Position numbers and translations under genes: made by a program
In this document: positions 1 through 64,000 of the stretch, piece by piece
Layout of the letters: the number at the start of each line of letters is the position of its first letter
Position numbering within the stretch: position 1 is the stretch's first letter
Assembly (NCBI GenBank): GCA_963795855.1
Contig: CAWCIZ010000003.1
Location: 512,001 to 576,000, forward strand
Length of the DNA: 64,000 nt
Direction of reading: 5' to 3'
Source: Vulcanimicrobiota bacterium
Lineage (GTDB): Bacteria > Vulcanimicrobiota > Vulcanimicrobiia > Vulcanimicrobiales > Vulcanimicrobiaceae
Notes under the pieces: generated by a model
What the model saw: the letters and a program-made list of their open reading frames with translations, nothing else
The model's database searches: none
Told to the model about the DNA's origin: nothing

Positions 1-150
1 AACGATCAGACGTGGCTTCCGCCCAACGGAACGTTCGACACTACCACGAACTTCGATTGGCCTTGGACTGCGGTTCCGCCGCCGGGCTGGCCGCAGGTAG
101 CGGATCCGGCCGCGCAGATCGCCGGAGGCGAAGTGCTCAATTCGCCGTAA
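1..150 (+). CDS. C-terminal end of an unknown protein (runs off the window)
   Basis: Frame +1 is open from base 1 (NDQTWLPPNGTFDTTTNFDWPW...) to TAA at 148-150. Confidence 0.5.
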   Translation, partial: NDQTWLPPNGTFDTTTNFDWPWTAVPPPGWPQVADPAAQIAGGEVLNSP

Positions 151-166
151 CGGGTATAAAAGCGCC

Positions 167-328
167 ATGCACGAGACTATTGAATGCGCGCACGATTTGT
201 GTAACTGCGGCGTGACGGCTGAAATCCAGGTCGAAGAGTACTGCAGTCAGGCTTGCAAGGACGCCGCTCAAAACGGTATCGAGATGGAGGCTTGCAACTG
301 CGGTCACCCGCAATGCGACACGCCTTAA
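167..328 (+). CDS. Bacterial metallothionein-like protein (SmtA/BmtA type), 53 aa
   Basis: Hand translation MHETIECAHDLCNCGVTAEIQVEEYCSQACKDAAQNGIEMEACNCGHPQCDTP; 8 Cys and 3 His with CAxxxCxC, YCSxxC and CGHxxC motifs as in SmtA; absent from the ORF track. Confidence 0.8.
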   Translation: MHETIECAHDLCNCGVTAEIQVEEYCSQACKDAAQNGIEMEACNCGHPQCDTP

Positions 329-369
329 GCGCTAACGCAAGGGAGACTTCCGGAAGCGTCCTCCTCGGG

Positions 370-2820
370 TTAGGGCCCTGAATAATTAAAGCCGTTGAAC
401 GATGACGGGATGATCGAGCCGCCCCCCGTGTTGATTCCAAATCCGGCGGCATGCGACGGGAAAGCCAGCAGGTTCAGCGTTACGTTGACCGTGCGCGAAT
501 TTTCGTTGTACTGGACTTGAATCTCGTAGCAGTCGCCGATGATGCGGCTGTAGTAGACGCTTTTGTTCTCGATGCGGCCTTTGTTCTTCCAATCCAAATC
601 GCCGACGAACTGCAGCCACGAGCCGTTGCCGAACGGCGTCGAGAATTGCAAGTTGGTCGTCGGGAAGCCCTGTCCCGGTCCGGGATTGAACGTGCCCTGC
701 AACGCGACGTACGAACGGCGCGAAGGACGCGTGGCCAGCTGATAGCCGACGGGCTGCGCTTGCCCGTTGAACGACGTCGTGAAGTTCAAACTGAGGTTGT
801 ACACGTCGCCGTTGAAGATGCGCAGAATGTCCGCTGCGTACTTCGTGTTCGGGCTGTTCTGTAAATCTATAGTCGAAAACGGCACGGTGCCCGGCCCGTT
901 GTAGTTCGTTTCCGTGTAACTGATGTTGTTCGCGATGTGCGATCCGATCGGCGTATTCAGCGTCATCTGCTGCTGAATGCTGGCTTTGAGATCGCCCGTC
1001 CCGTACGCGTACTGATGCACGGTCGCGTTTGCGCTGAAGTCGCCCAGAATCGAGTGGTAGAGCACCGGTCCCATCGTCAACCCGAGGTCCGCGCGCGCCG
1101 TCGTTTCCGGCGTCGATGGCTCGGTGTATTCACCGATCGTGAACGTCGGAGCGATCGGGAATAGGAAATGCGGCATGAAAAGATTCGGGCGTATCTGCAA
1201 TTCAGGTTCTTTGTTTATGCCGTACGGCTGCTGCGCGAACGTTTTATCGAACGTAAGCATATAGTCGGCTGCGCTGTTCGCCCAGTGCAGTTGATCGTCG
1301 ACCGAACCGGTCGAATTCTGGGTGAAAAACGATCCGTAGGTTGATTGGCTGCGCGTTAAACTGGCCGTGAAGCTGTTTTGCAGCGTCGTTCCCAAACTGC
1401 GCGTGTCCGAAAAGCCGAAGCCGTCGGAGGACGCCTGACCTGCCGTGCTGGAACGGCGATACGTATAACTCTGGTTTTCAAGGCCGTTTGCATGGGTGAC
1501 CGTTGCGTTCGCGTTGCTGTTCGGCGGGAAGTTGACCAGCGGACCGTAGTTGCCTTGATACTGGTAGCCGAACTGCCCGCGCAAAGTCTGCGAGAAGTTT
1601 TCCTGATCTTGCGCGGAGATATTGTATTGCGTGCTGCCCTGCAGCCGGTTCGCAATGCGCTGGACATCTATGTTGCTCGTGCGCTTGCCGTTGCGCGGAC
1701 TAATCGTTCCGTTGTAACCAAGGGTCGTGCCTTGTTTGGTGTAAAACTCGATCGTGTAGTAGCCGTAGTAATACTGGTCTCGGCCGAACCCAATCCGAGC
1801 GCGCACGAAGAAGCCCTGATACTGGTTGTAGCCGATCTCCGGAAAGAACTGCGGCCGGCGCCGTTCGTCGCTGACGCTGCGCAGCGGAATTACCACGCGC
1901 GGCAGCCAGAAGACCGCCGCCGCGCCCAGCCAGAGAACCGCCTTCGAGATCACGATGCGATCGCCCGGGATTACGTCGATGGTGCGGCCCGTAAGGTGAT
2001 AGCCGGCGCGCGGCCGTTCACACGTCGTGACGCTGGCGAAGTTTCCGTGCGAAACGCCGTGCTCGTCGGAATGCAAGTCCTTGGCGCTGAAATACACGAG
2101 CCCGCGCTCCACGCCTTGCGAACTCTCGCCGCGCCCGTTGTACAAGTCCGCTTTTTCCGCAACCGTGTCGAACGTAATTTTGTCGGCGTACAATATGGAG
2201 TTCTTCGTGTTGTCGATGATGTACGGATTGCCGGTGACGGTAATCGTTCGAACGCCGTCGTAATGCGCGCGATCGCCGACGAGCACTTCGTTCTGATAAA
2301 AGATGTGGACGTTGCCGGTCGCGTCTCCGGGAACGCCCGCCTTCGTGCTGCCGGTAATTTTGTCGGCCATGACCGCGACGTAACCGGGGCGCAGCGTCGG
2401 CGCAGCGCTCGGCGCCGGGGAGGGTGACGGCGTAAGCTGCTGCGCCGGAGCAATGCTCGGGGACGCCGACGGGCGGGTCAGGAACACCGGCCCGGACGAA
2501 GCGCTCGGCGCCGGCGTAGGGGTAGGAACCGGCGGCGGCGTCACCTGCGGCGAGCCGGTAGGGAAGGGCGTCGCATAGGGCGCGCCGGGCGCGACCGGCA
2601 CCGGCGAGAATGACGGTGAGGGGCTGGGCGACGGCGTCGTGGCTTGCGCTACCTGCTCATCCCGAAATGCAGTGCCGCACGGCCGGCCATTCAGAAGCGC
2701 GAGCGCGCGCATGGACTGCGCATCATCGAAGGTTTGCGCTCCCGCCGGAACGACGGCGCCGGTAAAGGCGAGCAAGCACGCCAGCGCGCAAATCGTGCGG
2801 CGAGTTCGCGGCCATCGCAC
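370..2820 (-). CDS. lptD: LPS-assembly outer-membrane protein, LptD/OstA-like
   Basis: Signal peptide, Pro-rich linker, OstA-like beta-jellyroll (ATGNVHIFY, TTCE...YHL), beta-barrel-like C-terminal part; adjacent to an LptF/G gene. Confidence 0.7.
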   Translation of the reverse strand: MRWPRTRRTICALACLLAFTGAVVPAGAQTFDDAQSMRALALLNGRPCGTAFRDEQVAQATTPSPSPSPSFSPVPVAPGAPYATPFPTGSPQVTPPPVPTPTPAPSASSGPVFLTRPSASPSIAPAQQLTPSPSPAPSAAPTLRPGYVAVMADKITGSTKAGVPGDATGNVHIFYQNEVLVGDRAHYDGVRTITVTGNPYIIDNTKNSILYADKITFDTVAEKADLYNGRGESSQGVERGLVYFSAKDLHSDEHGVSHGNFASVTTCERPRAGYHLTGRTIDVIPGDRIVISKAVLWLGAAAVFWLPRVVIPLRSVSDERRRPQFFPEIGYNQYQGFFVRARIGFGRDQYYYGYYTIEFYTKQGTTLGYNGTISPRNGKRTSNIDVQRIANRLQGSTQYNISAQDQENFSQTLRGQFGYQYQGNYGPLVNFPPNSNANATVTHANGLENQSYTYRRSSTAGQASSDGFGFSDTRSLGTTLQNSFTASLTRSQSTYGSFFTQNSTGSVDDQLHWANSAADYMLTFDKTFAQQPYGINKEPELQIRPNLFMPHFLFPIAPTFTIGEYTEPSTPETTARADLGLTMGPVLYHSILGDFSANATVHQYAYGTGDLKASIQQQMTLNTPIGSHIANNISYTETNYNGPGTVPFSTIDLQNSPNTKYAADILRIFNGDVYNLSLNFTTSFNGQAQPVGYQLATRPSRRSYVALQGTFNPGPGQGFPTTNLQFSTPFGNGSWLQFVGDLDWKNKGRIENKSVYYSRIIGDCYEIQVQYNENSRTVNVTLNLLAFPSHAAGFGINTGGGSIIPSSFNGFNYSGP

Positions 2821-2823
2821 CGC

Positions 2824-3978
2824 TTAGTGCTCTTCGCTCCAGAGAAGCCCGAGGCCGGCCGCGCCGAAAATCACGTTCGGTAACCACGCCGCCACGTAGG
2901 GATTCATGCGTCCGGTGCTGCCGAACGCGGCTGCTGCTTCGGTCATGACGTAATACACGAAGAACGCAACGATGGCCAGCGCCATTCCCATCGCGCGGCC
3001 TTTTTTTCCGAACCGAATCGCCATGGGCAGCGCGATGAGAACGCTCACGACGGCGGAGAACGGAAATGCGAACTTGTCGGCCAAATTCAACTCGAGGTTG
3101 CCGAGCGCTTCACCACCGACGCCTTGTGCGCGCAGTGCATTGACCTGCTGCGAGAGCTGTTTGGAGTTCATCGTGTACGCGTCGCTGTTTTGCGTGCTGA
3201 GGAATTGCGCCGCGCTCTCGCCGAGCGGCAAGCCGATGCGAAACTCCGGCGTCGTGGCTTGCGACGTTTCGTAGCCGTTCGCGTTGTAGTACGTCATGAT
3301 CGCGTCCGTCAGTACGAGCGTCGCGCCCTCGACGTGCGCGGTTTTTGCCTGAATCGTTTGGTTGAAGTAGCCTCCGCGTCCGGGCTTGAAGATTTGCACG
3401 CCCGCCATCGTGCGTTCGTCGGGCAGCACTTGGCTTACGAAAAATACGTTGCCGGTGTCGGGGTCTTTGCGGAAGAACTGCGGTTCGACCGGCAGCGACG
3501 CCGTGTGATAGATGATTTGGTAGAACGTGCGCGTCGACAAATCGACGGCTTTCGGCGCGACGAACTCGTTCATGCCCCACGTGAAGAAAAACACGCAGAT
3601 GCCGAAGGCGAACGGCGTGAGCGCAAACCGCCACAACGACACGCCGGACGTGCGGATCGCGTTGATTTCGTTATCTGCCATGAGCCGGCCCATGCCGAGC
3701 AGCGTTGCGAAGATCGTCGCGAACGGGAACGCCATCGGAATCGACTGCGGAATTCGAAAGACCACGAATCTCAGAACGAGAAACAGCGGCGCGTTCTGCG
3801 CGATGATGTACTTCGCGGCCAAGAAGAAAATGTTGAAGCCCCAGAACAAAAAGAACGCGATGAACGCGAACAAAAAGGGGCCGAGGATCTCGCCAAGGAT
3901 GTACGAGTCCAAGATCGGCAGACGCAGTTGGCGGAGCAGGCCGCTCGGCGCAGTCCGCGCGCCGGTAATGGACGCCAT
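2824..3978 (-). CDS. LptF/LptG (YjgP/YjgQ) family permease
   Basis: ILDxYI N-terminus, NEINAIRTSGVS, AAWLPN motifs; 3+3 TM helices around a periplasmic domain. Confidence 0.9.
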   Translation of the reverse strand: MASITGARTAPSGLLRQLRLPILDSYILGEILGPFLFAFIAFFLFWGFNIFFLAAKYIIAQNAPLFLVLRFVVFRIPQSIPMAFPFATIFATLLGMGRLMADNEINAIRTSGVSLWRFALTPFAFGICVFFFTWGMNEFVAPKAVDLSTRTFYQIIYHTASLPVEPQFFRKDPDTGNVFFVSQVLPDERTMAGVQIFKPGRGGYFNQTIQAKTAHVEGATLVLTDAIMTYYNANGYETSQATTPEFRIGLPLGESAAQFLSTQNSDAYTMNSKQLSQQVNALRAQGVGGEALGNLELNLADKFAFPFSAVVSVLIALPMAIRFGKKGRAMGMALAIVAFFVYYVMTEAAAAFGSTGRMNPYVAAWLPNVIFGAAGLGLLWSEEH

Positions 3979-4001
3979 CGCCCTTACGCTACGTGAAGGG
4001 G

Positions 4002-4475
4002 TTAATAGTCCCTGTAAGCGGAGAGGACGCGTGCGACGTACGCGCGCGTTTCGGCGTAGGGTGGAACGCCGTGATATTGATCCACCGCGCCGGGTCCCGC
4101 GTTATATGCGGCGACCGCGAGTTCGACGTTATTGTTGTAGCGTTCCAGCAGTCCGTGCAGATAGCGCGTGCCGCAATCCACGTTTTCGGCCGGATCGAAC
4201 GGGTTGCCGATCCCGCAGGAAGCCGACGTGCCCGGCATGAGTTGCATGAGCCCTTGCGCACCGGCAAGGCTGATCGCCGACGGATTCCCGGCCGATTCGG
4301 CCATGACGACCGCGTTCACGAGCGCGGGCTGGACCCCGTTGCGCGCGGAGGCATCGTCGACCAGGCTCTGGATCTGCGCCGGGTTCAGGGCATGCGGAGC
4401 ATAGGGCAAGTAGCCGGCGCCGCTGCAGCCGTAAAGGAGCCCCAACAGACAAGAGAGCCCGAGCAGTCTCTTCAT
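4002..4475 (-). CDS. Lytic transglycosylase (SLT domain) lipoprotein
   Basis: AES, GLMQLMP, AAYNAGPG and ETRAYV motifs; start moved to MKRLL, which gives a lipobox (LYGC). Confidence 0.9.
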   Translation of the reverse strand: MKRLLGLSCLLGLLYGCSGAGYLPYAPHALNPAQIQSLVDDASARNGVQPALVNAVVMAESAGNPSAISLAGAQGLMQLMPGTSASCGIGNPFDPAENVDCGTRYLHGLLERYNNNVELAVAAYNAGPGAVDQYHGVPPYAETRAYVARVLSAYRDY

Positions 4476-4571
4476 GCGTAATCTGGCCTTTTCGTACCGT
4501 GTACGTACCCCGCCTGCGCAGCGGCGGCATCCTGAGCGCATCCTAACACGGTTGAAACGTTCGCCCTAACG

Positions 4572-4605
4572 AAAAGGGCCGGCGCGCTCGGCGCCGGCCC
4601 CTTTT
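4572..4605. terminator. Rho-independent terminator, potentially bidirectional
   Basis: AAAAGGGCCGGCGC-gctcg-GCGCCGGCCCCTTTT. Confidence 0.75.
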
Positions 4606-4621
4606 CATTCAGCGATTGCCC

Positions 4622-4816
4622 TCAGGCGCGGCTCCAGGAACTGTGCACGCGCGTGCATTGCCAGTGTGCCGAGAACCGCCTGCGCAGCTCTGCGTGCGAG
4701 AACGCGTGGAAACGCGCAACCCGCAACACAAGGCGCAGAATTCGAAACTTGGGTTCAGTTTTGAGAACCGAGCGACGGCAGGAAAACCGGCGGCTCGGCG
4801 GGTCCATCATCATCAT
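4622..4816 (-). CDS. Small Arg-rich hypothetical protein (64 aa)
   Basis: TATAAT (4842-4837) and GAGGG upstream; terminator just after the stop. Confidence 0.35.
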   Translation of the reverse strand: MMMMDPPSRRFSCRRSVLKTEPKFRILRLVLRVARFHAFSHAELRRRFSAHWQCTRVHSSWSRA

Positions 4817-4912
4817 GGCTCAGCCCTCGGTAGTCCATTATACCGCGTTTCGCCTGCGAATTGTGGCCCAGGAAGCTGCGTATTTTTCCCAACAGGCAGA
4901 GCGGCGGCTTGC

Positions 4913-5990
4913 TTACCTCGCCAGAGAGCGCACTTTACGGACCGCGGCGTCGACCGCCCGGATGACCAGGTTCGGATCTTCCAGTTCGATATAGTGTCCG
5001 CTCTTGGGGGCAAACCACTGCTTCGAATCGCTCGAGAGCTTCAGCCACTGCGCCTGCGCGCGCGCATTGTCGCGTTCGAATCGTTCCGCCTCGGCTCGCT
5101 CTTTCGCAGGCAGATGGGCGACGTCTCCAAAGTGGTGCAGCGCCGTCAACACGTAGAGCGGTTTGCGGCCCAGACGATGAACGTGGGTTTTGAGATATCG
5201 CTCATCGGCCGGCATTTCGGCGCCTTCCGAAATGATTTGATTCCAGAGCGGTACCTGGGTCTTTGAAGTCCGCTCGATGTAGCGATTCAGTGCCGCGGAA
5301 AATGCCGGGTCCGGCATTTTTCGAAAGAACACGTGATTGCACGGAAAGGACTTAGAGGAGCCCGGATAGCTCTCGCGCGGCAACGGACGTCCGGCAACGA
5401 TCGCGGCCCGGCATTTTTCAAAACCCGCCGTCATGCTGCGATCGAACGCATCTTCTTCGCGCTCGTCGCCGGGCGGCTGCACGTCTCCGTTTTCACCGTC
5501 GACGATCACCATGCCGGCGACCTCCGTGGGGTAGAGATCGAAAAACGTGCGGATGTCGTAGCTGCCGAATGAGTGCCCTACCAGAACGTACGGGCCGCCG
5601 ATGCCGCCGGCATGAAGCGCCGCGTGGAGATCGTGTGCGATGCGCACGCTGGTGCGCGGCATTATCCCCGGATCGCTAAAGCCGCTTCCCGGCCGATCGT
5701 CAGCTGCACGCGCGCGAAAACTTGGCAATGCGCGGCTGGACGATTGCCCATGCCGGCGACCAATCCTCGAAGCCCGCATCGAACACCACCGTGGGCGCGC
5801 CGGCGCCTTCGCAGTTGAAATTGATTCCTCGCCCGTGAACGCTCACAATCCGCCCCGGCCGGGTGTAGATCGCATCTCCCGGCGCGGCGGCTGCGGGCGC
5901 GGCAAGCGCAAACATGGACGCAAGCGTGAGGACAAAGGCCAAACGGCGCAAGGGCATCTCCTCTCGTGACGCGATCGTGTCGAATGGCAC
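4913..5990 (-). CDS. Secreted alpha/beta hydrolase, frameshifted near 5700
   Basis: PTVVFDAG...ACS then (Y)DRPGSGFSD, GHSFG nucleophile, SGHYI; TGCAGCTGACGAT has one extra base relative to CSYD. Confidence 0.8.
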
Positions 5991-6047
5991 CCAACACTTT
6001 CGCGCTCCCGCCGGCTCTATTACTATAGAACCGATGGATCACATGCG

Positions 6048-6608
6048 ATGAACTGCGAGCAACCCGTATCGGCGGCTCTCGTCGAGGCGGCGATAAACGG
6101 CGGAACTCCGGAAGCGGACGAGCTGATACGCGTCGTATGGCCTCGCGCGTATCGCCTCGCGTTTTCGGTCGTGCGCGACCGTACGCTTGCGGAGGACGCG
6201 GCTCAAGAAGCTTGCGCGGTTTTGTTCCGTTCCATTCGCGGCTTGCGCTGCGTCGATGCTTTTGCGGTGTGGTTTTATCGCATCGCCGTTCGTCAAGCGC
6301 TTGCGGTAGAACGACGAAATGCATCGGCGGCGGTCGAGCCGGATGGAACGAGCGATTCTGCGCTGGAGGAGTCGTTGCTGCGCCTGGACGTTTGCAACGC
6401 GCTCGCAGTCCTTACGCCGCAGCAGCGCATCGCGATTGCGTTGTACTACTACGCCGAAATGAACAGCCGTGAGATCGCGCAGGTGCTCGGCATCCAAGAC
6501 AGCTCCGTACGATTCCATCTCATGCGAGCGAAACGATCGCTCGAAAAAAGTTTAAGAGATCAGAACCGCGACGACGTCCGAGCCGAGGAGCCATATGGCG
6601 CGGCCTAA
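6048..6608 (+). CDS. ECF (sigma-70 group 4) RNA polymerase sigma factor
   Basis: AEDAAQEA, FAVWFYRIA, region 4.2 SREIAQVLGIQDSSVRFHLMRA. Confidence 0.9.
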   Translation: MNCEQPVSAALVEAAINGGTPEADELIRVVWPRAYRLAFSVVRDRTLAEDAAQEACAVLFRSIRGLRCVDAFAVWFYRIAVRQALAVERRNASAAVEPDGTSDSALEESLLRLDVCNALAVLTPQQRIAIALYYYAEMNSREIAQVLGIQDSSVRFHLMRAKRSLEKSLRDQNRDDVRAEEPYGAA

Positions 6609-6897
6609 TCCGGATCCGGCCTTGCGTGACGCGCTTGATTTTTCGGCGCCCGCAGTTCGGCTGTGCGCAATTCACGCTCGGGCGCGTTCCGCCGCGGTGC
6701 GCGAGCGGTTCACTCGCTTTGGTCTCGGAGCCCTTGTCTTAGCCGTACTGACGATCACGATGAGCGGGGTCGGGACAGGCGGTGCTGCGATCAAGACTGC
6801 TATGCCGCCGGCGGATCCACGCATTCCAACCCCGCTGGCATCTGCGACACCCCTGGTACCCGCTCCCATGCCTGCACCCGCGCCCACGATCACTTAA
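6595..6897 (+). CDS. Small single-TM protein, putative anti-sigma factor
   Basis: Overlaps the ECF gene end; one TM helix and a Pro/Thr-rich extracytoplasmic tail. Confidence 0.55.
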   Translation: MARPNPDPALRDALDFSAPAVRLCAIHARARSAAVRERFTRFGLGALVLAVLTITMSGVGTGGAAIKTAMPPADPRIPTPLASATPLVPAPMPAPAPTIT

Positions 6898-6918
6898 AGC
6901 CGGAGAAAGAACCGCTTA

Positions 6919-9831
6919 ATGCTCAGACGTCGGCTCGACGGTTTATTTGATGCTGCCCAAACTCGGTCATGGCTCGCCGTCATTCTGATTGCCGGGCTGG
7001 TGCTGCGTGTAGCGTTCGTTCGAAGCCAAGGCTTCGCTACGGACGCCGGCGATTTTTCGACTTGGGCCGTATCGCTCGCGAGTCATCATCTCGCAAATTT
7101 CTACGCCTCGACGTCGTTTGCGGATTATCCGCCTGGATACTTATACGTGCTCTGGACGATCGGCGAGCTTTATGCGGCGCTCGCGCCTCACGGCAACCCC
7201 GAGCTGCTTGCCATTCTCGTCAAGTCGCCGGCGATATTGATGGACTTCATCGACGGTGCGCTGCTATTCGTGCTCGTCCGTCGCATCGCGGGCGACCTCT
7301 GGGCGATAATCGTCTGCGCGGCTTTCACGCTGAATCCGGCGGTGATTTTCATTTCGGCGGTGTGGGGACAGGTCGATTCGGTTGCGCTCGCCTTCGTCCT
7401 CGTAGCGATAATCGCTCAGTTACGGACGACCGACGGTGGAAAGGGAGTGCTCCGCGATACGGTCATCGCGTGGTTTGCCCTTTCGTGCTCGATTCTCATC
7501 AAGCCGCAAGCCGTGTGTTTGGCGCCGCTTTTTCTGGCAGCGGCTTTGTGCGCGAAGACCGGCTTGCGCACACGAATACTGGCGCCGGTGCTCGGCATAG
7601 CCTCCGGAGTAGTTTCGGCATACGTCATCGCGTTGCCGTTTCATCCAACCGCCGACCCGTTGAATGTGCTGTCGTGGCTGTACCACCAGTACGAAACCGG
7701 CAGCCGCGTATATCCGTACAATTCCGTCAACGCATTCAATTTGTGGACCGTCTTGCATCCGTTCTGGCAACGCGACCTGCAGCAAATCGGGCCGATTCCG
7801 CAGTACGCGTGGGGTATAGTTCTGGTCTGCGCAGCAGTTGTGCTCGTGGTATTTCGCTATGCGCAGCAACGGACGGAGCGTGCTTTCATCGAGGCCGCCG
7901 CACTCATCGGCCTGGCGTTCTTCATGCTCGCTACGCGCATGCACGAGCGCTATATTTATGACGGCCTGGTTCTGGCGATGTGCGCGATGCCGTTCGCGCG
8001 GCGGTACGTCGCCGGTGCCGCGACGTTTTCGATCACGCTGCTCGTGAATCTGTTCTACTCGCTGCGGTATCTGAGCGTGGTTACGCACGGTGTCGCCGGC
8101 GTGAATCAGACGGATATGTGGGGCGCCGCCGATCATCTCATATCACTCGTCAACGTCGGCGTGTTCTTCTGGCTTGCGTACACGTTTCTGGGGGAGGAGC
8201 ACGTGCAATCACGCGCCGCACGACCGGCAAAGCGCGCACGCGGCCGTACTGCGGCCGGGAGCAGCGTAGGCTTCGATGCCAACGAGGGCCGTGCCGGTCT
8301 CGCTTGGCCGATCGATTACGTCGTCTGCGCTGCCCTCACCACGGCTTCATTCGTCATCTTGTACGTGCGCTTTTGGTTTCCGCCCGGGAAAATTTTCGAC
8401 GAGGTGTATTTCGCGCGCGCGGCGGAGGAGTACTTGCACCGGCAGTACATCTACGAAAACACGCATCCGCCGGTTACGAAACTGCTCATTACGCTTTCGA
8501 CGCTGATGTTCGGCGACAATTCGTACGGCTGGCGTTTCTTGGACGTGGTTTTCGGCGCCGCGGCAATCTGGCTGCTTTACGCCCTGCTGAAACGAGTTAC
8601 GGGCTCGACGTTGTTTTCGGCTTACGGCGCGGGGCTTTTTATGTTCGACGGCATGCATTTCGTGCAGTCTCGGATCGCAACGCCGGAAAGTTTCGTCGTG
8701 GTGTTCGCGCTGCTCACCGTCTATACGTTCTATCGCTGGTGGATTGCTTCGCAAGTACCCTCGGAACACGACCCCGGCACGAGGCCGGTTGTTTTGCGCG
8801 CGATCGGAGCGGGCTGTGCGTGCGTGCTCGGCGTAGCGGCTACGCAGGTGCGATTTCCGCACGAATCGGCGCCGGCGAAAGCGATTGTGGCGGCATGCCT
8901 CATTGCGGGACTGTACCTGGTTTCGTGCTTTGTCATAGGGCCGCGCAAACGAACCACCGCCGGTTTATGGCTTACGCTGTTCGCATTTTCAATAGCGCTT
9001 CTCGTCGCGAGCAAGTGGTACGGCGTGATGGCGTTCGGCGTCGCCTTCACGATCGTGTTCGGCCTGTGGCTGCAACCGAAGGCCGGAGCGGCGCTGCAGC
9101 GGCTCACTGGTGCGGCGGCCGGGCCTTCGCGGTGGGGTAACCCGAATATCGCGATCGACGCCATTGTCGCTACAATCGTGTTTGTTGTGGTTACCGTGTA
9201 TTTTGCCGCGTACATCCCGCAGTTCGTCGGGCTTTCAGACACCCCGGGTGCGCCGCCTCGGGCGTACACGGTGACCGACGTCGTCAATATGCAATACGCA
9301 GCATTCGAATATCACGACCACCTCGTCGCGACGCATCCATACCAGTCGCGATGGTGGCAGTGGCCGCTCGATCTGCGTCCGATTCTGTACTATTCGGAGT
9401 ACGGCGGCCGCGGCGCGACAGCTACGGCCGCGATGATCTACACGCTTGCGAATCCGCTGATTTTGTGGCTTGGCCTGCTCACCGTTCCGCTCGTCGCATA
9501 TCTCGGCTTGCGGGAACGAAGCAAAGGTTATGTGCTGATCGCGCTCACGTACGTCGCGCAGTGGCTGCCGTGGATGGGTTCGCCGCGAATTTCATTCGCG
9601 TACCATTTCTACGTGGATATACCGCTGATCTGCGCCTGCACCGCGATCGTAATGCAACGCTGGTGGATTCTCTGGCGCGACACGGGTCAGGCATCGGCCG
9701 GCAAATGGCTGATCGGCGGGTATTTCGGGGCCGCAACGCTGGCGTTTGTCTACTTCTATCCGATCTTGTCCGGGCTGACGATTCCTTCCGCCGCGTGGAT
9801 GCAGCGGATGTGGCTTCACAGCTGGATATAG
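6919..9831 (+). CDS. Two-module GT-C glycosyltransferase / protein O-mannosyltransferase (PMT family)
   Basis: N-terminal DYPP, WGQVDS and MHERY motifs; C-terminal IFDEVYF, THPP, HPYQSRWWQWP (PMT-type); many TM helices. Confidence 0.8.
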   Translation: MLRRRLDGLFDAAQTRSWLAVILIAGLVLRVAFVRSQGFATDAGDFSTWAVSLASHHLANFYASTSFADYPPGYLYVLWTIGELYAALAPHGNPELLAILVKSPAILMDFIDGALLFVLVRRIAGDLWAIIVCAAFTLNPAVIFISAVWGQVDSVALAFVLVAIIAQLRTTDGGKGVLRDTVIAWFALSCSILIKPQAVCLAPLFLAAALCAKTGLRTRILAPVLGIASGVVSAYVIALPFHPTADPLNVLSWLYHQYETGSRVYPYNSVNAFNLWTVLHPFWQRDLQQIGPIPQYAWGIVLVCAAVVLVVFRYAQQRTERAFIEAAALIGLAFFMLATRMHERYIYDGLVLAMCAMPFARRYVAGAATFSITLLVNLFYSLRYLSVVTHGVAGVNQTDMWGAADHLISLVNVGVFFWLAYTFLGEEHVQSRAARPAKRARGRTAAGSSVGFDANEGRAGLAWPIDYVVCAALTTASFVILYVRFWFPPGKIFDEVYFARAAEEYLHRQYIYENTHPPVTKLLITLSTLMFGDNSYGWRFLDVVFGAAAIWLLYALLKRVTGSTLFSAYGAGLFMFDGMHFVQSRIATPESFVVVFALLTVYTFYRWWIASQVPSEHDPGTRPVVLRAIGAGCACVLGVAATQVRFPHESAPAKAIVAACLIAGLYLVSCFVIGPRKRTTAGLWLTLFAFSIALLVASKWYGVMAFGVAFTIVFGLWLQPKAGAALQRLTGAAAGPSRWGNPNIAIDAIVATIVFVVVTVYFAAYIPQFVGLSDTPGAPPRAYTVTDVVNMQYAAFEYHDHLVATHPYQSRWWQWPLDLRPILYYSEYGGRGATATAAMIYTLANPLILWLGLLTVPLVAYLGLRERSKGYVLIALTYVAQWLPWMGSPRISFAYHFYVDIPLICACTAIVMQRWWILWRDTGQASAGKWLIGGYFGAATLAFVYFYPILSGLTIPSAAWMQRMWLHSWI

Positions 9832-9892
9832 GGCTTACGGCGGGACAAAGCGGTTGAGAGGCTTCCGCGCGCGTAGCAAACTAACCACGGCG

Positions 9893-9917
9893 CGGGGCGC
9901 TCACTAGCGCCCCGTTT
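9893..9917 (+). terminator. Hairpin terminator between convergent genes
   Basis: CGGGGCGC-tcacta-GCGCCCCG-TTT. Confidence 0.5.
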
Positions 9918-9923
9918 GGACTT

Positions 9924-10442
9924 TTAACCGGTCTTGTTACAAGTAGCGTGCTGCGGATCCATCGGTTTTCCGTTCGCCATGGTTCCTTGCAGTTTCCAAT
10001 TGTACTCGGAATCGCTGACCTTCGTGATTGTCGACATGGCTACGGCACCGTTGGACGCGGACTTATCCGTCCACAGCAAAGTGTCGCCGTTCCAACCGGT
10101 AGAATATGCAATTCCATAGCCGCCGAAGTCATCGACGCTAACCTGCACGTATCGTTTTACGGACGCATCGTAAGTCGTGTAGCTTGTGGTGTTGACCGGT
10201 GTGGTGCGGTACGAATCAAAAACCGGCGCGACGTCGGTCGTTTTTATCCAGCGGTCGTTCAGATCCATCATTGAAGTCGACGTATCCGGACGGTCTTTGC
10301 CGCGCAGCGTCTGATGACACGTCCATGTACCGGCGAAGTACGACATCGCGCTGACGTCGGGTTTGGGGTTCGGAACGGGAGTGGGCGCGGCAGCGACTTG
10401 CATCGGTGCGAGCACCAAAGTGAACAATAACGCTAAAAGCAA
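9924..10442 (-). CDS. Secreted beta-rich hypothetical protein (DUF1579-like)
   Basis: Probable TTG start giving signal peptide MLLALLFTLVLAP; FAGTWTC and YDASVKRYV motifs. Confidence 0.6.
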   Translation of the reverse strand: MLLALLFTLVLAPMQVAAAPTPVPNPKPDVSAMSYFAGTWTCHQTLRGKDRPDTSTSMMDLNDRWIKTTDVAPVFDSYRTTPVNTTSYTTYDASVKRYVQVSVDDFGGYGIAYSTGWNGDTLLWTDKSASNGAVAMSTITKVSDSEYNWKLQGTMANGKPMDPQHATCNKTG

Positions 10443-11316
10443 AGGGCACCTTATCTTCAGAAACGCACACCGGCAGCGCTGCAAAGATCGTAGCACATCG
10501 AGCACATTTATGAGTGAGGCGGATGGCTGGACAATAACGCCGTACAAGCATACGGACGCCGCGGAGTAACATTCGGCGATTAAGGCTGTTATTACGTGGC
10601 AACCTCGTTTCGTCACGACGAGACTCGAGGGAGTAATCGATCGTAATGGCCGCGGTTGTCACAGCTCAACCAATTCCTTCCGCTGCTTGTAATGGCAACG
10701 CTGCTCGTTGCCGTGTCGCATCGAGCATCATCTGAATAACGTGGATGCACTCACTCGCCATGCGCAAAAGGGCTCGACATAGCGACGCGCGTAGAGGATT
10801 TTTGAATACTGCTAATCAGCGTGACTTTTTTAACGCTCTTCGCACCAGGAGGTAGCCTTGTTTGAGTCTACCGCAGCACTCTTCGGCTTGGTGCTCAGCG
10901 TCCTGCAAATTGCAGAGGGATCACAAGCAACAGTCCTCTCATTTCATATCGATTAGCGCGGTACCGGAGCCACGCTCAATCTCTTTGATCGTCGTGCGGC
11001 ACGGCGCTCTTTGTGCACGATGCCGACACACCGCGAGTCCCGCTGCGTTTAAACAAGCCCGGCATGTTCATGCTGTCGGATACGCTGCGCGGCCTTATGC
11101 GCAGACGATCGGCCTGCTGCGTGCACCGCGGCTGGTGCCCTTTTCGAACGGGCTGAATCTCGTCTGAGCGGACGGAGGGTCACGGCGCGACCAGGCCTTC
11201 GTGTAGGCCTCTGCGCCCAAAACAATAGGCTGGGCATCCCCAGACGAGCGCCGGCCTCATCTAGGTCTGAGGCTCAGCAGGTTCCGTAGAGTCCCGTTTA
11301 CTTCTGGAGTCCACAC

Positions 11317-11370
11317 TTGCACACGGCACCCCACGAGCGTATAGTGGTGCAAAGTGGTGCTAAGTGGTGA
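11317..11370 (+). promoter_or_regulatory. dcw sigma-70 promoter with three MraZ-binding repeats
   Basis: TTGCAC-N17-TATAGT; GTGGTG at 11344, 11354 and 11364 (10-bp period). Confidence 0.85.
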
Positions 11371-11385
11371 CCGAGGGAGGGAAGG

Positions 11386-11829
11386 TTGCACGCGGACCTG
11401 CCGCGCTTTACAGGCTATGTTGAGCACGCCCTTGACGACAAGGGCCGCCTCATCGTGCCGGCGCGTTTCCGCGAGCGGCTCGGCACCGGCTTCATCTTAA
11501 CCATAGCCCCGCCCGACCAATGCCTCGCCCTCTACCCCGAGGCGACGTGGGCGGAGTTCTGCAACAGACTCGAAGCCGCTCCCCGAAAGGACGATCGCTT
11601 CAGACGGTTCGTCCGGCACCTGTTCGCACACACGGAAGAGGTTGCGTGCGACTCACAAGGACGGCTGTTGCTCCCCGGAGCCCTTCGTTCGTATGCAGGC
11701 ATCGATCGGGACATCGTCTCGATCGGCTCGTTCACACGCGTGGAGATCTGGGCGAAGGAGCGCTACGCGGCGCACGCGGCGCCCGAAGGCGAGGTCGCCG
11801 ATTTCATGGCGGAGTTGGGACTCTACTGA
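11386..11829 (+). CDS. mraZ: Transcriptional regulator MraZ
   Basis: LDDKGRLIVP and DSQGRLLLP repeats, RVEIW. Confidence 0.95.
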   Translation: MHADLPRFTGYVEHALDDKGRLIVPARFRERLGTGFILTIAPPDQCLALYPEATWAEFCNRLEAAPRKDDRFRRFVRHLFAHTEEVACDSQGRLLLPGALRSYAGIDRDIVSIGSFTRVEIWAKERYAAHAAPEGEVADFMAELGLY

Positions 11830-11844
11830 TGCCGGAGTGGATCG

Positions 11845-12720
11845 ATGGACCAGCATATCCCGGTGCTCTTCCAGCCGGCGCTCGAGTATTTGGCGATCCG
11901 GCCGGATGGGATTTATGTCGATGCGACGTTCGGCGCGGGTGGCCACAGCCGGGGGATATTGCAGCGCTTGCAGAGCGGCCGGCTCATTGCGTTCGATGCA
12001 GATCCGCAGGCGTCGCCGCGCGCAGCGGCAATCGCCGATTCCCGTTTCACGTTCGTTCCATCCAATTTTCGCGAGCTTTCGCACGCGCTGAATCGGCTCG
12101 GCATCGAGCAAGTCGACGGCGTGCTGTACGATTTGGGGGTTTCGTCGATGCAATTTGATGAAGCGTCTCGCGGTTTTTCGTTCCGCGAATCCGCCCCGCT
12201 CGACATGCGGATGAATCCGCACGCGGGCTCGAGTGCCTATGAAATCCTCGTCAGCTCCAGCGAGCGCGAACTCGCAGATATTTTCTTCCACTACGGGCAG
12301 GAACGCGCCGCGAGAAAAATCGCGCGCGTCATCGTGCAGCGCCGTCAGTCGGGCACCCTGCCGACGACGACGATGGAGTTCGCTCAAATGGTCAGCGGAC
12401 TGCTGCACCGGCCCGGGCAGCGCGAGCGCATTCATCCCGCAACGCGCGTATTTCAGGCGCTGCGCATCGCTGTGAACGACGAACTGGACGCCCTGCGCGA
12501 CGGACTCGATATGGCCGTCGACCGCCTGCGCGGAGCGGGCCGCGTCGTTGCCATTAGTTTTCATTCGCTTGAAGATCGCATCGTCAAGCACAAGTTTCGC
12601 GACGACGAGCGCCTCGAGGTTCTTACGCGCAAACCCGTCCTGCCCGACGAGGCGGAGATGGAACGGAATCCGCGCGCGCGCAGCTCCAGGCTGCGCGCCG
12701 CTCAACGGAAGGCGAGCTGA
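11845..12720 (+). CDS. rsmH: 16S rRNA m4C1402 methyltransferase
   Basis: HIPVL, DATFGAGGHS, DLGVSSMQ, SFHSLEDR, NPRARS. Confidence 0.95.
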   Translation: MDQHIPVLFQPALEYLAIRPDGIYVDATFGAGGHSRGILQRLQSGRLIAFDADPQASPRAAAIADSRFTFVPSNFRELSHALNRLGIEQVDGVLYDLGVSSMQFDEASRGFSFRESAPLDMRMNPHAGSSAYEILVSSSERELADIFFHYGQERAARKIARVIVQRRQSGTLPTTTMEFAQMVSGLLHRPGQRERIHPATRVFQALRIAVNDELDALRDGLDMAVDRLRGAGRVVAISFHSLEDRIVKHKFRDDERLEVLTRKPVLPDEAEMERNPRARSSRLRAAQRKAS

Positions 12721-12721
12721 G

Positions 12722-13171
12722 ATGGTAGAAAGCACCGCACTTCGCGCACCGCGAGCGAACGCACCCGCCGAAAAACCGCGCCCTCGCACGGCACGCAATG
12801 CGACGAAGCGCCGAATTTCGCGGGTCGCGCGCGCGCGTTACTCGTCGCTGATGCAGTTTTGCGCGATACTTACCGTAACGCTTTTCGGCGTCATGCTCTA
12901 CGTTACGCTGACTGCGAGACTAACGAGTTTGAATTACGCCGTTGCGCGAGCCGAGCGCGATCGCGCCGCCTTGCAGTCGGAAACGGCGCGCTTGGACGAT
13001 CGCCTGGCGGCACTCAAATCGGACGATCGGCTGGCGCGCGTCGCGGCAACGCTCCACATGCAAGATCCCGCGCAATTCGCGATGGTGTCGCTGCCCGTGC
13101 AGCGCATGGAACCGGTGCGATCGCGGCTCGCATTCTTTGCCGGCATAGCCGGACTCTTCGGCGCGAAATAG
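12722..13171 (+). CDS. ftsL: FtsL-like cell division protein
   Basis: Basic N-terminus, TM helix, coiled coil; lies between rsmH and the PBP gene. Confidence 0.65.
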   Translation: MVESTALRAPRANAPAEKPRPRTARNATKRRISRVARARYSSLMQFCAILTVTLFGVMLYVTLTARLTSLNYAVARAERDRAALQSETARLDDRLAALKSDDRLARVAATLHMQDPAQFAMVSLPVQRMEPVRSRLAFFAGIAGLFGAK

Positions 13172-13188
13172 GTACGCAGCACTAACCG

Positions 13189-14973
13189 ATGCACAAGCGG
13201 ACCTTCTCGCGCGTCGGGCCCCGGCGGGCGAAACTGCTGTTTTACGGGATGCTGTTCGTCGCATTGTATTTGACGTGGCGCCTGGTCGACGTTCAACTCG
13301 TCAAAGGCCCAGTCTACGCCAAAGAAGCGCTCGAGCAGCGCAGCGACACCGTCGAGGTGTTTGCGCGGCGCGGCAGCATTCTCGATCGTCAAGGGAACGT
13401 GCTGGTTCGTTCGCTTCCTTCCGAGAGCGTGTATGCCGTGCCGCACGATCTCGCCGATCCGGATAAGGCTATCGCGCAGTTGCAGCCGGTTGTCGGCAAG
13501 ATCGACAAAGAGACGTCGCAACTCATGCACGATCGCCACCTACAGTTCGTCTGGATCGCGCGCAAGGTTCCGCACGACGAAGCCGACAAGGTGCAAGCAC
13601 TGGATCTTCCCGGAATCTCGCTGATCGAAGAAGATACGGGGCGGCGCGTCGACGTCGCCGGCCAAAGCGCTTCGACCCTTCTGGGTTTCGTCGGTATCGA
13701 CGAAAACGGTCTAGCCGGACTCGAATACACGTTCGACGATCTGCTCAAAGGCACGTCCGGACGGATCACGATCGAAGCGGACGAATTCGGGCGCCCCATT
13801 CCGTTCGGTCAAGAGAAAATCGTCAAGCCCGCAAAGCCGGGCCTCTCGCTCGAACTCACGCTCGATTCGTATCTGCAGTTCGTCACGGAATCCGCGCTGG
13901 AAAAGCAGGTCAAAACGTATCACGCCGCCAGCGGCACCGCGATCGTCATGGATCCGTACACCGGCGAAGTGCTCGCGATGGCGAACTTCCCCCACTTCGA
14001 TCCGAACGCGTATTGGAAGTTCCCGTCCGACGATTATCGCGACCGCGCAGTTCAGGATGCGTATGAGCCCGGATCGACGTTCAAACTCGTCACCGCCGCG
14101 GCCGCGCTCGAATATGGCCACACGCCGTTTTCCGAGCGCTTCCCCTCGCTCGGGCCGCTGGAAATCGGCGGACGGCGCATTTACAACGCAGTCGACGGCT
14201 TGACGCCCGACCCAGCAGGCGACACGCTTGAAACGATCATTGCCGACTCATTGAACGTCGGTGCTGCCGAAGTGGCGCTGCACATAGGCGGCTCCGCATT
14301 TTACAAGATGGAGCAGCGCGCCGGCTTCGGCCGGCCCACGCAAATCGGGCTTTCGGGTGAAAATCCGGGCATCGTGCCGGCGCCGTCCGAATGGAGCGGC
14401 AGCTCGCTTCCGACGATGGCGTTCGGGCAAGGCGTTTCCGTAACGCCGATCGCGATGGCGCGCTTCTACTGCGCGATTGCCAACGGCGGTGTGCTGCTGC
14501 GGCCGCGTATCGTGCGATCGATCCTCGACGCGCAGGGCAATCCGCTCTACACGTATCCGACCGAAGTCGAGCATCGCGTGTTTTCGCAGAAAACGGCCGA
14601 AGAACTTCGCGGCTTTCTGCGCGCGGTCGTCGTTCGAGGCACCGGCAATCCGTCGGCGCAGATTCCGGGCTACTCTACCGCGGGCAAAACGGGCACCGCG
14701 CAGATGGTGAAGGACGGCGAGTACGAGCCGGGCGCGTACGTTGCCTCGTTCATCGGCATGGTGCCGTACGAGCATCCGCGCTACGTCATTTACGTCAAGG
14801 TCGAGCGGCCGGAAGGCGCCATTTACGGATCCGTCGTGGCGGCACCCGCATTCGATGAAATCGCGAAAGCGGCCATGCTCCACGCGGGCGTGTTTCCCGC
14901 GATACCGGCGCCGAAACCGCCGCAAATTCCAAAGCAGCGCTTGGTCCGCTCGAAGCTCGCGGAGAATCCCTAG
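13189..14973 (+). CDS. ftsI: Class B penicillin-binding protein (FtsI/SpoVD-like)
   Basis: RGSILDR, EPGSTFK, SLN, KTGTAQ. Confidence 0.9.
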   Translation: MHKRTFSRVGPRRAKLLFYGMLFVALYLTWRLVDVQLVKGPVYAKEALEQRSDTVEVFARRGSILDRQGNVLVRSLPSESVYAVPHDLADPDKAIAQLQPVVGKIDKETSQLMHDRHLQFVWIARKVPHDEADKVQALDLPGISLIEEDTGRRVDVAGQSASTLLGFVGIDENGLAGLEYTFDDLLKGTSGRITIEADEFGRPIPFGQEKIVKPAKPGLSLELTLDSYLQFVTESALEKQVKTYHAASGTAIVMDPYTGEVLAMANFPHFDPNAYWKFPSDDYRDRAVQDAYEPGSTFKLVTAAAALEYGHTPFSERFPSLGPLEIGGRRIYNAVDGLTPDPAGDTLETIIADSLNVGAAEVALHIGGSAFYKMEQRAGFGRPTQIGLSGENPGIVPAPSEWSGSSLPTMAFGQGVSVTPIAMARFYCAIANGGVLLRPRIVRSILDAQGNPLYTYPTEVEHRVFSQKTAEELRGFLRAVVVRGTGNPSAQIPGYSTAGKTGTAQMVKDGEYEPGAYVASFIGMVPYEHPRYVIYVKVERPEGAIYGSVVAAPAFDEIAKAAMLHAGVFPAIPAPKPPQIPKQRLVRSKLAENP

Positions 14974-14977
14974 ACGC

Positions 14978-16444
14978 ATGGAGCATCAGGTGGGCGTATC
15001 GCTGGAGACATTGCTGCGAACGCTCGCTCAGAATACGCGCGTCGTCGGCCCGCGCGACAAAACGGTGACGGCAATAACGATCGATTCGCGTGAGGCGAAG
15101 AGCGGCGCGTTGTTCGTTGCGCTGCGCGGCGAACATACGGATGGGCACCGGTTTATCGCGGACGCGGTGGCGCGCGGTTGTGAAGCCGTCGTGATGGAAG
15201 ACGCCGCCGAAGTTCCCGCTCACGTTGCGGCCGTCATCGTACCGGATTCCGCTCGAGCCGTTTCACAGCTCGCCGACGCATTCTTCGGGTCGCCGTCGCG
15301 CGCTTTGAGCGTTGCGGGCATCACCGGAACGAACGGCAAAACGACGACCGCTCACATGACCACCGCGATCATGAATGCCGGCGGCGTTCCCGCAGGAACG
15401 ATCGGCACAATCGGCGCGCGCTTCGGCGAGACGGAATGGCCGCTCGCGAATACGACACCGCTTGCCGTGCAGCTTCAGGAACTGCTGGCGCGTATGCGCG
15501 AATCCGGCGCAAAAGGCGTCGCGATGGAGGTCAGTTCGCACGCGCTCGCGCTGCAGCGCGTGGCCGACGTGCACTTCAGCGTCGCAGCGCTTACGAACGT
15601 GACGCGCGATCACTTGGATTTTCACAAGACCTTCGACGCGTACGCGTCGGCGAAGCGTCGTTTGTTCGAAATGGCTCCGCGCTGCGTGCTGAACGTCGAC
15701 GACCACTGCGGCGAACGCTGGATGCGCGAACTGCGCGTTCGTAAGCCGGTTCTCTCGTACGGCATTGCGGCGCCTGCGGACGTGCGCGCGCAATCTACCG
15801 ACGTGCGCGCCGACGGCAGCAGCTTCGAGGTCGATGGTCAGCGCTTCGAGGTGCGACTCCCCGGCCGCTTCAACGTCTCGAACGCGCTGTGCGCAATCGG
15901 TATTGCGCGCCACCTCACAATTTCGGACAAGGACAGCGCGCGCGGCCTGGCTTCGCTCGAACGCGTCCCGGGGCGCATGGAACACGTGCGCGGCGGCGGC
16001 GTCGACGTCATCGTCGACTACGCGCATACGCCCGACGCACTCGAAAATTTGCTTCGGACGCTTCGGGAAACGGCTCGCGGCCGTTTACTGCTCGTGTTCG
16101 GATGCGGCGGAGATCGCGACCGCGGAAAACGCCCCGAAATGGGCGGCATCGCCGCGCGCTATGCGGATTTTTCGTACATCACGTCCGACAATCCGCGCAC
16201 GGAAGACCCGCAGTCGATCATCGCCGACATTTTGCCGGGCATCGCCGGCGCGCCGCATGAAGCGAACGCGGATCGTCGCGCGGCGATCGAGGCGGCCGTC
16301 GCAAATGCGCAGCCCGGCGACGTCGTCGCAATCGCGGGTAAAGGCCATGAGGCGTATCAAATCGTCGGCTCGCACGTTCTGCCTTTTGACGATTTGGCCG
16401 TTGCTCGCCAAGCGCTGTCGCGCCGCGAGGCAATGCACCGATGA
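14978..16444 (+). CDS. murE: UDP-MurNAc-tripeptide synthetase (meso-DAP type)
   Basis: GTNGKTT, DHLDFH, DYAHTP, DNPR, GKGHE. Confidence 0.95.
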   Translation: MEHQVGVSLETLLRTLAQNTRVVGPRDKTVTAITIDSREAKSGALFVALRGEHTDGHRFIADAVARGCEAVVMEDAAEVPAHVAAVIVPDSARAVSQLADAFFGSPSRALSVAGITGTNGKTTTAHMTTAIMNAGGVPAGTIGTIGARFGETEWPLANTTPLAVQLQELLARMRESGAKGVAMEVSSHALALQRVADVHFSVAALTNVTRDHLDFHKTFDAYASAKRRLFEMAPRCVLNVDDHCGERWMRELRVRKPVLSYGIAAPADVRAQSTDVRADGSSFEVDGQRFEVRLPGRFNVSNALCAIGIARHLTISDKDSARGLASLERVPGRMEHVRGGGVDVIVDYAHTPDALENLLRTLRETARGRLLLVFGCGGDRDRGKRPEMGGIAARYADFSYITSDNPRTEDPQSIIADILPGIAGAPHEANADRRAAIEAAVANAQPGDVVAIAGKGHEAYQIVGSHVLPFDDLAVARQALSRREAMHR

Positions 16445-17799
16445 AACTGGCGCTCGAACGCGCCGCGGGCGCAACGGGGGCGCAAGTGCTGCGCGCACAG
16501 GATTTTCCGCCGGAACTGCGGGTCGTTACGGACACGCGTCAGTTGCAGCAAGGCGATACGTTTCTCGCGCTGCGCGGCGAGCGATTCGACGGCCATGCGT
16601 TTCTGAAGGACGCGCTGCTGGGCGGCGCGGCGGCTCTGGTCGTCGACGACGCTGCCGCAGTGCCGCACGATGCGCCCGCGCTCGTCGTGCGCGACACGAA
16701 GCGCGCGTTCATGGATCTCGCGCGCGCGGCGCGCGAAGCGTACACCGGCCGGGTCGTCGGCATTACCGGAAGTGCCGGAAAGACGACCACGAAACATTTT
16801 TTAGCGCAGCTCTTAGCCGCGTGGTTCGGCGCGGATCGGGTTCTCGCTTCGCCGGCGAACGAGAACAACGAAGTCGGCGTAAGCAAATTGCTGCTCGCGT
16901 GTTCCCCCGAACACGAGGTGCTCGTCATCGAGATGGGCGCGCGGCATGAAGGCGAGATTGCCGAACTCGTACAGGTGGCGATGCCGCACGTCGGCGTGCT
17001 GACGAACATCGGCGAAGCGCATTTAGAGATTTTCGGTTCGCGGGAACGGCTCGCGCGAACGAAGTGGGGCCTGTTTTCGCAAGGCGCGCAAGCGGTGCTC
17101 AATGCCGAAGATTCGGAATCCGCTTTACGCGCGCCGGCGTTGGAGTCGGCGCCGTTTTGGTTCGGAACCGGCGAACCGCGCCTGCCCGGCGTGTGGATCG
17201 TGGACGCCGCGACGCTCGCGATAACGAACGGCGATACGCAGCGCGTGAGCATCGACGTGCGGTTGCCGGGACGGCACAATTACCGCAACCTTGCTGCGGC
17301 GTGTGCCGCAGCGCTGCTGTTAGGCGTATCGCCGGAACGGGTCGCGCAAACGATCCCGGCACTCACGTTGCCCGCGGGACGCTATCAGAAGATCGCCGTC
17401 GACGGAAAGCCGCTCTTCATTTACGATGCCTACAACGCAAACGTAAGCGGCATGTCGGCCGCGCTCGACGCGTTTGCATGCGAGCGTGCGTCCCGGCGCA
17501 TTGCCGTACTTGCAAGCATGGCCGAGCTCGGAAACGATGCGGCCGCCATGCACGAACGCGTCGGCGCGCACGCGGCCAAAAGCGGTATCGATGTGCTGCT
17601 CGTCGGCGGCGACTTCGCGCAGTGCATGGCGCAGGGCGCAATGGCGGGCGGTTTACCGCGCAATCGTATCGTGCCGTTTGCCGATAACCGGTATGCGGCG
17701 GATTGGCTGCGCGAAAACGCGCGTCCGGACGATGCGGTCTTGTTCAAGGGTTCCCGAAAATATCAAATGGAGGAAATCATCGAGGACTTGCTCGCGTGA
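16441..17799 (+). CDS. murF: UDP-MurNAc-pentapeptide ligase
   Basis: GSAGKTTTK, DAYNAN, MAELG, KGSR. Confidence 0.95.
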   Translation: MKLALERAAGATGAQVLRAQDFPPELRVVTDTRQLQQGDTFLALRGERFDGHAFLKDALLGGAAALVVDDAAAVPHDAPALVVRDTKRAFMDLARAAREAYTGRVVGITGSAGKTTTKHFLAQLLAAWFGADRVLASPANENNEVGVSKLLLACSPEHEVLVIEMGARHEGEIAELVQVAMPHVGVLTNIGEAHLEIFGSRERLARTKWGLFSQGAQAVLNAEDSESALRAPALESAPFWFGTGEPRLPGVWIVDAATLAITNGDTQRVSIDVRLPGRHNYRNLAAACAAALLLGVSPERVAQTIPALTLPAGRYQKIAVDGKPLFIYDAYNANVSGMSAALDAFACERASRRIAVLASMAELGNDAAAMHERVGAHAAKSGIDVLLVGGDFAQCMAQGAMAGGLPRNRIVPFADNRYAADWLRENARPDDAVLFKGSRKYQMEEIIEDLLA

Positions 17800-18500
17800 G
17801 GAGCTTGCGCATCGAACGTCCGGAACTGCCGTCCGGCATCGTCGGAATTCCGGTGCGTACGCCGCTCGTGCACCCCGGCGACGATCTGATCGGGCTGATA
17901 CAGCGCGCGGTCGACGGCATCGCGCGGCCCGGCGACGTTTTGGCGATCTCCGAAACCGCCGTCGCGATCGCACAAGGCCAAGCCGTCGGCGCAGAGTACG
18001 TGCGTCCGTCGAAGATCGCGTACGCGCTTTCTCGCCGTGCGGGCGCGTTAGCCACCGTCAGCCAGCCGGAGTCGCTGCAGATCGTGATCGACAAAGTCGG
18101 AAGGTGGAAAGTGTTGTACGCGGCTGCGATGCAGGTGCTCGGGCGCCTCGCCGGCCGCCGCGGCGCGTTCTATGAGATTCTGGGTGAGGCGATTACCGCG
18201 ATAGACGGATACACCGGCACGCTGCCGCCGTTCGAGCGCGCCATAGTCTTTGCGCCCGCGAACCCCGATGCGTTTTCGCAATCGGTTTACGATCGCTGCG
18301 GCATCGCATGTGCGATCGTCGATGCCAATGACTTGGAGAAGGCGAAGGTTCTAGGCGCGTCTTCAGGCGTGAGCCGCGAAAACATAGAGCGCGCGCTCCT
18401 TTCAAACCCCCACGGCAACGGCGACGAACAGACGCCGATCGTCGTGTTGAAGTGGCGAGCCGACGGGCCGAATCCGCTGGTCGCGGAGCCCGGCTCATGA
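17796..18500 (+). CDS. CofE-like (F420-0:gamma-glutamyl ligase family) protein
   Basis: GDDL, GDVLAISETAVAIAQG, IDG, IVDAND, NPHGNGDEQTPIVV; GTGA/ATGA overlaps with murF and mraY. Confidence 0.75.
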   Translation: MRSLRIERPELPSGIVGIPVRTPLVHPGDDLIGLIQRAVDGIARPGDVLAISETAVAIAQGQAVGAEYVRPSKIAYALSRRAGALATVSQPESLQIVIDKVGRWKVLYAAAMQVLGRLAGRRGAFYEILGEAITAIDGYTGTLPPFERAIVFAPANPDAFSQSVYDRCGIACAIVDANDLEKAKVLGASSGVSRENIERALLSNPHGNGDEQTPIVVLKWRADGPNPLVAEPGS

Positions 18501-19456
18501 ATTACGGATACGAACTCGCCGTCGTCGCCGCCGGATTCCTGATTGCTGGGCTGTCCGGCGCGGCCATGCTGCCGTTGCTCGCGCGCTTGCAGTTCCGGCA
18601 GCGCGCGTACGAAGACGCTCCACGGTCGCATCAAAAGAAAACCGGAACGCCGACGATGGGCGGCGTAGTTTTCGTCATCGCTCTGCTCCCAATGCTCGCT
18701 TTCGTTCACGATCCCGTCATGGTCGCGACCGTGCTCCTCGTAGCGCTGTGCGCGGCAATCGGTTTTGCGGACGACCTCATCGCCATTCGCCGGGGAAAGA
18801 ACGCCGGCTTACGCGCGCGCACGAAGTATCTCCTTACCGCGCTCGTAACAGTGATCTACCTGTGGTGGATCGTTCGCTCGCCGGCGGTGCCCGTCGACGT
18901 CATCTTTCACATGAGCGGCTACGCACTCGGCGTTCCGCATTGGCTTTGGCTGCTGCTCGGGATTTTCGCCGTAACCGGGACGATTCACGCGGTGAATTTG
19001 ACCGATGGGCTGGACGGCTTGGTCTCCGGCACCATCGTACCGCCGCTGGTCGTGCTCGGCGCTCTCGCGTGGCGAGACGGATCCGCGCCGGCAAATATTG
19101 CGGCGCTTCTCGGCGTCGGCGCGTGCTTCGGCTTTTTGGTGTACAATCGCCACCCGGCGAAATTGTTCATGGGCGACACGGGATCGCTCGCGCTTGGGGC
19201 GCTGCTTTCCGGCGTTGCAATTCTTACCGGCGAGATGCTGCTGCTCGTGCTGATCGGCGGTGTATTCGTCGCGGAAGCGCTTTCGGTAATCATTCAAGTT
19301 ACGTACTTCAAACGCACGGGCGGCAAGCGGATTTTCCGCATGAGCCCGCTGCATCATCATTTCGAACTGTCCGGCTGGCCGGAAACGACCGTTACGACGC
19401 GCTTCTGGCTGGCTTCCGTCATTCTCTCCGGCTTGGGGTTGGCTATCGTCAGATGA
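18497..19456 (+). CDS. mraY: Phospho-MurNAc-pentapeptide transferase
   Basis: GTPTMGG, VNLTDGLDGL, FMGDTGS, PLHHHFE. Confidence 0.95.
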   Translation: MNYGYELAVVAAGFLIAGLSGAAMLPLLARLQFRQRAYEDAPRSHQKKTGTPTMGGVVFVIALLPMLAFVHDPVMVATVLLVALCAAIGFADDLIAIRRGKNAGLRARTKYLLTALVTVIYLWWIVRSPAVPVDVIFHMSGYALGVPHWLWLLLGIFAVTGTIHAVNLTDGLDGLVSGTIVPPLVVLGALAWRDGSAPANIAALLGVGACFGFLVYNRHPAKLFMGDTGSLALGALLSGVAILTGEMLLLVLIGGVFVAEALSVIIQVTYFKRTGGKRIFRMSPLHHHFELSGWPETTVTTRFWLASVILSGLGLAIVR

Positions 19457-20859
19457 GCGTGCACATTCCGAACTTTGCGAGCGGTGAAACGATTCTGGTC
19501 ATCGGGCTGGGACGCAGCGGCGTCGCCAGCACGCAGGTCCTGCGCGAGCGCGGCGTGACGGTGTACGCAACCGATGAGAAGCCGCAGACGGATCTTGCAG
19601 AGCCGATCGCGCAAATCGAAGCGCTCGGTGCGTCGTTCGTCGCGGCGGACGCGTTCGATCCGCTCATCGAAAGCTCGACGGGCGCGGTGCTTTCACCCGG
19701 AGTCCCGCTCAACGGCGCGCTGGTGCGCCGCGTACAAGACGCAAACGTGCCGGTGTTCAGCGAAATCGAGGTCGCGTACCGCTTGTGCAAAGCGCCGATC
19801 GTCGCGGTAACGGGAACCAAGGGAAAGTCGACGACCACGTCGCTCATCGGGCACCTTTTCCGTTCGTGCGGCAAGACTGTTCGCGTCGGCGGCAACATCG
19901 GCAACCCGCTGATTCGCGAAGTGCTTGACGCCAAACCGCAGGACTGGGTGATTGCGGAGGTTTCGTCTTTTCAACTCGAATCGATCCGCTCGTTCCGCCC
20001 GCGCGTCTCCGTGATTCTCAACATCTCCGCCGATCATCTGGACCGCTACTACTCGATGGAGGAGTATGCGGAAGCGAAATTTCGCATCTTCGCAAATCAA
20101 AACGAACACGATTACTTCGTCGGAAACCTGGACGACGAGCGTGTGCGCCAACTGCATTGGCATAGCGGCGAAATACGAGTGCACGCGCGGCAATTGTGGT
20201 TCACGCTCGAGCGGCATCACGAGCACGCTTCGATGTTTCTCCGAGGCGATTCGATCGTCTACACGCCGGTGCATGGAGACCCGCGCCCGATCGACGTCTT
20301 GCGCGTGAACGAGATACCGTTGGCGGGCCGCCACAACGTGCAGAACGTTATGGCGGCGCTGTTGGCTGCGCTCGCCGCCGGCCTCGACCCGCAAGCGCTT
20401 CGCGATGCCGTTCATTCCTTTACGGCGATGGCGCACCGTTTGCAGCCGATCGCGGATTCGGGCGGCGTGCTCTTCGTCGATGATTCGAAAGCGACGAATC
20501 CGGGTTCGGTCATTGCGGCGTTGCAAGCGTACGACCGTCCCATCGTGCTCATCGCCGGCGGCAAGTCGAAAAATACCGACTTTACCGAACTGGGTCGCGT
20601 CATTGACGAACGCGTCAAGGCGCTGGTCGTCATCGGCGAAGCGGCCGAGGATCTCGCGGCGCACGTTTCGCGCACGCCTACCGACCGCGCTTCGAGCATG
20701 GGCGACGCGGTGCGCGCGGCTCACGCCCGCTCGCAGCCGGGAGACGTCGTCATTCTTTCACCGGCCTGCGCGTCGTTCGACATGTTTCGTTCGGCCGAAG
20801 ACCGCGGAGAAAAATTTGCCGCCGCCGTCCAAGCGCTTTCGGAGCCCGCCACGTTATGA
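19453..20859 (+). CDS. murD: UDP-MurNAc-L-Ala:D-Glu ligase
   Basis: GLGRSG, GTKGKSTT, EVSSFQL, DDSKATN, SPACASFDMF. Confidence 0.95.
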   Translation: MSVHIPNFASGETILVIGLGRSGVASTQVLRERGVTVYATDEKPQTDLAEPIAQIEALGASFVAADAFDPLIESSTGAVLSPGVPLNGALVRRVQDANVPVFSEIEVAYRLCKAPIVAVTGTKGKSTTTSLIGHLFRSCGKTVRVGGNIGNPLIREVLDAKPQDWVIAEVSSFQLESIRSFRPRVSVILNISADHLDRYYSMEEYAEAKFRIFANQNEHDYFVGNLDDERVRQLHWHSGEIRVHARQLWFTLERHHEHASMFLRGDSIVYTPVHGDPRPIDVLRVNEIPLAGRHNVQNVMAALLAALAAGLDPQALRDAVHSFTAMAHRLQPIADSGGVLFVDDSKATNPGSVIAALQAYDRPIVLIAGGKSKNTDFTELGRVIDERVKALVVIGEAAEDLAAHVSRTPTDRASSMGDAVRAAHARSQPGDVVILSPACASFDMFRSAEDRGEKFAAAVQALSEPATL

Positions 20860-22022
20860 GAGCAAGTCTTGCAGCACCGCGTCAGCCTTCGTCGACCCGC
20901 ACGCAGGAGCGGCGATCGTTCCTTTCAGCGCCGCCGGATACGCTGCTCTTCGCAGCCGTCGCAAGTCTCGTTGCCATCGGGTTGGTGATGATCTTCAGCG
21001 CATCGAGCGCGCAAGCATACGCCGATCATCACGACACCGCGTACTACCTCAAGCATCAGCTCGTCTATTTGATAGTGGGACTCGCGCTGGCCTACGCTGC
21101 GTACCGCATCGACTACCGCAAGCTCAAAGCAGTAGCGCCCTACGCGCTGCTGCTGTGCATCGCCGGTCTCGTTGCCGTGCTCGTTCCGCATCTGGGCGTT
21201 GCTGTGAACGGCGCGCGGCGTTGGATCGGCGCGGGGTTCGTTTCGCTGCAGCCCTCGGAGTTCGCCAAGCTCGGTCTGGTCCTGTATTTAGCCGCGGCCC
21301 TCTCGTCGCGCAGCGAACGAATCACCTCGCTGAGCAAAGGCTTGTTTCCGCTGTGCATTCCGGTCGTCATTATCGCGATGGCGATTTTGATGGAGCCGGA
21401 CATGGGCACGGCGAGCCTCATCGTGTTTACCGCGTTCGCGATGTTTTTCGCGGCGGGCGCTCGAGTCGAACATCTCGCGCTCATTCTCTTCGTTACCGTT
21501 CCGCCCGTGGTATTGACTATTCTCACCAGCCCCTATAAGCGCGCGCGAATCTTCGCGTTCATCGACCCGTGGCGGGACCCGCAGAACACGGGTTTTCACA
21601 TCGTGCAGTCGCTCTTGGCGCTCGGAAGCGGCGGCTTTTTCGGCGTCGGTTTGGGCGAGTCGCGCGCGAAGTTTTTTTATCTGCCCGAGCAGTATACCGA
21701 CTTCATCTTCTCCGTTCTCGGCGAAGAACTCGGCTTGGTGGGAACGCTCGGCGTCATCGTGCTGTTCATCGTGTTCGCGTACCGCGGCATCCGCATCGCG
21801 ATCGCGGCGCCCGATCGCTTCGGCTTTTTCTTGGCCTCCGGCTGCACGGCGATGATTGCTATTCAGGCGTTCGTGAACATCGGCGTGGTTACGTCGTCGT
21901 GGCCCGTCACGGGCGTTCCGCTCCCCTTCATATCATTCGGCGGCAGTTCTCTCATCGTGTCGCTCGTCGCCGTTGCCCTGATCATCAACGTCGGCCGGCA
22001 CCGCAAAGTCACGCTGACGTAA
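20856..22022 (+). CDS. ftsW: SEDS peptidoglycan polymerase FtsW
   Basis: GARRWI, QPSEFAK, PEQYTDFIF, LPFISFGGSS. Confidence 0.92.
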   Translation: MRASLAAPRQPSSTRTQERRSFLSAPPDTLLFAAVASLVAIGLVMIFSASSAQAYADHHDTAYYLKHQLVYLIVGLALAYAAYRIDYRKLKAVAPYALLLCIAGLVAVLVPHLGVAVNGARRWIGAGFVSLQPSEFAKLGLVLYLAAALSSRSERITSLSKGLFPLCIPVVIIAMAILMEPDMGTASLIVFTAFAMFFAAGARVEHLALILFVTVPPVVLTILTSPYKRARIFAFIDPWRDPQNTGFHIVQSLLALGSGGFFGVGLGESRAKFFYLPEQYTDFIFSVLGEELGLVGTLGVIVLFIVFAYRGIRIAIAAPDRFGFFLASGCTAMIAIQAFVNIGVVTSSWPVTGVPLPFISFGGSSLIVSLVAVALIINVGRHRKVTLT

Positions 22023-23060
22023 ATGGAAGTTGCCGGCGGCGTGACGGCCGACCTCGTGCGATTGGGAAGCTTTTGCACGCGCATGGGCTCGCCGTTCTTC
22101 GCGGCGATTCTTCGGCATGCGGCGGGTGCGTATGAGGACGATTCCGTCGTGCGCGCGCTACTCGACCGGCACGCCGGCCGATCCCGGCTGGGCTTGCGTT
22201 TGGGAGGTGCGGCGCACTACCGCGCGCTGCGCGGCGAAGCGCCGGCAATCGCCGCGCACTATCCGTCGACGAACGGCGATGGCGATGCGGACGCGGCGTG
22301 GGACGCGATCGTTCTCGATATTCGTGCAAACGTCGCGCGATACGACGAGCTGTTCGCACGTAACGTGCAGACGAACGAAGTGGCGCGCTCCACGCCGATC
22401 GTGGCGGCGTTGCTGGCGATCGCGGACGCTGCGCGGTTGCCGCTGCGAATTTTCGAGATCGGTTCGAGCGCCGGGCTCGTACTGAACTTCGATCGCTATT
22501 TCTACAGCGGTCCCGGGTGGAGCTGGGGTGCCGAGGGCTCGCAGCTGCATCTGCACAACGCGACGAAGTCCGGCACGCCGGGCCATCTCGATGCACCGCT
22601 CCAGGTCGCAGAGCGGCGCGGTTGTGATTTGCATCCGCTGAACGCGGCGGATGCCGGCGACGCCGATACGCTTCTGGGATTCATTTGGCCCGATCAGCGG
22701 GAACGTTTCGACCGGCTTCGCGCCGCCCTTTCGATCGCGCGGTCCTATCCTCCGGCGATTGCGCAGGCCGACGGAATCGCCTGGGCGCGTTCGAGCGCGC
22801 AGCCGCGCGCCGGCGCGCTTACCGTGCTGCTGAACACCGTCGTGACCGAGCATATGAATGCGGACGTGCTTGAACGCTTACATGGCGCCATCGCCGAGAT
22901 TGGCGCGCAAGCTACGGCCGCGGCGCCGTTTGCATGGGTGCGGATGGAGCTCGCCGAACGCGCATACGAAACGCGTTTTACGCTGTGGCCCGGCGAGAAG
23001 TGCGAGTCGATCGCAAAGTCCGACGGGCATGCGCAAAACCTGGAGTGGAGCGGCGCGTGA
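22023..23060 (+). CDS. DUF2332 family protein
   Basis: QTNEVAR, EIGSSAGL, RRGCDLHP, IWPDQRERFDRL. Confidence 0.8.
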   Translation: MEVAGGVTADLVRLGSFCTRMGSPFFAAILRHAAGAYEDDSVVRALLDRHAGRSRLGLRLGGAAHYRALRGEAPAIAAHYPSTNGDGDADAAWDAIVLDIRANVARYDELFARNVQTNEVARSTPIVAALLAIADAARLPLRIFEIGSSAGLVLNFDRYFYSGPGWSWGAEGSQLHLHNATKSGTPGHLDAPLQVAERRGCDLHPLNAADAGDADTLLGFIWPDQRERFDRLRAALSIARSYPPAIAQADGIAWARSSAQPRAGALTVLLNTVVTEHMNADVLERLHGAIAEIGAQATAAAPFAWVRMELAERAYETRFTLWPGEKCESIAKSDGHAQNLEWSGA

Positions 23061-24175
23061 ACGTCGTGTTCACCGGCGGGGGAACCGGCGGCCATTTGTA
23101 TCCCGCGATTGCGCTTGCCGATGCGCTGCGCGGACGGGCCGCGATTCGCTTCATCGGAACCGCCGATCGCTTGGAATCTAAAATCGTTCCCGAAGCGGGC
23201 TACGATCTCGTCACGATTGCAAGCGGGCCGTTGCGCCGCAGCATTTCGCCGGCCGCACTGCAGACGGCCGGCGTGAACGCGGTCGGTATCGTGCAGGCGC
23301 TCGGAGCGCTGCGCGCATTCGCGCCGGATGCGGTCGTGGCGACGGGCGGATACGTCTGCTTTCCCGTAGTCGCGGCAGCGCGCATTCTGCGCGCGATCGG
23401 GCAGTCGCACGCGCGGCTTGCGCTGCTCGAGCTCAACGCGCAGCCGGGTCTGACGAACCGCTTGCTCGCGCCGATCGTCGACGAAGTCTGGGGTGCGTTC
23501 GCGGACGCCGATCCGCGTTTTGCGGGAAAATACGTGCATACCGGAATTCCCGTGCGAGAATCGCTTTTTCATCCGAACAACCGCATCGAGGCGGCGCGCC
23601 GGCTTGGCCTCGACCCGAACCGCAATACGATTCTCGCACTCGGCGGCAGTCAAGGCGCGCGTTCGATTAACGAAGCGATCGCGGCGCTCGTAACGCGACG
23701 GGCGCTTCCGGACGACTGGCAAGTTTTGCACGTTTGCGGAGAGCGCGATTACGAGTACATGCACGCCGAAGAGCGCGAACCGTTCGAGAATAACCGCGTC
23801 GTACTCGTTCCGTACCTGCGCGATATGGCCGACGCATACGCTGTTTGCGATCTCGTCATCGCGCGCGCCGGCGCCTCCACATTGGGAGAATTGGCCGCGC
23901 TGGGGTTGCCCGCGATTCTGGTTCCCTATCCTCACGCATCCGAAGATCATCAGGCAGCCAATGCGCAAGCGTTCGACCGTGCCCGCGCGGCCGTCGTCAT
24001 TCCCGATCGCGACTTGAGCGCGGATGCGCTCTGGTGGACGCTGCGCGACGTGATGCAGCCGGATCGTTTGCAGGCGATGCGCGCGGCGGCTCGCTCGCTG
24101 GCAACGCGCGATCCGCTGGCGACGATACTCGCACGGATTGACGCGTTGACGTCGCGAAAGACGGCCGCAGCATGA
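23057..24175 (+). CDS. murG: Lipid I GlcNAc transferase
   Basis: GGGTGGH, GGSQGA, RAGASTLGE, HQAANA. Confidence 0.95.
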   Translation: MNVVFTGGGTGGHLYPAIALADALRGRAAIRFIGTADRLESKIVPEAGYDLVTIASGPLRRSISPAALQTAGVNAVGIVQALGALRAFAPDAVVATGGYVCFPVVAAARILRAIGQSHARLALLELNAQPGLTNRLLAPIVDEVWGAFADADPRFAGKYVHTGIPVRESLFHPNNRIEAARRLGLDPNRNTILALGGSQGARSINEAIAALVTRRALPDDWQVLHVCGERDYEYMHAEEREPFENNRVVLVPYLRDMADAYAVCDLVIARAGASTLGELAALGLPAILVPYPHASEDHQAANAQAFDRARAAVVIPDRDLSADALWWTLRDVMQPDRLQAMRAAARSLATRDPLATILARIDALTSRKTAAA

Positions 24176-25548
24176 CGTCCCTCGGCACGCTGCATTTCGT
24201 GGGCATCGGCGGCATCGGCATGAGCGCGATCGCTCGCATCTTGCTGGCTCGGGGCGAATCGGTCACCGGTTCCGACGTTTCCGACTCGCCGATACTCGAA
24301 GAACTGCGCGCGCTCGGCGCCACAATCGCGGTCGGACACGACATGAAGAACGTCAACGGCGCGCGAGCGGTGATCGTCAGCTCCGCGATCGGTTCCGGCA
24401 ATCCGGAATACCGGCACGCGCAGGAGCGAGGAATTCCGATAGTACGGCGCGGCGAGATGCTGCGGCGGATCATGGAGGGGCGCAAAGGCATTGCGATTTG
24501 CGGCACGCACGGCAAAACGACGACGACCGCGATGACGGCGACGATTCTTCGCGGCGCGGGCGTCGACGCGAGTTTGGTGCTCGGCGGCATAGACGTGAAC
24601 ACCGGAACGAATGCGCACGACGGCACGGCGCCCTGGTTTTTGACCGAGGCGGACGAATCCGACGGGTCCTTTTCATTGCTCGAGCCGGCCGTCGCCGTAG
24701 TCACGAACGTCGAAAACGATCATCTCTCGTCGGACGCCGAACTGCCGAAGCTCATCGCGTCGTTCGATCAATTCCTGGCGCGTTTGCCGGACGACGGCGT
24801 CGCAATTGTGGGCATCGACAACCCGCAAAGCCGCTCCATCGCCGGATCGCCCCGCCGCGCGCGAACGATCACGTTCGGCATCGCCGAAGACGCGGGCGTT
24901 CACGCCGCGAATATTCGTTTTGCAGCGCTCGGTTCGCGATTCGATGCGATCGTCGACGGCGTCACACTGGGAAGCGTCGAACTGCGCGTGCCCGGCGCCA
25001 TCAACGTCGAGAATGCGCTCGCTGCGATTGCGGTCGGACGCGCGATCGATTTGCCGTTCGTGAAGATCGCCAACGCGCTCGCCGGGTTCCGCGGCGTGCG
25101 GCGCCGCTTCGAAATCCTCGCGAACACGCCGGGGATGATCGTGGTCGACGACTATGCGCATCACCCTACGGCCGTGCGCGCAACCATTGCCGCTGCGCGG
25201 CAGTATCATCGCGGTCCGGTCTACGTGGCGTTTCAGCCGCACCGGTATACGCGCACGGCATATTTGGGCGCGGCGTTCGTCGAAGCACTGCGCGGCGCCG
25301 ACGCGGTCTACCTTGCGCCGGTGTACGCCGCCAGCGAGCCGGAAATCGAAGGCGTCAGCGAACGCACCATCGGCGAACCGCTCGCCGCGTGCGGAACGAG
25401 CGTGCGGTACGTCAAGTACGTGCACGATTTGCGCGAACGTCTACGCAGCGACGCGCCGCCGAACGCTTTGGTGCTCATGCTCGGCGCGGGCAATATCACG
25501 AAGGTCGCCAAAGACCTCGCAAACGACGTCATGCAGCACGCCGAATGA
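24172..25548 (+). CDS. murC: UDP-MurNAc:L-Ala ligase
   Basis: GIGGIGMS, GTHGKTTT, EADESD, DDYAHHP, FQPHRY. Confidence 0.95.
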   Translation: MTSLGTLHFVGIGGIGMSAIARILLARGESVTGSDVSDSPILEELRALGATIAVGHDMKNVNGARAVIVSSAIGSGNPEYRHAQERGIPIVRRGEMLRRIMEGRKGIAICGTHGKTTTTAMTATILRGAGVDASLVLGGIDVNTGTNAHDGTAPWFLTEADESDGSFSLLEPAVAVVTNVENDHLSSDAELPKLIASFDQFLARLPDDGVAIVGIDNPQSRSIAGSPRRARTITFGIAEDAGVHAANIRFAALGSRFDAIVDGVTLGSVELRVPGAINVENALAAIAVGRAIDLPFVKIANALAGFRGVRRRFEILANTPGMIVVDDYAHHPTAVRATIAAARQYHRGPVYVAFQPHRYTRTAYLGAAFVEALRGADAVYLAPVYAASEPEIEGVSERTIGEPLAACGTSVRYVKYVHDLRERLRSDAPPNALVLMLGAGNITKVAKDLANDVMQHAE

Positions 25549-26498
25549 GCGTCGCCGACGAGGCGCTTCACAGCGTTCTGCGGGCCGACGATCGCGCGCG
25601 GCTGCTCGAGATTTGCGGCGAACGGGTACGGTTCGACGAACCGCTCGCGCCGTATACATCGTGGAAGATCGGCGGACCGGCCGACGCGTGGATCGTCGTC
25701 GAAAGCGAAGCGCAGCTCGCAGAAATCATGCAGTTTTGCGGCAAGCGCCACGTGCCGTGGTTCGTACTGGGCAGCGGCAGCAATCTGCTCGTCGGCGACG
25801 GCGGAATACGCGGTTTGGTTTTGCGCCTCTCCGGCGAATTTGCGAACATCGTCGTTACGCACGACGATCGAACGGTGATCGTTCACGCGGGCGCTTCCGC
25901 CGGCATGGCATTGCTCACCGCAAAAGCCGCCTCGGCCGGCGCCGCCGGCATCGCCTCGCTGGCTGGAATCCCGGGAAGCGTCGGCGGTTCGCTGCGCATG
26001 AACGCCGGCACCGATCGCGAGATGGGCGATTTCGTGCGCGAAGTTTGGGTGCAGTCGCCGGCCAAGCCGCAGCCGCATCCGGTAACCGTGCAGTATTACT
26101 ATCGTCACACTTCGCTCGCGCGCGACGCAATCGTCGCTCGCGTAACGCTGAAATTCGAGCTCGGCGATTCGCAACTGATCCGCGAGGAGATGCAGCACCG
26201 GCTCGTGCGGCGCAAGAACACGCAGCCCATCGCGTTGCCCAACGCGGGTTCGTGCTTTCGCAATCCGGAGGGCGACAAGGCGGCACGGCTCATCGAAGCG
26301 GCGGGAGCTAAGGGATGGCGGGAGGGCGGCGCGGAAGTGTCACCGCTGCACGCCAACTTCATCAACAACCTCGGCGGTGCAACCGCCAAGGACGTTGCCA
26401 CGCTGCTGGCGCGCGTTCGCCGCACCGTTCTGGAACGGTTCGGTGTCGAATTGCAGCTCGAAGTGCACCTCGTCGGCGTCTTTATAGATGTAGAATGA
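25545..26498 (+). CDS. murB: UDP-N-acetylenolpyruvoylglucosamine reductase
   Basis: [33 protein letters not shown]. Confidence 0.93.
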
Positions 26499-27441
26499 CA
26501 GCAAGAAGAAAAGCAAAAGTAGCCGTCGTGATGGGCGGCACGAGCGCGGAACGCGAGATTTCGATTCAAACCGGAACCGGTGTCGTGCGCGCGGTTCAGG
26601 AATTGGGATACGACGCGCAGTCGCTCGATTACGACACGCGGTTCATCGATGCGATTCGCGACCTCAGCCCCGACGCCGTTTTCATCGCGCTGCACGGCCC
26701 AGGCGGCGAAGACGGGCAAATTCAGGCCATTCTTGACTACTTGGCGATTCCGTACACCGGAAGCGGTATCGAAGCGTGCGCGCTCGCGATGGACAAGCAC
26801 CTCACGAAAAGCTTTGCGCCGCCGAAGGCTTGCCGACCGCCGCGTGGGACTTATTCGATCTCTCGGGAGGTACGCTGCCGCTGCTTCCGGGATCGCTCGA
26901 CCTGCCGCTGGTCATCAAACCGCGGTTCGAGGGCAGCAGCGCCGGCGTGACGATCGTCCGCACGCACGAGCAGTGGACGCAAGCGATGATCGACGCCGCG
27001 GAAGAGTACACGGAGATTCTCGCCGAGGAGTTCGTGCCGGGACGCGAGTTCACGTGCGGCGTGCTCGGGGAAGAAGCGCTGCCGATCGTCGAAATCGTGC
27101 CGAACCGCGACGAATTTTACACCTACGAAGCCAAATACGGCGCCGGCGGAAGCACGCACATCGTGCCCGCGCGAATCGACGACGATTTGGCGGCGCGCCT
27201 GCAAATGCTGGCGCTCTCGGTGCACCGGCTCGTGGGTCTGCGCGACTATTCGCGCACCGATTTTATCGTAAGCAAAGAAGGCCGCCCGTACATTTTGGAG
27301 ATCAACACACTGCCGGGCCTAACGCCCACGAGCATCCTGCCCGACGCGTGCGCTGCGGTCGGCATTTCGTATCAGGCGCTTGTGGACCGCCTTCTCGGTT
27401 ACGCCCTGGCCAGAGCGGGCGAACGGGTTCTCGCCCGGTAG
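26495..27441 (+). CDS. ddl: D-Ala-D-Ala ligase, frameshift in an A-run near 26808
   Basis: [22 protein letters not shown], then the next frame gives EGSS, EAKY, EINTLPG. Confidence 0.9.
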
Positions 27442-27501
27442 CCGTCACTGGCGCGGGCAGCGCAACGTTGTGACGGCACAGAACGTTGTAGAGGATACGT
27501 C

Positions 27502-28431
27502 ATGAAACCGCCTTCCCTACTTGCTCGCGCGGTCTTCGCAACGCTCGCGTGCGCCGCTTTGGTGCTCGCGTTTTTTAGCGCACCGCGTCCCGTTCCGGCT
27601 GCGGATCCGCAACCGACTCTACCGCCGTACCGAACGCTCACGCCCGTTCGACTGCTCGGCTACATCCGCCGCGTGTACCGCGAGCACCGGCCGCCGCCGT
27701 TGTACGAAACGTACACGCTGGTCCGCAAAGAAAACACGAATTACGGCTACGAAGATCCGCTCGGTACCTATACCGTGCACTATTGGGTTCGCAATACCGA
27801 TCGCGCCGCGCTGATGCGCAAAGTTTTCCGCGACGATTACGACGGCGACATGACGTTCGACCGGCCGGCGCTCAATCAGCCGCGCGATCCCGGTCCCCCA
27901 ACGGCCGATCTCTTCGAGCCGGCGCATCCGCAGCCGATTTCGTTCGTGCCCACGCCCGAACCAACCGCCGCTCCGCTCAAAACGATCGGTTCGGTCGTTG
28001 CTATCGGCGAGTCGGATTACAACGTGCCGAAGGTCGCGGTCGAAGGCAGCGAGCTGCACTTAACGCTGCAGCCCCGCCGCGACGCCGAACGCAACGTACT
28101 TCGCGAGATTTGGGTCGACAAAAACTCGTACATGCTCAAACGCGTCATCGCGCACGATCGCATGTTCGTCGAGCAGGGCCACACGTATCCGATGAAGGTG
28201 ACGTACACGCTGGGTTATCTCGACGGTTACGTCGTGATTACGCACGTCGACGCGGTCGTGCTTCCGCGCACGGAGCGCAGCGGCGAAGAAATTGCCGACT
28301 TCGGCGACGAGACGGGCGATGCCGACAGTTTGACGATCGATTTCGAGGACATCACGTTCCCGCAGTCGCTGCCGTCGTGGTATTTCGACCCGCACGAATA
28401 CGGTTCGCACTTGGCGGACGCGCCGCAATAG
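27502..28431 (+). CDS. Secreted hypothetical protein
   Basis: Signal peptide, 309-aa ORF with coding-like composition. Confidence 0.65.
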   Translation: MKPPSLLARAVFATLACAALVLAFFSAPRPVPAADPQPTLPPYRTLTPVRLLGYIRRVYREHRPPPLYETYTLVRKENTNYGYEDPLGTYTVHYWVRNTDRAALMRKVFRDDYDGDMTFDRPALNQPRDPGPPTADLFEPAHPQPISFVPTPEPTAAPLKTIGSVVAIGESDYNVPKVAVEGSELHLTLQPRRDAERNVLREIWVDKNSYMLKRVIAHDRMFVEQGHTYPMKVTYTLGYLDGYVVITHVDAVVLPRTERSGEEIADFGDETGDADSLTIDFEDITFPQSLPSWYFDPHEYGSHLADAPQ

Positions 28432-28505
28432 GTACCCGGAACCCCGCGGCAAGGCCAGGGGTTCCCCCGAGGCGCGGGTAAGAACGTCGGCCGGAGGAAC
28501 CTACA

Positions 28506-29678
28506 CTGTCTACCACCGGAATCATCGTCGATCGCGGGCTCGAGGGCGTCGTCGTCGGAAGCACGCTTCTTAGCAATGTCGAGGGCAAAGAAGGCCGGCT
28601 GACCTACCGCGGATACGACATCCACGACCTCGCGCCGAACGCGTGTTTCGAGGAAGTCGTTCATCTGCTTTTGTACGGCGCGTTGCCCACCGCGGCGCAG
28701 CTGGCGGCGCTCAAGAAAGAATTGGGCGCGCATCGCATGATTCCGGAACCGCTCATCAACGCGATGGAGCGCGCTCCGAAAAACGCATGGCCGATGGACG
28801 TGCTGCGCACGATCGTTTCCGGCCTCGCACTTTTCGTCGAGGTGGATCCGAAGGGCGCGCACGTTTCAGACGTTCACAGGGCGGTGGAGCTCGTTGCTAA
28901 GGTTCCGACGATCGTGGCAATGTGGGATCGCATTCGGCGCGGCCTCGAGCCGATAGAACCGCGTACGGATCTTTCGCAAGCTGCGAATTTCTTGTACATG
29001 TGCCGCGGTCAGGTGCCGACGGACGTCGCCGAAGACGCCATGGACACGTATTTGGTGCTGCTCGCAGATCATTCTTACAACGCATCGACGTTCTCCGGAC
29101 GCGTGACCGCGTCGACGAAAGCGGACTTGTACGCCGCCGTAACGGCCGCTATCGCCACGCTTCAAGGCGAGGCGCATGGCGGCGCCGCCAGCGCCGTGGG
29201 CCGGGTGCTGCTGGAAATCGGCAAACCCGAACGCGCGGAAAATTACGTGCGCGAAGTGCTCGCGCGCGGCGAGCGCATCATGGGCATGGGGCACCGCGAA
29301 TACAAAGTCCGCGATCCGCGCGCGCAGCACTTGGAGAACGTCGCCAAGAAGCTCAGCGAAATCACCGACCCGAAATGGTACAAGATCGCGCGCGCGCTCG
29401 AAGACGCCTCGAACAAAGTGCTTCAGGAAACCAAGCCCGACAAACGCATTTACGCCAACGTCGACTTCTACAGCGCGCCGCTGTTCTATAGCCTCGGCTT
29501 TCCCGGCGACGAGTTCACGCCGATATTTGCTTGCGGCCGCATCGCCGGCTGGACCGCGCACATTCTCGAGCAGCTCGCCGACAATCGCCTCATCCGCCCG
29601 CAAGCCACGTATTCCGGTCCGGCAGTGCATCCGTTCGAACCCATCGAGCGGCGCAGCGGTAACGGCACCGCGCATTGA
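28506..29678 (+). CDS. Citrate/2-methylcitrate synthase, apparent CTG start
   Basis: RGLEGV and LTYRGY lie upstream of the tracked start; ADHSYNAST, HGGA, MGMGHR, NVDFY, RIAGW, LIRP. Confidence 0.9.
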   Translation: MSTTGIIVDRGLEGVVVGSTLLSNVEGKEGRLTYRGYDIHDLAPNACFEEVVHLLLYGALPTAAQLAALKKELGAHRMIPEPLINAMERAPKNAWPMDVLRTIVSGLALFVEVDPKGAHVSDVHRAVELVAKVPTIVAMWDRIRRGLEPIEPRTDLSQAANFLYMCRGQVPTDVAEDAMDTYLVLLADHSYNASTFSGRVTASTKADLYAAVTAAIATLQGEAHGGAASAVGRVLLEIGKPERAENYVREVLARGERIMGMGHREYKVRDPRAQHLENVAKKLSEITDPKWYKIARALEDASNKVLQETKPDKRIYANVDFYSAPLFYSLGFPGDEFTPIFACGRIAGWTAHILEQLADNRLIRPQATYSGPAVHPFEPIERRSGNGTAH

Positions 29679-30262
29679 GCGAACGGCGAGCGGGCGCCGT
29701 CGCGCGCACGACCGGCGAAACTTCGGTAGAACTGACGATCGATCTCGACGGCGGCCCCATCGAAATCTCGACCTCCGTCGACTTTCTCGACCACATGCTG
29801 CATGCGTTCGCGAAGCATAGCGCATGCGGGCTGTTCGTGCGCGCAACCGGCGATCGCATGGACAATCACCACGTCATCGAAGACGTCGGCATTGCGCTCG
29901 GGAAAGCCATTTCCGATGCGCTCGGTGAAAAGCGCGGTATTACGCGGTTCGGTTCGATTGTGCTGCCGCTCGACGAAGCGCTTATTCTCGCGTCCGTCGA
30001 CATTTCCGGGCGCGCGTACTTGAATTTCCAAGTCTCGTTTCTCCGCGAAGATCTCGGCGATTTGCCGACAGAAATGATCGGTGAATTCTTTCGCGCGGTT
30101 GCCGACAACGCAAAGATCACGCTCCACTTGGTTCAAGTGCACGGCCACGTCGCACATCATGTGTGCGAGGCCTCGTTCAAAGCGTTCGCTCGCGCATTTG
30201 CTGCGGCGAAGTCGCTGACGGCCGAAACAGCGGTCCCATCTACGAAGGGCGTGCTCGACTAG
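29675..30262 (+). CDS. hisB: Imidazoleglycerol-phosphate dehydratase
   Basis: RTTGET, FLDHML, HHVIED, HHVCEA, PSTKG. Confidence 0.95.
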   Translation: MSERRAGAVARTTGETSVELTIDLDGGPIEISTSVDFLDHMLHAFAKHSACGLFVRATGDRMDNHHVIEDVGIALGKAISDALGEKRGITRFGSIVLPLDEALILASVDISGRAYLNFQVSFLREDLGDLPTEMIGEFFRAVADNAKITLHLVQVHGHVAHHVCEASFKAFARAFAAAKSLTAETAVPSTKGVLD

Positions 30263-30269
30263 GGCGCGC

Positions 30270-30878
30270 ATGCTCGCGGTCATCGACTACGGCGGCGGCA
30301 ACCTCGGCTCGCTGGTGGCCGCGCTTCGGCGGCGCGGCGCGGCTTTTGCGATCGCGGACGATCCCGAGACGCTCGATGCTGCGCAATCCGCCATCCTTCC
30401 GGGCGACGGCGCGTTCGCCGCGACCATGCAGGCACTGAAAGAACGCGATCTCGACCGCGCGATTCTGCGCCACATCGACGCGGGAAAGGCGTTTTTGGGG
30501 ATCTGCGTCGGCATGCAGATCCTGTTTGAGGAAAGCGACGAATTCGGCTCGACTCGCGGTCTGGGCGTACTGCGGGGCCGCGTTTCGCGCTTCATTCGCG
30601 CCCCGCGCGTGCCGCATATGGGGTGGAATACGCTCGAACTGACGTCGAAACACCCATTCGTCGAGCGTCTGGGCGACGAACCGTTTGCGTACTTTCTGCA
30701 CTCCTATCGCGCGCCTGTGGGGCCGGACACGATCGCCGCGTGCACCCACGGGGAGCGGTTTACGGCAATAGCCGGCCGCGGTAACGTGATGGGAACGCAA
30801 TTTCATCCGGAGAAAAGCCGCCGCACGGGTGCTGCTCTGCTGGACAACTTCCTGATGCTCGCTGGAGAGGTATTCTAA
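30270..30878 (+). CDS. hisH: IGP synthase glutaminase subunit
   Basis: GICVGMQ, VPHMGWN, QFHPEKS. Confidence 0.95.
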   Translation: MLAVIDYGGGNLGSLVAALRRRGAAFAIADDPETLDAAQSAILPGDGAFAATMQALKERDLDRAILRHIDAGKAFLGICVGMQILFEESDEFGSTRGLGVLRGRVSRFIRAPRVPHMGWNTLELTSKHPFVERLGDEPFAYFLHSYRAPVGPDTIAACTHGERFTAIAGRGNVMGTQFHPEKSRRTGAALLDNFLMLAGEVF

Positions 30879-31597
30879 TGCTCGTCATTCCCGCAATCGA
30901 TCTGCGCGGCGGAAAGTGCGTGCGCATGCAGCAGGGCGATCCATCGCGCGAAAAAACGTACGATACCGATCCGGTGCAGCGTGCGAAATCGTTCGTTTCA
31001 AGCGGTGCCAAGCAACTGCACGTTATCGACCTTGACGGCGCGTTTGGCGCCGGCGAAAACGAGGATGCAATTGCGCGCATCTGCCGGGCCGTCGACGTAC
31101 CGGTGCAGACCGGCGGCGGAATTCGTACGCTCGCGCAAGCGCAGGCGCGTCTTCGCGCGGGAGCGGCCTACGTGATTCTGGGCACGCTGCTCGTTGAAGA
31201 CGAGCGCACCGCCCGTAACGTCGTGCACGAACTCGGCGCGCGCGTGTTCGCCGGAGTCGATGCGCGTGGGGGCGTGGTCGCCGTGCGCGGGTGGCAAGAG
31301 GGCACGCAAGTCGATCGCGACGCGCTGGTCCGCCGGGTGTCCCAGTGGGGCATAGAACGCGTAGTTTTCACGGAGATCACGCGGGACGGCACCGGCGGCG
31401 GATTCGATTTGGACGCGCTCTCGCAAGTCGCATCGCTCGGTGAAATTCGAGTGACGGCGAGCGGAGGCGCGCACGGCCTCGACGATCTCCGCGCACTTCG
31501 TAAGAATGCCCCGTCAAATGTGGATGCATGCGTCATCGGACGCGCGCTGTACGAAGGCACACTCGATCTGCGCGAGGCGATCGAGGCGCTGGCTTAG
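30878..31597 (+). CDS. hisA: ProFAR isomerase
   Basis: IPAIDL, LHVIDLDGA, GGGIR, ASGG. Confidence 0.93.
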   Translation: MLVIPAIDLRGGKCVRMQQGDPSREKTYDTDPVQRAKSFVSSGAKQLHVIDLDGAFGAGENEDAIARICRAVDVPVQTGGGIRTLAQAQARLRAGAAYVILGTLLVEDERTARNVVHELGARVFAGVDARGGVVAVRGWQEGTQVDRDALVRRVSQWGIERVVFTEITRDGTGGGFDLDALSQVASLGEIRVTASGGAHGLDDLRALRKNAPSNVDACVIGRALYEGTLDLREAIEALA

Positions 31598-31614
31598 CAA
31601 GCGGTTACGGCGTT

Positions 31615-32772
31615 CTACGCGGTTCGGGTCGCGGTGGGGGAACCGGAGGCCGCCCCGGACTCGGCGCCGGCGCGTGCTTCGGGATCGTCACCGGTGCGTG
31701 CGTCGGAACCGCCGCAGGATGCGCCGTCGCCATCGGACCCGCGCGAGGGCAGCGTCCGCCGCGGCCCCGTGGGATGCGGAATCCTATGCGGCGCGGGCGC
31801 GGGTGTCGGGGTAGGCCGCCCGAACTGCGGCCCCGTGTACAGCCCGATCAGGATAGGAATCGGCACGAAGTATTGCTGACCGTTCCAGGCGGTGTACACG
31901 GCGGTCACGGCGCACGACGGCATCCAATAGCCGTTCGGCGCGGGAAAATTTGCTTCGTACACGCCGCCGTATTGACTGCTCCACATGCCGTATTGAAAAC
32001 CGAGATCGCACAGCCGCAATTCTGCGCTGCCGCCGGGCGGAGCGACGAGCGTGAAATGCATCCAATCGCCCGGATAGTACATCGAGGGGCCGTTCGCGTA
32101 AAAGCGATAGTCGAATTGCGACATGGCGGGCGCATCCGGCGGCGCTTGCAGCGACGTTTGAAAACTCCACGTCGCGGAAAATGCGTCGTTCGCGGTGGTA
32201 CGCCCGGAAAAGGTCACCGTATGCGCACCGCGGCTCAATCCCATGCGCGGCATGTAGGTTATGGTGGAGCCGTCGAACGAAGCGGCGGCGGTCACGTCGG
32301 TGCCGTCGATTGCGAGCATCACGTTTTGCGGCGTTGCACTCGCGCTGCCCAGCGACGCCGAAATCGTCGGATATGCGGAAGAAACGTTCGTCCCCGGTGC
32401 CGGGTTCATATCGACGACACGAATTGCGGGAGTGGGGGTAACGATGCTCACGATACTCGCGCGCGCGTCGTAGCCGACGATTGCGCCCAGCGCTTGCGCG
32501 ATGAAACGCAGCGGCACGTACGTTCGCATCGCGATGACTCGAGGCGGCGTATCGAGTCTTGTGTCGCGTCCGTCGACGACGGCGCTCTCGGATCCAATCG
32601 TAAGACGCAGCGTGTGCGCCGCACTGCGCGCCACGATTACGCCGCGGCTGGGATCGTAGCGAATGCTTGCGCCCAAAGCGGAAAACGTCGCGCGCAGCGG
32701 CAGAAGCACGCGCCCTTGCTCGACGATCGCAGTGACGTCGACGGGGCGGTCGTTCACCGTGACGGTAAGCAT
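31615..32772 (-). CDS. Copper amine oxidase N-terminal domain protein
   Basis: GRVLLPLR and RTYVPLRFI repeats; Ig-like C-terminal part; Pro-rich tail. Confidence 0.7.
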   Translation of the reverse strand: MLTVTVNDRPVDVTAIVEQGRVLLPLRATFSALGASIRYDPSRGVIVARSAAHTLRLTIGSESAVVDGRDTRLDTPPRVIAMRTYVPLRFIAQALGAIVGYDARASIVSIVTPTPAIRVVDMNPAPGTNVSSAYPTISASLGSASATPQNVMLAIDGTDVTAAASFDGSTITYMPRMGLSRGAHTVTFSGRTTANDAFSATWSFQTSLQAPPDAPAMSQFDYRFYANGPSMYYPGDWMHFTLVAPPGGSAELRLCDLGFQYGMWSSQYGGVYEANFPAPNGYWMPSCAVTAVYTAWNGQQYFVPIPILIGLYTGPQFGRPTPTPAPAPHRIPHPTGPRRTLPSRGSDGDGASCGGSDARTGDDPEARAGAESGAASGSPTATRTA

Positions 32773-32774
32773 GT

Positions 32775-33916
32775 TTACTCCGTTAACGGTTCGTAGACGC
32801 GCCGCAGTTCCCCGGGTAAGCGCGTCACGATCTCGTAGTTAATCGTTTCCGCCCATTCGGCCCAATCGTCCGCACTCACCGCTTCCGCACCTTGCCTGCC
32901 GATGAGCGTAACCGCGTCTCCGGGTTTGGCGTCGAGCGCGTTTTCGAGGTCGATCATCGTCATGTTCATGCAGACCCGGCCGACGATCGGGCAGCGGCGT
33001 CCGCCGACCAGAAACGCGGCGCGGTTCGAGAGCAGGCGCGGAATACCGTCGGCATAGCCGAGCGGTACGACGCCGATGCGCGTGCGCTTCGGGCGCATGG
33101 TAACTGCCGCCGTATCCGACCGGCGTGCCCGCCTCGACGGCACGCACTGCGGCGAGCGAGCTCTGCAGCGAAAGCGCGGGCTGCAAGTCGAATCGCGCGC
33201 CGTTCATTGCGATCCGGGTCTGCGGCGATGGCCATAAGCCGTACAGCGCAATCCCGATGCGCACCATGTCCAGGCGGGTTTGCGGCCACAGCATCGTCGC
33301 GGCCGACGCGGCGATGTGTTTGAGCGGGCGCGCGTTCTTTTGCGCGAGCGTTTCTTCAACGGAGTGCAGCGCGCGGTTGAATGCGTCGAGCTTGTCCGAG
33401 CGTGAACGGCGAATCGAGTTCTTCCGCTGCGGCCAAGTGCGAGAAGACGCCGGTGAGTGCGAGGTCCGGCAAACGCGCGTAATCTGAAACGGCATCCGCC
33501 GCTTCCGCGGGGTCGAGACCGAGGCGCGTGGTGCCGGTGTTGATCTTCACGTGCACCGGAACCGGAGCGCCGCGCCGCCGGCCCGACTCGGCAACCGCGC
33601 GCAGGTACGACCCGGTGTTCCACAACGCCAGTTCGACGTTGCGCGCGCATACTTCGTCCAGCTGCGCACTTTCGATCGGTCCCATGACGAAGATCGGACG
33701 CGTCACGCCGGCATCGCGCAATACCGCTGCTTCTTGGAGGGAGTACACGCACAAGCGCTCCGCATATGGTTCGACGGTTCGCGCAATTTCCACGATGCCG
33801 TGCCCGTAAGCGTTCGCTTTCACCACGAAGGCGGTTTTTGCGGGAGCCGCCAAATCGCGCAGCGCTCGCGCGTTGTGCGCGATCGCGGCTAAGGAAACGC
33901 AGATGCGCCCGATCAT
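32775..33916 (-). CDS. alr: Alanine racemase, two frameshifts (about 33400 and 33095)
   Basis: VVKANAYGHG, SHLA, MVRIGIALYG, GYADG, GRVCMN, INYEI spread over three frames. Confidence 0.88.
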
Positions 33917-34380
33917 CGCGCGCGAGCGGCGAATGCGACGGGCACGCCGAAAAACACCGTCGCCGCAAGGACGCCGACGTATACCGAAAGCGCGTCCGGA
34001 ACCTTGAGCGCTTGCACGCTGAAGAGCACGAATTGCATGACGACGTACACGATTAAGCCGAAGATGAATCCGGAAATCGCCGGCTGCTTATCGATCGCGG
34101 GTTTGGTTTGCAAGATGTATGCATAGCCGATTCCCCACCCCGCCGCCGCAACGACGTTCATGACCAACCCGATCCACGCATACCCCGGCGACGCGAGCGC
34201 CGCTTTGCCAAAGGCAGTCGACGCGATGAATTGCCAAAGCGAGAGGATGCTCGCATGCGCGGGCAGTAGGCTTGCGAGGTAAAGAAAGACGTCGAAGCAG
34301 ATTGCGCCTGCGACGCCCGCGGCGATGCCGGACAGCACGATGCGGCGCCACTTCATGGAAACGGCCGTTGCCATACGCAT
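33913..34380 (-). CDS. Four-TM membrane protein
   Basis: Hydrophobic 155-aa ORF; stop overlaps the alr start. Confidence 0.7.
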   Translation of the reverse strand: MRMATAVSMKWRRIVLSGIAAGVAGAICFDVFLYLASLLPAHASILSLWQFIASTAFGKAALASPGYAWIGLVMNVVAAAGWGIGYAYILQTKPAIDKQPAISGFIFGLIVYVVMQFVLFSVQALKVPDALSVYVGVLAATVFFGVPVAFAARAR

Positions 34381-34620
34381 TTACGCTTCAAACTTAATGG
34401 CCGCGTAACCCTCTGCTCGGACCCTTTATTGTACGATAGCAGCACGATGCGACGGAACTATGCAACCGCCGTTGCGGACGTTGTTATTTGGAGCAGTTCC
34501 TTACTGCTCGCGGCCGTTCTGCTCTTCGTAATGCTGAACGCCGGACGCCACTGGGTGCATTAAGCAAGCAACGCCACGGCTGTTAGGCGGACGCCGGTTT
34601 TGACGGGGTAAACACACAGC

Positions 34621-35547
34621 GTGCCCGGTCAGCAATTCGCGACCATCCTCGCGCGAACCGATCCGTTCGACGTCGCCCAGGGGGTGGAACGCCACATTCG
34701 CGCGTTGTCCGGCGAGCAGGTACGTCTGTTGATCGAGAACGCTCGGCCGCGCCTGAACGATTTTTACGAGGCGGAATTCGTTCCGCTGTTGGACGAGCGT
34801 AGCGATGCGCGTTTGAAAAGCGGCTTCGCGCAATCCCTCAAGAGTAATTTGCGCGCAATTCCGCTTTTCGGCCCGGCGTTTTGCCAGGGCGTTATCTCCG
34901 GCGTGCCGGCCGATCGCGCCATCGGCCTGGGTGAAGAGGAGCACCGCCTGCGGCCTGTGCGCCCCGTCGCGATCGCCGTTGTCGCCCTGGCGCTCGTCAT
35001 CGCGGGCGCAGCCGGGGAGCGGGTACTCAGCACAGCCAGATCCAACGCCCAGACGCCGGTCATCACCACGACGCCCGCGCCCTTGCAGTTGGAGACGCCG
35101 CGTCCGGTAGCTATCGCGACGGCCGCCGAAGAAACGCGTGCTCAGGCGACGTTGCCGCCGCGATCGCGTCTGCAAGCGTTGCAGACCGCCGTTCCGGTTA
35201 CGGCGCCGGCGTTGTTTTCCCCGACTCGACCGGCTGCGCCGGAAGCGCGCCCGCGGACCCCGGCGCCGGGAGCCGGCGTGAAAACGATCGTGGTAGGTCC
35301 TCCGACGAGCGCGCCCTCACCGCAGCCGAGCGACGTGGACGTGAGCGACATGCCGCAGGCATACACCGACGCGACGCCTTTGCCGAAAGAAACGGCGCCG
35401 CCGGCGCAAGCCGCCACGCCGCTAGGCGTCGTCACCCCTACTGCTTCTCCCAGGCGCCGCTCATGGTTGCATCGCACAATTATGCACTTGGACCCGTTCA
35501 AGCCTAATCCGCGCCCATCAACTTCCGCCCACGGACAGCCGCTATGA
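34621..35547 (+). CDS. Single-TM protein with Pro/Thr-rich extracytoplasmic tail
   Basis: 308-aa ORF, one TM helix, ATGA coupling to the next gene. Confidence 0.6.
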   Translation: MPGQQFATILARTDPFDVAQGVERHIRALSGEQVRLLIENARPRLNDFYEAEFVPLLDERSDARLKSGFAQSLKSNLRAIPLFGPAFCQGVISGVPADRAIGLGEEEHRLRPVRPVAIAVVALALVIAGAAGERVLSTARSNAQTPVITTTPAPLQLETPRPVAIATAAEETRAQATLPPRSRLQALQTAVPVTAPALFSPTRPAAPEARPRTPAPGAGVKTIVVGPPTSAPSPQPSDVDVSDMPQAYTDATPLPKETAPPAQAATPLGVVTPTASPRRRSWLHRTIMHLDPFKPNPRPSTSAHGQPL

Positions 35548-36018
35548 AACTTTCGATCGTTGCGCCGCTTGCAGCCGCTGCCGCCCTGTCGCTGGCCGCA
35601 TGCAATTCCGGCAACAACCCCACCCCGACACCCACGCTTGGGCCTACGTGCCCACTGCCCGCCGGGGTTCAGACGCAGCTCGTGTATCCCGCGCCGGGCT
35701 CGACGGTGAGCGCCTCGACCGTGAGCGAAATCGCGATCGGGTCAACGGCCGCGCTCGATTCGAGCCGCTATCAGGTCGTCATCACGGACGCGCTCTTCCC
35801 ATATCCGAACTTCATCGCGCCCGGCGGCGCGCTGGCGGCGGCCTCACCGCCGTTCCCCTCGCCCAGCCAGACGCCGGCCTTCGGCAATCCGCAGTATCAG
35901 ACCACGACGCTCAGCAGCGTCTTTGCGGCAAACCAGGTCGTGACGGTCTACGTGAACGACACCAAATCGGGCGACAACTGCACACCGCTTCGAGCTGGGC
36001 GCGTTCACGACCCAGTAG
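35544..36018 (+). CDS. Lipoprotein; probable frameshift near 35988, true end ...ELGAFTTQ*
   Basis: Lipobox LAAC; the alternate frame ends at TAG 36016-36018, before the IS. Confidence 0.6.
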
Positions 36019-36276
36019 CCGGCGAACAGCCTCCCCGGGGGCGTCCAAAGGGCATTATCCCCTCACGGCACGGGTAACCGAAATCTCGAAAATGCGCTAG
36101 TGTTATCAGATCAGAGCCTTAATCTTTTCGTTCATGTTCGCGGGGCATAAACAAAGCGTGAAGTTTCGGCTTTTACCAAACCGTGACCGTTGACATTACG
36201 CCCTAAAGCCGGATGATTAGATTCCGACGTATAGCATGGATGCCAAGGATGGCCCACTGGTAGTCTGGAGAGCAGC

Positions 36277-36471
36277 ATGGAGAATTGCCTTGTGTGTGGC
36301 AAGCCAGTTCGAGTCGAGTACCCTGGGTTGCCGCGCGCCCGTGCGCTTTGTGATGATGTTTGCAAGCGAATCTGGGCTGCTCAAACCGGCAAAGAATACA
36401 TCAGTATGCAAGAATACGCCAGCAGGGTGAACGCGGCGACGAAACCTATCCACCCTACTAGCGCGTCGTAA
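36277..36471 (+). CDS. Small zinc-finger protein (CxxC...CxxxC, YacG/FCS-like), IS passenger
   Basis: MENCLVCGKPV...LCDDVCKRIW; GGAGAG upstream; convergent with the DUF3892 gene. Confidence 0.55.
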   Translation: MENCLVCGKPVRVEYPGLPRARALCDDVCKRIWAAQTGKEYISMQEYASRVNAATKPIHPTSAS

Positions 36472-36494
36472 GTCTACCTTAGCGGGTTATCGAT

Positions 36495-36764
36495 TTAGTA
36501 AACAGGCAGACTTAGCAGATTGTCAGCAACGGAATCATTCGGTAGTGTCCGTATGTACGGACGCCGGATGGTCCCGCAAACGACGACTACACGAGTCCGG
36601 CGATCGCCGTCCACCGTGTAGAGTTCGTTTCCGCCGTTGATAAACGCGATGATGGCCGATAGAGTCATCGTTAGCGTTACGCCGAAGACGGTTCGACATT
36701 CCACGTCGGTGATTATGGAGTGGGGACCCTCTAGGTACACTCCTATTGCTTCCAGAGATTGCAT
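36495..36764 (-). CDS. DUF3892-like protein, IS passenger (89 aa)
   Basis: AAGGAGGT RBS; C-terminal PYIRTLPNDSVADNLLSLP signature. Confidence 0.7.
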   Translation of the reverse strand: MQSLEAIGVYLEGPHSIITDVECRTVFGVTLTMTLSAIIAFINGGNELYTVDGDRRTRVVVVCGTIRRPYIRTLPNDSVADNLLSLPVY

Positions 36765-37035
36765 TGAGCAAGACCTCCTTGTGACGTGTCGCACCCGGCG
36801 CTTGGGATGCGGGCGGAGTGCCCGCGCCAAGTCACCAGCGTTCCCACCGAGGCAGGAGCGCTGTCGGGGTACCGGCTTCCCCCGATTTGCCGTCCGCTGA
36901 AGCACTCATCACCTGCGGAAATCTCATAGTACCTCTGGACTGGTGCGGTCGGTAGCCCATTCTCCGAAGCCTTAGCTTTCGCTAAACGAAGCGGGCCCTT
37001 TTGCGTCACCGTCCGGTTCGTGATAATGTTGGAGC

Positions 37036-37126
37036 GGAGCCGGGGAATCTTATTTCATGCGCGGTACCAGCGCGCACCCATGGTTTCTAAGGCCAGGTCG
37101 GACACTTGTCACGATTCGGCGGCTCC
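37036..37126 (+). ncRNA. Candidate cloverleaf-like structured RNA A
   Basis: Closing stem GGAGCCG/CGGCTCC with three internal arms; GATAAT upstream; terminator-like hairpin at 37137-37168. Confidence 0.4.
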
Positions 37127-37194
37127 AAAATGAATCGGGCTCATCTTTTAAGATGGGCCTGTTCTTTACGCGGCATTCTCCGTTTCGGTTGCGG

Positions 37195-37626
37195 CTATTG
37201 TGGCGGGCGGAACGTCGCCGATCCACCGATACGTTCGAGGGGCAATTTTTTGACCATGTGGCGTTGGGAGAGGTTGTAGCACGAGACATCAGTCGCTGAA
37301 AGCGGACTGTCAGCCCGCGTTACTGCGTTCATTGCCTGAGCGCGCTTCCATAATTCCTTTACGTGCATCGGGGTGCCGTGCGCTTCGTACAGAATGCGCG
37401 CGATGGCGCTCATTAATGAAGGCCCGCCCTTCGACCGTGGCGGAACGACATTCGGCGGTTCGATGCCTAACGGTAGCGGCTCGCCATTACTTGCATTCAG
37501 CGTGAGCCAGCGTTCGTCGGCGCGTAGCATGTCGAGCAGTACTTCTCTCTGCCTATCAAGGTTGGCGAGCGTTTCTCGAACTTGTGCTAGCCGATCGCGG
37601 ACTGCTTGCTCGGTTAACATGGTCAT
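37195..37626 (-). CDS. Coiled-coil plus winged-HTH (HARE-HTH-like) protein, IS passenger
   Basis: N-terminal heptads; SLMSAIARILYEAHGTPMHVKELW helix pattern. Confidence 0.65.
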   Translation of the reverse strand: MTMLTEQAVRDRLAQVRETLANLDRQREVLLDMLRADERWLTLNASNGEPLPLGIEPPNVVPPRSKGGPSLMSAIARILYEAHGTPMHVKELWKRAQAMNAVTRADSPLSATDVSCYNLSQRHMVKKLPLERIGGSATFRPPQ

Positions 37627-37652
37627 TTCGGTTCCCTTTTGCTATAATGGCA

Positions 37653-37770
37653 ATGGCGACGCCGGGGCCTCGATCCCCGGAGTTACGGGATTTCAGTCCC
37701 GCTTCTGTCCGAACCGCCGCCATCGGGGGCCCTGGGTCTGTCACCAAACTTCCCCAGGCCCCCTTACTTT
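37653..37770 (+). ncRNA. Candidate structured antisense RNA B
   Basis: TGcTATAAT at 37640-37648; ATGGCG/CGCCAT encloses two hairpins; followed by a GC hairpin and a T-rich tail. Confidence 0.45.
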
Positions 37771-37853
37771 ATCATAACGAGTCTGCTCGCATCATAGGGG
37801 GTAGGCCCTATGTAGGACCTAATAGCTCCATAAAGTTTAGGTAAAAGAGGCGT

Positions 37854-38021
37854 ATGGACAAAACTAAGGGCGTGGCACCATCCGGCGAACGCCCATATGA
37901 ACGGGTTGACTTTCTACGCGACTTGTCTAAGGCGTCTAAGAAACTAGCTTCCGGGGATGATGCTTCGCTGGAAAGTGACGCGCAAGAAACTCCTGGGAAA
38001 TCTGACCGCAAAGAATCGTGA
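37854..38021 (+). CDS. Small ORF antisense to the transposase 3' end (55 aa)
   Basis: AAGAGG RBS; MDKTKG...YERVDFLRDLSKASKK... Confidence 0.4.
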   Translation: MDKTKGVAPSGERPYERVDFLRDLSKASKKLASGDDASLESDAQETPGKSDRKES

Positions 38022-38943
38022 ACATCGGCTTGCCATCCTCGCGATGGTTGTAGCGGAAGCAATACTCGTCTAAGTAACCCTGAATGTGCTTGCGCGAGAT
38101 ATGCTTGTACACGCCGCGCACACTGCCACGGAAATGCGACCAGAAGCCCTCGATCGTGTTCGTCGAAACGCCGTCCGCATCGACGTAAACGCCGTCACTG
38201 TGCTTCACTAGTCTGTGAACGTAACCCCAATGCTTGAGGGGAACGTATTGCGGGGCTTCGTCTGTATGAATTTCACTACCGGGCTTGACTCGCTGCTTGA
38301 TGGGCTGCGTCAACTCGAAGAATCCGCGCCGTTCTACGGGATAAGCCGCAATACGGCCACCACGCTCGACTAAACCCGCGATTACGATCTTGCCGGTTTC
38401 GGGCCCAACAACTTGCGGAAAACGCGCACGAGCCCGACGGTTCATGCGATTAACCTTCGGCCCGAAATACGTTTCATCGGCTTCTACTATCTTGTCGCCG
38501 CCGAGATCGTGAACGTCCTCTAGTAGCATCTTGCGAATGAGGTTGAACATGCGCCACGCAGTTTTATACGTAACGCCGGTTTCGCGCATGAGCTGCATGG
38601 CGGAAATGCCACAACGGGTCGCGCTCATCAAGTAGATCGCGTGGAACCACGTTTTGAGGCTTGTCTTGGACTTGTGGAAGATCGTGCCGGCCGTCGGATG
38701 CGTATGCGTTCCGCAGTAATCGCAGGTCCAGACCTTGGGGCGATTCTTGAGCTGGTGATGGGGGCGGACCTCGCCGCATTGCAAACAGTGGATATACAGT
38801 GCGTCCGCGTCCTCGGGGGCCCATAGCGGCTGCGGATAGAGAGACTTGACCAACCAGCGCATACACGCGATATCGTCCGGAAACTCGGATTCGAACTGCT
38901 TGAACGTGTACTTGCTGTTCTTGGGTAGGTTTAGGCTCGGCAT
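37936..38943 (-). CDS. IS1595-family DDE transposase
   Basis: Zn ribbon CLQC...CDYC, AGTIFH, YKTAWRM, VEADETY, IHTDE, TNTIEGFWS, YLDEYCFRYN. Confidence 0.95.
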   Translation of the reverse strand: MPSLNLPKNSKYTFKQFESEFPDDIACMRWLVKSLYPQPLWAPEDADALYIHCLQCGEVRPHHQLKNRPKVWTCDYCGTHTHPTAGTIFHKSKTSLKTWFHAIYLMSATRCGISAMQLMRETGVTYKTAWRMFNLIRKMLLEDVHDLGGDKIVEADETYFGPKVNRMNRRARARFPQVVGPETGKIVIAGLVERGGRIAAYPVERRGFFELTQPIKQRVKPGSEIHTDEAPQYVPLKHWGYVHRLVKHSDGVYVDADGVSTNTIEGFWSHFRGSVRGVYKHISRKHIQGYLDEYCFRYNHREDGKPMFTILCGQISQEFLARHFPAKHHPRKLVS

Positions 38944-39014
38944 AGGGCTCGCCTCCACCTACAGCGTATCATGGGTTACACGTGCGGTCAAGGGATAATG
39001 ACCCGTCCAAAGAA

Positions 39015-39078
39015 CTTGCAGTCTCCACCGGAGTCTGCTAAGATTCCATCGCTGGCACTCTATTGCTGAGAGTGCCAA
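39015..39078 (+). promoter_or_regulatory. groESL sigma-70 promoter with tandem CIRCE (HrcA operators)
   Basis: TTGCAG-N17-TAAGAT with extended TG; CTGGCACTC-N9-GAGTGCCAA at 39052-39078; degenerate copy at 39015-39041. Confidence 0.88.
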
Positions 39079-39105
39079 TCCCTGACAAATTTTTTGGAGG
39101 TTTAC

Positions 39106-39411
39106 GTGAATCTCAAGCCTTTGGGCGATCGCGTGGTCGTAGAGCACGTCGAGCAGCAAGACAAGAGCGCCGGCGGCGTGTTCCTCCCGGACACCGCCAA
39201 AGAGAAGCCGCAGGAAGGCCTCGTCCGCGCGGTCGGTTCCGGCCGCACCCTCGACAACGGCACCAAGCTCTCGATGGACGTGAAGGTCGGCGATCGCATC
39301 ATCTACTCGAAGTATTCGGGCTCTGAAGTCAAGGTCGACGGCACCGAGTACCTCATCATTTCTGAAAAAGACGTTCTGGCCATCGTCGACAAAGTTCCGG
39401 CCGGCGTTTAA
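39106..39411 (+). CDS. groES: Co-chaperonin GroES
   Basis: [28 protein letters not shown] before GTG. Confidence 0.97.
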
Positions 39412-39423
39412 GGAGTTTTGTAA

Positions 39424-41085
<1,662 letters not shown>

Positions 41086-41130
41086 GCCTCGGCGAAACAT
41101 CGTACCGAGCAACGTCCCGTACATACGAAG

Positions 41131-41163
41131 AAAACGCCTCGCGGATTGCCGCGGGGCGTTTTT
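41131..41163 (+). terminator. groEL terminator
   Basis: AAAACGCCTCGCGG-attg-CCGCGGGGCGTTTTT. Confidence 0.85.
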
Positions 41164-41239
41164 ACACTATGGGCCGTTGGAACGAAGGGCCGTCGGCACG
41201 AACGCAATAACCCGTTCGTACTCGTCAAAGGAGGTTTGG

Positions 41240-41725
41240 ATGCGACGGATTTTCCTGATGGCCATAGCTGCCGCAATTCTGCTCGGCGGGTGTTCCACCA
41301 GCAAGCGCGTGTATTCGGGCAACGGCACCACGGTCACCACGGATTCGAATCAGAAAACGGTCACCGTGCGCAGCAGCGAGGGCACCATGACGATGGGCAA
41401 GGGCGTCGTCGACGCAGCGAAACTCGGCGTACCGGTTTACGCCGGCGCGACGCAGGATGAAGGCGCGCTTTCGGTCACGGGCGAGCAGGGCTCCGCGCAA
41501 ATGACCGCGTTCACCACGCCCGATGCATTCGACAAAGTGTATGCGTTCTACAAGAACAGCATGCCCGCTGGTTCGGAAAAGATGAAAGTCGAGCAAGGCG
41601 ATTCGTCGATCGCGGAATTCGTGACGGGAGATGAGAAGCCGGGCGCCGTGCGCACGCTCGTGATGATCACGAAGAAAGGCGATAAGACTTCGATTGTGAT
41701 CACCAAAGGCACCAACCGGCCGTAA
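41240..41725 (+). CDS. Lipoprotein
   Basis: AAGGAGG RBS; lipobox LGGC. Confidence 0.75.
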   Translation: MRRIFLMAIAAAILLGGCSTSKRVYSGNGTTVTTDSNQKTVTVRSSEGTMTMGKGVVDAAKLGVPVYAGATQDEGALSVTGEQGSAQMTAFTTPDAFDKVYAFYKNSMPAGSEKMKVEQGDSSIAEFVTGDEKPGAVRTLVMITKKGDKTSIVITKGTNRP

Positions 41726-41838
41726 CCAGGCGTCCGCCGGCTCGCATATGGCGTCGGCCACCTGCATTCGAGTTTATGTCAGTGTACTGACCGGGCAAGA
41801 ACGTAGCCGACCACTACTTTTTGTGAGGCAAGCAATCC

Positions 41839-42363
41839 ATGAAGTATTCGAACGTTGTCTGTACCGCAGGTGCGCTGGGCTTGGCGTTTCTGCTCGCCGC
41901 ATGCGGCGGCGGAGGCGGAAACAACAACCAGAACGCCGGCAACAATGCGGGGCAGAACGGCGGGAACAAAGGCTCGCAGCAAGTCAAGCAGATGAATCCA
42001 ATGCACGTCGCTCACAACGAAATCGCCGGGCACAGCCTGCAGATCAACATGGGACAGCAGAACAATTCCGGACAAGCCGGTAATGCGAGCGTCACCGACG
42101 TCAACGGTGGGGTGAGCGTCGCCATCCATATCAAGTCCGAGCCGAAAGGCGCGACCGAACCGGCGCATATCCACCAGGGAACGTGCACGAAACTCAACCC
42201 CGCTCCGTGGAAACCGCTCAACCCCGTCGTGAACGGTCAGTCGATGACGCATTTGGCGGGCGTAAGCGTCGCACAGATCAAGAAGGGCAAATACGCCATC
42301 AACGTCCACAAGAGCGCTACGGATTTGAAGACGTACGTTTCCTGCGGCGATCTCACCCTATAA
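41839..42363 (+). CDS. Lipoprotein, CHRD/Cu-Zn-SOD-like His-Cys motif family
   Basis: LAAC; EPAHIHQGTC, YAINVHKS, SCGDL. Confidence 0.7.
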   Translation: MKYSNVVCTAGALGLAFLLAACGGGGGNNNQNAGNNAGQNGGNKGSQQVKQMNPMHVAHNEIAGHSLQINMGQQNNSGQAGNASVTDVNGGVSVAIHIKSEPKGATEPAHIHQGTCTKLNPAPWKPLNPVVNGQSMTHLAGVSVAQIKKGKYAINVHKSATDLKTYVSCGDLTL

Positions 42364-42801
42364 GTGAGTCGGATCCCCGTTTTCATAGTGGCCGCCGCAT
42401 TGCTCGCCGCGTGCGGCGGCCGTCCCGTCAGCCAAATCAACGTTCTGCATGAAGCGCACAACGCCATGAGCCAAGATACGCTCACGGTTAATATGGGTGC
42501 GCTCAAGCACTCCGAGCAATGGGGCAGCGCGAGCATGGGTGACGAGAGGCACGGCATGGACGTCATCGTGCATCTTGATAACGAGCCTGCTGGTGCCAAA
42601 GAACCCGCCTACATCGCGATTGGCAACTGCACGCCGCCCTCCAGCAAAGCATGGCGAACGCTGGCTCCGGTCACCGGCGGTAAGTCAGCCAGCCACGTGG
42701 GCGGCGCGGACATCGGCGCGATAAAAAAGGGCCGGTATTCGATCGTCGTGGACGACCCGCGCGCGCGGACGGCCGTTTCCTGCGGCAACTTCCAAATTTA
42801 G
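42364..42801 (+). CDS. Lipoprotein paralog of the preceding gene
   Basis: LAAC; EPAYIAIGNC, IKKGRY, SCGNF. Confidence 0.7.
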   Translation: MSRIPVFIVAAALLAACGGRPVSQINVLHEAHNAMSQDTLTVNMGALKHSEQWGSASMGDERHGMDVIVHLDNEPAGAKEPAYIAIGNCTPPSSKAWRTLAPVTGGKSASHVGGADIGAIKKGRYSIVVDDPRARTAVSCGNFQI

Positions 42802-42840
42802 CGCCGCGAGGGTATACTGTGAGCGAGGAGGCGAACGCTC

Positions 42841-43263
42841 ATGGCCGACCGGCATGCAGTGGCGGCGCTTTCGATCTTGATGTTTCTGCTCGCGAGCGCG
42901 ACCGCGCTACCTGCGCGGGCCGCGGGCAACACCAGCGATCTTCTGGCCGCAGTAAAAAACGTTTCGAGCGAGTCCGACAAGTTTCGCTCAATGATGGCCA
43001 ATCTCAACGAAAGTCAAATCCACGTCGTCGACGCGCAAAGCATCATGTCCGCGAGCGCGCAGAGCGCTTATAAATTTGCGATTTCCAAGAACGCGTCGAG
43101 CATTGCGGATTTACGCGATACGTTGAATCACACGACCGTCACGGGAAGTGACGGGGTGCTGGTAACGTTGCGAAAAGTGTTGTTGCGTCAAAACGTGGCG
43201 GTAGATCGCGTTGTCGGCGTGTACGTCGGCGGAGACGGCCAAGTCACGCTGTTCTACCAGTAG
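42841..43263 (+). CDS. Secreted hypothetical protein
   Basis: AGGAGG RBS; signal peptide ending ARA. Confidence 0.7.
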   Translation: MADRHAVAALSILMFLLASATALPARAAGNTSDLLAAVKNVSSESDKFRSMMANLNESQIHVVDAQSIMSASAQSAYKFAISKNASSIADLRDTLNHTTVTGSDGVLVTLRKVLLRQNVAVDRVVGVYVGGDGQVTLFYQ

Positions 43264-43264
43264 A

Positions 43265-43744
43265 CTACCAGTACGACCATTGCCCGCGACGGTCGCGTTC
43301 CGCGCCGTCACGCGTTTGCGAAAGAAGCGTAGACGTCAATGCGCTCACGTGCGCGGGTGGTTGCAAAGCGTGCATGATGCCGTAACCTTCCGCCAAGAGA
43401 CGGTTTGCGCGCTGCTGCTGGGAGGCCTGATGTGCCAGTTCCGCCGCTACGACCAAAGCATTGGCGGCGCGCCACCGATCGTTGAAACGCTGCGCGGTCG
43501 ACCCTTCCGTGTTCGCGCAATGCAGCGATATTCGCGCGGATTGTTCGGCCGCACGCGAAGCATCGGCATACCGATGCGAGGAAATCGAGTCCACGTTGCG
43601 CGCGATGGCTTGCACTGCGCGTTCGCCGCACGGCGTGTTGAACGTGGCTGCAGTACGCTTTTGGTCTACGTGCGCCGCGCAGCCGCTGACTCCAACGAGT
43701 GCAGCCAGCACGGCAATACGCAGCGCGCTAAAGGTGATAGTCAT
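43265..43744 (-). CDS. Lipoprotein
   Basis: MTITFSALRIAVLAALVGVSGC; the upstream part of the tracked ORF overlaps the permease and is spurious. Confidence 0.6.
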   Translation of the reverse strand: MTITFSALRIAVLAALVGVSGCAAHVDQKRTAATFNTPCGERAVQAIARNVDSISSHRYADASRAAEQSARISLHCANTEGSTAQRFNDRWRAANALVVAAELAHQASQQQRANRLLAEGYGIMHALQPPAHVSALTSTLLSQTRDGAERDRRGQWSYW

Positions 43745-43773
43745 GGCGGTATAGTCTCCCCGTGGGGCCGTCC

Positions 43774-45117
43774 TTAAGGATTCCCGGGCGCTTGCTCGGA
43801 TAAACCTTGAGCGCCCTTCGCCAAGAAGACATAGTAAATCGGAATTGCCGACAGGAGCGCTCCCAGCGACCACGCCGCGCCCTGCGGCGACGAAATATAG
43901 GTCGTAAGAACTACGCCGACCGTGATAAGGAAAAAAAAGGCGGTTGTGAAGGGGTGCAGCGGCGTGCAGAACTGCGGTGCCTTTCGCCCGGCGCGCCGAT
44001 CCCGCGCGCGAAAGATAAACAGCGCAATCGCGGCTAGCGCGAAAAAGACGTAATCGATGCCGATCACGTAATTCAAAATTTGTGCGTAGCCTTTCAAAAA
44101 CGTGATCGCGATTGCGAACGCGCCTTGCAGCGCGATTGCAATTACGGGAACGCGCGTTGCCGGATGCAGCCACGCGATCTGCCGAAAGAAGAGACCGTCT
44201 TGCGCCATTGCATGATACACGCGCGGCGACGTGAGAATTTGATTGCTCAAGAATCCGAGCGTCGAGAGCGCGATCAGCGCGGCAATGATCTGCGCGCCGC
44301 GCGCGCCCATGAACGCGCGAAGCACTTCGGACGCCGGCGCGTCGGTGCGCGTGAGGCCCGCCGGGCCGAGCACGCGCAGGCACACGACGTTGACCAGGAC
44401 GTACAATACAATGACGCCGCCGACGCCCCACATCATGCCGAGCGGAAGCGTTCTCGCCGGTTTTTTCAGTTCGGCAGTCATGAAACTCGACGTCTGCCAT
44501 CCGCTGTACGCAAAAAGTACTGCGATCATCGAGACGGCCATCGCGCCGAACAGACTGAGTGAAGAACCGATGCTCGGCGCTGCCGCAGTCGAGGCCGCCG
44601 GATGGGCGAACAGGCCGACCGCGATAAGCCCCGCGATGGCCGCGATTTTGAGCACCATGAAAAAATTTTGCACGTTGCTGCCTTGGCGCACGCCTAGGCA
44701 GTTGACAAGCGTAAACACGGCCAGCACTGCGAACGCAAGCAATTGCGGGCTTACGTTCAGTCCCGTGAGCGGTTCGAAATACCCCGCGAACGTCAACGCC
44801 GCCGCCGCCATCCCGCCGCTCTGCGAAACGAGCAGGAGCGTCCAACCGTACATGAATGCGATCGCCGGATGAAACGCTTCTCGCATGTACGCGTACAAAC
44901 CGCCGTCGCTGGGGCGGCGCGCCGCGAGTTCCGCGAAGAGAAACGCGCCGAGCAGCGCGACGACACCTCCCGCAACCCAAACGCTCATGATCGCCCACCC
45001 GGCATGCACGCTCTGAGCGACCACGGACGGATTTCGAAAAATGCCCGAGCCGATGATGCCGCCCATGACGATGAGGCCGGCATCGAAAACGCCCAAGCGG
45101 CGCGCGAGCTTCGCCAT
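43774..45117 (-). CDS. APC-family amino acid permease
   Basis: IIGSGIF, AEL, GGLYAY, FAYSGW; about 12 TM helices. Confidence 0.9.
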   Translation of the reverse strand: MAKLARRLGVFDAGLIVMGGIIGSGIFRNPSVVAQSVHAGWAIMSVWVAGGVVALLGAFLFAELAARRPSDGGLYAYMREAFHPAIAFMYGWTLLLVSQSGGMAAAALTFAGYFEPLTGLNVSPQLLAFAVLAVFTLVNCLGVRQGSNVQNFFMVLKIAAIAGLIAVGLFAHPAASTAAAPSIGSSLSLFGAMAVSMIAVLFAYSGWQTSSFMTAELKKPARTLPLGMMWGVGGVIVLYVLVNVVCLRVLGPAGLTRTDAPASEVLRAFMGARGAQIIAALIALSTLGFLSNQILTSPRVYHAMAQDGLFFRQIAWLHPATRVPVIAIALQGAFAIAITFLKGYAQILNYVIGIDYVFFALAAIALFIFRARDRRAGRKAPQFCTPLHPFTTAFFFLITVGVVLTTYISSPQGAAWSLGALLSAIPIYYVFLAKGAQGLSEQAPGNP

Positions 45118-45427
45118 ACCGAGGACTCAGTCTCGGCAGCCGTCGATTCCTGTGGCAGCCAACCGATTGGGCGGGGCGGCAAGCGGGTTACGAAAACGGC
45201 ATCTCAGCTCAGAACCGAGAGGATTCGGATCAACCACGCGCATGCTCCGGACCGTTTCGCACTAGCCTTTCGCCGCATCGTTCGTCCCCGCAGCGTGCAT
45301 TTGCCGGAAAGGCGAATAGCTTCTACGGCGACGTCTTGCACGTGTCGATAAACAACGTCAAAGTCTACGACCCCAAAGCGCATCAAAAACAGCCGCACCT
45401 CACAGCAGATTCTGCACTAGAGAATCG

Positions 45428-46363
45428 CTAAGCCGGTTCAAAGCGCCGGCGCATGCCGTATAGGGTGCGCAGCAGTACATCCAGCACCGTCGCGTCGGGC
45501 TGCGCATGCCCGACGCGCGGGTGCGCGCCGACGAAAAACAAGTGGCCGTACGGGAATCCGAGCGATGCGAGCTCGTGCATGTAGCCGTCGATGTCGCGTG
45601 CGCGCCTGAAGGCGTACTCGCGATCGAAATGTTCGGAGTGCTCTTCGCCGCGCAGCAGTTCGCGAGAAATCGCTACCGCCTGTTCCGTATTAGCCGCTTT
45701 CAGGCGATCGCGCAGGATCGCATCGAAACGCTCGAACGCCGCGAAGAAGACGCGCCAGGCTTGGTGCACGCCGGCAACTCGATCGCAGCCATCTCGAAGG
45801 TACTCGCGGTGAAGGGCCGCGATTTCACCGCCATACGCGGTGTTTCGCGCTTCCGGTATCACGCGCGCCGCATCGGCAAGCGCGCGTCCGAACGCGCGCG
45901 CGTGCGCAAGTGTTTCGCGTCCGTTCAATTCCTGTACGCGCTGCGTTTTTGCAACGAATGCGGCGTAGAACGCATAGTCCTTGAGCGCGCGGCACCAAAG
46001 TTCGACGGGCTCATCATTCGCTTGATAGGGCTCGAGCACGTCGCGTCCCGCGACCAGGGTGCGCCGCTCGTACGGCGTGTAGCTCATCACGCGAAGCGAC
46101 CATGCGGGCAAGATGAACGGCTCCTGGAGAAAGAGCCGGTGATAGCGCTCGGGTAACCGCTGAAACGGCGAGAAAAAGAACCGGTTGTCCAACCCGATGT
46201 GCGTCGTGACCACGAGAAGGCGGATCTCGGATAGTTCGGGATGCTCGGGAACGGCTACCGTGTGTACGCCGATGGCGCGGTTTTTTACCAGCGCGGCGTA
46301 GCGCGCGACGGCTTCATCGTAAAGCGCCGGCTGGCTCGGTTGCGGGATGTCGACGACGTTCAT
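45428..46363 (-). CDS. Hypothetical protein
   Basis: 311-aa ORF with coding-like composition; no recognised motif. Confidence 0.6.
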   Translation of the reverse strand: MNVVDIPQPSQPALYDEAVARYAALVKNRAIGVHTVAVPEHPELSEIRLLVVTTHIGLDNRFFFSPFQRLPERYHRLFLQEPFILPAWSLRVMSYTPYERRTLVAGRDVLEPYQANDEPVELWCRALKDYAFYAAFVAKTQRVQELNGRETLAHARAFGRALADAARVIPEARNTAYGGEIAALHREYLRDGCDRVAGVHQAWRVFFAAFERFDAILRDRLKAANTEQAVAISRELLRGEEHSEHFDREYAFRRARDIDGYMHELASLGFPYGHLFFVGAHPRVGHAQPDATVLDVLLRTLYGMRRRFEPA

Positions 46364-46436
46364 GCGGAATTCTCCACTTCGTCCAGCCTAGCAGACCATG
46401 GCTTTTCCGTGCGCGAGGCTTTCAACCGGAGGCGCA

Positions 46437-47228
46437 CTAGGCCGTTCGACCTCGCGCTGTGGTGCTGCCGGTGCCGAAGACGCTTCGCGCAAAGTCGCGC
46501 ACGATTGCAGAAAATGCGCCCGGCCGTCGCAACGGCGCGACGTGATCGCACCCCGGCATGACGATCAGACGTGCATCCGCTGCGCGCACGTAACGCCCCT
46601 CGTCTCGGCGGAAGAGCAGATCCCATTTGCCGTTTGCAATCAAGACGGGTTTTCCGTAACGCGCGAGCAGATCGCTGTAGCGAATGCCGCCCGCGAGGCG
46701 CAGACTTTCTTCGAAGACGCGGTGATTGAAACGAAACGGCGCAATGAGGTCTGCGACATCCTTCGGAAGCGATGCATAGAAAAGCGCTTTGAGCATCCTC
46801 TGCACGACGTCCTGCGGAAGGTATGCGGTGATGCGAACGGCGCCCCGGTACGCTTGATGCCGATATCCGACGATGTTGGTGCTGGAGCCCGTCAGCATCA
46901 GCCCGGCGCTGGATTCGCGGTGTTCGATCGCATAGCGCATCGCGACGTATCCACCGAGCGAGTACCCGACGATCAGCGGCGGTCGCGAGACGACCTGCTC
47001 GCCGATGTAGCGGAGAAACGCATCGATCGTCGCCGCATCGAACGGCAGGTTCGCGAGCGTTTCGTGGCCCGGAAGATCCGGCGTTGCTACGAAAAATTCG
47101 TCGCTCAGTTCGCGCGCGTGCGCGCTCCAAATGGCTCCGCCCAGGCGAATGCCGTGCAAAAAGACGATCGGCGGATTTGCGGGGTTGCCGTACGTGGTGA
47201 TTGCCCGTGCGAATCCCGCTGGATCCAC
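46437..47228 (-). CDS. Alpha/beta hydrolase
   Basis: FLHG, DLPGH, GYSLGG, GKWD, CDH. Confidence 0.85.
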   Translation of the reverse strand: MDPAGFARAITTYGNPANPPIVFLHGIRLGGAIWSAHARELSDEFFVATPDLPGHETLANLPFDAATIDAFLRYIGEQVVSRPPLIVGYSLGGYVAMRYAIEHRESSAGLMLTGSSTNIVGYRHQAYRGAVRITAYLPQDVVQRMLKALFYASLPKDVADLIAPFRFNHRVFEESLRLAGGIRYSDLLARYGKPVLIANGKWDLLFRRDEGRYVRAADARLIVMPGCDHVAPLRRPGAFSAIVRDFARSVFGTGSTTARGRTA

Positions 47229-47229
47229 G

Positions 47230-48271
47230 CTACGGCACCGTCAGCAGCACTTTGATGGCGCGGCGCTCGTCCATTGCCGCGTAGCCCTCTGCGACGCTGC
47301 TCAGCGGCATCGACGCGTCCAGTACCGGCGACGGATCGATTCGACCGGCAGCGAGGCTCTCGATCAGGCGCGGAAGGTATGCGCGTGCCGGCGCGAGCGC
47401 ACCGCGCAAGCAAAGGTTCTTCAGAAAAATCTCGCGCATCGGCGGCGTTTTCACGTTGTTCGGAACGCCCACGAAGCTGACCGTGCCTCCGGGGCGCGCG
47501 ACGCTGACCGCGAGGTCCAAACTCTCTTGATTCCCGACCGCCTCGACCACGTGCGCCGCGCCGCCCTGCGTCAATTCGACGATAGCGCCCTGCGCGCCGG
47601 CGTCGTGCGAATTGTACGTGTGCGTCGCGCCGAAGCGTTTCGCGATCTCCAAACGCTTGGCATTGTGGCCGACGGCAACGATGCGCTCTGCGCGGATCTC
47701 TTTCGCCGCCGAAAGGACTCCACACAGCCCGACGGCGCCGTCGCCGACGATGACGACGGTCGATTCCGGCGTAGACTTGCGCACTGACGACGCCGTGATG
47801 GCCGGTCGCCATGACGTCGCACAGCGTGACGCTCGCGTCGCGCTTGACTGCTTCGTGCGCGATCGCTTCCGGCATCTTCACCAGCGTTCCGTCCGCATAT
47901 GGAACGAGGACGTACTCGGCTTGACCGCCATTCTCTGCGTCGCCGAAATTCGTCATATGCACGCAAGACGTCTGCAAGCCGGCAAGGCAGAATTCGCACG
48001 TGCCGTCGCTCGACACGAACGGTGCGATGACCGCATCGCCCGGCCGCAAACTGCGCACGCCGGAGCCCGCTTCTTCGACCACGCCGATGAATTCGTGGCC
48101 GGTGCGATCCCCGGGCGTCCATTGCGTGACGCCGCGATAGAACCACAGATCCGAACCGCAGATCGCTGCGCGCGTTACCCGCACGATCGCGTCGCGCGGA
48201 TCGCGCACGCGGGGATCGGGAACGGTTTCCAGGCGAACGTCGCGCGCGCCGTGATACACAGTTGCTTTCAT
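47230..48271 (-). CDS. Zinc-dependent alcohol dehydrogenase, frameshift near 47780
   Basis: ICGSD, GHE, GQAEY, then GDGAVG in the next frame. Confidence 0.85.
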
Positions 48272-48306
48272 AGGCGTTTAGACGATGTACCCCGAACCGG
48301 CGGTGC

Positions 48307-48763
48307 ATGCTGACATTCGTGCTGGCCGCTTTGACCGTACTCAACAACGGTGCGTGCCTCGATTCCGCCAGGTCGGTGCCGCAGGGGCTCTTCGGGACCG
48401 AACCGGGCGCGGCAATCGTGAAAATCGACAAAGTGGTTTCGACCGCCGCTATGACGGACGGAGAGATCATCGGCTATCTGTACACGCGGCAAGACGACAG
48501 AACGTATCTGGGTCAGCGGCAGCAGGAGTATATGTCCGCTGCCGACAGGCTCGCAGATCAACCAAGTGCTTCAGTCCACGCACATGCCGGGCGCCACCAT
48601 CACGACGTTTCCCCCCGTTCGGAAATATGGGGTAAAAACGTATTACACCGAGATTTTCCGGGTGCAGGTGCCGCCCGCCGCGACGGACCCGCTGCACATA
48701 CGCTTGGATGACTGCGTGGCGTGGCCGGCGGGGACGGCCCTACCTAATCCGCTACCGCAATAA
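48307..48763 (+). CDS. Secreted hypothetical protein, probable frameshift near 48560
   Basis: Two overlapping ORFs join into one plausible protein. Confidence 0.45.
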
Positions 48764-48793
48764 ACCGGCGGGTTCCCCGGCAGGGCAAGCGAA

Positions 48794-48836
48794 TTAGCAG
48801 ACTTCGCATCTGATTGCTAAGCGCGGGGGTTATAGT
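48794..48836 (+). promoter_or_regulatory. CIRCE-like operator and -10 box of hsp20-lon
   Basis: TTAGCAGAC-N9-GATTGCTAA (48794-48820); TATAGT at 48831-48836, 5 nt before the ATG. Confidence 0.7.
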
Positions 48837-48841
48837 CACCG

Positions 48842-49231
48842 ATGGACCTGGTCGTACTGCGCTCGCGCGCAGTTTGGGAGCCCAATGCCGACGTCGTCAT
48901 CGACGACGACGGCCGCACACTCGTCGTCCGCGTCGAACTGGCGGGCGCCGACAGCGAAAGCCTGCGGGTCTTCGTCGACGAGCGCTATCTCTTCATCTCG
49001 GGACGGCGCGCCGACACCGCCCGTCTGCGTAACGGCTCTTTTCTGCAGAAAGAAATTGCGGACGGCGAGTTCGTGAAAAAAATTGCTTTGCCGGTGGGCG
49101 TTCAGTACGACGAAGTCACCGCAACGTATGCCGACGGCATGCTCACCATCGCTCTGCCGGTTGCCGCTCCGGAGTTTTTGCCGGCGCCCCGCACCGAAAT
49201 TCGAATGATCGTCAAGAGGATTCTCGCGTAG
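48842..49231 (+). CDS. Hsp20/alpha-crystallin protein
   Basis: PNADV, ELAG, GEF...LP, ATYADGMLTI. Confidence 0.88.
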   Translation: MDLVVLRSRAVWEPNADVVIDDDGRTLVVRVELAGADSESLRVFVDERYLFISGRRADTARLRNGSFLQKEIADGEFVKKIALPVGVQYDEVTATYADGMLTIALPVAAPEFLPAPRTEIRMIVKRILA

Positions 49232-49232
49232 A

Positions 49233-51698
49233 ATGACCCCGCAAGCCCAAAAATCGTCGCCCATCGTCGCCGCAAATCTCATCGGCGTTCTGCCGCTGCA
49301 GGAGGCGGTGCTATTTCCCAATACGGTGATTCCACTCGCGGTCGTGAAGAAGCCGGGCATTCAACTCGTCGAGGAAGCGCTGCGCGAGGGCAAGCCCATC
49401 GGCTTGACGGTGCTAAAAAACCGCGACATCGAAAACCCGGGCCCGAACGACGTGCACCGGATCGGCACTATCGGCACCGTGCAGAAAATGCTCAAAGTTC
49501 CGGACGGAACGCTGCGATGCATCGTTGCGGGACAGCAAGTTTTCAAGATCGAGCAATTCACGCAGACCGATCCGTACCTGGTTGCGGCGTACACCGAACT
49601 GCCCGACATCACCGCGCAGTCCGAAGAACTCGTCGCGATGCAGCGCAATCTTGCAAGCCTGTTTCAAAAACTGCTGGGATATTTGCCGCAGGCTCCGCGC
49701 GAAATGGAGATGGAGGTCCAAAACATTACGGACCCCAACCTGCTCTCCTATTTCGTCGCGTCGACCATGCGCCTGGAAACCGCCGATCGGCAAGCGCTGC
49801 TCGAAGAGCGCAACACGATGAAGCGGATGCGCAAGCTCACGATGCTGCTCACCAAGGAACTCGAAGTCGTCGAACTTGGGCACAAAATCCAGTCCGACAT
49901 TCAGCGTGAAATGGAGAAGAATCAGCGCGATTTCTATCTTCGCCAGCAGTTGCGCGCGATTCAGGAAGAACTCGGCGAAGTCGATCCGCAGCAGGCGGAA
50001 AACAACGAACTACGCCAAAAAATCGAAGAAGCGCAGATGCCCGAAGACGTGCGCAAAGCCGCAGACCGGGAGTTGGATCGGCTCTCCAAAGTTCCGCAGG
50101 CAAGTCCCGAATACAGCGTCATTCGCACGTATCTGGATTGGCTCGTGCAGTTGCCGTGGAGCAAAGAGACGACCGATCACATCGACATCGTCAAGGCGCG
50201 TGAGATTCTCGATGAAGATCATTACGATCTCGAGAAGATCAAAGACCGCATCATCGAGTATCTCGCGGTCGGCAAACTCAAGAACCGCCTGACCGGCCCC
50301 ATCCTGTGTTTCGTCGGCCCGCCAGGCGTCGGGAAGACGTCGCTCGGACAATCCATCGCGCGCGCGATGGGGCGCAAGTTCGTACGTCTTTCCGTCGGCG
50401 GCGTTCGCGACGAGGCTGAGATCCGCGGGCACCGGCGCACCTACATCGGCTCGATGCCGGGCACGATTATTCGCGCCATTCGCGATGCGGGCACGCGCAA
50501 TCCGGTCATGATGATCGACGAAATCGACAAAGTCGGCGCGGATTTCCGTGGCGATCCGCAATCCGCGCTCCTCGAAGTTCTGGATCCGGAGCAAAACAAC
50601 ACGTTCCGCGATCACTATCTCGACATGCCGTTCGATCTCTCGCAAGTGCTCTTCGTTTGTACGGCAAATACGCTCGACACGATCAGCGGACCGCTGCGCG
50701 ATCGCATGGAGATCATCCAGCTTTCCGGCTACACGGAACTCGAGAAGGTGCAGATCGCCAAGCGCTACCTCATTCCCAAGCAGCGCAAGGCAAACGGTTT
50801 GAGAGAAACGCAGGCGCAGATGAATGACGCCGCCCTGCGGCTCATCATCACCGATTACACGCGGGAAGCCGGCGTACGTAACCTGGAACGTGAGATCGGG
50901 ACCGTGTTTCGCAAGTTCGCCCGCCAGATTGCCGAGAACGCGCGTTACAAAGGGCGCGTGAAAGCAGAGAATCTGGCGGAGTTTCTGAGCAAGCCGCGTT
51001 TCTACAACGAAGTGAAGAAACGCGTCGCATCCGTAGGCGTGTCGACGGGCATGTTCTACACGCCCGTCGGCGGCGACATACTGTTCATCGAGACCACCGT
51101 GATGCCCGGAACCGGCAAACTCGTCCTAACGGGGCAACTCGGGGACGTAATGAAAGAAAGCGCGCAGGCCGCGGTTTCGTTCCTGCGTTCGCGTTCCGGC
51201 GAACTCGGCTTACCGGAGGACTATTTCGCAAAGCACGACCTGCACATTCACGTCCCGGCGGGCGCTACGCCGAAGGACGGTCCGTCGGCCGGTATTGCGC
51301 TCGCAACGGCGATCACGTCGCTGCTGACGGGACTCAAAGTCGATCCCGACGTGGCGATGACCGGCGAGATCACGCTAACCGGCCAAGTCTTGCCGATCGG
51401 CGGCCTGAAAGAAAAGGTTCTGGGCGCAAAACGAGCCGGCATCAAGAAAATCATCTTGCCGCAACGCAATGAAATCGACGTGGACGACATTCCGAAAGAA
51501 GTCCGCGATACGATGTCGTTTGTGCCGGTGGAAGAACTCTCGGAAGTGCTGTATCACGCGCTCGGCAAGCGAATCATCACGCCGGTGGAACTGGGCGACG
51601 GCGGCCACGCCAACAACGTCGTCCCCATGCGCCGTCGCTCGGGCGTCAAACGTGTCAACGGCAGCGTCCGTCAGAAGCGGGGCCGCTCTTCACGGTGA
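49233..51698 (+). CDS. lon: ATP-dependent Lon protease
   Basis: GPPGVGKTS, DEIDK, PKDGPSAG, GGLKEK. Confidence 0.97.
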   Translation: MTPQAQKSSPIVAANLIGVLPLQEAVLFPNTVIPLAVVKKPGIQLVEEALREGKPIGLTVLKNRDIENPGPNDVHRIGTIGTVQKMLKVPDGTLRCIVAGQQVFKIEQFTQTDPYLVAAYTELPDITAQSEELVAMQRNLASLFQKLLGYLPQAPREMEMEVQNITDPNLLSYFVASTMRLETADRQALLEERNTMKRMRKLTMLLTKELEVVELGHKIQSDIQREMEKNQRDFYLRQQLRAIQEELGEVDPQQAENNELRQKIEEAQMPEDVRKAADRELDRLSKVPQASPEYSVIRTYLDWLVQLPWSKETTDHIDIVKAREILDEDHYDLEKIKDRIIEYLAVGKLKNRLTGPILCFVGPPGVGKTSLGQSIARAMGRKFVRLSVGGVRDEAEIRGHRRTYIGSMPGTIIRAIRDAGTRNPVMMIDEIDKVGADFRGDPQSALLEVLDPEQNNTFRDHYLDMPFDLSQVLFVCTANTLDTISGPLRDRMEIIQLSGYTELEKVQIAKRYLIPKQRKANGLRETQAQMNDAALRLIITDYTREAGVRNLEREIGTVFRKFARQIAENARYKGRVKAENLAEFLSKPRFYNEVKKRVASVGVSTGMFYTPVGGDILFIETTVMPGTGKLVLTGQLGDVMKESAQAAVSFLRSRSGELGLPEDYFAKHDLHIHVPAGATPKDGPSAGIALATAITSLLTGLKVDPDVAMTGEITLTGQVLPIGGLKEKVLGAKRAGIKKIILPQRNEIDVDDIPKEVRDTMSFVPVEELSEVLYHALGKRIITPVELGDGGHANNVVPMRRRSGVKRVNGSVRQKRGRSSR

Positions 51699-51703
51699 TT
51701 CTT

Positions 51704-52255
51704 TTACAGCGACAAAACGGCGTCGTACGCTGACGTCACTTCGAAACAGGTGTGTGCGCGCTCGTCGAATACGTTGAATCGCTCGATCGGCCGCGCGTAA
51801 ACGTGCAGCGTGACCGTTTCGCAATCGCGAGCCAAGCACCGGTGCAGATGCACGTCGTCCTGGCGGTAATCGATTGAACCCGGCGGTAATTCCTCACGGC
51901 CTTCCAAACCGATTGCGGCGTAACCGGGCTGCAGGCCCGCGTCGGTGCGCAAGTAATTCTCGACCGCCATCGTACCGCGCGCAACGGTCAGCCAGCAGAG
52001 CGCTCCGCCATGGTCGTGAATGGCGCTGACGCAGTTCGGACGCCAGTGCAGCGCGAGAATTTCGAACAGATCGCTTTTGAACAGCAGCGTGCGCGTATAG
52101 TCGCGATCGGCATGGCGGGCTTGGGGCGCCGGAATTTCTGCGGCCGCCTCGCTTGATGCGCGCAGCCACCGAACCACTTCGCTGTTCGTGCCTTCGCCGG
52201 CTCGAACGCGCCGCAAGGATTCCGCTAAGTGAGTGATAGGCTCTCGAGCGATCAT
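51704..52255 (-). CDS. Cysteine dioxygenase family (cupin)
   Basis: YTR, HDHG, LHR, LHVY. Confidence 0.8.
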   Translation of the reverse strand: MIAREPITHLAESLRRVRAGEGTNSEVVRWLRASSEAAAEIPAPQARHADRDYTRTLLFKSDLFEILALHWRPNCVSAIHDHGGALCWLTVARGTMAVENYLRTDAGLQPGYAAIGLEGREELPPGSIDYRQDDVHLHRCLARDCETVTLHVYARPIERFNVFDERAHTCFEVTSAYDAVLSL

Positions 52256-53238
52256 TTTGTGGCTGGCTTCGCCTCCGGATAGCGTTCTCCCATCGGCGCG
52301 GGCAGTGCGTCAAGCGCAGCCAGATCGCTGCTGCTCAAACGTATGTTTGCGGCGCCGATGTTCTCGCGCAAATGCTCTACGTGGGTCGTTCCCGGAATCG
52401 GCACGACGTTCTCATGCCGTTGCAGCAGCCACGCGAGTGCGACTTGCCCCGCGGTGGCGTTCGACTGGGACGCGATGCGTTCGATTTCCGCGACGATCGC
52501 GCGGTTGTGGTCGAACGTCTCACGCTGATAGCGCGGCAGCGTCGAGCGGAAGTCTTCTTTGCCGATATTCTCGCGGCGCAGGCGTCCGGTGAGCATGCCG
52601 CGGCCGAGCGGCGAATACGCAAGCAGCGCGATACCGCGCGCCTTGCACCACGGAAGTATTGCGGCTTCGATATTGCGTTCGAAGAGCGAGTATTCCGATT
52701 GCAGCGTTGCGATCGGATGTACGCGAGTTGCGCGCTCCAGCGTCGGAACGTCGACTTCCGAAAGGCCGATGGCGCGTACTTTTCCGGCTTTCACCAGTTC
52801 CGCCATAGCGCCGACGCTCTCTTCGATCGCTACGTTCGGATCGACGCGGTGGAGTTGATACAGGTCGATGACGTCGATCCGCAGCCGTGTCAGGGATGCC
52901 TCGCAGGCGTCGCGGATGTGCTGCGGCGTGCCGTTTCGTCCAAAATTGTACTGCGCGCGATCGCCTTCGACGACAATGCCGCACTTGGTTGCGATGACGA
53001 CGCCCTCGCGGCGATCGGCCAGCGCTTTGCCGACGAGTTGCTCGTTCGTGAACGGACCGTACATGTCGGCCGTGTCGAAAAGCGTAACGCCCAGTTCCAC
53101 CGCGGCGTGAAGAACGTCGATGCCGGCTCGATCGTCGGGCTGCGACATCGCCGATCCGTATGCCCACGTCAAACCCATGCAGCCGTAACCGATTTCCGAG
53201 ACGGCGATACCGGATGATCCCAGGGCACGATCTTTCAC
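52252..53238 (-). CDS. Aldo/keto reductase
   Basis: GYGCMG, DTADMYG, IATK, LHRVD, AYSPLG, PIPG. Confidence 0.92.
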   Translation of the reverse strand: MKDRALGSSGIAVSEIGYGCMGLTWAYGSAMSQPDDRAGIDVLHAAVELGVTLFDTADMYGPFTNEQLVGKALADRREGVVIATKCGIVVEGDRAQYNFGRNGTPQHIRDACEASLTRLRIDVIDLYQLHRVDPNVAIEESVGAMAELVKAGKVRAIGLSEVDVPTLERATRVHPIATLQSEYSLFERNIEAAILPWCKARGIALLAYSPLGRGMLTGRLRRENIGKEDFRSTLPRYQRETFDHNRAIVAEIERIASQSNATAGQVALAWLLQRHENVVPIPGTTHVEHLRENIGAANIRLSSSDLAALDALPAPMGERYPEAKPATK

Positions 53239-54695
53239 TATGCCATTCCTCTATAGCGGCTTGCGAGCACGCCGAATGCGCGGATTTGTTCCCTTTCCCA
53301 CGCCGAGTCCCGTCCCAACTCCCCGGCAAGTGCTGCGGCGACTGCGGGCGCTTGGTCGCGCGCGGCTTTCGCGTCCAGAAACAACGCGCGCGTCCGTCTT
53401 GCCAGCACGTCCTCGACCGTGCGCGCCATTTCCTCGCGTGCGGCGAACGTCACGCGTTCCTGCAGCGACACGAGCAGCGGCATTTCATAACAGTGCAGCC
53501 GCAGCCGTTCCGTCGGACACGGCACCGAGGGCAAGCGAGCTTGCGCAGCCGCGCTATCGATCGCGTCCTGCGCCATCTTGCGATACGTCGTCCACTTTCC
53601 GCCCGTAACGGAAACCAGGCCGGTTGCGGAGACGACGATTGCGTGCTCGCGCGATAAGCGCGCCGTGCGCGCGCCGCTGCGTTTCACGAGCGGCCGCAAT
53701 CCCGCCCATGCGGAGAGCACGTCGCTTTCGAAAATCCGCGGACGCACGTACTTGTTGAGCGTAGCGAGGATGTACGAGACTTCCGCATCGCTTGCACGCG
53801 GTTCGATTTCGGGCGAGTCCACCGGCACTTCCGTCGTTCCAACCAGCGTACGGTCGTTCCACGGAATCGCAAAAAGCACGCGCCCGTCGCTGGTACGCGG
53901 GACGAGCAACGCGCTGCGCGCTTGCCCTAAAGCGGAAGAGGGCAGCACGACGTGCGAGCCGCGGCTGAACGTGAGCAGCGGCTGCGCCCGCGGATCGTCG
54001 ATCCGCCGTACGGCGTCGACGAAAATCCCCGTCGCATTTACGACGGAGCGGGCAGAGATCGTGAAGCGATCGCCGGTCTCCGAATCGACGGCAACTGCGC
54101 CGCACAATCGGCGGTCCTGTGCGACGAACGCGTCTGCGCGAACGTAGTTCGCGATCGCGGCGCCCAAATCGTGCGCCGTCTGCGCGAGCGCCAGCGCCAA
54201 ACGCGCGTCATCGAACTGCGCGTCGGTATACATAACCCCAGCGCGCATGCGACGCGTGTCGAGTGAAGGGATGTGTATGCTCGCCGTGCGAGGCGAGAGT
54301 ATACGGCTGCGCGTGAAGCCGTCACCGGCGGCTAACGCGTCATAGGCTTTCAAGCCGGCTGAGAAATAGGCAAGATCGAAAAACCCGAACGCCGGAACGA
54401 TGAAGGGCAACTCGTGCACCAGTTCCGGAGCGTTCGCGTGCAGACGCGCGCGTTCCAAAAGCGCCTCGCGAACCAAGCCGATGTTGCCCTGCCGAAGATA
54501 GCGCACGCCGCCGTGCACCAATTTCGTGGATCGGCTCGACGTAGCTTTCGCGAAATCGATCGCTTCCACGAGTGCGGTGCGATAGCCGCGCGCCGCCGCG
54601 TCCACCGCAGCGCCTAAACCTGTCGCTCCGCCGCCGACGATCAGCACGTCGAACTCCTCGGCGCGCAATCGTTCTATCGCGCGTTCGCGGTTCAT
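53238..54695 (-). CDS. glpD: FAD-dependent glycerol-3-phosphate dehydrogenase
   Basis: GGGATG, TSSRSTKLVHGGVRYL, GGKWTTYR. Confidence 0.93.
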   Translation of the reverse strand: MNRERAIERLRAEEFDVLIVGGGATGLGAAVDAAARGYRTALVEAIDFAKATSSRSTKLVHGGVRYLRQGNIGLVREALLERARLHANAPELVHELPFIVPAFGFFDLAYFSAGLKAYDALAAGDGFTRSRILSPRTASIHIPSLDTRRMRAGVMYTDAQFDDARLALALAQTAHDLGAAIANYVRADAFVAQDRRLCGAVAVDSETGDRFTISARSVVNATGIFVDAVRRIDDPRAQPLLTFSRGSHVVLPSSALGQARSALLVPRTSDGRVLFAIPWNDRTLVGTTEVPVDSPEIEPRASDAEVSYILATLNKYVRPRIFESDVLSAWAGLRPLVKRSGARTARLSREHAIVVSATGLVSVTGGKWTTYRKMAQDAIDSAAAQARLPSVPCPTERLRLHCYEMPLLVSLQERVTFAAREEMARTVEDVLARRTRALFLDAKAARDQAPAVAAALAGELGRDSAWEREQIRAFGVLASRYRGMA

Positions 54696-56201
54696 CCGCG
54701 AGCCCAGTCACGCGAACGCTCGACGGCGGCGTGCCACGCTCGCAGCAGGCGATCGCGCTGAGGCGCGTCCATGCGCGAAGTGAAGCGCGCGTCTTCGCGC
54801 CAGTGCTCGGCAAGGCTGTCCACACCGCTCCAAAAGCCCGTTTGAAGCCCGGCCAGATATGCAGCGCCGAGCGCCGTCGTCTCGATGACGGCAGGCCTCA
54901 CGACGGGCACGTCCAGGATATCGGCTTGAAATTGCATCGCGAGCGAGTTTGCGCGACCCGCCGCCGTCGACACGCAATTCGCGCAGAGGCACGCCCGAGT
55001 CGCGTTCCATTGCGCGGATGACGTCCGCGGATTGAAACGCCATTGCTTCAAGCGCCGCACGCGCGATATGTGCGCGCGTCGTTCCTCGCGTCATGCCGAC
55101 GAGTGTGCCGCGAGCATACGGATCCCAATACGGCGCTCCCAGCCCGGCGAACGCGGGAACGAAATAGACGCCGCCATTGTCCGGGACCTGGCGTGCGAGG
55201 GCTTCAACCTGCTCTGAACTTTCGAACAGCTGCAGGCCGTCGCGCAGCCATTGCACCGCCGCGCCGGTGACGAACACCGATCCCTCCAGCGCATACGTAA
55301 CCGCATTCGGGTCGAACATGAACGCGGGAGTCGTCAGCAACCCTTCGTGACTCGCTACCGCGCGCTTTCCGGTATTCAGCATGAGAAACGATCCGGTCCC
55401 ATACGTGTTTTTTGCAACGCCCGCGTCGAAACCGGCCTGCCCCAGAAGCGCCGCTTGCTGATCGCCCGCAACGCCCGCGATAGGAATCGACGCGCCGAAG
55501 CGGTCGGTCGTTCCGAACGCCGCGGTGCACGGCAAGACTTCCGGCAAGACTGAAGGCGGAATACGGAATGCTTCGAGCAGCTCGTCGCTCCATCGCAGGC
55601 CGTGGATGTCGAACAGCATCGTTCGAGAAGCGTTGGTTGCGTCGGTGACGTGCCGTGTTCCGTTCGTCAGTTTCCAAATCAGCCAGCTATCGACGGTTCC
55701 GAATGCGAGTTCGCCGCGCGAAGCGCGCTCACGCGCGCCGCCGACGTTGTCGAGCAGCCACGCCAATTTCGTTGCGGAGAAATACGGATCGAGAAGCAGT
55801 CCCGTGAGTTCGGTAACGCGCGAGCCGAACCCGCGTTCGCGCAGTCTTTCGCAATAGCCGGCAGTCCGGCGATCCTGCCAGACGATCGCGTTGTACAGGG
55901 GTGCGCCGGTGAGGCGATCCCACAGCAGCGTGGTCTCGCGTTGATTCGTGATGCCGAGTGCCGCAACGTCGGCTGCGCCGGCATTCGCGCGTTGCAGCGC
56001 CTCTACCGCAGTCGCATATTGCGAGGTCCAGATTTCTTCGGGATCGTGTTCGACGCGATCGGGAGCGGGGAAGTGCTGGGTAATTTCGCGTTGCGCAAAC
56101 GACAATACGTTTGCACCTGCATCAAACACTAACGCGCGCGAGCTCGTCGTTCCTTGGTCGAGCGCGAGAATGACGCGGTTAGCGGACGAAGATGCCTTCA
56201 C
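54692..56201 (-). CDS. glpK: Glycerol kinase, frameshift near 54955
   Basis: [29 protein letters not shown], then QFQAD and ETTALGAA in the next frame. Confidence 0.93.
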
Positions 56202-57216
56202 CGCTCCGTACTTCCCCGATCTCGGCGCAAAGCGCCTGAGCGCCGCGCAGTTCCGTCTGAAATGCGGCGAGGTTTTCGGGAGGTAAACTGACCAGCAGAC
56301 CGCCGGAGGTCTGAGCGTCGGATAATGCCGTTCGAAGCGCATCGGGAACCGATGCATCGAAAGACGTAAATTCGGCGTGATTGGCTATGTTGTCGCGCGT
56401 GCCGCCGGGCACGACGTCCAAATCGATGAATTCAAGCACGCGCTCGAGAAGCGGGACCGCCCGCGCGCTGATGTGCAGCGAAACTTTGGAGGCGCGCGCC
56501 ATTTCGTTTGCGTGGCCGAGCAATCCGAAGCCCGTGACGTCGGTCGCGGCATTCGACCGAGCAGCCTGCATTGCGGCGCCGGCGCGATCGTTGAGCGTAC
56601 ACATCCAGGAAATCGCGTCCTGCATATCCGCTTCGGAAAGAAGGCCGCGCTTCATCGCAGTCGAGAGAATGCCCGTCCCGATCGGCTTGGTAAGAACGAG
56701 GATGTCGCCGGGGCGGGCATTCCCGTTCGTAACGATGCGCGCCGGGTCGATGGTTCCAATGACCGCTAGACCATACTTGGGCTCGGTATCTTTTATTGTA
56801 TGCCCACCGAGAATCGCGACGCCGGCTTGCTGTGCGATAACGGCGCCGCCTTCGAGAATGCGCGCGAGAATTTCGGCGTCGAGCGTTTCGATGGGGAAGG
56901 TCGCGATGTTCAGTGCGCTGATCGGCGTGCCGCCCATGGCGTACACGTCGGACAGCGCGTTTGCCGCGGCGATGCGCCCGAAGTCATACGGATCGTCGAC
57001 GATGGGCGTGAAGAAGTCGACGGTTTGGACGATCGCCAAATCATCGCGCAGTTTGTAGACGCCCGCGTCGTCGGCGGTTCCGTACCCGACCAGAACGTTC
57101 GCGTTTGCGGTAGGCGGTATGCGGCGCAGGACCTGCGCCAGCTCGGCCGAGCCGAGTTTACTCGCTCAACCCGCGCAAGAGGAAAGTTCGGTCAGCCTGA
57201 CTTGCTTGGTCTTCAC
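56179..57216 (-). CDS. selD: Selenophosphate synthetase, selenocysteine-containing (in-frame UGA at 57168-57166); exact start uncertain
   Basis: [16 protein letters not shown] in frame with [34 protein letters not shown]. Confidence 0.92.
57123..57165 (-). promoter_or_regulatory. Putative bacterial SECIS element
   Basis: GGCGCAG-GUC-CUGCGCC hairpin with a G-first loop about 33 nt after the UGA. Confidence 0.6.
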
Positions 57217-57352
57217 CTCCGCTACGTTGCACACGCTCTTTGCGGCGCCCTCGGGGAAAGTTTGCGTTGCTAACACGGTCGAGGCGCCTTGCATTTTGGG
57301 GGCCCCGCCGAAGGCGGGGGGCGCGGAGCGTAGAGCGAAGCGCCCTTTAAAC

Positions 57353-58580
57353 ATGAAAAAGAACTTGCTGTTCATCCCCGGACCCGTCACCGTGCCGGAG
57401 CAGGTGCTTGCGGCCATGAGCAAACCGCTCATCGATCACCGCGGGCCGCAGTTCGCCGCGCTCATGAAGCGTATCGATGAGGGCCTGCAGCCGATTTTCG
57501 GAACGCGGGAGGCGGATGTGCTGCTGCTCGGCTCATCCGGCACCGGCGGCCTCGAGGCGGCGATCGCCAGCACATTCTCACCCGGAGACACCGTCTTAGC
57601 GGCGCCGGTCGGCGTGTTCGGACGCCGCCTCATCGCGATCGCCCAGACGTACGGCGTGAACGTGGACGTACTCGAGACGGATCTTGGCTATGCTCTCGAC
57701 TGCGATGCGCTCGCGGACAAACTCACAGCCGATCGGCAGCGCCGGTATAAGGGCGTTCTGCTGACGCAGAACGAGACGTCCACCGGCGTACAAAACGATA
57801 TGGCGAAAATTGCGCCGATCGTGCGCGCGCACGGCGCAATCAGCATCGTCGACTCGGTGAGTGGAATGGGCGCCACTGAGTTTTTGATGGACGAGTGGGG
57901 ATACGACGTCGTCGTGAGCGCGTCGCAAAAAGTCTTCGCGGCGCCGCCGGGAGTTGGCGATGGTAGCGGTGAGTCCGCGCGCGTGGACGACGATACAAGC
58001 CGGTAAAACGCCGCGATTCTATTTCGATCTCGTCAAAGCGCGAGAATTCGCCCGCCAGGGGCAGACGCCGTGGACGCCGCCCGTCTCGGTGCTCTTCGCG
58101 CTCGATGCAGCGCTGCAGCAATATCATGCGGAAGGCGCAGCAAACGTGTTCCATCGACACGAGATGTACGCGCAAGCAATTCGTGCCGCGTTCAATGCGT
58201 TGGGTTTGGGTGTATTTTCGCAGCCCGGCGCGCATTCGGTGACGGTCGTGGCGGGAAACGTTCCGCGCGGAGTGGACGCGGCAACGCTGCTGCGGAAGTT
58301 GCGCGAGGAGCGCGGCGTCTCGTTGTCAGGCGGCCAACTCGAACTCAAAGGAAAAATCATCCGCATGGGCACGATGGGCGACGTGTCGCAAACCGACGTG
58401 CTGGGCGCGCTCGGCGCTCTCGAAATGGCGCTGCTGGAGTACGACGTTCCGGTGCACGTCGGTGCGGGCGTTCAGGCGGCGCTGCGCGTATTTTTGGATC
58501 TGGACGGCGGCGCTAGACCCGATGGCGCGCAAACACCGGCTGCACCAGCGGACGCAGAAACGACGGCAGCGTCGCGATAA
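57353..58580 (+). CDS. Class V aminotransferase (alanine-glyoxylate/serine-pyruvate type), frameshift near 57955
   Basis: LFIPGP, HR, SSGTG, NETSTG, VDSVS, SASQK, QTPWTP, RMGTMG. Confidence 0.88.
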
Positions 58581-59050
58581 TCGCGTCGTCGACGCCTGGT
58601 CGGGTATTGTGAGCATGCGCAACGAGCGCCGAGCGATGCAGATCTGCGCGGATATCGCGTGAGAGCGGAAAGAACAACGCGATGTAGAGCAGAATCCACA
58701 CGGCCACGACGGCTTTCAGTAAACCGATCGCGCCGCCGGCCATCGCGTTGCCCAAACCGAGAACGGGCAGTTTCGCGACGACATTGAGCACGCGCGCCAG
58801 CAGCATCACGGCAGATGTACGTGATGACGCCGACGGCAAACATGCCGACGACATGCGCCGAGCCTGGCCCCAAATGGGCCCACTGCTCGCAGCGGCTCGT
58901 CAAATACGCCGCCGTAAAACCACGGCGTGATGAGCGAGAGCATCAGCGCGATCGCGCCCGAAATTTCCATCACGAAACCGCGCTTGAATCCTTTGAGCGC
59001 GCGATTAAGAGGATTGCGCCGATCAAAATATCGGGCCACGCCGGCATCAC
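58513..59050 (-). CDS. CvpA family membrane protein, several frameshifts
   Basis: WPDILI, GFKRGFVMEI, GNAMAGGAIGLLK across frames. Confidence 0.7.
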
Positions 59051-59055
59051 AAGCC

Positions 59056-61440
59056 TTACGTTCTCAGCGTCGACGCCGAGCTCGTCGCAGCGCGCTGAGC
59101 GCGCGTCGCGATTGCATGCGTCGGCCTCTTCGTCGGTGATCGTTGCGTCGCGTTTTTGCAGCGTGACGCGAACCGCCAAACTTTTCTTGTCTGATGCGAT
59201 TTGCGCGCCGCGGTATTCATCGAACGCTCGTACGCCCGTGCAAAGTGCGCCGATGCTCTTCGCGATGTGCGTCTCCACGCTGGCGGCGGGCATTTCGAGA
59301 TCGCACAGCAAGGCCAAGATCGCTGTATGTTGACGGATATTTCGACGGCGGACGGTAGAGCGGCCGGCGATACTCGGGAACGCGTTCGAGATAGATTCCG
59401 CAGCCGTACACCGGGAGACGCACGTCGAACGCCGTGGTGACGCGCGGATCGTTCGGACCCATGAACGCAATCTTCGCGCCCGTCGAGCAAAGATGGCAGC
59501 GGTTTTGCCGGGATGCAGACCGTTACGCGCGTCCGCGGTGTACTCGAAGTCTCGTCTGCCGGTGAGCGCGTGCAAGAGAGCTTCGGCGTCGCCTTTCAGC
59601 CGCAGGAAATGCGAGTCGCGCCAATCGGGTTCGTCGAGCGGCTCCGCCGCGAATCCGAACGCCGCCATCGGCAGTTCGAGCGGTTCGCCGTTTTCTTCGT
59701 AAAACACATGGCCGATTTCGAAGATGCGTGCCGGCGCGTCGAGACGTGCGAAATACTGCAGATGCGCGGGGCCGAGCGCGAAGCGCAAATAGCGCTGATC
59801 TTCGGAAAGCGGATTGAGCACTTCCACGGGTGGGAACGTCGGCGCGATCCCGGCCCGCGCGAGGCGCTCGAATACTTGCGCGCCGTGCAGCGCAGTACGT
59901 AACGATCTCGTGATAACCGAGCGCGCATCAGCGTATGAGCGATGCGCGTGCTCCAATTCGAAGTCGGTGCTGCGAATCTGATGTGCGCGGCAGCGCGGGA
60001 ATTGCGGGCTCGATACGATCGTATCCGGCCATTCGCGCGACTTCTTCGACGACGTCCGCCGCGATCGAAACGTCTCGCCGCCACGCCGGAGGCGTGACGA
60101 TCAGCGTGTGCGCATCTGTCGGTTCGATCGCAAAGCCAAGGCGATCGAGCAGTTCGCGCGATTTCTTCCGCAGGCAGATCGAAGCCCAGCAATCGTTTGA
60201 CGTCGCGAAGCGCGAAATTCGATGCGGTTCGGTTCGTCGACCGTACGCCCTCTAGATGGAGCGGCCCGGCAGCGGCGCCTTGCGCGACAAGCAGCTCCGC
60301 GGCGCGTCGTGCGCCGGCAATCGCGATCGCGGTGGCAAGCGACTTTTTCGTGGCGGCTGCTGGCCTCGGTGCGGAAGCCGTGACGGCGCGCTCATCCGGC
60401 GAACGCGCGAACCGGTGAAGATCGCCGCTTCGAGCAGAATGCTCGTCGTCGTCTCGGTGACTTCGCTCGGTGCGCCGCCCATCAAACCTGCGAAGCCTTC
60501 GGCTCCGCGTTCGCTCGCAATGACCAAATCTTTCGTCGCTGAGATCGTGCTCTGCGCCGTCGAGGGTGACGAGCTGCTCGCCCGTCGCGGCCGTCGCGCA
60601 CGATCAGATGTCTCGTTCGGAATCTTCGCGCGTCGTAAAAATGCAGCGGGCTGCCCGGTCTCGAGCATGACGTAATTCGAAATGTCGACGAAATTGTTGA
60701 TGGGGCGCTGTCCCGCAAGCGCGAGGCGAATCGCGCATCCACGCCGGCGATGCGCCGACGCGCACATCCGTGAACTCGCTGCAGTGACGAAGAGCCTGCA
60801 ATCCGGCGACTCGATCGTCACGCCGGCATCGCTCGCGTGCGTTACGGCGCACGTCGCCGCGAGCGCCGGCAGCCGCAGCGCAATGCCTTGATACGCGGCG
60901 AGTTCGCGCGCGAGGCCGACCATGCGACATGGCGTCGACGCGATTGCTGGTGACGTCGACGTCCAGAACGGCTTCGCTAAGCCGAAAATATTCGACGACG
61001 TCCGTTCCGAGCGCCACGTCGGGTTCGAGCTGCATGATCCCGTCTTCGAACCACTCCGCGGGCAGCGCCAACTCGTCCGCGGAGATCATCATGCCTTCGG
61101 ACTCGACGCCGCGCATTTTGCGCCGTTCGATCTTGCAAATGCGGCAGCTGCGCGCCGATCGTCGCGACGCGGAATCGTTTGACCGGCGCGACGTTCGTCG
61201 CCGCGGTCGCGATCGTCAGCAGCGCTCCGTTGCCGACATCGATTTTGCCGACTTGCAGGCGATCGGCGTTCGGATGTTTTTCCAGCTGCTTCGATGCGTC
61301 CGACGACGACGCCGGTGATGACGCGGCCGCTCTTCGATCGCGTCGACCGGAAAGCCGATCTGCGCGAGCATGTCCGCGACTTTGTGCGGATCGGCCGGCA
61401 GGTCGACGTAGTCGCGAAGCCAGCCTAAGGGTACGCGCAT
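59056..61440 (-). CDS. pheT: Phenylalanyl-tRNA synthetase beta subunit, many frameshifts
   Basis: MRVPLGWLRDYV, MRGVESEGM, INNFVDISNYVMLETGQP, NPLSED, FEIG, KKSLA. Confidence 0.9.
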
Positions 61441-61444
61441 ACCG

Positions 61445-62515
61445 TTACTTCAGGCTTTCATAGCGCAAGATACAAAGAAAGTCGGGATCGTTTTCGTAAA
61501 AGCGGCGGATGTCGTCGACGTCGTACCGCACGAGCGCCATGCGCTCGACGCCGAAACCGAACGCCCAGCCCGAATAACGTCCGGATCGTAATCCATCGTT
61601 GCGCAGAACGTTCGGATGCACCATGCCCGAACCGCCGAGTTCGATCCATCCCGAACCGCCGCACATGCGGCATTGCGCCTCGCATGCGCCGTCGCCGCGG
61701 CAAAGCGGACACGTGGTGTCGACTTCCGCGCTCGGTTCGGTGAACGGAAAGAACGACGGGCGGAAACGCACCTGCTGATCGTGTCCGAACAGACTCGCGG
61801 CACATGCCGGTGAGCATCCCTTTGAGATGTCCGAAGTGCACGTCCTCGTCGACGAGCAGTCCTTCGATTTGCGTGAATTGAAACAGATGGCGCGCGTCGA
61901 CGGCATCGCGGCGGTAACAGCTACCGGGGACGACGACGGCGACCGGCGGCCGGTGCTGCTGCATCGTGCGAATTTGCATGGGCGACGTGTGCGGACGCAG
62001 CAACAGCGTCCCCGTCAAGAAAGAACGAGTCGAATCCTTCGCGCGCGGGATGATCCGGCGGGATGTTGAGCGCGTCGAAGTTGTAATACTCCGGCTCGAT
62101 CTCCGGGCCGAGCACGACTGCGAAACCGTGCTGTTGAAAGTAGCGGCACGCGATCTTCGATGACGCGGCGCACCGGGTGAATCGATCCCATCGTGCGGCG
62201 CGATCGCCGGAAACGTCACGTCGATGCGCGCGGCGAGCTGCGATTCGAAAGCGCGCAGCTTCGAGCGCTTGCTGCGCGCGCGCGAGCGCGCTTTCCATCG
62301 CCTCGACTGCCTCATTGATAATTTGCCGGCGTCGGGCCGCTCGCCGGCCGGCAGTTGGCCGATTCCGCGGCGCAGAGCAGTGATTTCGCCGCTGCGCCCG
62401 AGGAACGCGACACGCACCGCTTCGAGCGTTTTTTGGTCGGTTGCGCGCGGAAAGCGCGTCGTCGAAAGCGGGCGCGCAGTTCGGCAAGTTGGTCGTAGAT
62501 GAAAAAAAGAAACAT
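61445..62515 (-). CDS. pheS: Phenylalanyl-tRNA synthetase alpha subunit, many frameshifts
   Basis: [48 protein letters not shown]. Confidence 0.9.
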
Positions 62516-62544
62516 AAAGCGCCCGGTGGTATTCCGGGCGCTTT
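62516..62544 (-). terminator. Terminator/attenuator hairpin directly before pheS
   Basis: AAAGCGCCCGG-aatacca-CCGGGCGCTTT followed by ATGTTTCTTTTTTT on the minus strand. Confidence 0.75.
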
Positions 62545-62568
62545 TCGACATTCTTCTTCGAGGCGGTG

Positions 62569-62673
62569 TCAGGTCGCTGGAGCCGATCCGGGATGCAGGT
62601 GCCGGTATATCAAATAGGCGCTGATCGATCCGGTGTCTTTGAAGAGTTTCCAGAAGAATTCGGAGGTCGCCAT
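62569..62673 (-). CDS. YqzL-like small protein (34 aa)
   Basis: MATSEFFWKLFKDTGSISAYLIYRHLHPGSAPAT; AAGGAG upstream; TGcTATACT near 62742-62734; absent from the ORF track. Confidence 0.75.
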   Translation of the reverse strand: MATSEFFWKLFKDTGSISAYLIYRHLHPGSAPAT

Positions 62674-62822
62674 TGGGTCCGCGTGTCTCCTTCTCTATGA
62701 CGTTTGGCTCCGCACGCCCGTGCGAATGGATGCAGTATAGCACGCGACTTTTCCACAGGGTAGACTTGACTTTTTCGACTCAATTCACTGCCTTGACAAT
62801 TCGATAATAAAGGGTTTTCCGC

Positions 62823-63596
62823 TCAGCAATGCGGCCGCTTGGTTGCTTCATAAAGAGCAATAGCACCGGCCGTTGCCGCGTTCAAACTCTCGGCTTGGCC
62901 GCGCATGCGAATCGATCCCAAGCGCGTGCACAGCGGCTCCCAGCGGCCCAGACCGCGGCGCTCGTTACCGACGACGACTGCGCCGGCTGGGTCCCACGGA
63001 ATGGCGTCGAGCGGCTCGCCCAACGCGCTCAACCCGGTTACTTCGCGGCCCGCGAGCAACGGCGCGATGCCGGTTGGATCGGCGACTGCGATCGGAAGTC
63101 GAAACAGTGCGCCCATCGCCGCGCGCACGACTTTGGGCAAATGCGGCTCCGCGCCCAGCGAACCTGCGATGACCCCGCACGCGCCGAAAGCTTCCGCGGT
63201 ACGCAGCAGCGCGCCGACGTTACCGGGATCGCCAATGTCGGCCAAGATCAGCGTCACGCCGCGTTGCGCCACAATGTCGCCAGCGGCGGAAAAGCGAATC
63301 GGCGCGACGGCGACGATGCCGCTTGGCGTTTCGACGTCGGATATGCGACGCATCGCGCGTTCGTCGACGATGTAAACCGGAATGCCGTCGCGCTCCAACC
63401 GCGCCGCGAGCGGCGTCGCCTCGAACGCATTTTTCACTGCATAGATCGATTCGATCTGCAAGCCCGCATCGACCGCTTCTTGCGAGAAGCGTCGCGCCCT
63501 CGAACGAAAAGCGCGCTTGCCGTTTGCGGCCTTTTTTGGTCAAAGCTCGCGCGCGGATTCGATGCGCGGATTATGCGCGCCGAGTAACGTAGGCAC
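62823..63596 (-). CDS. TrmH/SpoU family RNA methyltransferase, N-terminal frameshifts
   Basis: HNPRI, DPGNVGALLRTA, GNERRG, ESLNAA. Confidence 0.85.
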
Positions 63597-63771
63597 GCAG
63601 CGAAATCATCGCGACGCCGGAGACGATTGCGGAGATCATCACCGCGACGCGGTCGTTGAAGTGGTGGGGCACGACGAACCTGAGCAACAGTACGGTGATG
63701 ACGATGAAGATCGCAGCCCAGATGAGGAGCCAAAGCAATTCGCGGCCGATGGAAGATTGCGAACCTTGCAC
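63571..63771 (-). CDS. Small two-TM membrane protein
   Basis: 66 aa with two hydrophobic helices; overlaps the trmH start. Confidence 0.55.
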   Translation of the reverse strand: MQGSQSSIGRELLWLLIWAAIFIVITVLLLRFVVPHHFNDRVAVMISAIVSGVAMISLRAYVTRRA

Positions 63772-63820
63772 GCTTGCTTCTACGAGGCCCGGCGGAGGTA
63801 TTCCGTTAATCGTCCCGCCT

Positions 63821-64000
63821 ATGAGCGAACTGCCGCGATTGGCCTCGTCACAGGAAATTTACAAAGGCCGCGTCTTCCGCCTTCGCGTGGACACGGTCGA
63901 AGACGACGAGGGCCGCACGCACCGTCTCGACATCGTCGAGCATCCGGGTTCTTACGCCATTGCCGCGCTGCCCGCGCCCGATCGATTGGTGCTCGTGCGG
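63821..64000 (+). CDS. NUDIX hydrolase (ADP-ribose pyrophosphatase-like), partial
   Basis: MSELPRLASSQEIYKGRVFRLRVD...IVEHPG...LVLVR. Confidence 0.75.
   Translation, partial: MSELPRLASSQEIYKGRVFRLRVDTVEDDEGRTHRLDIVEHPGSYAIAALPAPDRLVLVR

What the first reader, a model, noticed from the sequence alone, without database searches (positions are those of the whole stretch)
36050..39003. Complete IS1595-family element carrying about 1.9 kb of small-protein and structured-RNA cargo
Seen: 30-bp TIRs (25/30), a perfect 8-bp TSD (CGTCCAAA) and an intact transposase. The cargo is a zinc-finger ORF, a DUF3892-like ORF and a coiled-coil/wHTH ORF, interleaved with at least three heavily base-paired non-coding blocks that have their own -10 boxes. 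Known: IS1595-family elements make 8-bp TSDs and can carry passenger genes. Inference: the intact TSD implies a recent insertion, and the cargo may be a self-contained RNA-protein regulatory, toxin-antitoxin or anti-phage module.
Basis: partly seen in the sequence, partly recalled or inferred. Interest (0 to 1): 0.8.

Follow-up and report, generated by a model that had tools for sequence, protein, structure and literature searches.

The report
Jumping gene carries code-breaking tRNA
This complete bacterial insertion sequence carries, among small passenger genes, a tRNA-shaped RNA with a serine-type body but a leucine anticodon, which likely makes cells misread leucine codons and is likely held in check by an antisense RNA; related mobile elements carry such mismatched tRNAs again and again.

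Summary
The element is real: an intact IS1595 transposase, 30-bp inverted ends, a perfect 8-bp duplication, one copy, and empty sites in four congeners. Cargo as such is ordinary here (40 related elements, median 2.7 kb). On the minus strand, 37035-37126 folds as a tRNA-Sec-like cloverleaf with serine identity elements and a UAG (Leu) anticodon. It resembles Mukai's allo-tRNAs, some of which insert Ser at Leu codons and kill E. coli, but it fails the strict 12-bp acceptor test. A second tRNA-like RNA (GAA loop) precedes the wHTH gene. Each is faced by an antisense extended -10 and ends at an antisense terminator. A third RNA is a conserved leader of DUF3892, which recurs with the zinc finger, behind another mismatched tRNA, in a distant IS1595. 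Best reading (0.4): an antisense-controlled mistranslating-tRNA toxin. Nothing here shows expression or charging, and this copy has a damaged T loop. New variant of a known kind; interest 0.72.

The parts
36042..36049 (.). 8-bp target-site duplication, left copy
   Evidence: single related site in congeners
36050..36079 (.). terminal inverted repeat, cargo end
36258..36266 (+). extended -10 (TGnTAnnnT) ahead of the zinc-finger ORF; a second candidate promoter lies at 36190-36217
   Evidence: consensus match only
36277..36471 (+). 64-aa C4 zinc-finger (CxxC-x17-CxxxC), convergent with DUF3892
   Evidence: homologue in G005 element; Atlas look-alikes are unnamed phage and bacterial proteins, 0.93-0.94
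36495..36764 (-). DUF3892 protein, 89 aa; SD at 36773-36780
   Evidence: PF13031 31 bits; 55% to G005 copy
36765..36920 (-). structured leader RNA of DUF3892; -10-like hexamer at 36926-36931
   Evidence: 83% over 42 nt to G005, 7 of 36 pairs with double changes in a 2-sequence alignment; z -2.0
36955..37002 (+). hairpin followed by a T run on the plus strand (terminator-like)
   Evidence: sequence; fold
37021..37029 (+). antisense extended -10, 5 nt past the 3' end of the allo-tRNA-like RNA
37035..37126 (-). allo-tRNA-like RNA: G1-C72, G2-C71, A3-U70, G73, long variable arm, anticodon UAG; T loop shortened by 2 nt in this copy
37136..37169 (+). terminator-like hairpin and T run closing the antisense unit
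37195..37626 (-). 143-aa coiled-coil + HARE-type winged-helix protein
37620..37648 (+). antisense sigma-70-like promoter with extended -10, 5 nt past the 3' end of the first tRNA-like RNA
37654..37722 (-). tRNA-like RNA with a GAA-containing 6-nt anticodon loop and 6-bp T stem
   Evidence: ARAGORN at relaxed threshold; MFE cloverleaf, z -2.0 on minus, -0.5 on plus; GAA tRNA-like leaders at 4 of 6 HARE-HTH loci
37725..37774 (.). hairpin (plus-strand terminator-like) and minus-strand extended -10 at 37766-37774 for the tRNA-like + HARE-HTH transcript
37854..38021 (+). 55-aa basic ORF antisense to the transposase end
   Evidence: 73% over 41 aa in L075, weak hit in G129
37936..38943 (-). IS1595-family DDE transposase, 335 aa; extended -10 at 38963-38971
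38974..39003 (.). terminal inverted repeat, transposase end
39004..39011 (.). 8-bp target-site duplication, right copy, 4 nt before the -35 of the groES-groEL promoter

Best explanation
This is a complete, single-copy IS1595 transporter element whose cargo holds a tRNA-shaped RNA with serine identity elements and a leucine (UAG) anticodon, which likely acts as a mistranslating RNA toxin that is likely kept off by a cis-antisense RNA. Shown: the element's ends, the cloverleaf with covariation, the identity bases, the recurrence in IS1595 and IS1-like cargo, the placement of antisense -10 boxes and terminators. Inferred: a minus-strand transcript from 37766 runs through the GAA tRNA-like leader, the wHTH gene and the UAG RNA; host RNase P, CCA-adding enzyme and SerRS would mature and charge it; it would put Ser at CUA/CUG codons; a ~130-nt antisense RNA from 37021 would pair with it; loss of the short-lived antisense RNA (phage infection, transcription arrest) would release the stable tRNA and stall the cell. 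The wHTH protein is the likely transcriptional regulator. The leader-DUF3892-zinc finger unit is likely a second, separately controlled conflict module. This copy may be weakened or dead, as its T loop lacks two bases.
For: Cloverleaf: 98.5% of 260 cells paired, 9 of 29 pairs with double changes, 0 of 500 shuffles reach the covariation score, slid controls 33-43% paired (9 sequences). Acceptor G1-C72/G2-C71/A3-U70, G73 and the variable arm are invariant and match the ends of the host's own tRNA-Ser genes. Anticodon UAG in 9 of 10 distinct sequences, UAA in 1. D-loop/T-loop bases change together (A18/G55 in 6, G18/U55 in 3; one clade split). RNA 74-94% identical while the upstream proteins are 27-58%. 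Mukai et al. showed allo-tRNAs with Leu anticodons insert Ser and kill E. coli, and found them beside toxin-antitoxin genes and a transposon ORF (PMC5389517). The pattern TGnTAnnnT occurs 5 times in the element, each at a unit boundary (0.14 per kb per strand in the genome, 0.57 in elements); antisense copies lie within 260 nt of the RNA in 7 of 10 loci and just before the gene at 6 of 6 HARE-HTH loci against 3.5% of 60-nt cargo windows. Convergent cases: a canonical Ser-body tRNA with UAG behind a HARE-HTH gene in G173 (Rfam 48.9 bits) with an antisense -10 at 7 nt; Rfam tRNAs in 5 of 38 other IS1595 elements, 3 of them Leu-type bodies with Pro or Ala anticodons. DUF3892 is linked to defence operons (bioRxiv 2022.04.27.489752). 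DUF3892-zinc finger complex: weak support, 0.47 vs best control 0.00, runs agree in at least 89% of contacts, partner pLDDT at least 71; the mark was reached by 116 of 157 solved and 2 of 215 mismatched pairs, but at 0.60 or under by only 18 of 157 and both mismatches.
Against: No expression, processing, charging or toxicity data. Rfam and default ARAGORN do not see the RNA. The acceptor branch is 7+4 pairs with an invariant C-C mismatch, the anticodon stem ends in a mismatch, the D stem has a bulge, the T loop is non-canonical, and the variable stem starts with G-U in 9 of 9, which lowered Ser activity in engineered allo-tRNAs (PMC7590224). Mukai's transposon-linked UAU group with destabilised stems was inactive in translation. 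Strand evidence from wobble pairs is mixed, and the window copy folds slightly better on the plus strand (z -3.2 vs -2.4). The element's own genes are rich in CTA, some at invariant Leu sites, which a Ser-inserting tRNA would damage. Perfect antisense -10 boxes are missing in 3 of 10 loci, a T run after the hairpin in about 5 of 11, and none of the six other IS-borne or IS-linked tRNAs checked has one. The ten sequences are kin, not independent events. No PADLOC hit.
Confidence: 0.4

Rival explanations
1. The RNAs are uncharged tRNA mimics that act in cis: RNase P or similar enzymes cut them to set the level of the neighbouring regulator mRNA. In relatives the upstream gene stops inside the D arm, so a cut at the 5' end would leave a stop-less mRNA.
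For: All 9 distinct non-window loci translated (11 rows, 2 duplicates) end their upstream frame inside the D arm, 8 of them DUF5343-like genes with two different C-terminal domains; many departures from canonical tRNA; GAA tRNA-like leaders of very different sequence sit before 4 of 6 HARE-HTH genes; Mukai's inactive group.
Against: The overlap is absent in the window and in L070; anticodon loop and Ser identity bases are conserved beyond what a cleavage signal needs; canonical-body mismatched tRNAs occupy the same slot in G173 and G005.
Confidence: 0.28
2. The tRNA serves the element itself: it changes how the rare CUA codon is read in the element's own genes (extra supply, or dual Leu/Ser reading), making transposase and cargo output depend on it.
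For: CTA is 2.5 per 1000 host codons, yet the two IS1595 elements with this RNA rank 1 and 2 of 43 for CTA share of Leu, and the two with UGG tRNAs rank 1 and 2 of 43 for CCA. In the window 7 of 13 scorable CTA codons lie at sites that are polar in homologues, against 2 of 34 other Leu codons (Fisher p 0.0007, post hoc); host genes 0 of 17.
Against: The replicate failed: 1 of 17 CTA in five IS1-like transposases and 0 of 6 in eight DUF5343-like genes linked to the RNA are at polar sites. The two IS1595 elements are sisters sharing 6 CTA sites; L134 has the lowest GC3 of 43; no match for the TGC, GTT and AGT tRNAs; Ser is never the consensus residue.
Confidence: 0.17
3. In this copy the RNAs are decayed hitch-hikers; only the protein passengers matter, or nothing does.
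For: T loop lacks 2 nt, first tRNA-like RNA has a 6-nt anticodon loop and no BLAST relative in 384 class genomes; cargo turns over fast.
Against: Acceptor, D arm, anticodon and variable arm are intact, promoters and terminators sit exactly at the boundaries; the assembly has about 8 frame breaks in 39 kb of compared genes, so a one-base loss in an A run may be an error. This rival concerns this copy, not the family.
Confidence: 0.1
4. The RNA is a trans-acting antisense regulator in the manner of phage P1 C4 or P4 CI RNA (recalled), pairing through its loop with a target in the same operon.
For: tRNA-like shape and a downstream SD-led small ORF in relatives; one 7-nt complement 59-65 nt downstream in the window.
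Against: Best complements are 4-7 nt at no shared position in 11 loci; no Rfam C4 match.
Confidence: 0.05

Closest known systems
Allo-tRNAs (Mukai et al., PMC5389517; results sections, supplement text and two parts of the sequence table read)
   Same: GGAG...CUCC-G73 acceptor ends, long D stem with tetraloop, long variable arm, 4-bp T stem, Leu anticodons UAG/UAA, no encoded CCA in many, location by toxin-antitoxin genes and overlap with a transposon-related ORF.
   Different: 11 pairs plus a C-C mismatch instead of 12; 4-5 nt linker and a bulged U in the D stem that doubles as a stop codon; T loop UGCAAGA; Leu anticodons were reported mainly for 9/3 forms; reported hosts were Clostridia, Proteobacteria, Acidobacteria. 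Family-specific strings had 0 hits in the 731-row table. Antisense units and delimited IS carriers are not described in the text I read; their Figure 4 maps could not be seen.
Transporter IS (tIS) of the IS1595 family (TnCentral preprint 2021.05.26.445724, passages)
   Same: IS-like ends, single transposase, passenger genes; tIS are stated to be restricted to IS1595 and IS66.
   Different: Passengers here include tRNA-like RNAs and structured leaders, which the passages do not mention.
Type VIII toxin-antitoxin SdsR/RyeA (PMC8610362, passages)
   Same: RNA toxin and antisense RNA antitoxin on opposite strands of one locus.
   Different: SdsR represses mRNAs; here the proposed toxin is a translation adaptor. 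Toxicity and neutralisation are untested.
tRNA-ProX mistranslators (PMC10404621, passages)
   Same: Natural bacterial tRNAs whose identity and anticodon disagree.
   Different: Pro identity, canonical shape, encoded beside proSx; the text has no mention of transposons, prophages or mobile elements (0 occurrences).
DUF3892 operons with CapH/CapP-like regulators (bioRxiv 2022.04.27.489752, passages)
   Same: Small DUF3892 protein in a putative defence setting with an HTH gene nearby.
   Different: No metallopeptidase here; instead a structured leader and a convergent zinc finger.

Membership tests
IS1595 family (tIS) | IS1595-type DDE transposase | tested here: met
   NF033547 181.9 bits, cut-off 75; PF12762 113 bits
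IS1595 family (tIS) | N-terminal zinc finger and HTH before the catalytic domain (feature recalled) | tested here: met
   CxxC at residues 53 and 74; acidic motifs at 154, 227, 262; weak HTH hit 103-140
IS1595 family (tIS) | terminal inverted repeats and 8-bp target duplication (length recalled) | tested here: met
   39 of 40 delimited elements have 8/8, but my search required at least 7/8
IS1595 family (tIS) | passenger genes inside the ends | tested here: met
   definition
IS1595 family (tIS) | transposition activity | not testable with these tools
   only indirect: empty sites in 4 of 5 congeners searched
allo-tRNA | 12-bp acceptor branch, 8/4 or 9/3 | tested here: not met
   7 + 4 pairs with an invariant C-C opposition at the eighth position in 9 of 9; 3 of 4 T-stem pairs in the window. 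Filed as allo-tRNA-like, not as a member.
allo-tRNA | long D stem with tetraloop | tested here: met
   6 pairs with one bulge, loop of 4 nt (5 in L064); the pairs never vary, so no covariation support
allo-tRNA | long variable arm and G73/U73 | tested here: met
   7-bp arm, 4 pairs with double changes; G73 in 9 of 9
allo-tRNA | longer anticodon stem with 7-nt loop | tested here: inconclusive
   5 pairs with a bulge (2 with double changes) plus a mismatch next to the loop; U33 invariant, purine 37 in 9 of 10
allo-tRNA | aminoacylation and decoding | not testable with these tools
   needs reporter or in vitro assay
type VIII toxin-antitoxin | RNA toxin and antisense RNA encoded on opposite strands | tested here: inconclusive
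   promoter-like and terminator-like signals only
type VIII toxin-antitoxin | toxicity of the RNA and rescue by the antisense RNA | not testable with these tools
   bench test
type III toxin-antitoxin (for leader + DUF3892; features recalled) | tandem RNA repeats and a terminator ahead of the toxin gene | tested here: not met
   no repeat family in the leader; single multi-stem leader runs into the SD
C4/CI-type antisense RNA (features recalled) | conserved target complementary to the RNA loops in the same operon | tested here: not met
   4-7 nt best complements at unrelated positions in 11 loci

The most novel reading that the evidence does not exclude
IS1595 and IS1-like elements of this lineage spread identity-swapped tRNAs as a class of antisense-controlled RNA toxins that break the genetic code on demand (defence or addiction by mistranslation), and one IS1595 clade has begun to write its own proteins in the altered code, with CUA read as Leu or Ser.
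Probability: 0.3. Interest if true: 0.9.

Novelty: new variant of a known kind. Interest (0 to 1): 0.72.

Why it matters
Allo-tRNAs have been used as engineering tools since 2017, but what they do in nature has stayed open; their discoverers could only guess at a link to transposons and toxin-antitoxin systems. Here one family sits in fully delimited, recently moved elements of 2.5-3 kb, with candidate promoters on both strands, a regulator gene and empty-site relatives. That makes the question testable with a single cloned cassette. If the reading holds, mistranslation is a deployable toxin mechanism, insertion sequences are a route by which codon ambiguity enters genomes, and standard tRNA finders miss or mislabel a whole class of mobile genes.

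Tried and rejected
Rfam on the window: 0 hits at gathering, 2 chance hits at E 5. Default ARAGORN: 0 genes. Viral contigs: 0 hits with three patterns for the RNA and one for the SD module; plasmids: no match for the RNA or DUF3892, phages: none for the zinc finger. Sequencing runs: none was listed, so no reads were laid. First tRNA-like RNA: only short chance hits in 384 class genomes. Covariance model on 150 class genomes: 2 known loci plus one marginal hit inside a coding region, rejected. DUF3892 single-sequence fold was useless (pLDDT 35) and has no solved relative. HARE-HTH fold search: only weak winged-helix hits, none at E 0.001. The gene ahead of the tRNA in G005 is not a HARE-HTH homologue. 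Plus-strand reading of the RNA as the functional fold: not excluded by energy, set aside because tRNA landmarks and upstream stop codons fall on the minus strand. C4-like pairing and type III repeats rejected. Wholesale CUA-to-Ser reassignment rejected: CTA marks invariant Leu sites, and the IS1-like and DUF5343 replicate was negative. Relaxed ARAGORN hits alone were not trusted: 12 in elements against 2-7 in five shuffles. Burroughs and Aravind 2020 was not held. Earlier findings: nothing, or six unrelated notes.
Full report
1. The element. The ends are as reported: 30-nt inverted repeats at 36050-36079 and 38974-39003 and the same 8-mer on both outer sides. The transposase is open and a clear IS1595 member. 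It is the only copy and the only PF12762 hit in the genome (86% complete). Four of five congeners searched show the groES upstream region without the element, three with the same lipoprotein gene directly ahead. The insertion sits 4 nt before the -35 of the groES-groEL promoter and leaves that promoter and its CIRCE-like operator (consensus recalled) intact. Records that share the cargo RNA are titled Eremiobacterota, Baltobacteraceae or Elarobacter, so the host is likely of that lineage (inference).

2. Cargo is the rule. The transposase finds relatives in 85 of 385 class genomes. Of 62 loci examined, 56 held such a transposase and 40 could be delimited, at 1.9-5.6 kb, median 2.7 kb, 39 with a perfect duplication (the search demanded at least 7 of 8). 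A 2.95-kb element with passengers is therefore ordinary for this group, and transporter IS are a known class.

3. The block at 37035-37126 is a conserved tRNA-like RNA. BLAST found it in 4 of 400 other phylum genomes, patterns found 7 metagenome and 5 genome loci, and none in viral contigs. After duplicates there are 10 distinct sequences. On the minus strand they form acceptor, D arm with tetraloop, anticodon arm, long variable arm and a 4-bp T arm in tRNA order. On 9 aligned sequences 98.5% of cells pair, 9 of 29 pairs change on both sides, and no shuffle reaches the score; the sequences are kin, and acceptor and D stems never vary. G1-C72, G2-C71, A3-U70, G73 and the long arm are the marks of tRNA-Ser (established knowledge; Mukai names the arm and G73; the host's own Ser genes show the same ends). 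The anticodon is UAG (UAA once), which reads Leu. This is the design of allo-tRNAs, for which Ser insertion at Leu codons and cell death were shown in E. coli. The family is not in their table by six specific strings (I read 2 of 26 parts and searched the rest), and it fails their 12-bp rule by one mismatch, so I call it allo-tRNA-like. The window copy lacks two T-loop bases.

4. Context of the family. Outside the window the RNA lies in IS1-like elements (best HMM IS1, below cut-off), in the closest IS1595 relative (L075, transposase 67.6%, near-identical ends), and once behind a primase-like region (L070). The upstream gene is usually DUF5343-like (weak Pfam hits; 0 papers) and stops at a UGA formed by the bulge in the D stem. 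Downstream follows a strong SD, a short ORF with an E(P/S)K motif and a terminator: 14 of 15 distinct copies have an in-frame start across five spacer lengths. In the window these two neighbours are replaced by HARE-HTH and by leader + DUF3892.

5. Antisense units. The extended -10 pattern occurs five times in the element, each at a boundary: before the zinc finger, before the transposase, before the first tRNA-like RNA, and antisense 5 nt past the 3' end of each tRNA-like RNA. Each antisense stretch ends in a hairpin with a T run. Antisense boxes recur at 7 of 10 allo-tRNA-like loci and 6 of 6 HARE-HTH loci, against 3.5% of 60-nt cargo windows. These are consensus matches, not transcripts.

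6. The first tRNA-like RNA and HARE-HTH. 37654-37722 folds as a cloverleaf, passes ARAGORN at 90% of its threshold and has no BLAST relative. Yet 4 of 6 HARE-HTH loci have a GAA-loop tRNA-like leader (ARAGORN at 70%), and in G173 the gene is also followed by a canonical Ser-body tRNA with UAG: the same three-part layout built from a different tRNA. The 6-nt anticodon loop may be an assembly error, since about 8 frame breaks occur in 39 kb of genes compared with G260. The protein belongs to a family of 120 representatives with a long helix and a winged helix.

7. Leader, DUF3892 and zinc finger. PF13031 occurs in 7 of 130 other family genomes. One, in G005, lies in a distant IS1595 (about 35% transposase identity, 7/8 duplication) in the order: unrelated gene, long-arm tRNA with a Pro anticodon, homologous leader with compensatory changes, DUF3892 (55%), convergent zinc finger (48-54%). 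The pair got weak support as a complex, 0.47 against 0.00 (counts under evidence). DUF3892 is described as defence-linked but uncharacterised.

8. Mismatched tRNAs are a theme. Rfam finds tRNAs in 5 of 38 other elements. Against host tRNAs, three have Leu-like bodies with Pro or Ala anticodons; L075 adds a G3-U70 Ala-like body with a Thr anticodon (relaxed ARAGORN only), and L073 a short-arm body with a Ser anticodon (nearest-body calls are by alignment score). None of these six checked had a perfect antisense box.

9. Codon test, both ways. CTA is among the rarest host codons but common in this element. The window and L075 transposases rank first and second of 43 for CTA, and in the window 7 of 13 CTA codons fall at sites polar in homologues, against 2 of 34 other Leu codons. 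This was found after the fact, rests on sister elements, and did not repeat in IS1-like or DUF5343-like genes (1 of 17, 0 of 6), where CTA marks conserved Leu. It is a hint of ambiguous reading in one clade, no more.

10. Verdict. Observation confirmed; interpretation partly supported. I commit to an antisense-controlled mistranslating tRNA (0.4), ahead of an uncharged cis-acting mimic (0.28), a self-serving decoding role (0.17), decay (0.1) and C4-like control (0.05). Ten literature searches (listings only unless named) showed no report of this family, of antisense control of allo-tRNAs, or of tRNA cargo in IS1595 elements; subscription journals, ISfinder/TnPedia and the figures of the Mukai paper were not seen. 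Papers read in passages: PMC7609411, PMC7590224, PMC8610362, PMC10404621, PMC11415595 and two preprints; PMC5389517 as stated. The founding IS1595 paper is recalled, not read.

Noticed in passing
L004 1370-1490, L005 1618-1740, L028, L029, L049, L093, L094, L130 and others: A recurring cargo module not in the window: strong SD, short basic ORF with an E(P/S)K motif, hairpin, terminator, often an antisense extended -10 (6 of 15). 14 of 15 copies keep an in-frame start; many have no stop before the terminator.
   Followed up: partly
L157 2187-2272, L171 1535-1623, L177 1541-1624, L186 2620-2713, L092 521-649, L073 2919-2992: tRNAs whose body and anticodon disagree, inside or beside IS elements; L092 has a 58-nt variable region.
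   Followed up: partly
L069, L064, L077, L072, L079 (IS1-like transposases): The rare codon CTA is kept at the same two invariant Leu sites in all five transposases linked to the RNA.
   Followed up: no
window 37854-38021 and most IS1595 elements: A 50-70 aa helix plus Lys/Arg-rich ORF faces the 3' end of the transposase in many elements; possibly a family-wide accessory gene.
   Followed up: no
L142 1349-1441; L156 1384-1446: Other IS1595 elements carry a DUF3800-VII RNA with its gene (72.5 bits) and a fluoride-riboswitch-like motif below cut-off.
   Followed up: no
window 32775-33916, 35544-36018, 26603-27438, 47236-48760: Frame breaks in alanine racemase, the lipoprotein next to the element and other genes that are whole in G260; likely assembly indels.
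   Followed up: partly
window 39016-39078: groES-groEL promoter with a CIRCE-like inverted repeat (consensus recalled); the element replaces the DNA just upstream of the -35.
   Followed up: no
L049 5700-5720: A DUF5343-like gene ends in the same D-arm sequence and stop but the rest of the tRNA is missing, with the SD module directly behind: loss or gain of the RNA at a fixed point.
   Followed up: no

Follow-up and report, generated by a model that had tools for sequence, protein, structure and literature searches.

The window, a 64,000-nt stretch of DNA, carries an IS1595-family transposon whose cargo includes a winged helix-turn-helix (wHTH) gene and, upstream of it, a structured region with promoter-like motifs on both strands. 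The features are given below.

36050-39003, no strand assigned: IS1595-family transposon with passenger genes, delimited by inverted ends and a target duplication; 2954 nt
36495-36770, minus strand: DUF3892 gene, cargo (PF13031, E 3.6e-7)
37020-37170, no strand assigned: second structured unit, 'RNA A', laid out like the cloverleaf unit (hairpin, multibranch fold, reverse -10)
37195-37626, minus strand: gene for a 143-aa wHTH (HARE-HTH-like) protein (PF05066, E 7.6e-4, below the cut-off)
37640-37648, plus strand: extended -10 TGcTATAAT (TGCTATAAT), predicted antisense promoter, recurring in five of six loci
37648-37724, minus strand: tRNA-like cloverleaf, from the minimum free energy fold, pair probabilities, a relaxed ARAGORN score and six homologues with covariation
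37654-37770, plus strand: predicted cis-antisense RNA of ~117 nt, its ends placed by the -10 and a T-rich tail
37725-37770, plus strand: G+C hairpin with a TTACTTT tail, a likely antisense terminator and, on the minus strand, the 5' leader hairpin
37766-37796, minus strand: candidate -10 boxes of a gene-strand promoter (TATGAT at 37776-37771 and 37796-37791)
37793-37812, no strand assigned: inverted repeat CATAGGG/CCCTATG over the upstream TATGAT box
37936-38958, minus strand: IS1595/ISXO2-like DDE transposase, 340 aa (PF12762, E 1.8e-32)

The terminal inverted repeats are 30 nt long (36050-36079 and 38974-39003), and an 8-nt target duplication, CGTCCAAA, flanks them (36042-36049 and 39004-39011). 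The element resembles other IS1595-family transposons in its PF12762 transposase (DDE_Tnp_IS1595), terminal repeats, 8-nt duplication and variable cargo, and it can be classed as an IS1595 passenger transposon on these features. The nearest named relatives of the transposase are Eremiobacterota records, a tentative pointer to the phylum of the host. A search of the element's own genome revealed one copy in the assembly, and its G+C content lies below that of the flanks. On the minus strand the cargo comprises the structured region, the 143-aa gene, RNA A and the DUF3892 gene (E 3.6e-7 for the PF13031 match). Out of 176 loci, 92 distinct elements could be delimited by their ends and duplication. 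Their cargo varies and includes ARAGORN tRNAs in 5 of the 92; two of the three closest relatives, L036 and L037, are tRNA-bearing. In the part of the literature that was covered, no non-coding IS1595 cargo of such kind was found. The tRNAs of the relatives lie at L036:3699-3771 and L037:2514-2595 and also in L043, L090 and L136. The L037 tRNA has a long variable arm and a GCC anticodon, and a like body with GUC occurs in L237. An antisense extended -10 stands within 62 nt in two of the six tRNAs inside IS1595 relatives. Two IS1595 elements are inserted in the same orientation before groES, one in the window (39004-39080) and one at L198:1380-1450 (genome G211). Only a few bases separate each insertion from a TTGCAG -35-like word downstream of it, with transposases that are 66% identical and different cargo; an insertion preference for the groES promoter region is possible.

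RNA A has a terminator on the plus strand (37136-37161) and a multibranch fold (37029-37126) that presents a CUUAGAA loop on the minus strand, with GATAAT (plus) directly before it. It folds better on the plus strand (z -3.22, against -2.02 on the minus strand). Homology between RNA A and the serine-body tRNAs of other loci, described below, was looked for and no tie was found. A third multi-hairpin region (36785-36900, minus strand), upstream of the DUF3892 gene, folds no better than shuffles (z -1.05). On the plus strand, a 64-aa cysteine-rich ORF (36277-36471) follows a 10/12 promoter match and a 55-aa ORF (37854-38021) faces the transposase end; small ORFs of similar make-up, as judged by eye, face the transposase elsewhere. 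Two overlapping plus-strand ORFs (37373-37777 and 37584-37844) had no Pfam match and were not taken as genes.

The 143-aa protein is predicted to consist of an N-terminal 40-residue helix followed by a winged helix-turn-helix (model pLDDT 87). A fold search with this model returned weak winged-helix matches only, for example Zalpha domains (E 0.12-0.5), and single-protein word searches yielded nothing beyond the protein itself. With the protein as query, HMMER gave 120 hits including itself; in the homologues, the PF05066 match exceeds the cut-off or comes near it. A profile built from 41 of the 120 hits detected the family in 10 of 401 genomes of the phylum (11 loci, the element's own genome included) and in 6 of 301 in a second class. 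For transcription of the gene, the first-pass annotation had pointed to the two TATGAT boxes. Both are present, and neither has a good -35. A further candidate, TG-a-TAAAGT (37774-37766, minus strand), also has a weak -35. Three homologous loci (G356, G280 and G212) carry an extended -10 at a like place on the gene strand, before the hairpin, and the window's is weaker than theirs. The CATAGGG/CCCTATG repeat can fold as a hairpin and is a candidate operator.

The structured region had been described as a plus-strand RNA in which an ATGGCG/CGCCAT stem encloses two hairpins. All of the motifs named in that description are present at their positions, and the stem does enclose the two hairpins. 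Read on the minus strand, the two-hairpin junction gains a third arm and forms a cloverleaf, and the A-C mismatches of the plus fold become G-U pairs. The multibranch part reaches -36.6 kcal/mol on the minus strand compared to -28.7 on the plus strand (z -2.84 and -1.19, respectively). The acceptor pairs 37721-37715 with 37661-37655 (7 bp, G-U at pair 5) and can gain three more pairs, for a helix of 10 bp, after which comes GCCA (37651-37648). The D arm has 3 bp (37713-37703, loop GGACA), the anticodon arm 6 bp (37702-37685) with the 6-nt loop CUGAAA at 37696-37691, and the T arm 6 bp (37680-37662, loop AUCGAGG). The unit has the four arms of a canonical tRNA (acceptor, D, anticodon and T). 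It departs from the canonical form, which has a 7/5 branch, a 7-nt anticodon loop, U8/A14, U54 and a score above 29 bits: here the branch is 7/6 or 10/6, the loop 6 nt and position 54 an A. The relaxed ARAGORN score is 94.25, under the cut-off of 100, and is reached by 5 of 500 element shuffles and by ~40 non-tRNA sites of the genome. A cloverleaf descriptor, written after the unit had been seen, recovers 41 of 45 host tRNAs plus 11 other sites, the window unit among them, and the Rfam tRNA model RF00005 left the unit unscored even at E 10. By itself, the evidence of fold, ARAGORN and descriptor in the window is suggestive and no more.

Comparison with other genomes adds to this evidence. In six loci of one phylum, a cloverleaf lies on the gene strand just upstream of the same wHTH family. 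These are the window and loci in G212, G356, G310, G280 and G175, which make up the whole membership; the G212, G356, G310 and G280 units were first picked by eye upstream of wHTH homologues. A covariance model made from the window alone placed the G280, G310 and G212 units fourth, fifth and eighth of 27 hits in 90 kb, all on the gene strand at E 0.15-0.54, none significant alone, and it missed the G356 unit. A four-sequence model found the held-out G356 unit (E 0.43, seventh of seven hits in 800 kb). Over 150 genomes it detected a new unit in G175 (E 0.0066), which directly precedes a member of the same wHTH protein family (E 2.8e-9); the four remaining new hits proved to be tRNAs or RNAs resembling them. 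Two members, G356 and G175, were thus recovered by models trained without them. After the members, what the models score best in the genomes are tRNAs and tRNA-like RNAs. Models R1 and R2, run over transposase-selected IS1595 loci, returned the G280 unit only. Model R3, over 240 more genomes, returned 35 places (7 tRNAs and 28 instances of another tRNA-like RNA) and no new member. Two DNA pattern searches had 0 hits and two gave 53 and 120 loci (100 of the 120 scored), again with no new member. BLASTN-type RNA searches of the own genome, the 401 genomes, phages and plasmids gave short chance matches only, and locus scans by alignment either lacked a conserved stretch to work with or found no match. 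One locus, in G715 (L263), was sorted as a non-member. Another, L116, the single hit of a further DNA pattern search, holds a different two-hairpin element (E 0.009-0.28 with the models) and was left uncounted because it had been selected by pattern. It lies on a viral contig (L116:1440-1590) and has a similar layout, with a divergent gene start, an extended -10 and a closed two-hairpin stem.

The six units share 39-59% pairwise identity. Compensatory changes, proposed earlier as a check on the structure, were found: both sides have changed in 19 of 25 pairs and 94% of cells pair, counts that lean toward the structure because the six-unit alignment was fitted to it. UGAA is kept in the anticodon-place loop of all six units, while position 37 varies (A, C, G). 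T-loop-like loops (UUCGAG, AUCGAG, UUCAAC) are readable on the gene strand only, and a reduced D arm and a long acceptor are common to the units. The window loop seems to have lost one base, since in the five homologues the loop has 7 nt and GAA takes the position of the anticodon; either a mutation or an assembly error in the A run accounts for the missing base. A tRNA with a GAA anticodon is the likely ancestor of the cloverleaf. The role of decoding adaptor has probably been lost, because the acceptor ends are not conserved, CCA is encoded in only two of the six units, the D arm is reduced and the window loop has 6 nt.

The setting of the unit is an IS1595 element in the window, G356 and G280, an IS1-type transposase adjoins the G175 unit, and the G212 and G310 loci end at contig breaks. 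Five of the 11 phylum wHTH loci and all six second-class loci are without a cloverleaf. The unit might be a decaying passenger, that is, the remnant of a captured tRNA-Phe gene, with the reverse -10 and the terminator as an insulator against read-through into the cargo. This is quite unlikely in our judgement. The ARAGORN tRNAs in the cargo of IS1595 relatives, the base lost from the window loop and the presence of an own tRNA-Phe in the host genome would fit it, as would an antisense -10 in two loci that have no cloverleaf. However, the stems have been kept through both-side changes at the low identity given above, and the short D arm, the long acceptor and the place before one gene family are shared across IS1595 and IS1-type settings, a pattern that random decay would not produce.

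On the opposite strand, the extended -10 is preceded at 17 nt by a -35-like TGGTCA (37620-37625; 10/12 promoter matches), which overlies the wHTH start codons. In the window, this promoter is a stronger consensus match than the gene-strand one. The predicted RNA is complementary to the cloverleaf plus the leader hairpin. We searched for TGnTAnnnT opposite the gene strand and at most 70 nt from the start codon, a test chosen after the loci had been seen. The motif occurs in five of the six cloverleaf loci, 7 of the 11 phylum loci and none of the six second-class loci. In the host controls it occurs in 16 of 939 upstream windows, in 4 of 115 windows of low G+C and in 1 of 45 tRNA trailers, and the count in the loci was reached in 0 of 20000 shuffles. 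The G175 locus has the cloverleaf and lacks a full antisense -10. Conversely, the -10 is kept in two of the five phylum loci that lack a cloverleaf, so the antisense promoter needs no cloverleaf.

The GGGGGC...GCCCCC hairpin spans 37725-37763 and is followed by TTACTTT. It is absent from the list of the terminator scan; its loop is longer than the scan allows. The T-rich tails after the leader hairpins are of uneven quality across loci. The wobble pairs of the six leader hairpins comprise no gene-strand G-U and nine antisense G-U pairs (P 0.002, strand-blind). The window's hairpin adds none to this 9:0 count and has a gene-strand U-G pair under its GUGA loop. In the cloverleaves there are 11 gene-strand and 6 antisense wobble pairs (P 0.17, strand-blind); the ratio becomes 11:2 (P 0.011) only if four pairs are removed that belong to helices other than the cloverleaf arms. 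The bias differs between hairpin and cloverleaf (Fisher P 0.002). These counts suggest that the hairpin has been selected as an antisense terminator and, less firmly, that the cloverleaf has been selected as a gene-strand fold. The cis-antisense RNA of ~115 nt that the first-pass annotation proposed is thus supported as a prediction by the extended -10 in five of six loci and the 9:0 wobble count.

That annotation had also taken the multibranch fold as the plus RNA's own structure and likened it to phage C4 antisense RNA. On that view the functional, structured molecule would be the plus-strand RNA, either as a C4-like RNA or as a trans-acting sRNA, and the cloverleaf would be its mirror image. 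The plus fold does beat chance (z -2.58, 3 of 200 shuffles; z -2.36 for the predicted 117-nt RNA), and the stronger plus promoter and a predicted start at the closing stem in four of six loci (by eye) would suit this reading. By unit, the fold z-score is better on the gene strand in two, tied in one and better on the antisense strand in three, hence equal or better for the antisense strand in four of six, and UUCA is as invariant as UGAA. Against this, the G-U pairs inside the arms and the T-loop-like loops belong to the gene strand and the models' next hits are tRNAs, so that the conserved fold is better described as a tRNA-like cloverleaf. C4 RNA, which RNase P excises, is encoded on the strand of its targets, where it pairs with short, separate sites. 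A search for target sites of this type gave only one-mismatch matches of 7-8 nt, none in the leader or the ribosome-binding site, and the loops have no second target elsewhere in the leader. The unit and C4 are alike in being multibranch RNAs in mobile-element leaders (C4 and c4-a1b1, RF01695; PMC2864571), but Rfam scans of the window, the element and the units gave no RF01695/c4-a1b1 match. The proposed Rfam check for C4, DUF3800 motifs and abiF gave no window hit at the gathering score (best E 5.2), the element scan found no family, and the six units at E 1 produced only a chance CRISPR-DR24 hit. We consider the plus-strand reading improbable. The feature is real and conserved and was misassigned in part: we read it as a tRNA-like leader with a short D arm that likely has an antisense partner.

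From the observed layout, conservation and strand bias we infer two transcripts, their pairing and their functions as follows. Our leading explanation, held with about even confidence, is a cassette in which a tRNA-shaped leader RNA precedes the wHTH gene and is likely silenced by the ~117-nt antisense RNA. Face-to-face promoters would drive a leader-plus-gene transcript and the antisense RNA. The former would carry the hairpin first, then the cloverleaf and the wHTH gene, followed in some loci by a second irregular tRNA. The antisense RNA would run from the 3' end of the cloverleaf to the upstream hairpin. The invariant loops, UGAA and UUCA, both of which fit YUNR, may be the first to touch. 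The YUNR motif is present in the loops of six of six antisense and five of six sense strands, and a YUNR U-turn speeds sense-antisense pairing (PMC6562991). Loop contact would proceed to a full duplex and then to decay. The antisense promoter overlaps the start codon, and polymerase there might also hinder transcription of the sense strand. Together with duplex formation, this interference would keep the unit and the gene low; the cloverleaf would be both the target of the antisense RNA and an element for processing or recognition. YUNR pairing offers a second reason, beside an anticodon role, for the conservation of the loop.

The cloverleaf might also act as a protein-sensing leader, in which a tRNA mimic is bound or cut by PheRS, an anticodon nuclease or the wHTH protein and switches the gene, with the antisense RNA secondary. 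In favour of this, the anticodon-like loop with GAA is invariant and lies immediately before the ribosome-binding site, and the weak fold matches of the wHTH model include nucleic-acid-binding winged helices such as Zalpha. Those matches are not significant, however, position 37 varies, and no pairing is predicted between the cloverleaf and the ribosome-binding site. We regard this as very improbable.

Downstream of the wHTH gene, on the same strand, Rfam tRNAs (48.9 and 46.5 bits) are present in G212 and G175, two of the five loci that have downstream sequence. They combine a serine-type body with a UAG (Leu) anticodon, and their place after the gene supports a tRNA origin of the cassette. 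An antisense -10 follows the serine-body tRNA in one of the two loci. The tRNAs of this type, at L231:521-649 and L262:899-995 (both minus strand), have G73 and a long V arm and directly follow the wHTH gene; the V arm of the L231 tRNA has a ~60-nt insertion, and an antisense extended -10 follows it.

Irregular tRNAs of soil bacteria, among them allo-tRNAs and polycistrons with several such units in one transcript, were described near transposon and toxin-antitoxin genes by Mukai et al. in 2017 (PMC5389517; reviewed in PMC7609411). Their role has been unexplained since 2017, and some are lethal on expression. In the available parts of these sources, the G-1 'tRNA1' rows have the T loop UUCGAGG and the 'tRNA2 Leu' rows the acceptor GGCGRCG/CGYCGCCA (PMC5389517). 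The cassette shares with them T-loop and acceptor sequences (window T loop AUCGAGG), a mobile, toxin-antitoxin-rich setting and, in G212 and G175, serine-body tRNAs with a Leu anticodon. It differs from them in an anticodon fixed as GAA where theirs vary, in a D arm of ~3 bp and in its site in a protein-gene leader. An allo-tRNA is defined by a 12-bp branch as 8/4 or 9/3, a long V arm and a long D stem with a tetraloop (PMC5389517). The window-type unit has none of these: across the units the variable region is short, the D stem has 3 bp and the T stem 5-7 bp. In the available portions, no row of the Mukai supplement resembles the window unit by eye, and neither PMC5389517 nor PMC7609411 mentions an antisense partner.

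These tRNAs raise the question of toxicity. In a type VIII-like pair of RNA toxin and RNA antitoxin, the tRNA mimic or the serine-body tRNA would impair protein synthesis, either through misreading or through sequestration of synthetases or EF-Tu; the antidote would be the antisense RNA, and loss of the element would be made costly. SdsR/RyeA, a type VIII toxin-antitoxin system, likewise consists of two RNAs from opposite strands of one locus (PMC8610362). It has no sequence or fold match to the pair predicted here, in which one partner is tRNA-shaped and is carried by an insertion sequence. In the work of Mukai et al., tRNAs of serine type with Leu anticodons killed E. coli (PMC5389517), and the long-arm UAG tRNAs of the G212 and G175 cassettes are of this kind. 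In the window unit a closed helix is followed by a terminal GCCA, in the G212 unit a G-1-type stem by a terminal CCA, and GNAT and SocA/Panacea genes are neighbours of the G310 and G280 units. Nevertheless, CCA and the acceptor end are not conserved, the window loop is only 6 nt long, the reach of the antisense RNA would be limited to the first unit, an antisense -10 follows the serine-body tRNA in just one of two loci, and several of the irregular tRNAs tested by Mukai et al. were translationally inactive (PMC5389517). On balance this reading is unlikely. We give as little credence to an 'anti-tRNA' addiction module, in which at least two insertion-sequence families would spread a tRNA-mimic toxin, excised from a gene leader, together with a dedicated antisense RNA that neutralises it via the anticodon loop. 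If true, it would be the first toxin-antitoxin pair of a tRNA and its complement, and would explain how mistranslating tRNAs ride mobile DNA without host death.

Counter-transcript control systems include ColE1 RNA I and pCF10 Anti-Q. The cis-antisense systems hok/Sok, pIP501 RNAII/RNAIII and bsrE/SR5 use U-turn loops (PMC6562991). The silenced leader that we favour resembles such systems in its predicted short RNA with its own promoter and a likely terminator, in full complementarity to a structured leader and in YUNR on both strands; the opposite-strand promoter over the target is seen as a sequence motif in five of six loci. It differs in that the target is a tRNA-derived cloverleaf and the gene codes for a wHTH protein rather than for a toxin peptide or a replication protein. 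A literature search, mainly outside subscription papers, found no case of an insertion sequence that carries a tRNA-like RNA together with a cis-antisense partner of that RNA. The feature joins two known kinds, irregular tRNAs and cis-antisense control, and the cassette offers a concrete form of control for a tRNA-like unit, with a predicted antisense promoter at its 3' end and a likely terminator at its 5' end. The family of short-D-arm cloverleaves escapes Rfam and default ARAGORN.

The other tRNA-like RNA, which accounted for the 28 of 35 R3 places, is conserved in many genomes of the phylum (L442-L457, L460-L470 and L472-L476). L442 had no Rfam hit above the cut-off, and a motif search did not find this RNA in G000. 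Its acceptor is of the G3-U70 type and its T arm is normal. Next comes a segment complementary to the 5' half of the RNA, and some genomes have several copies.
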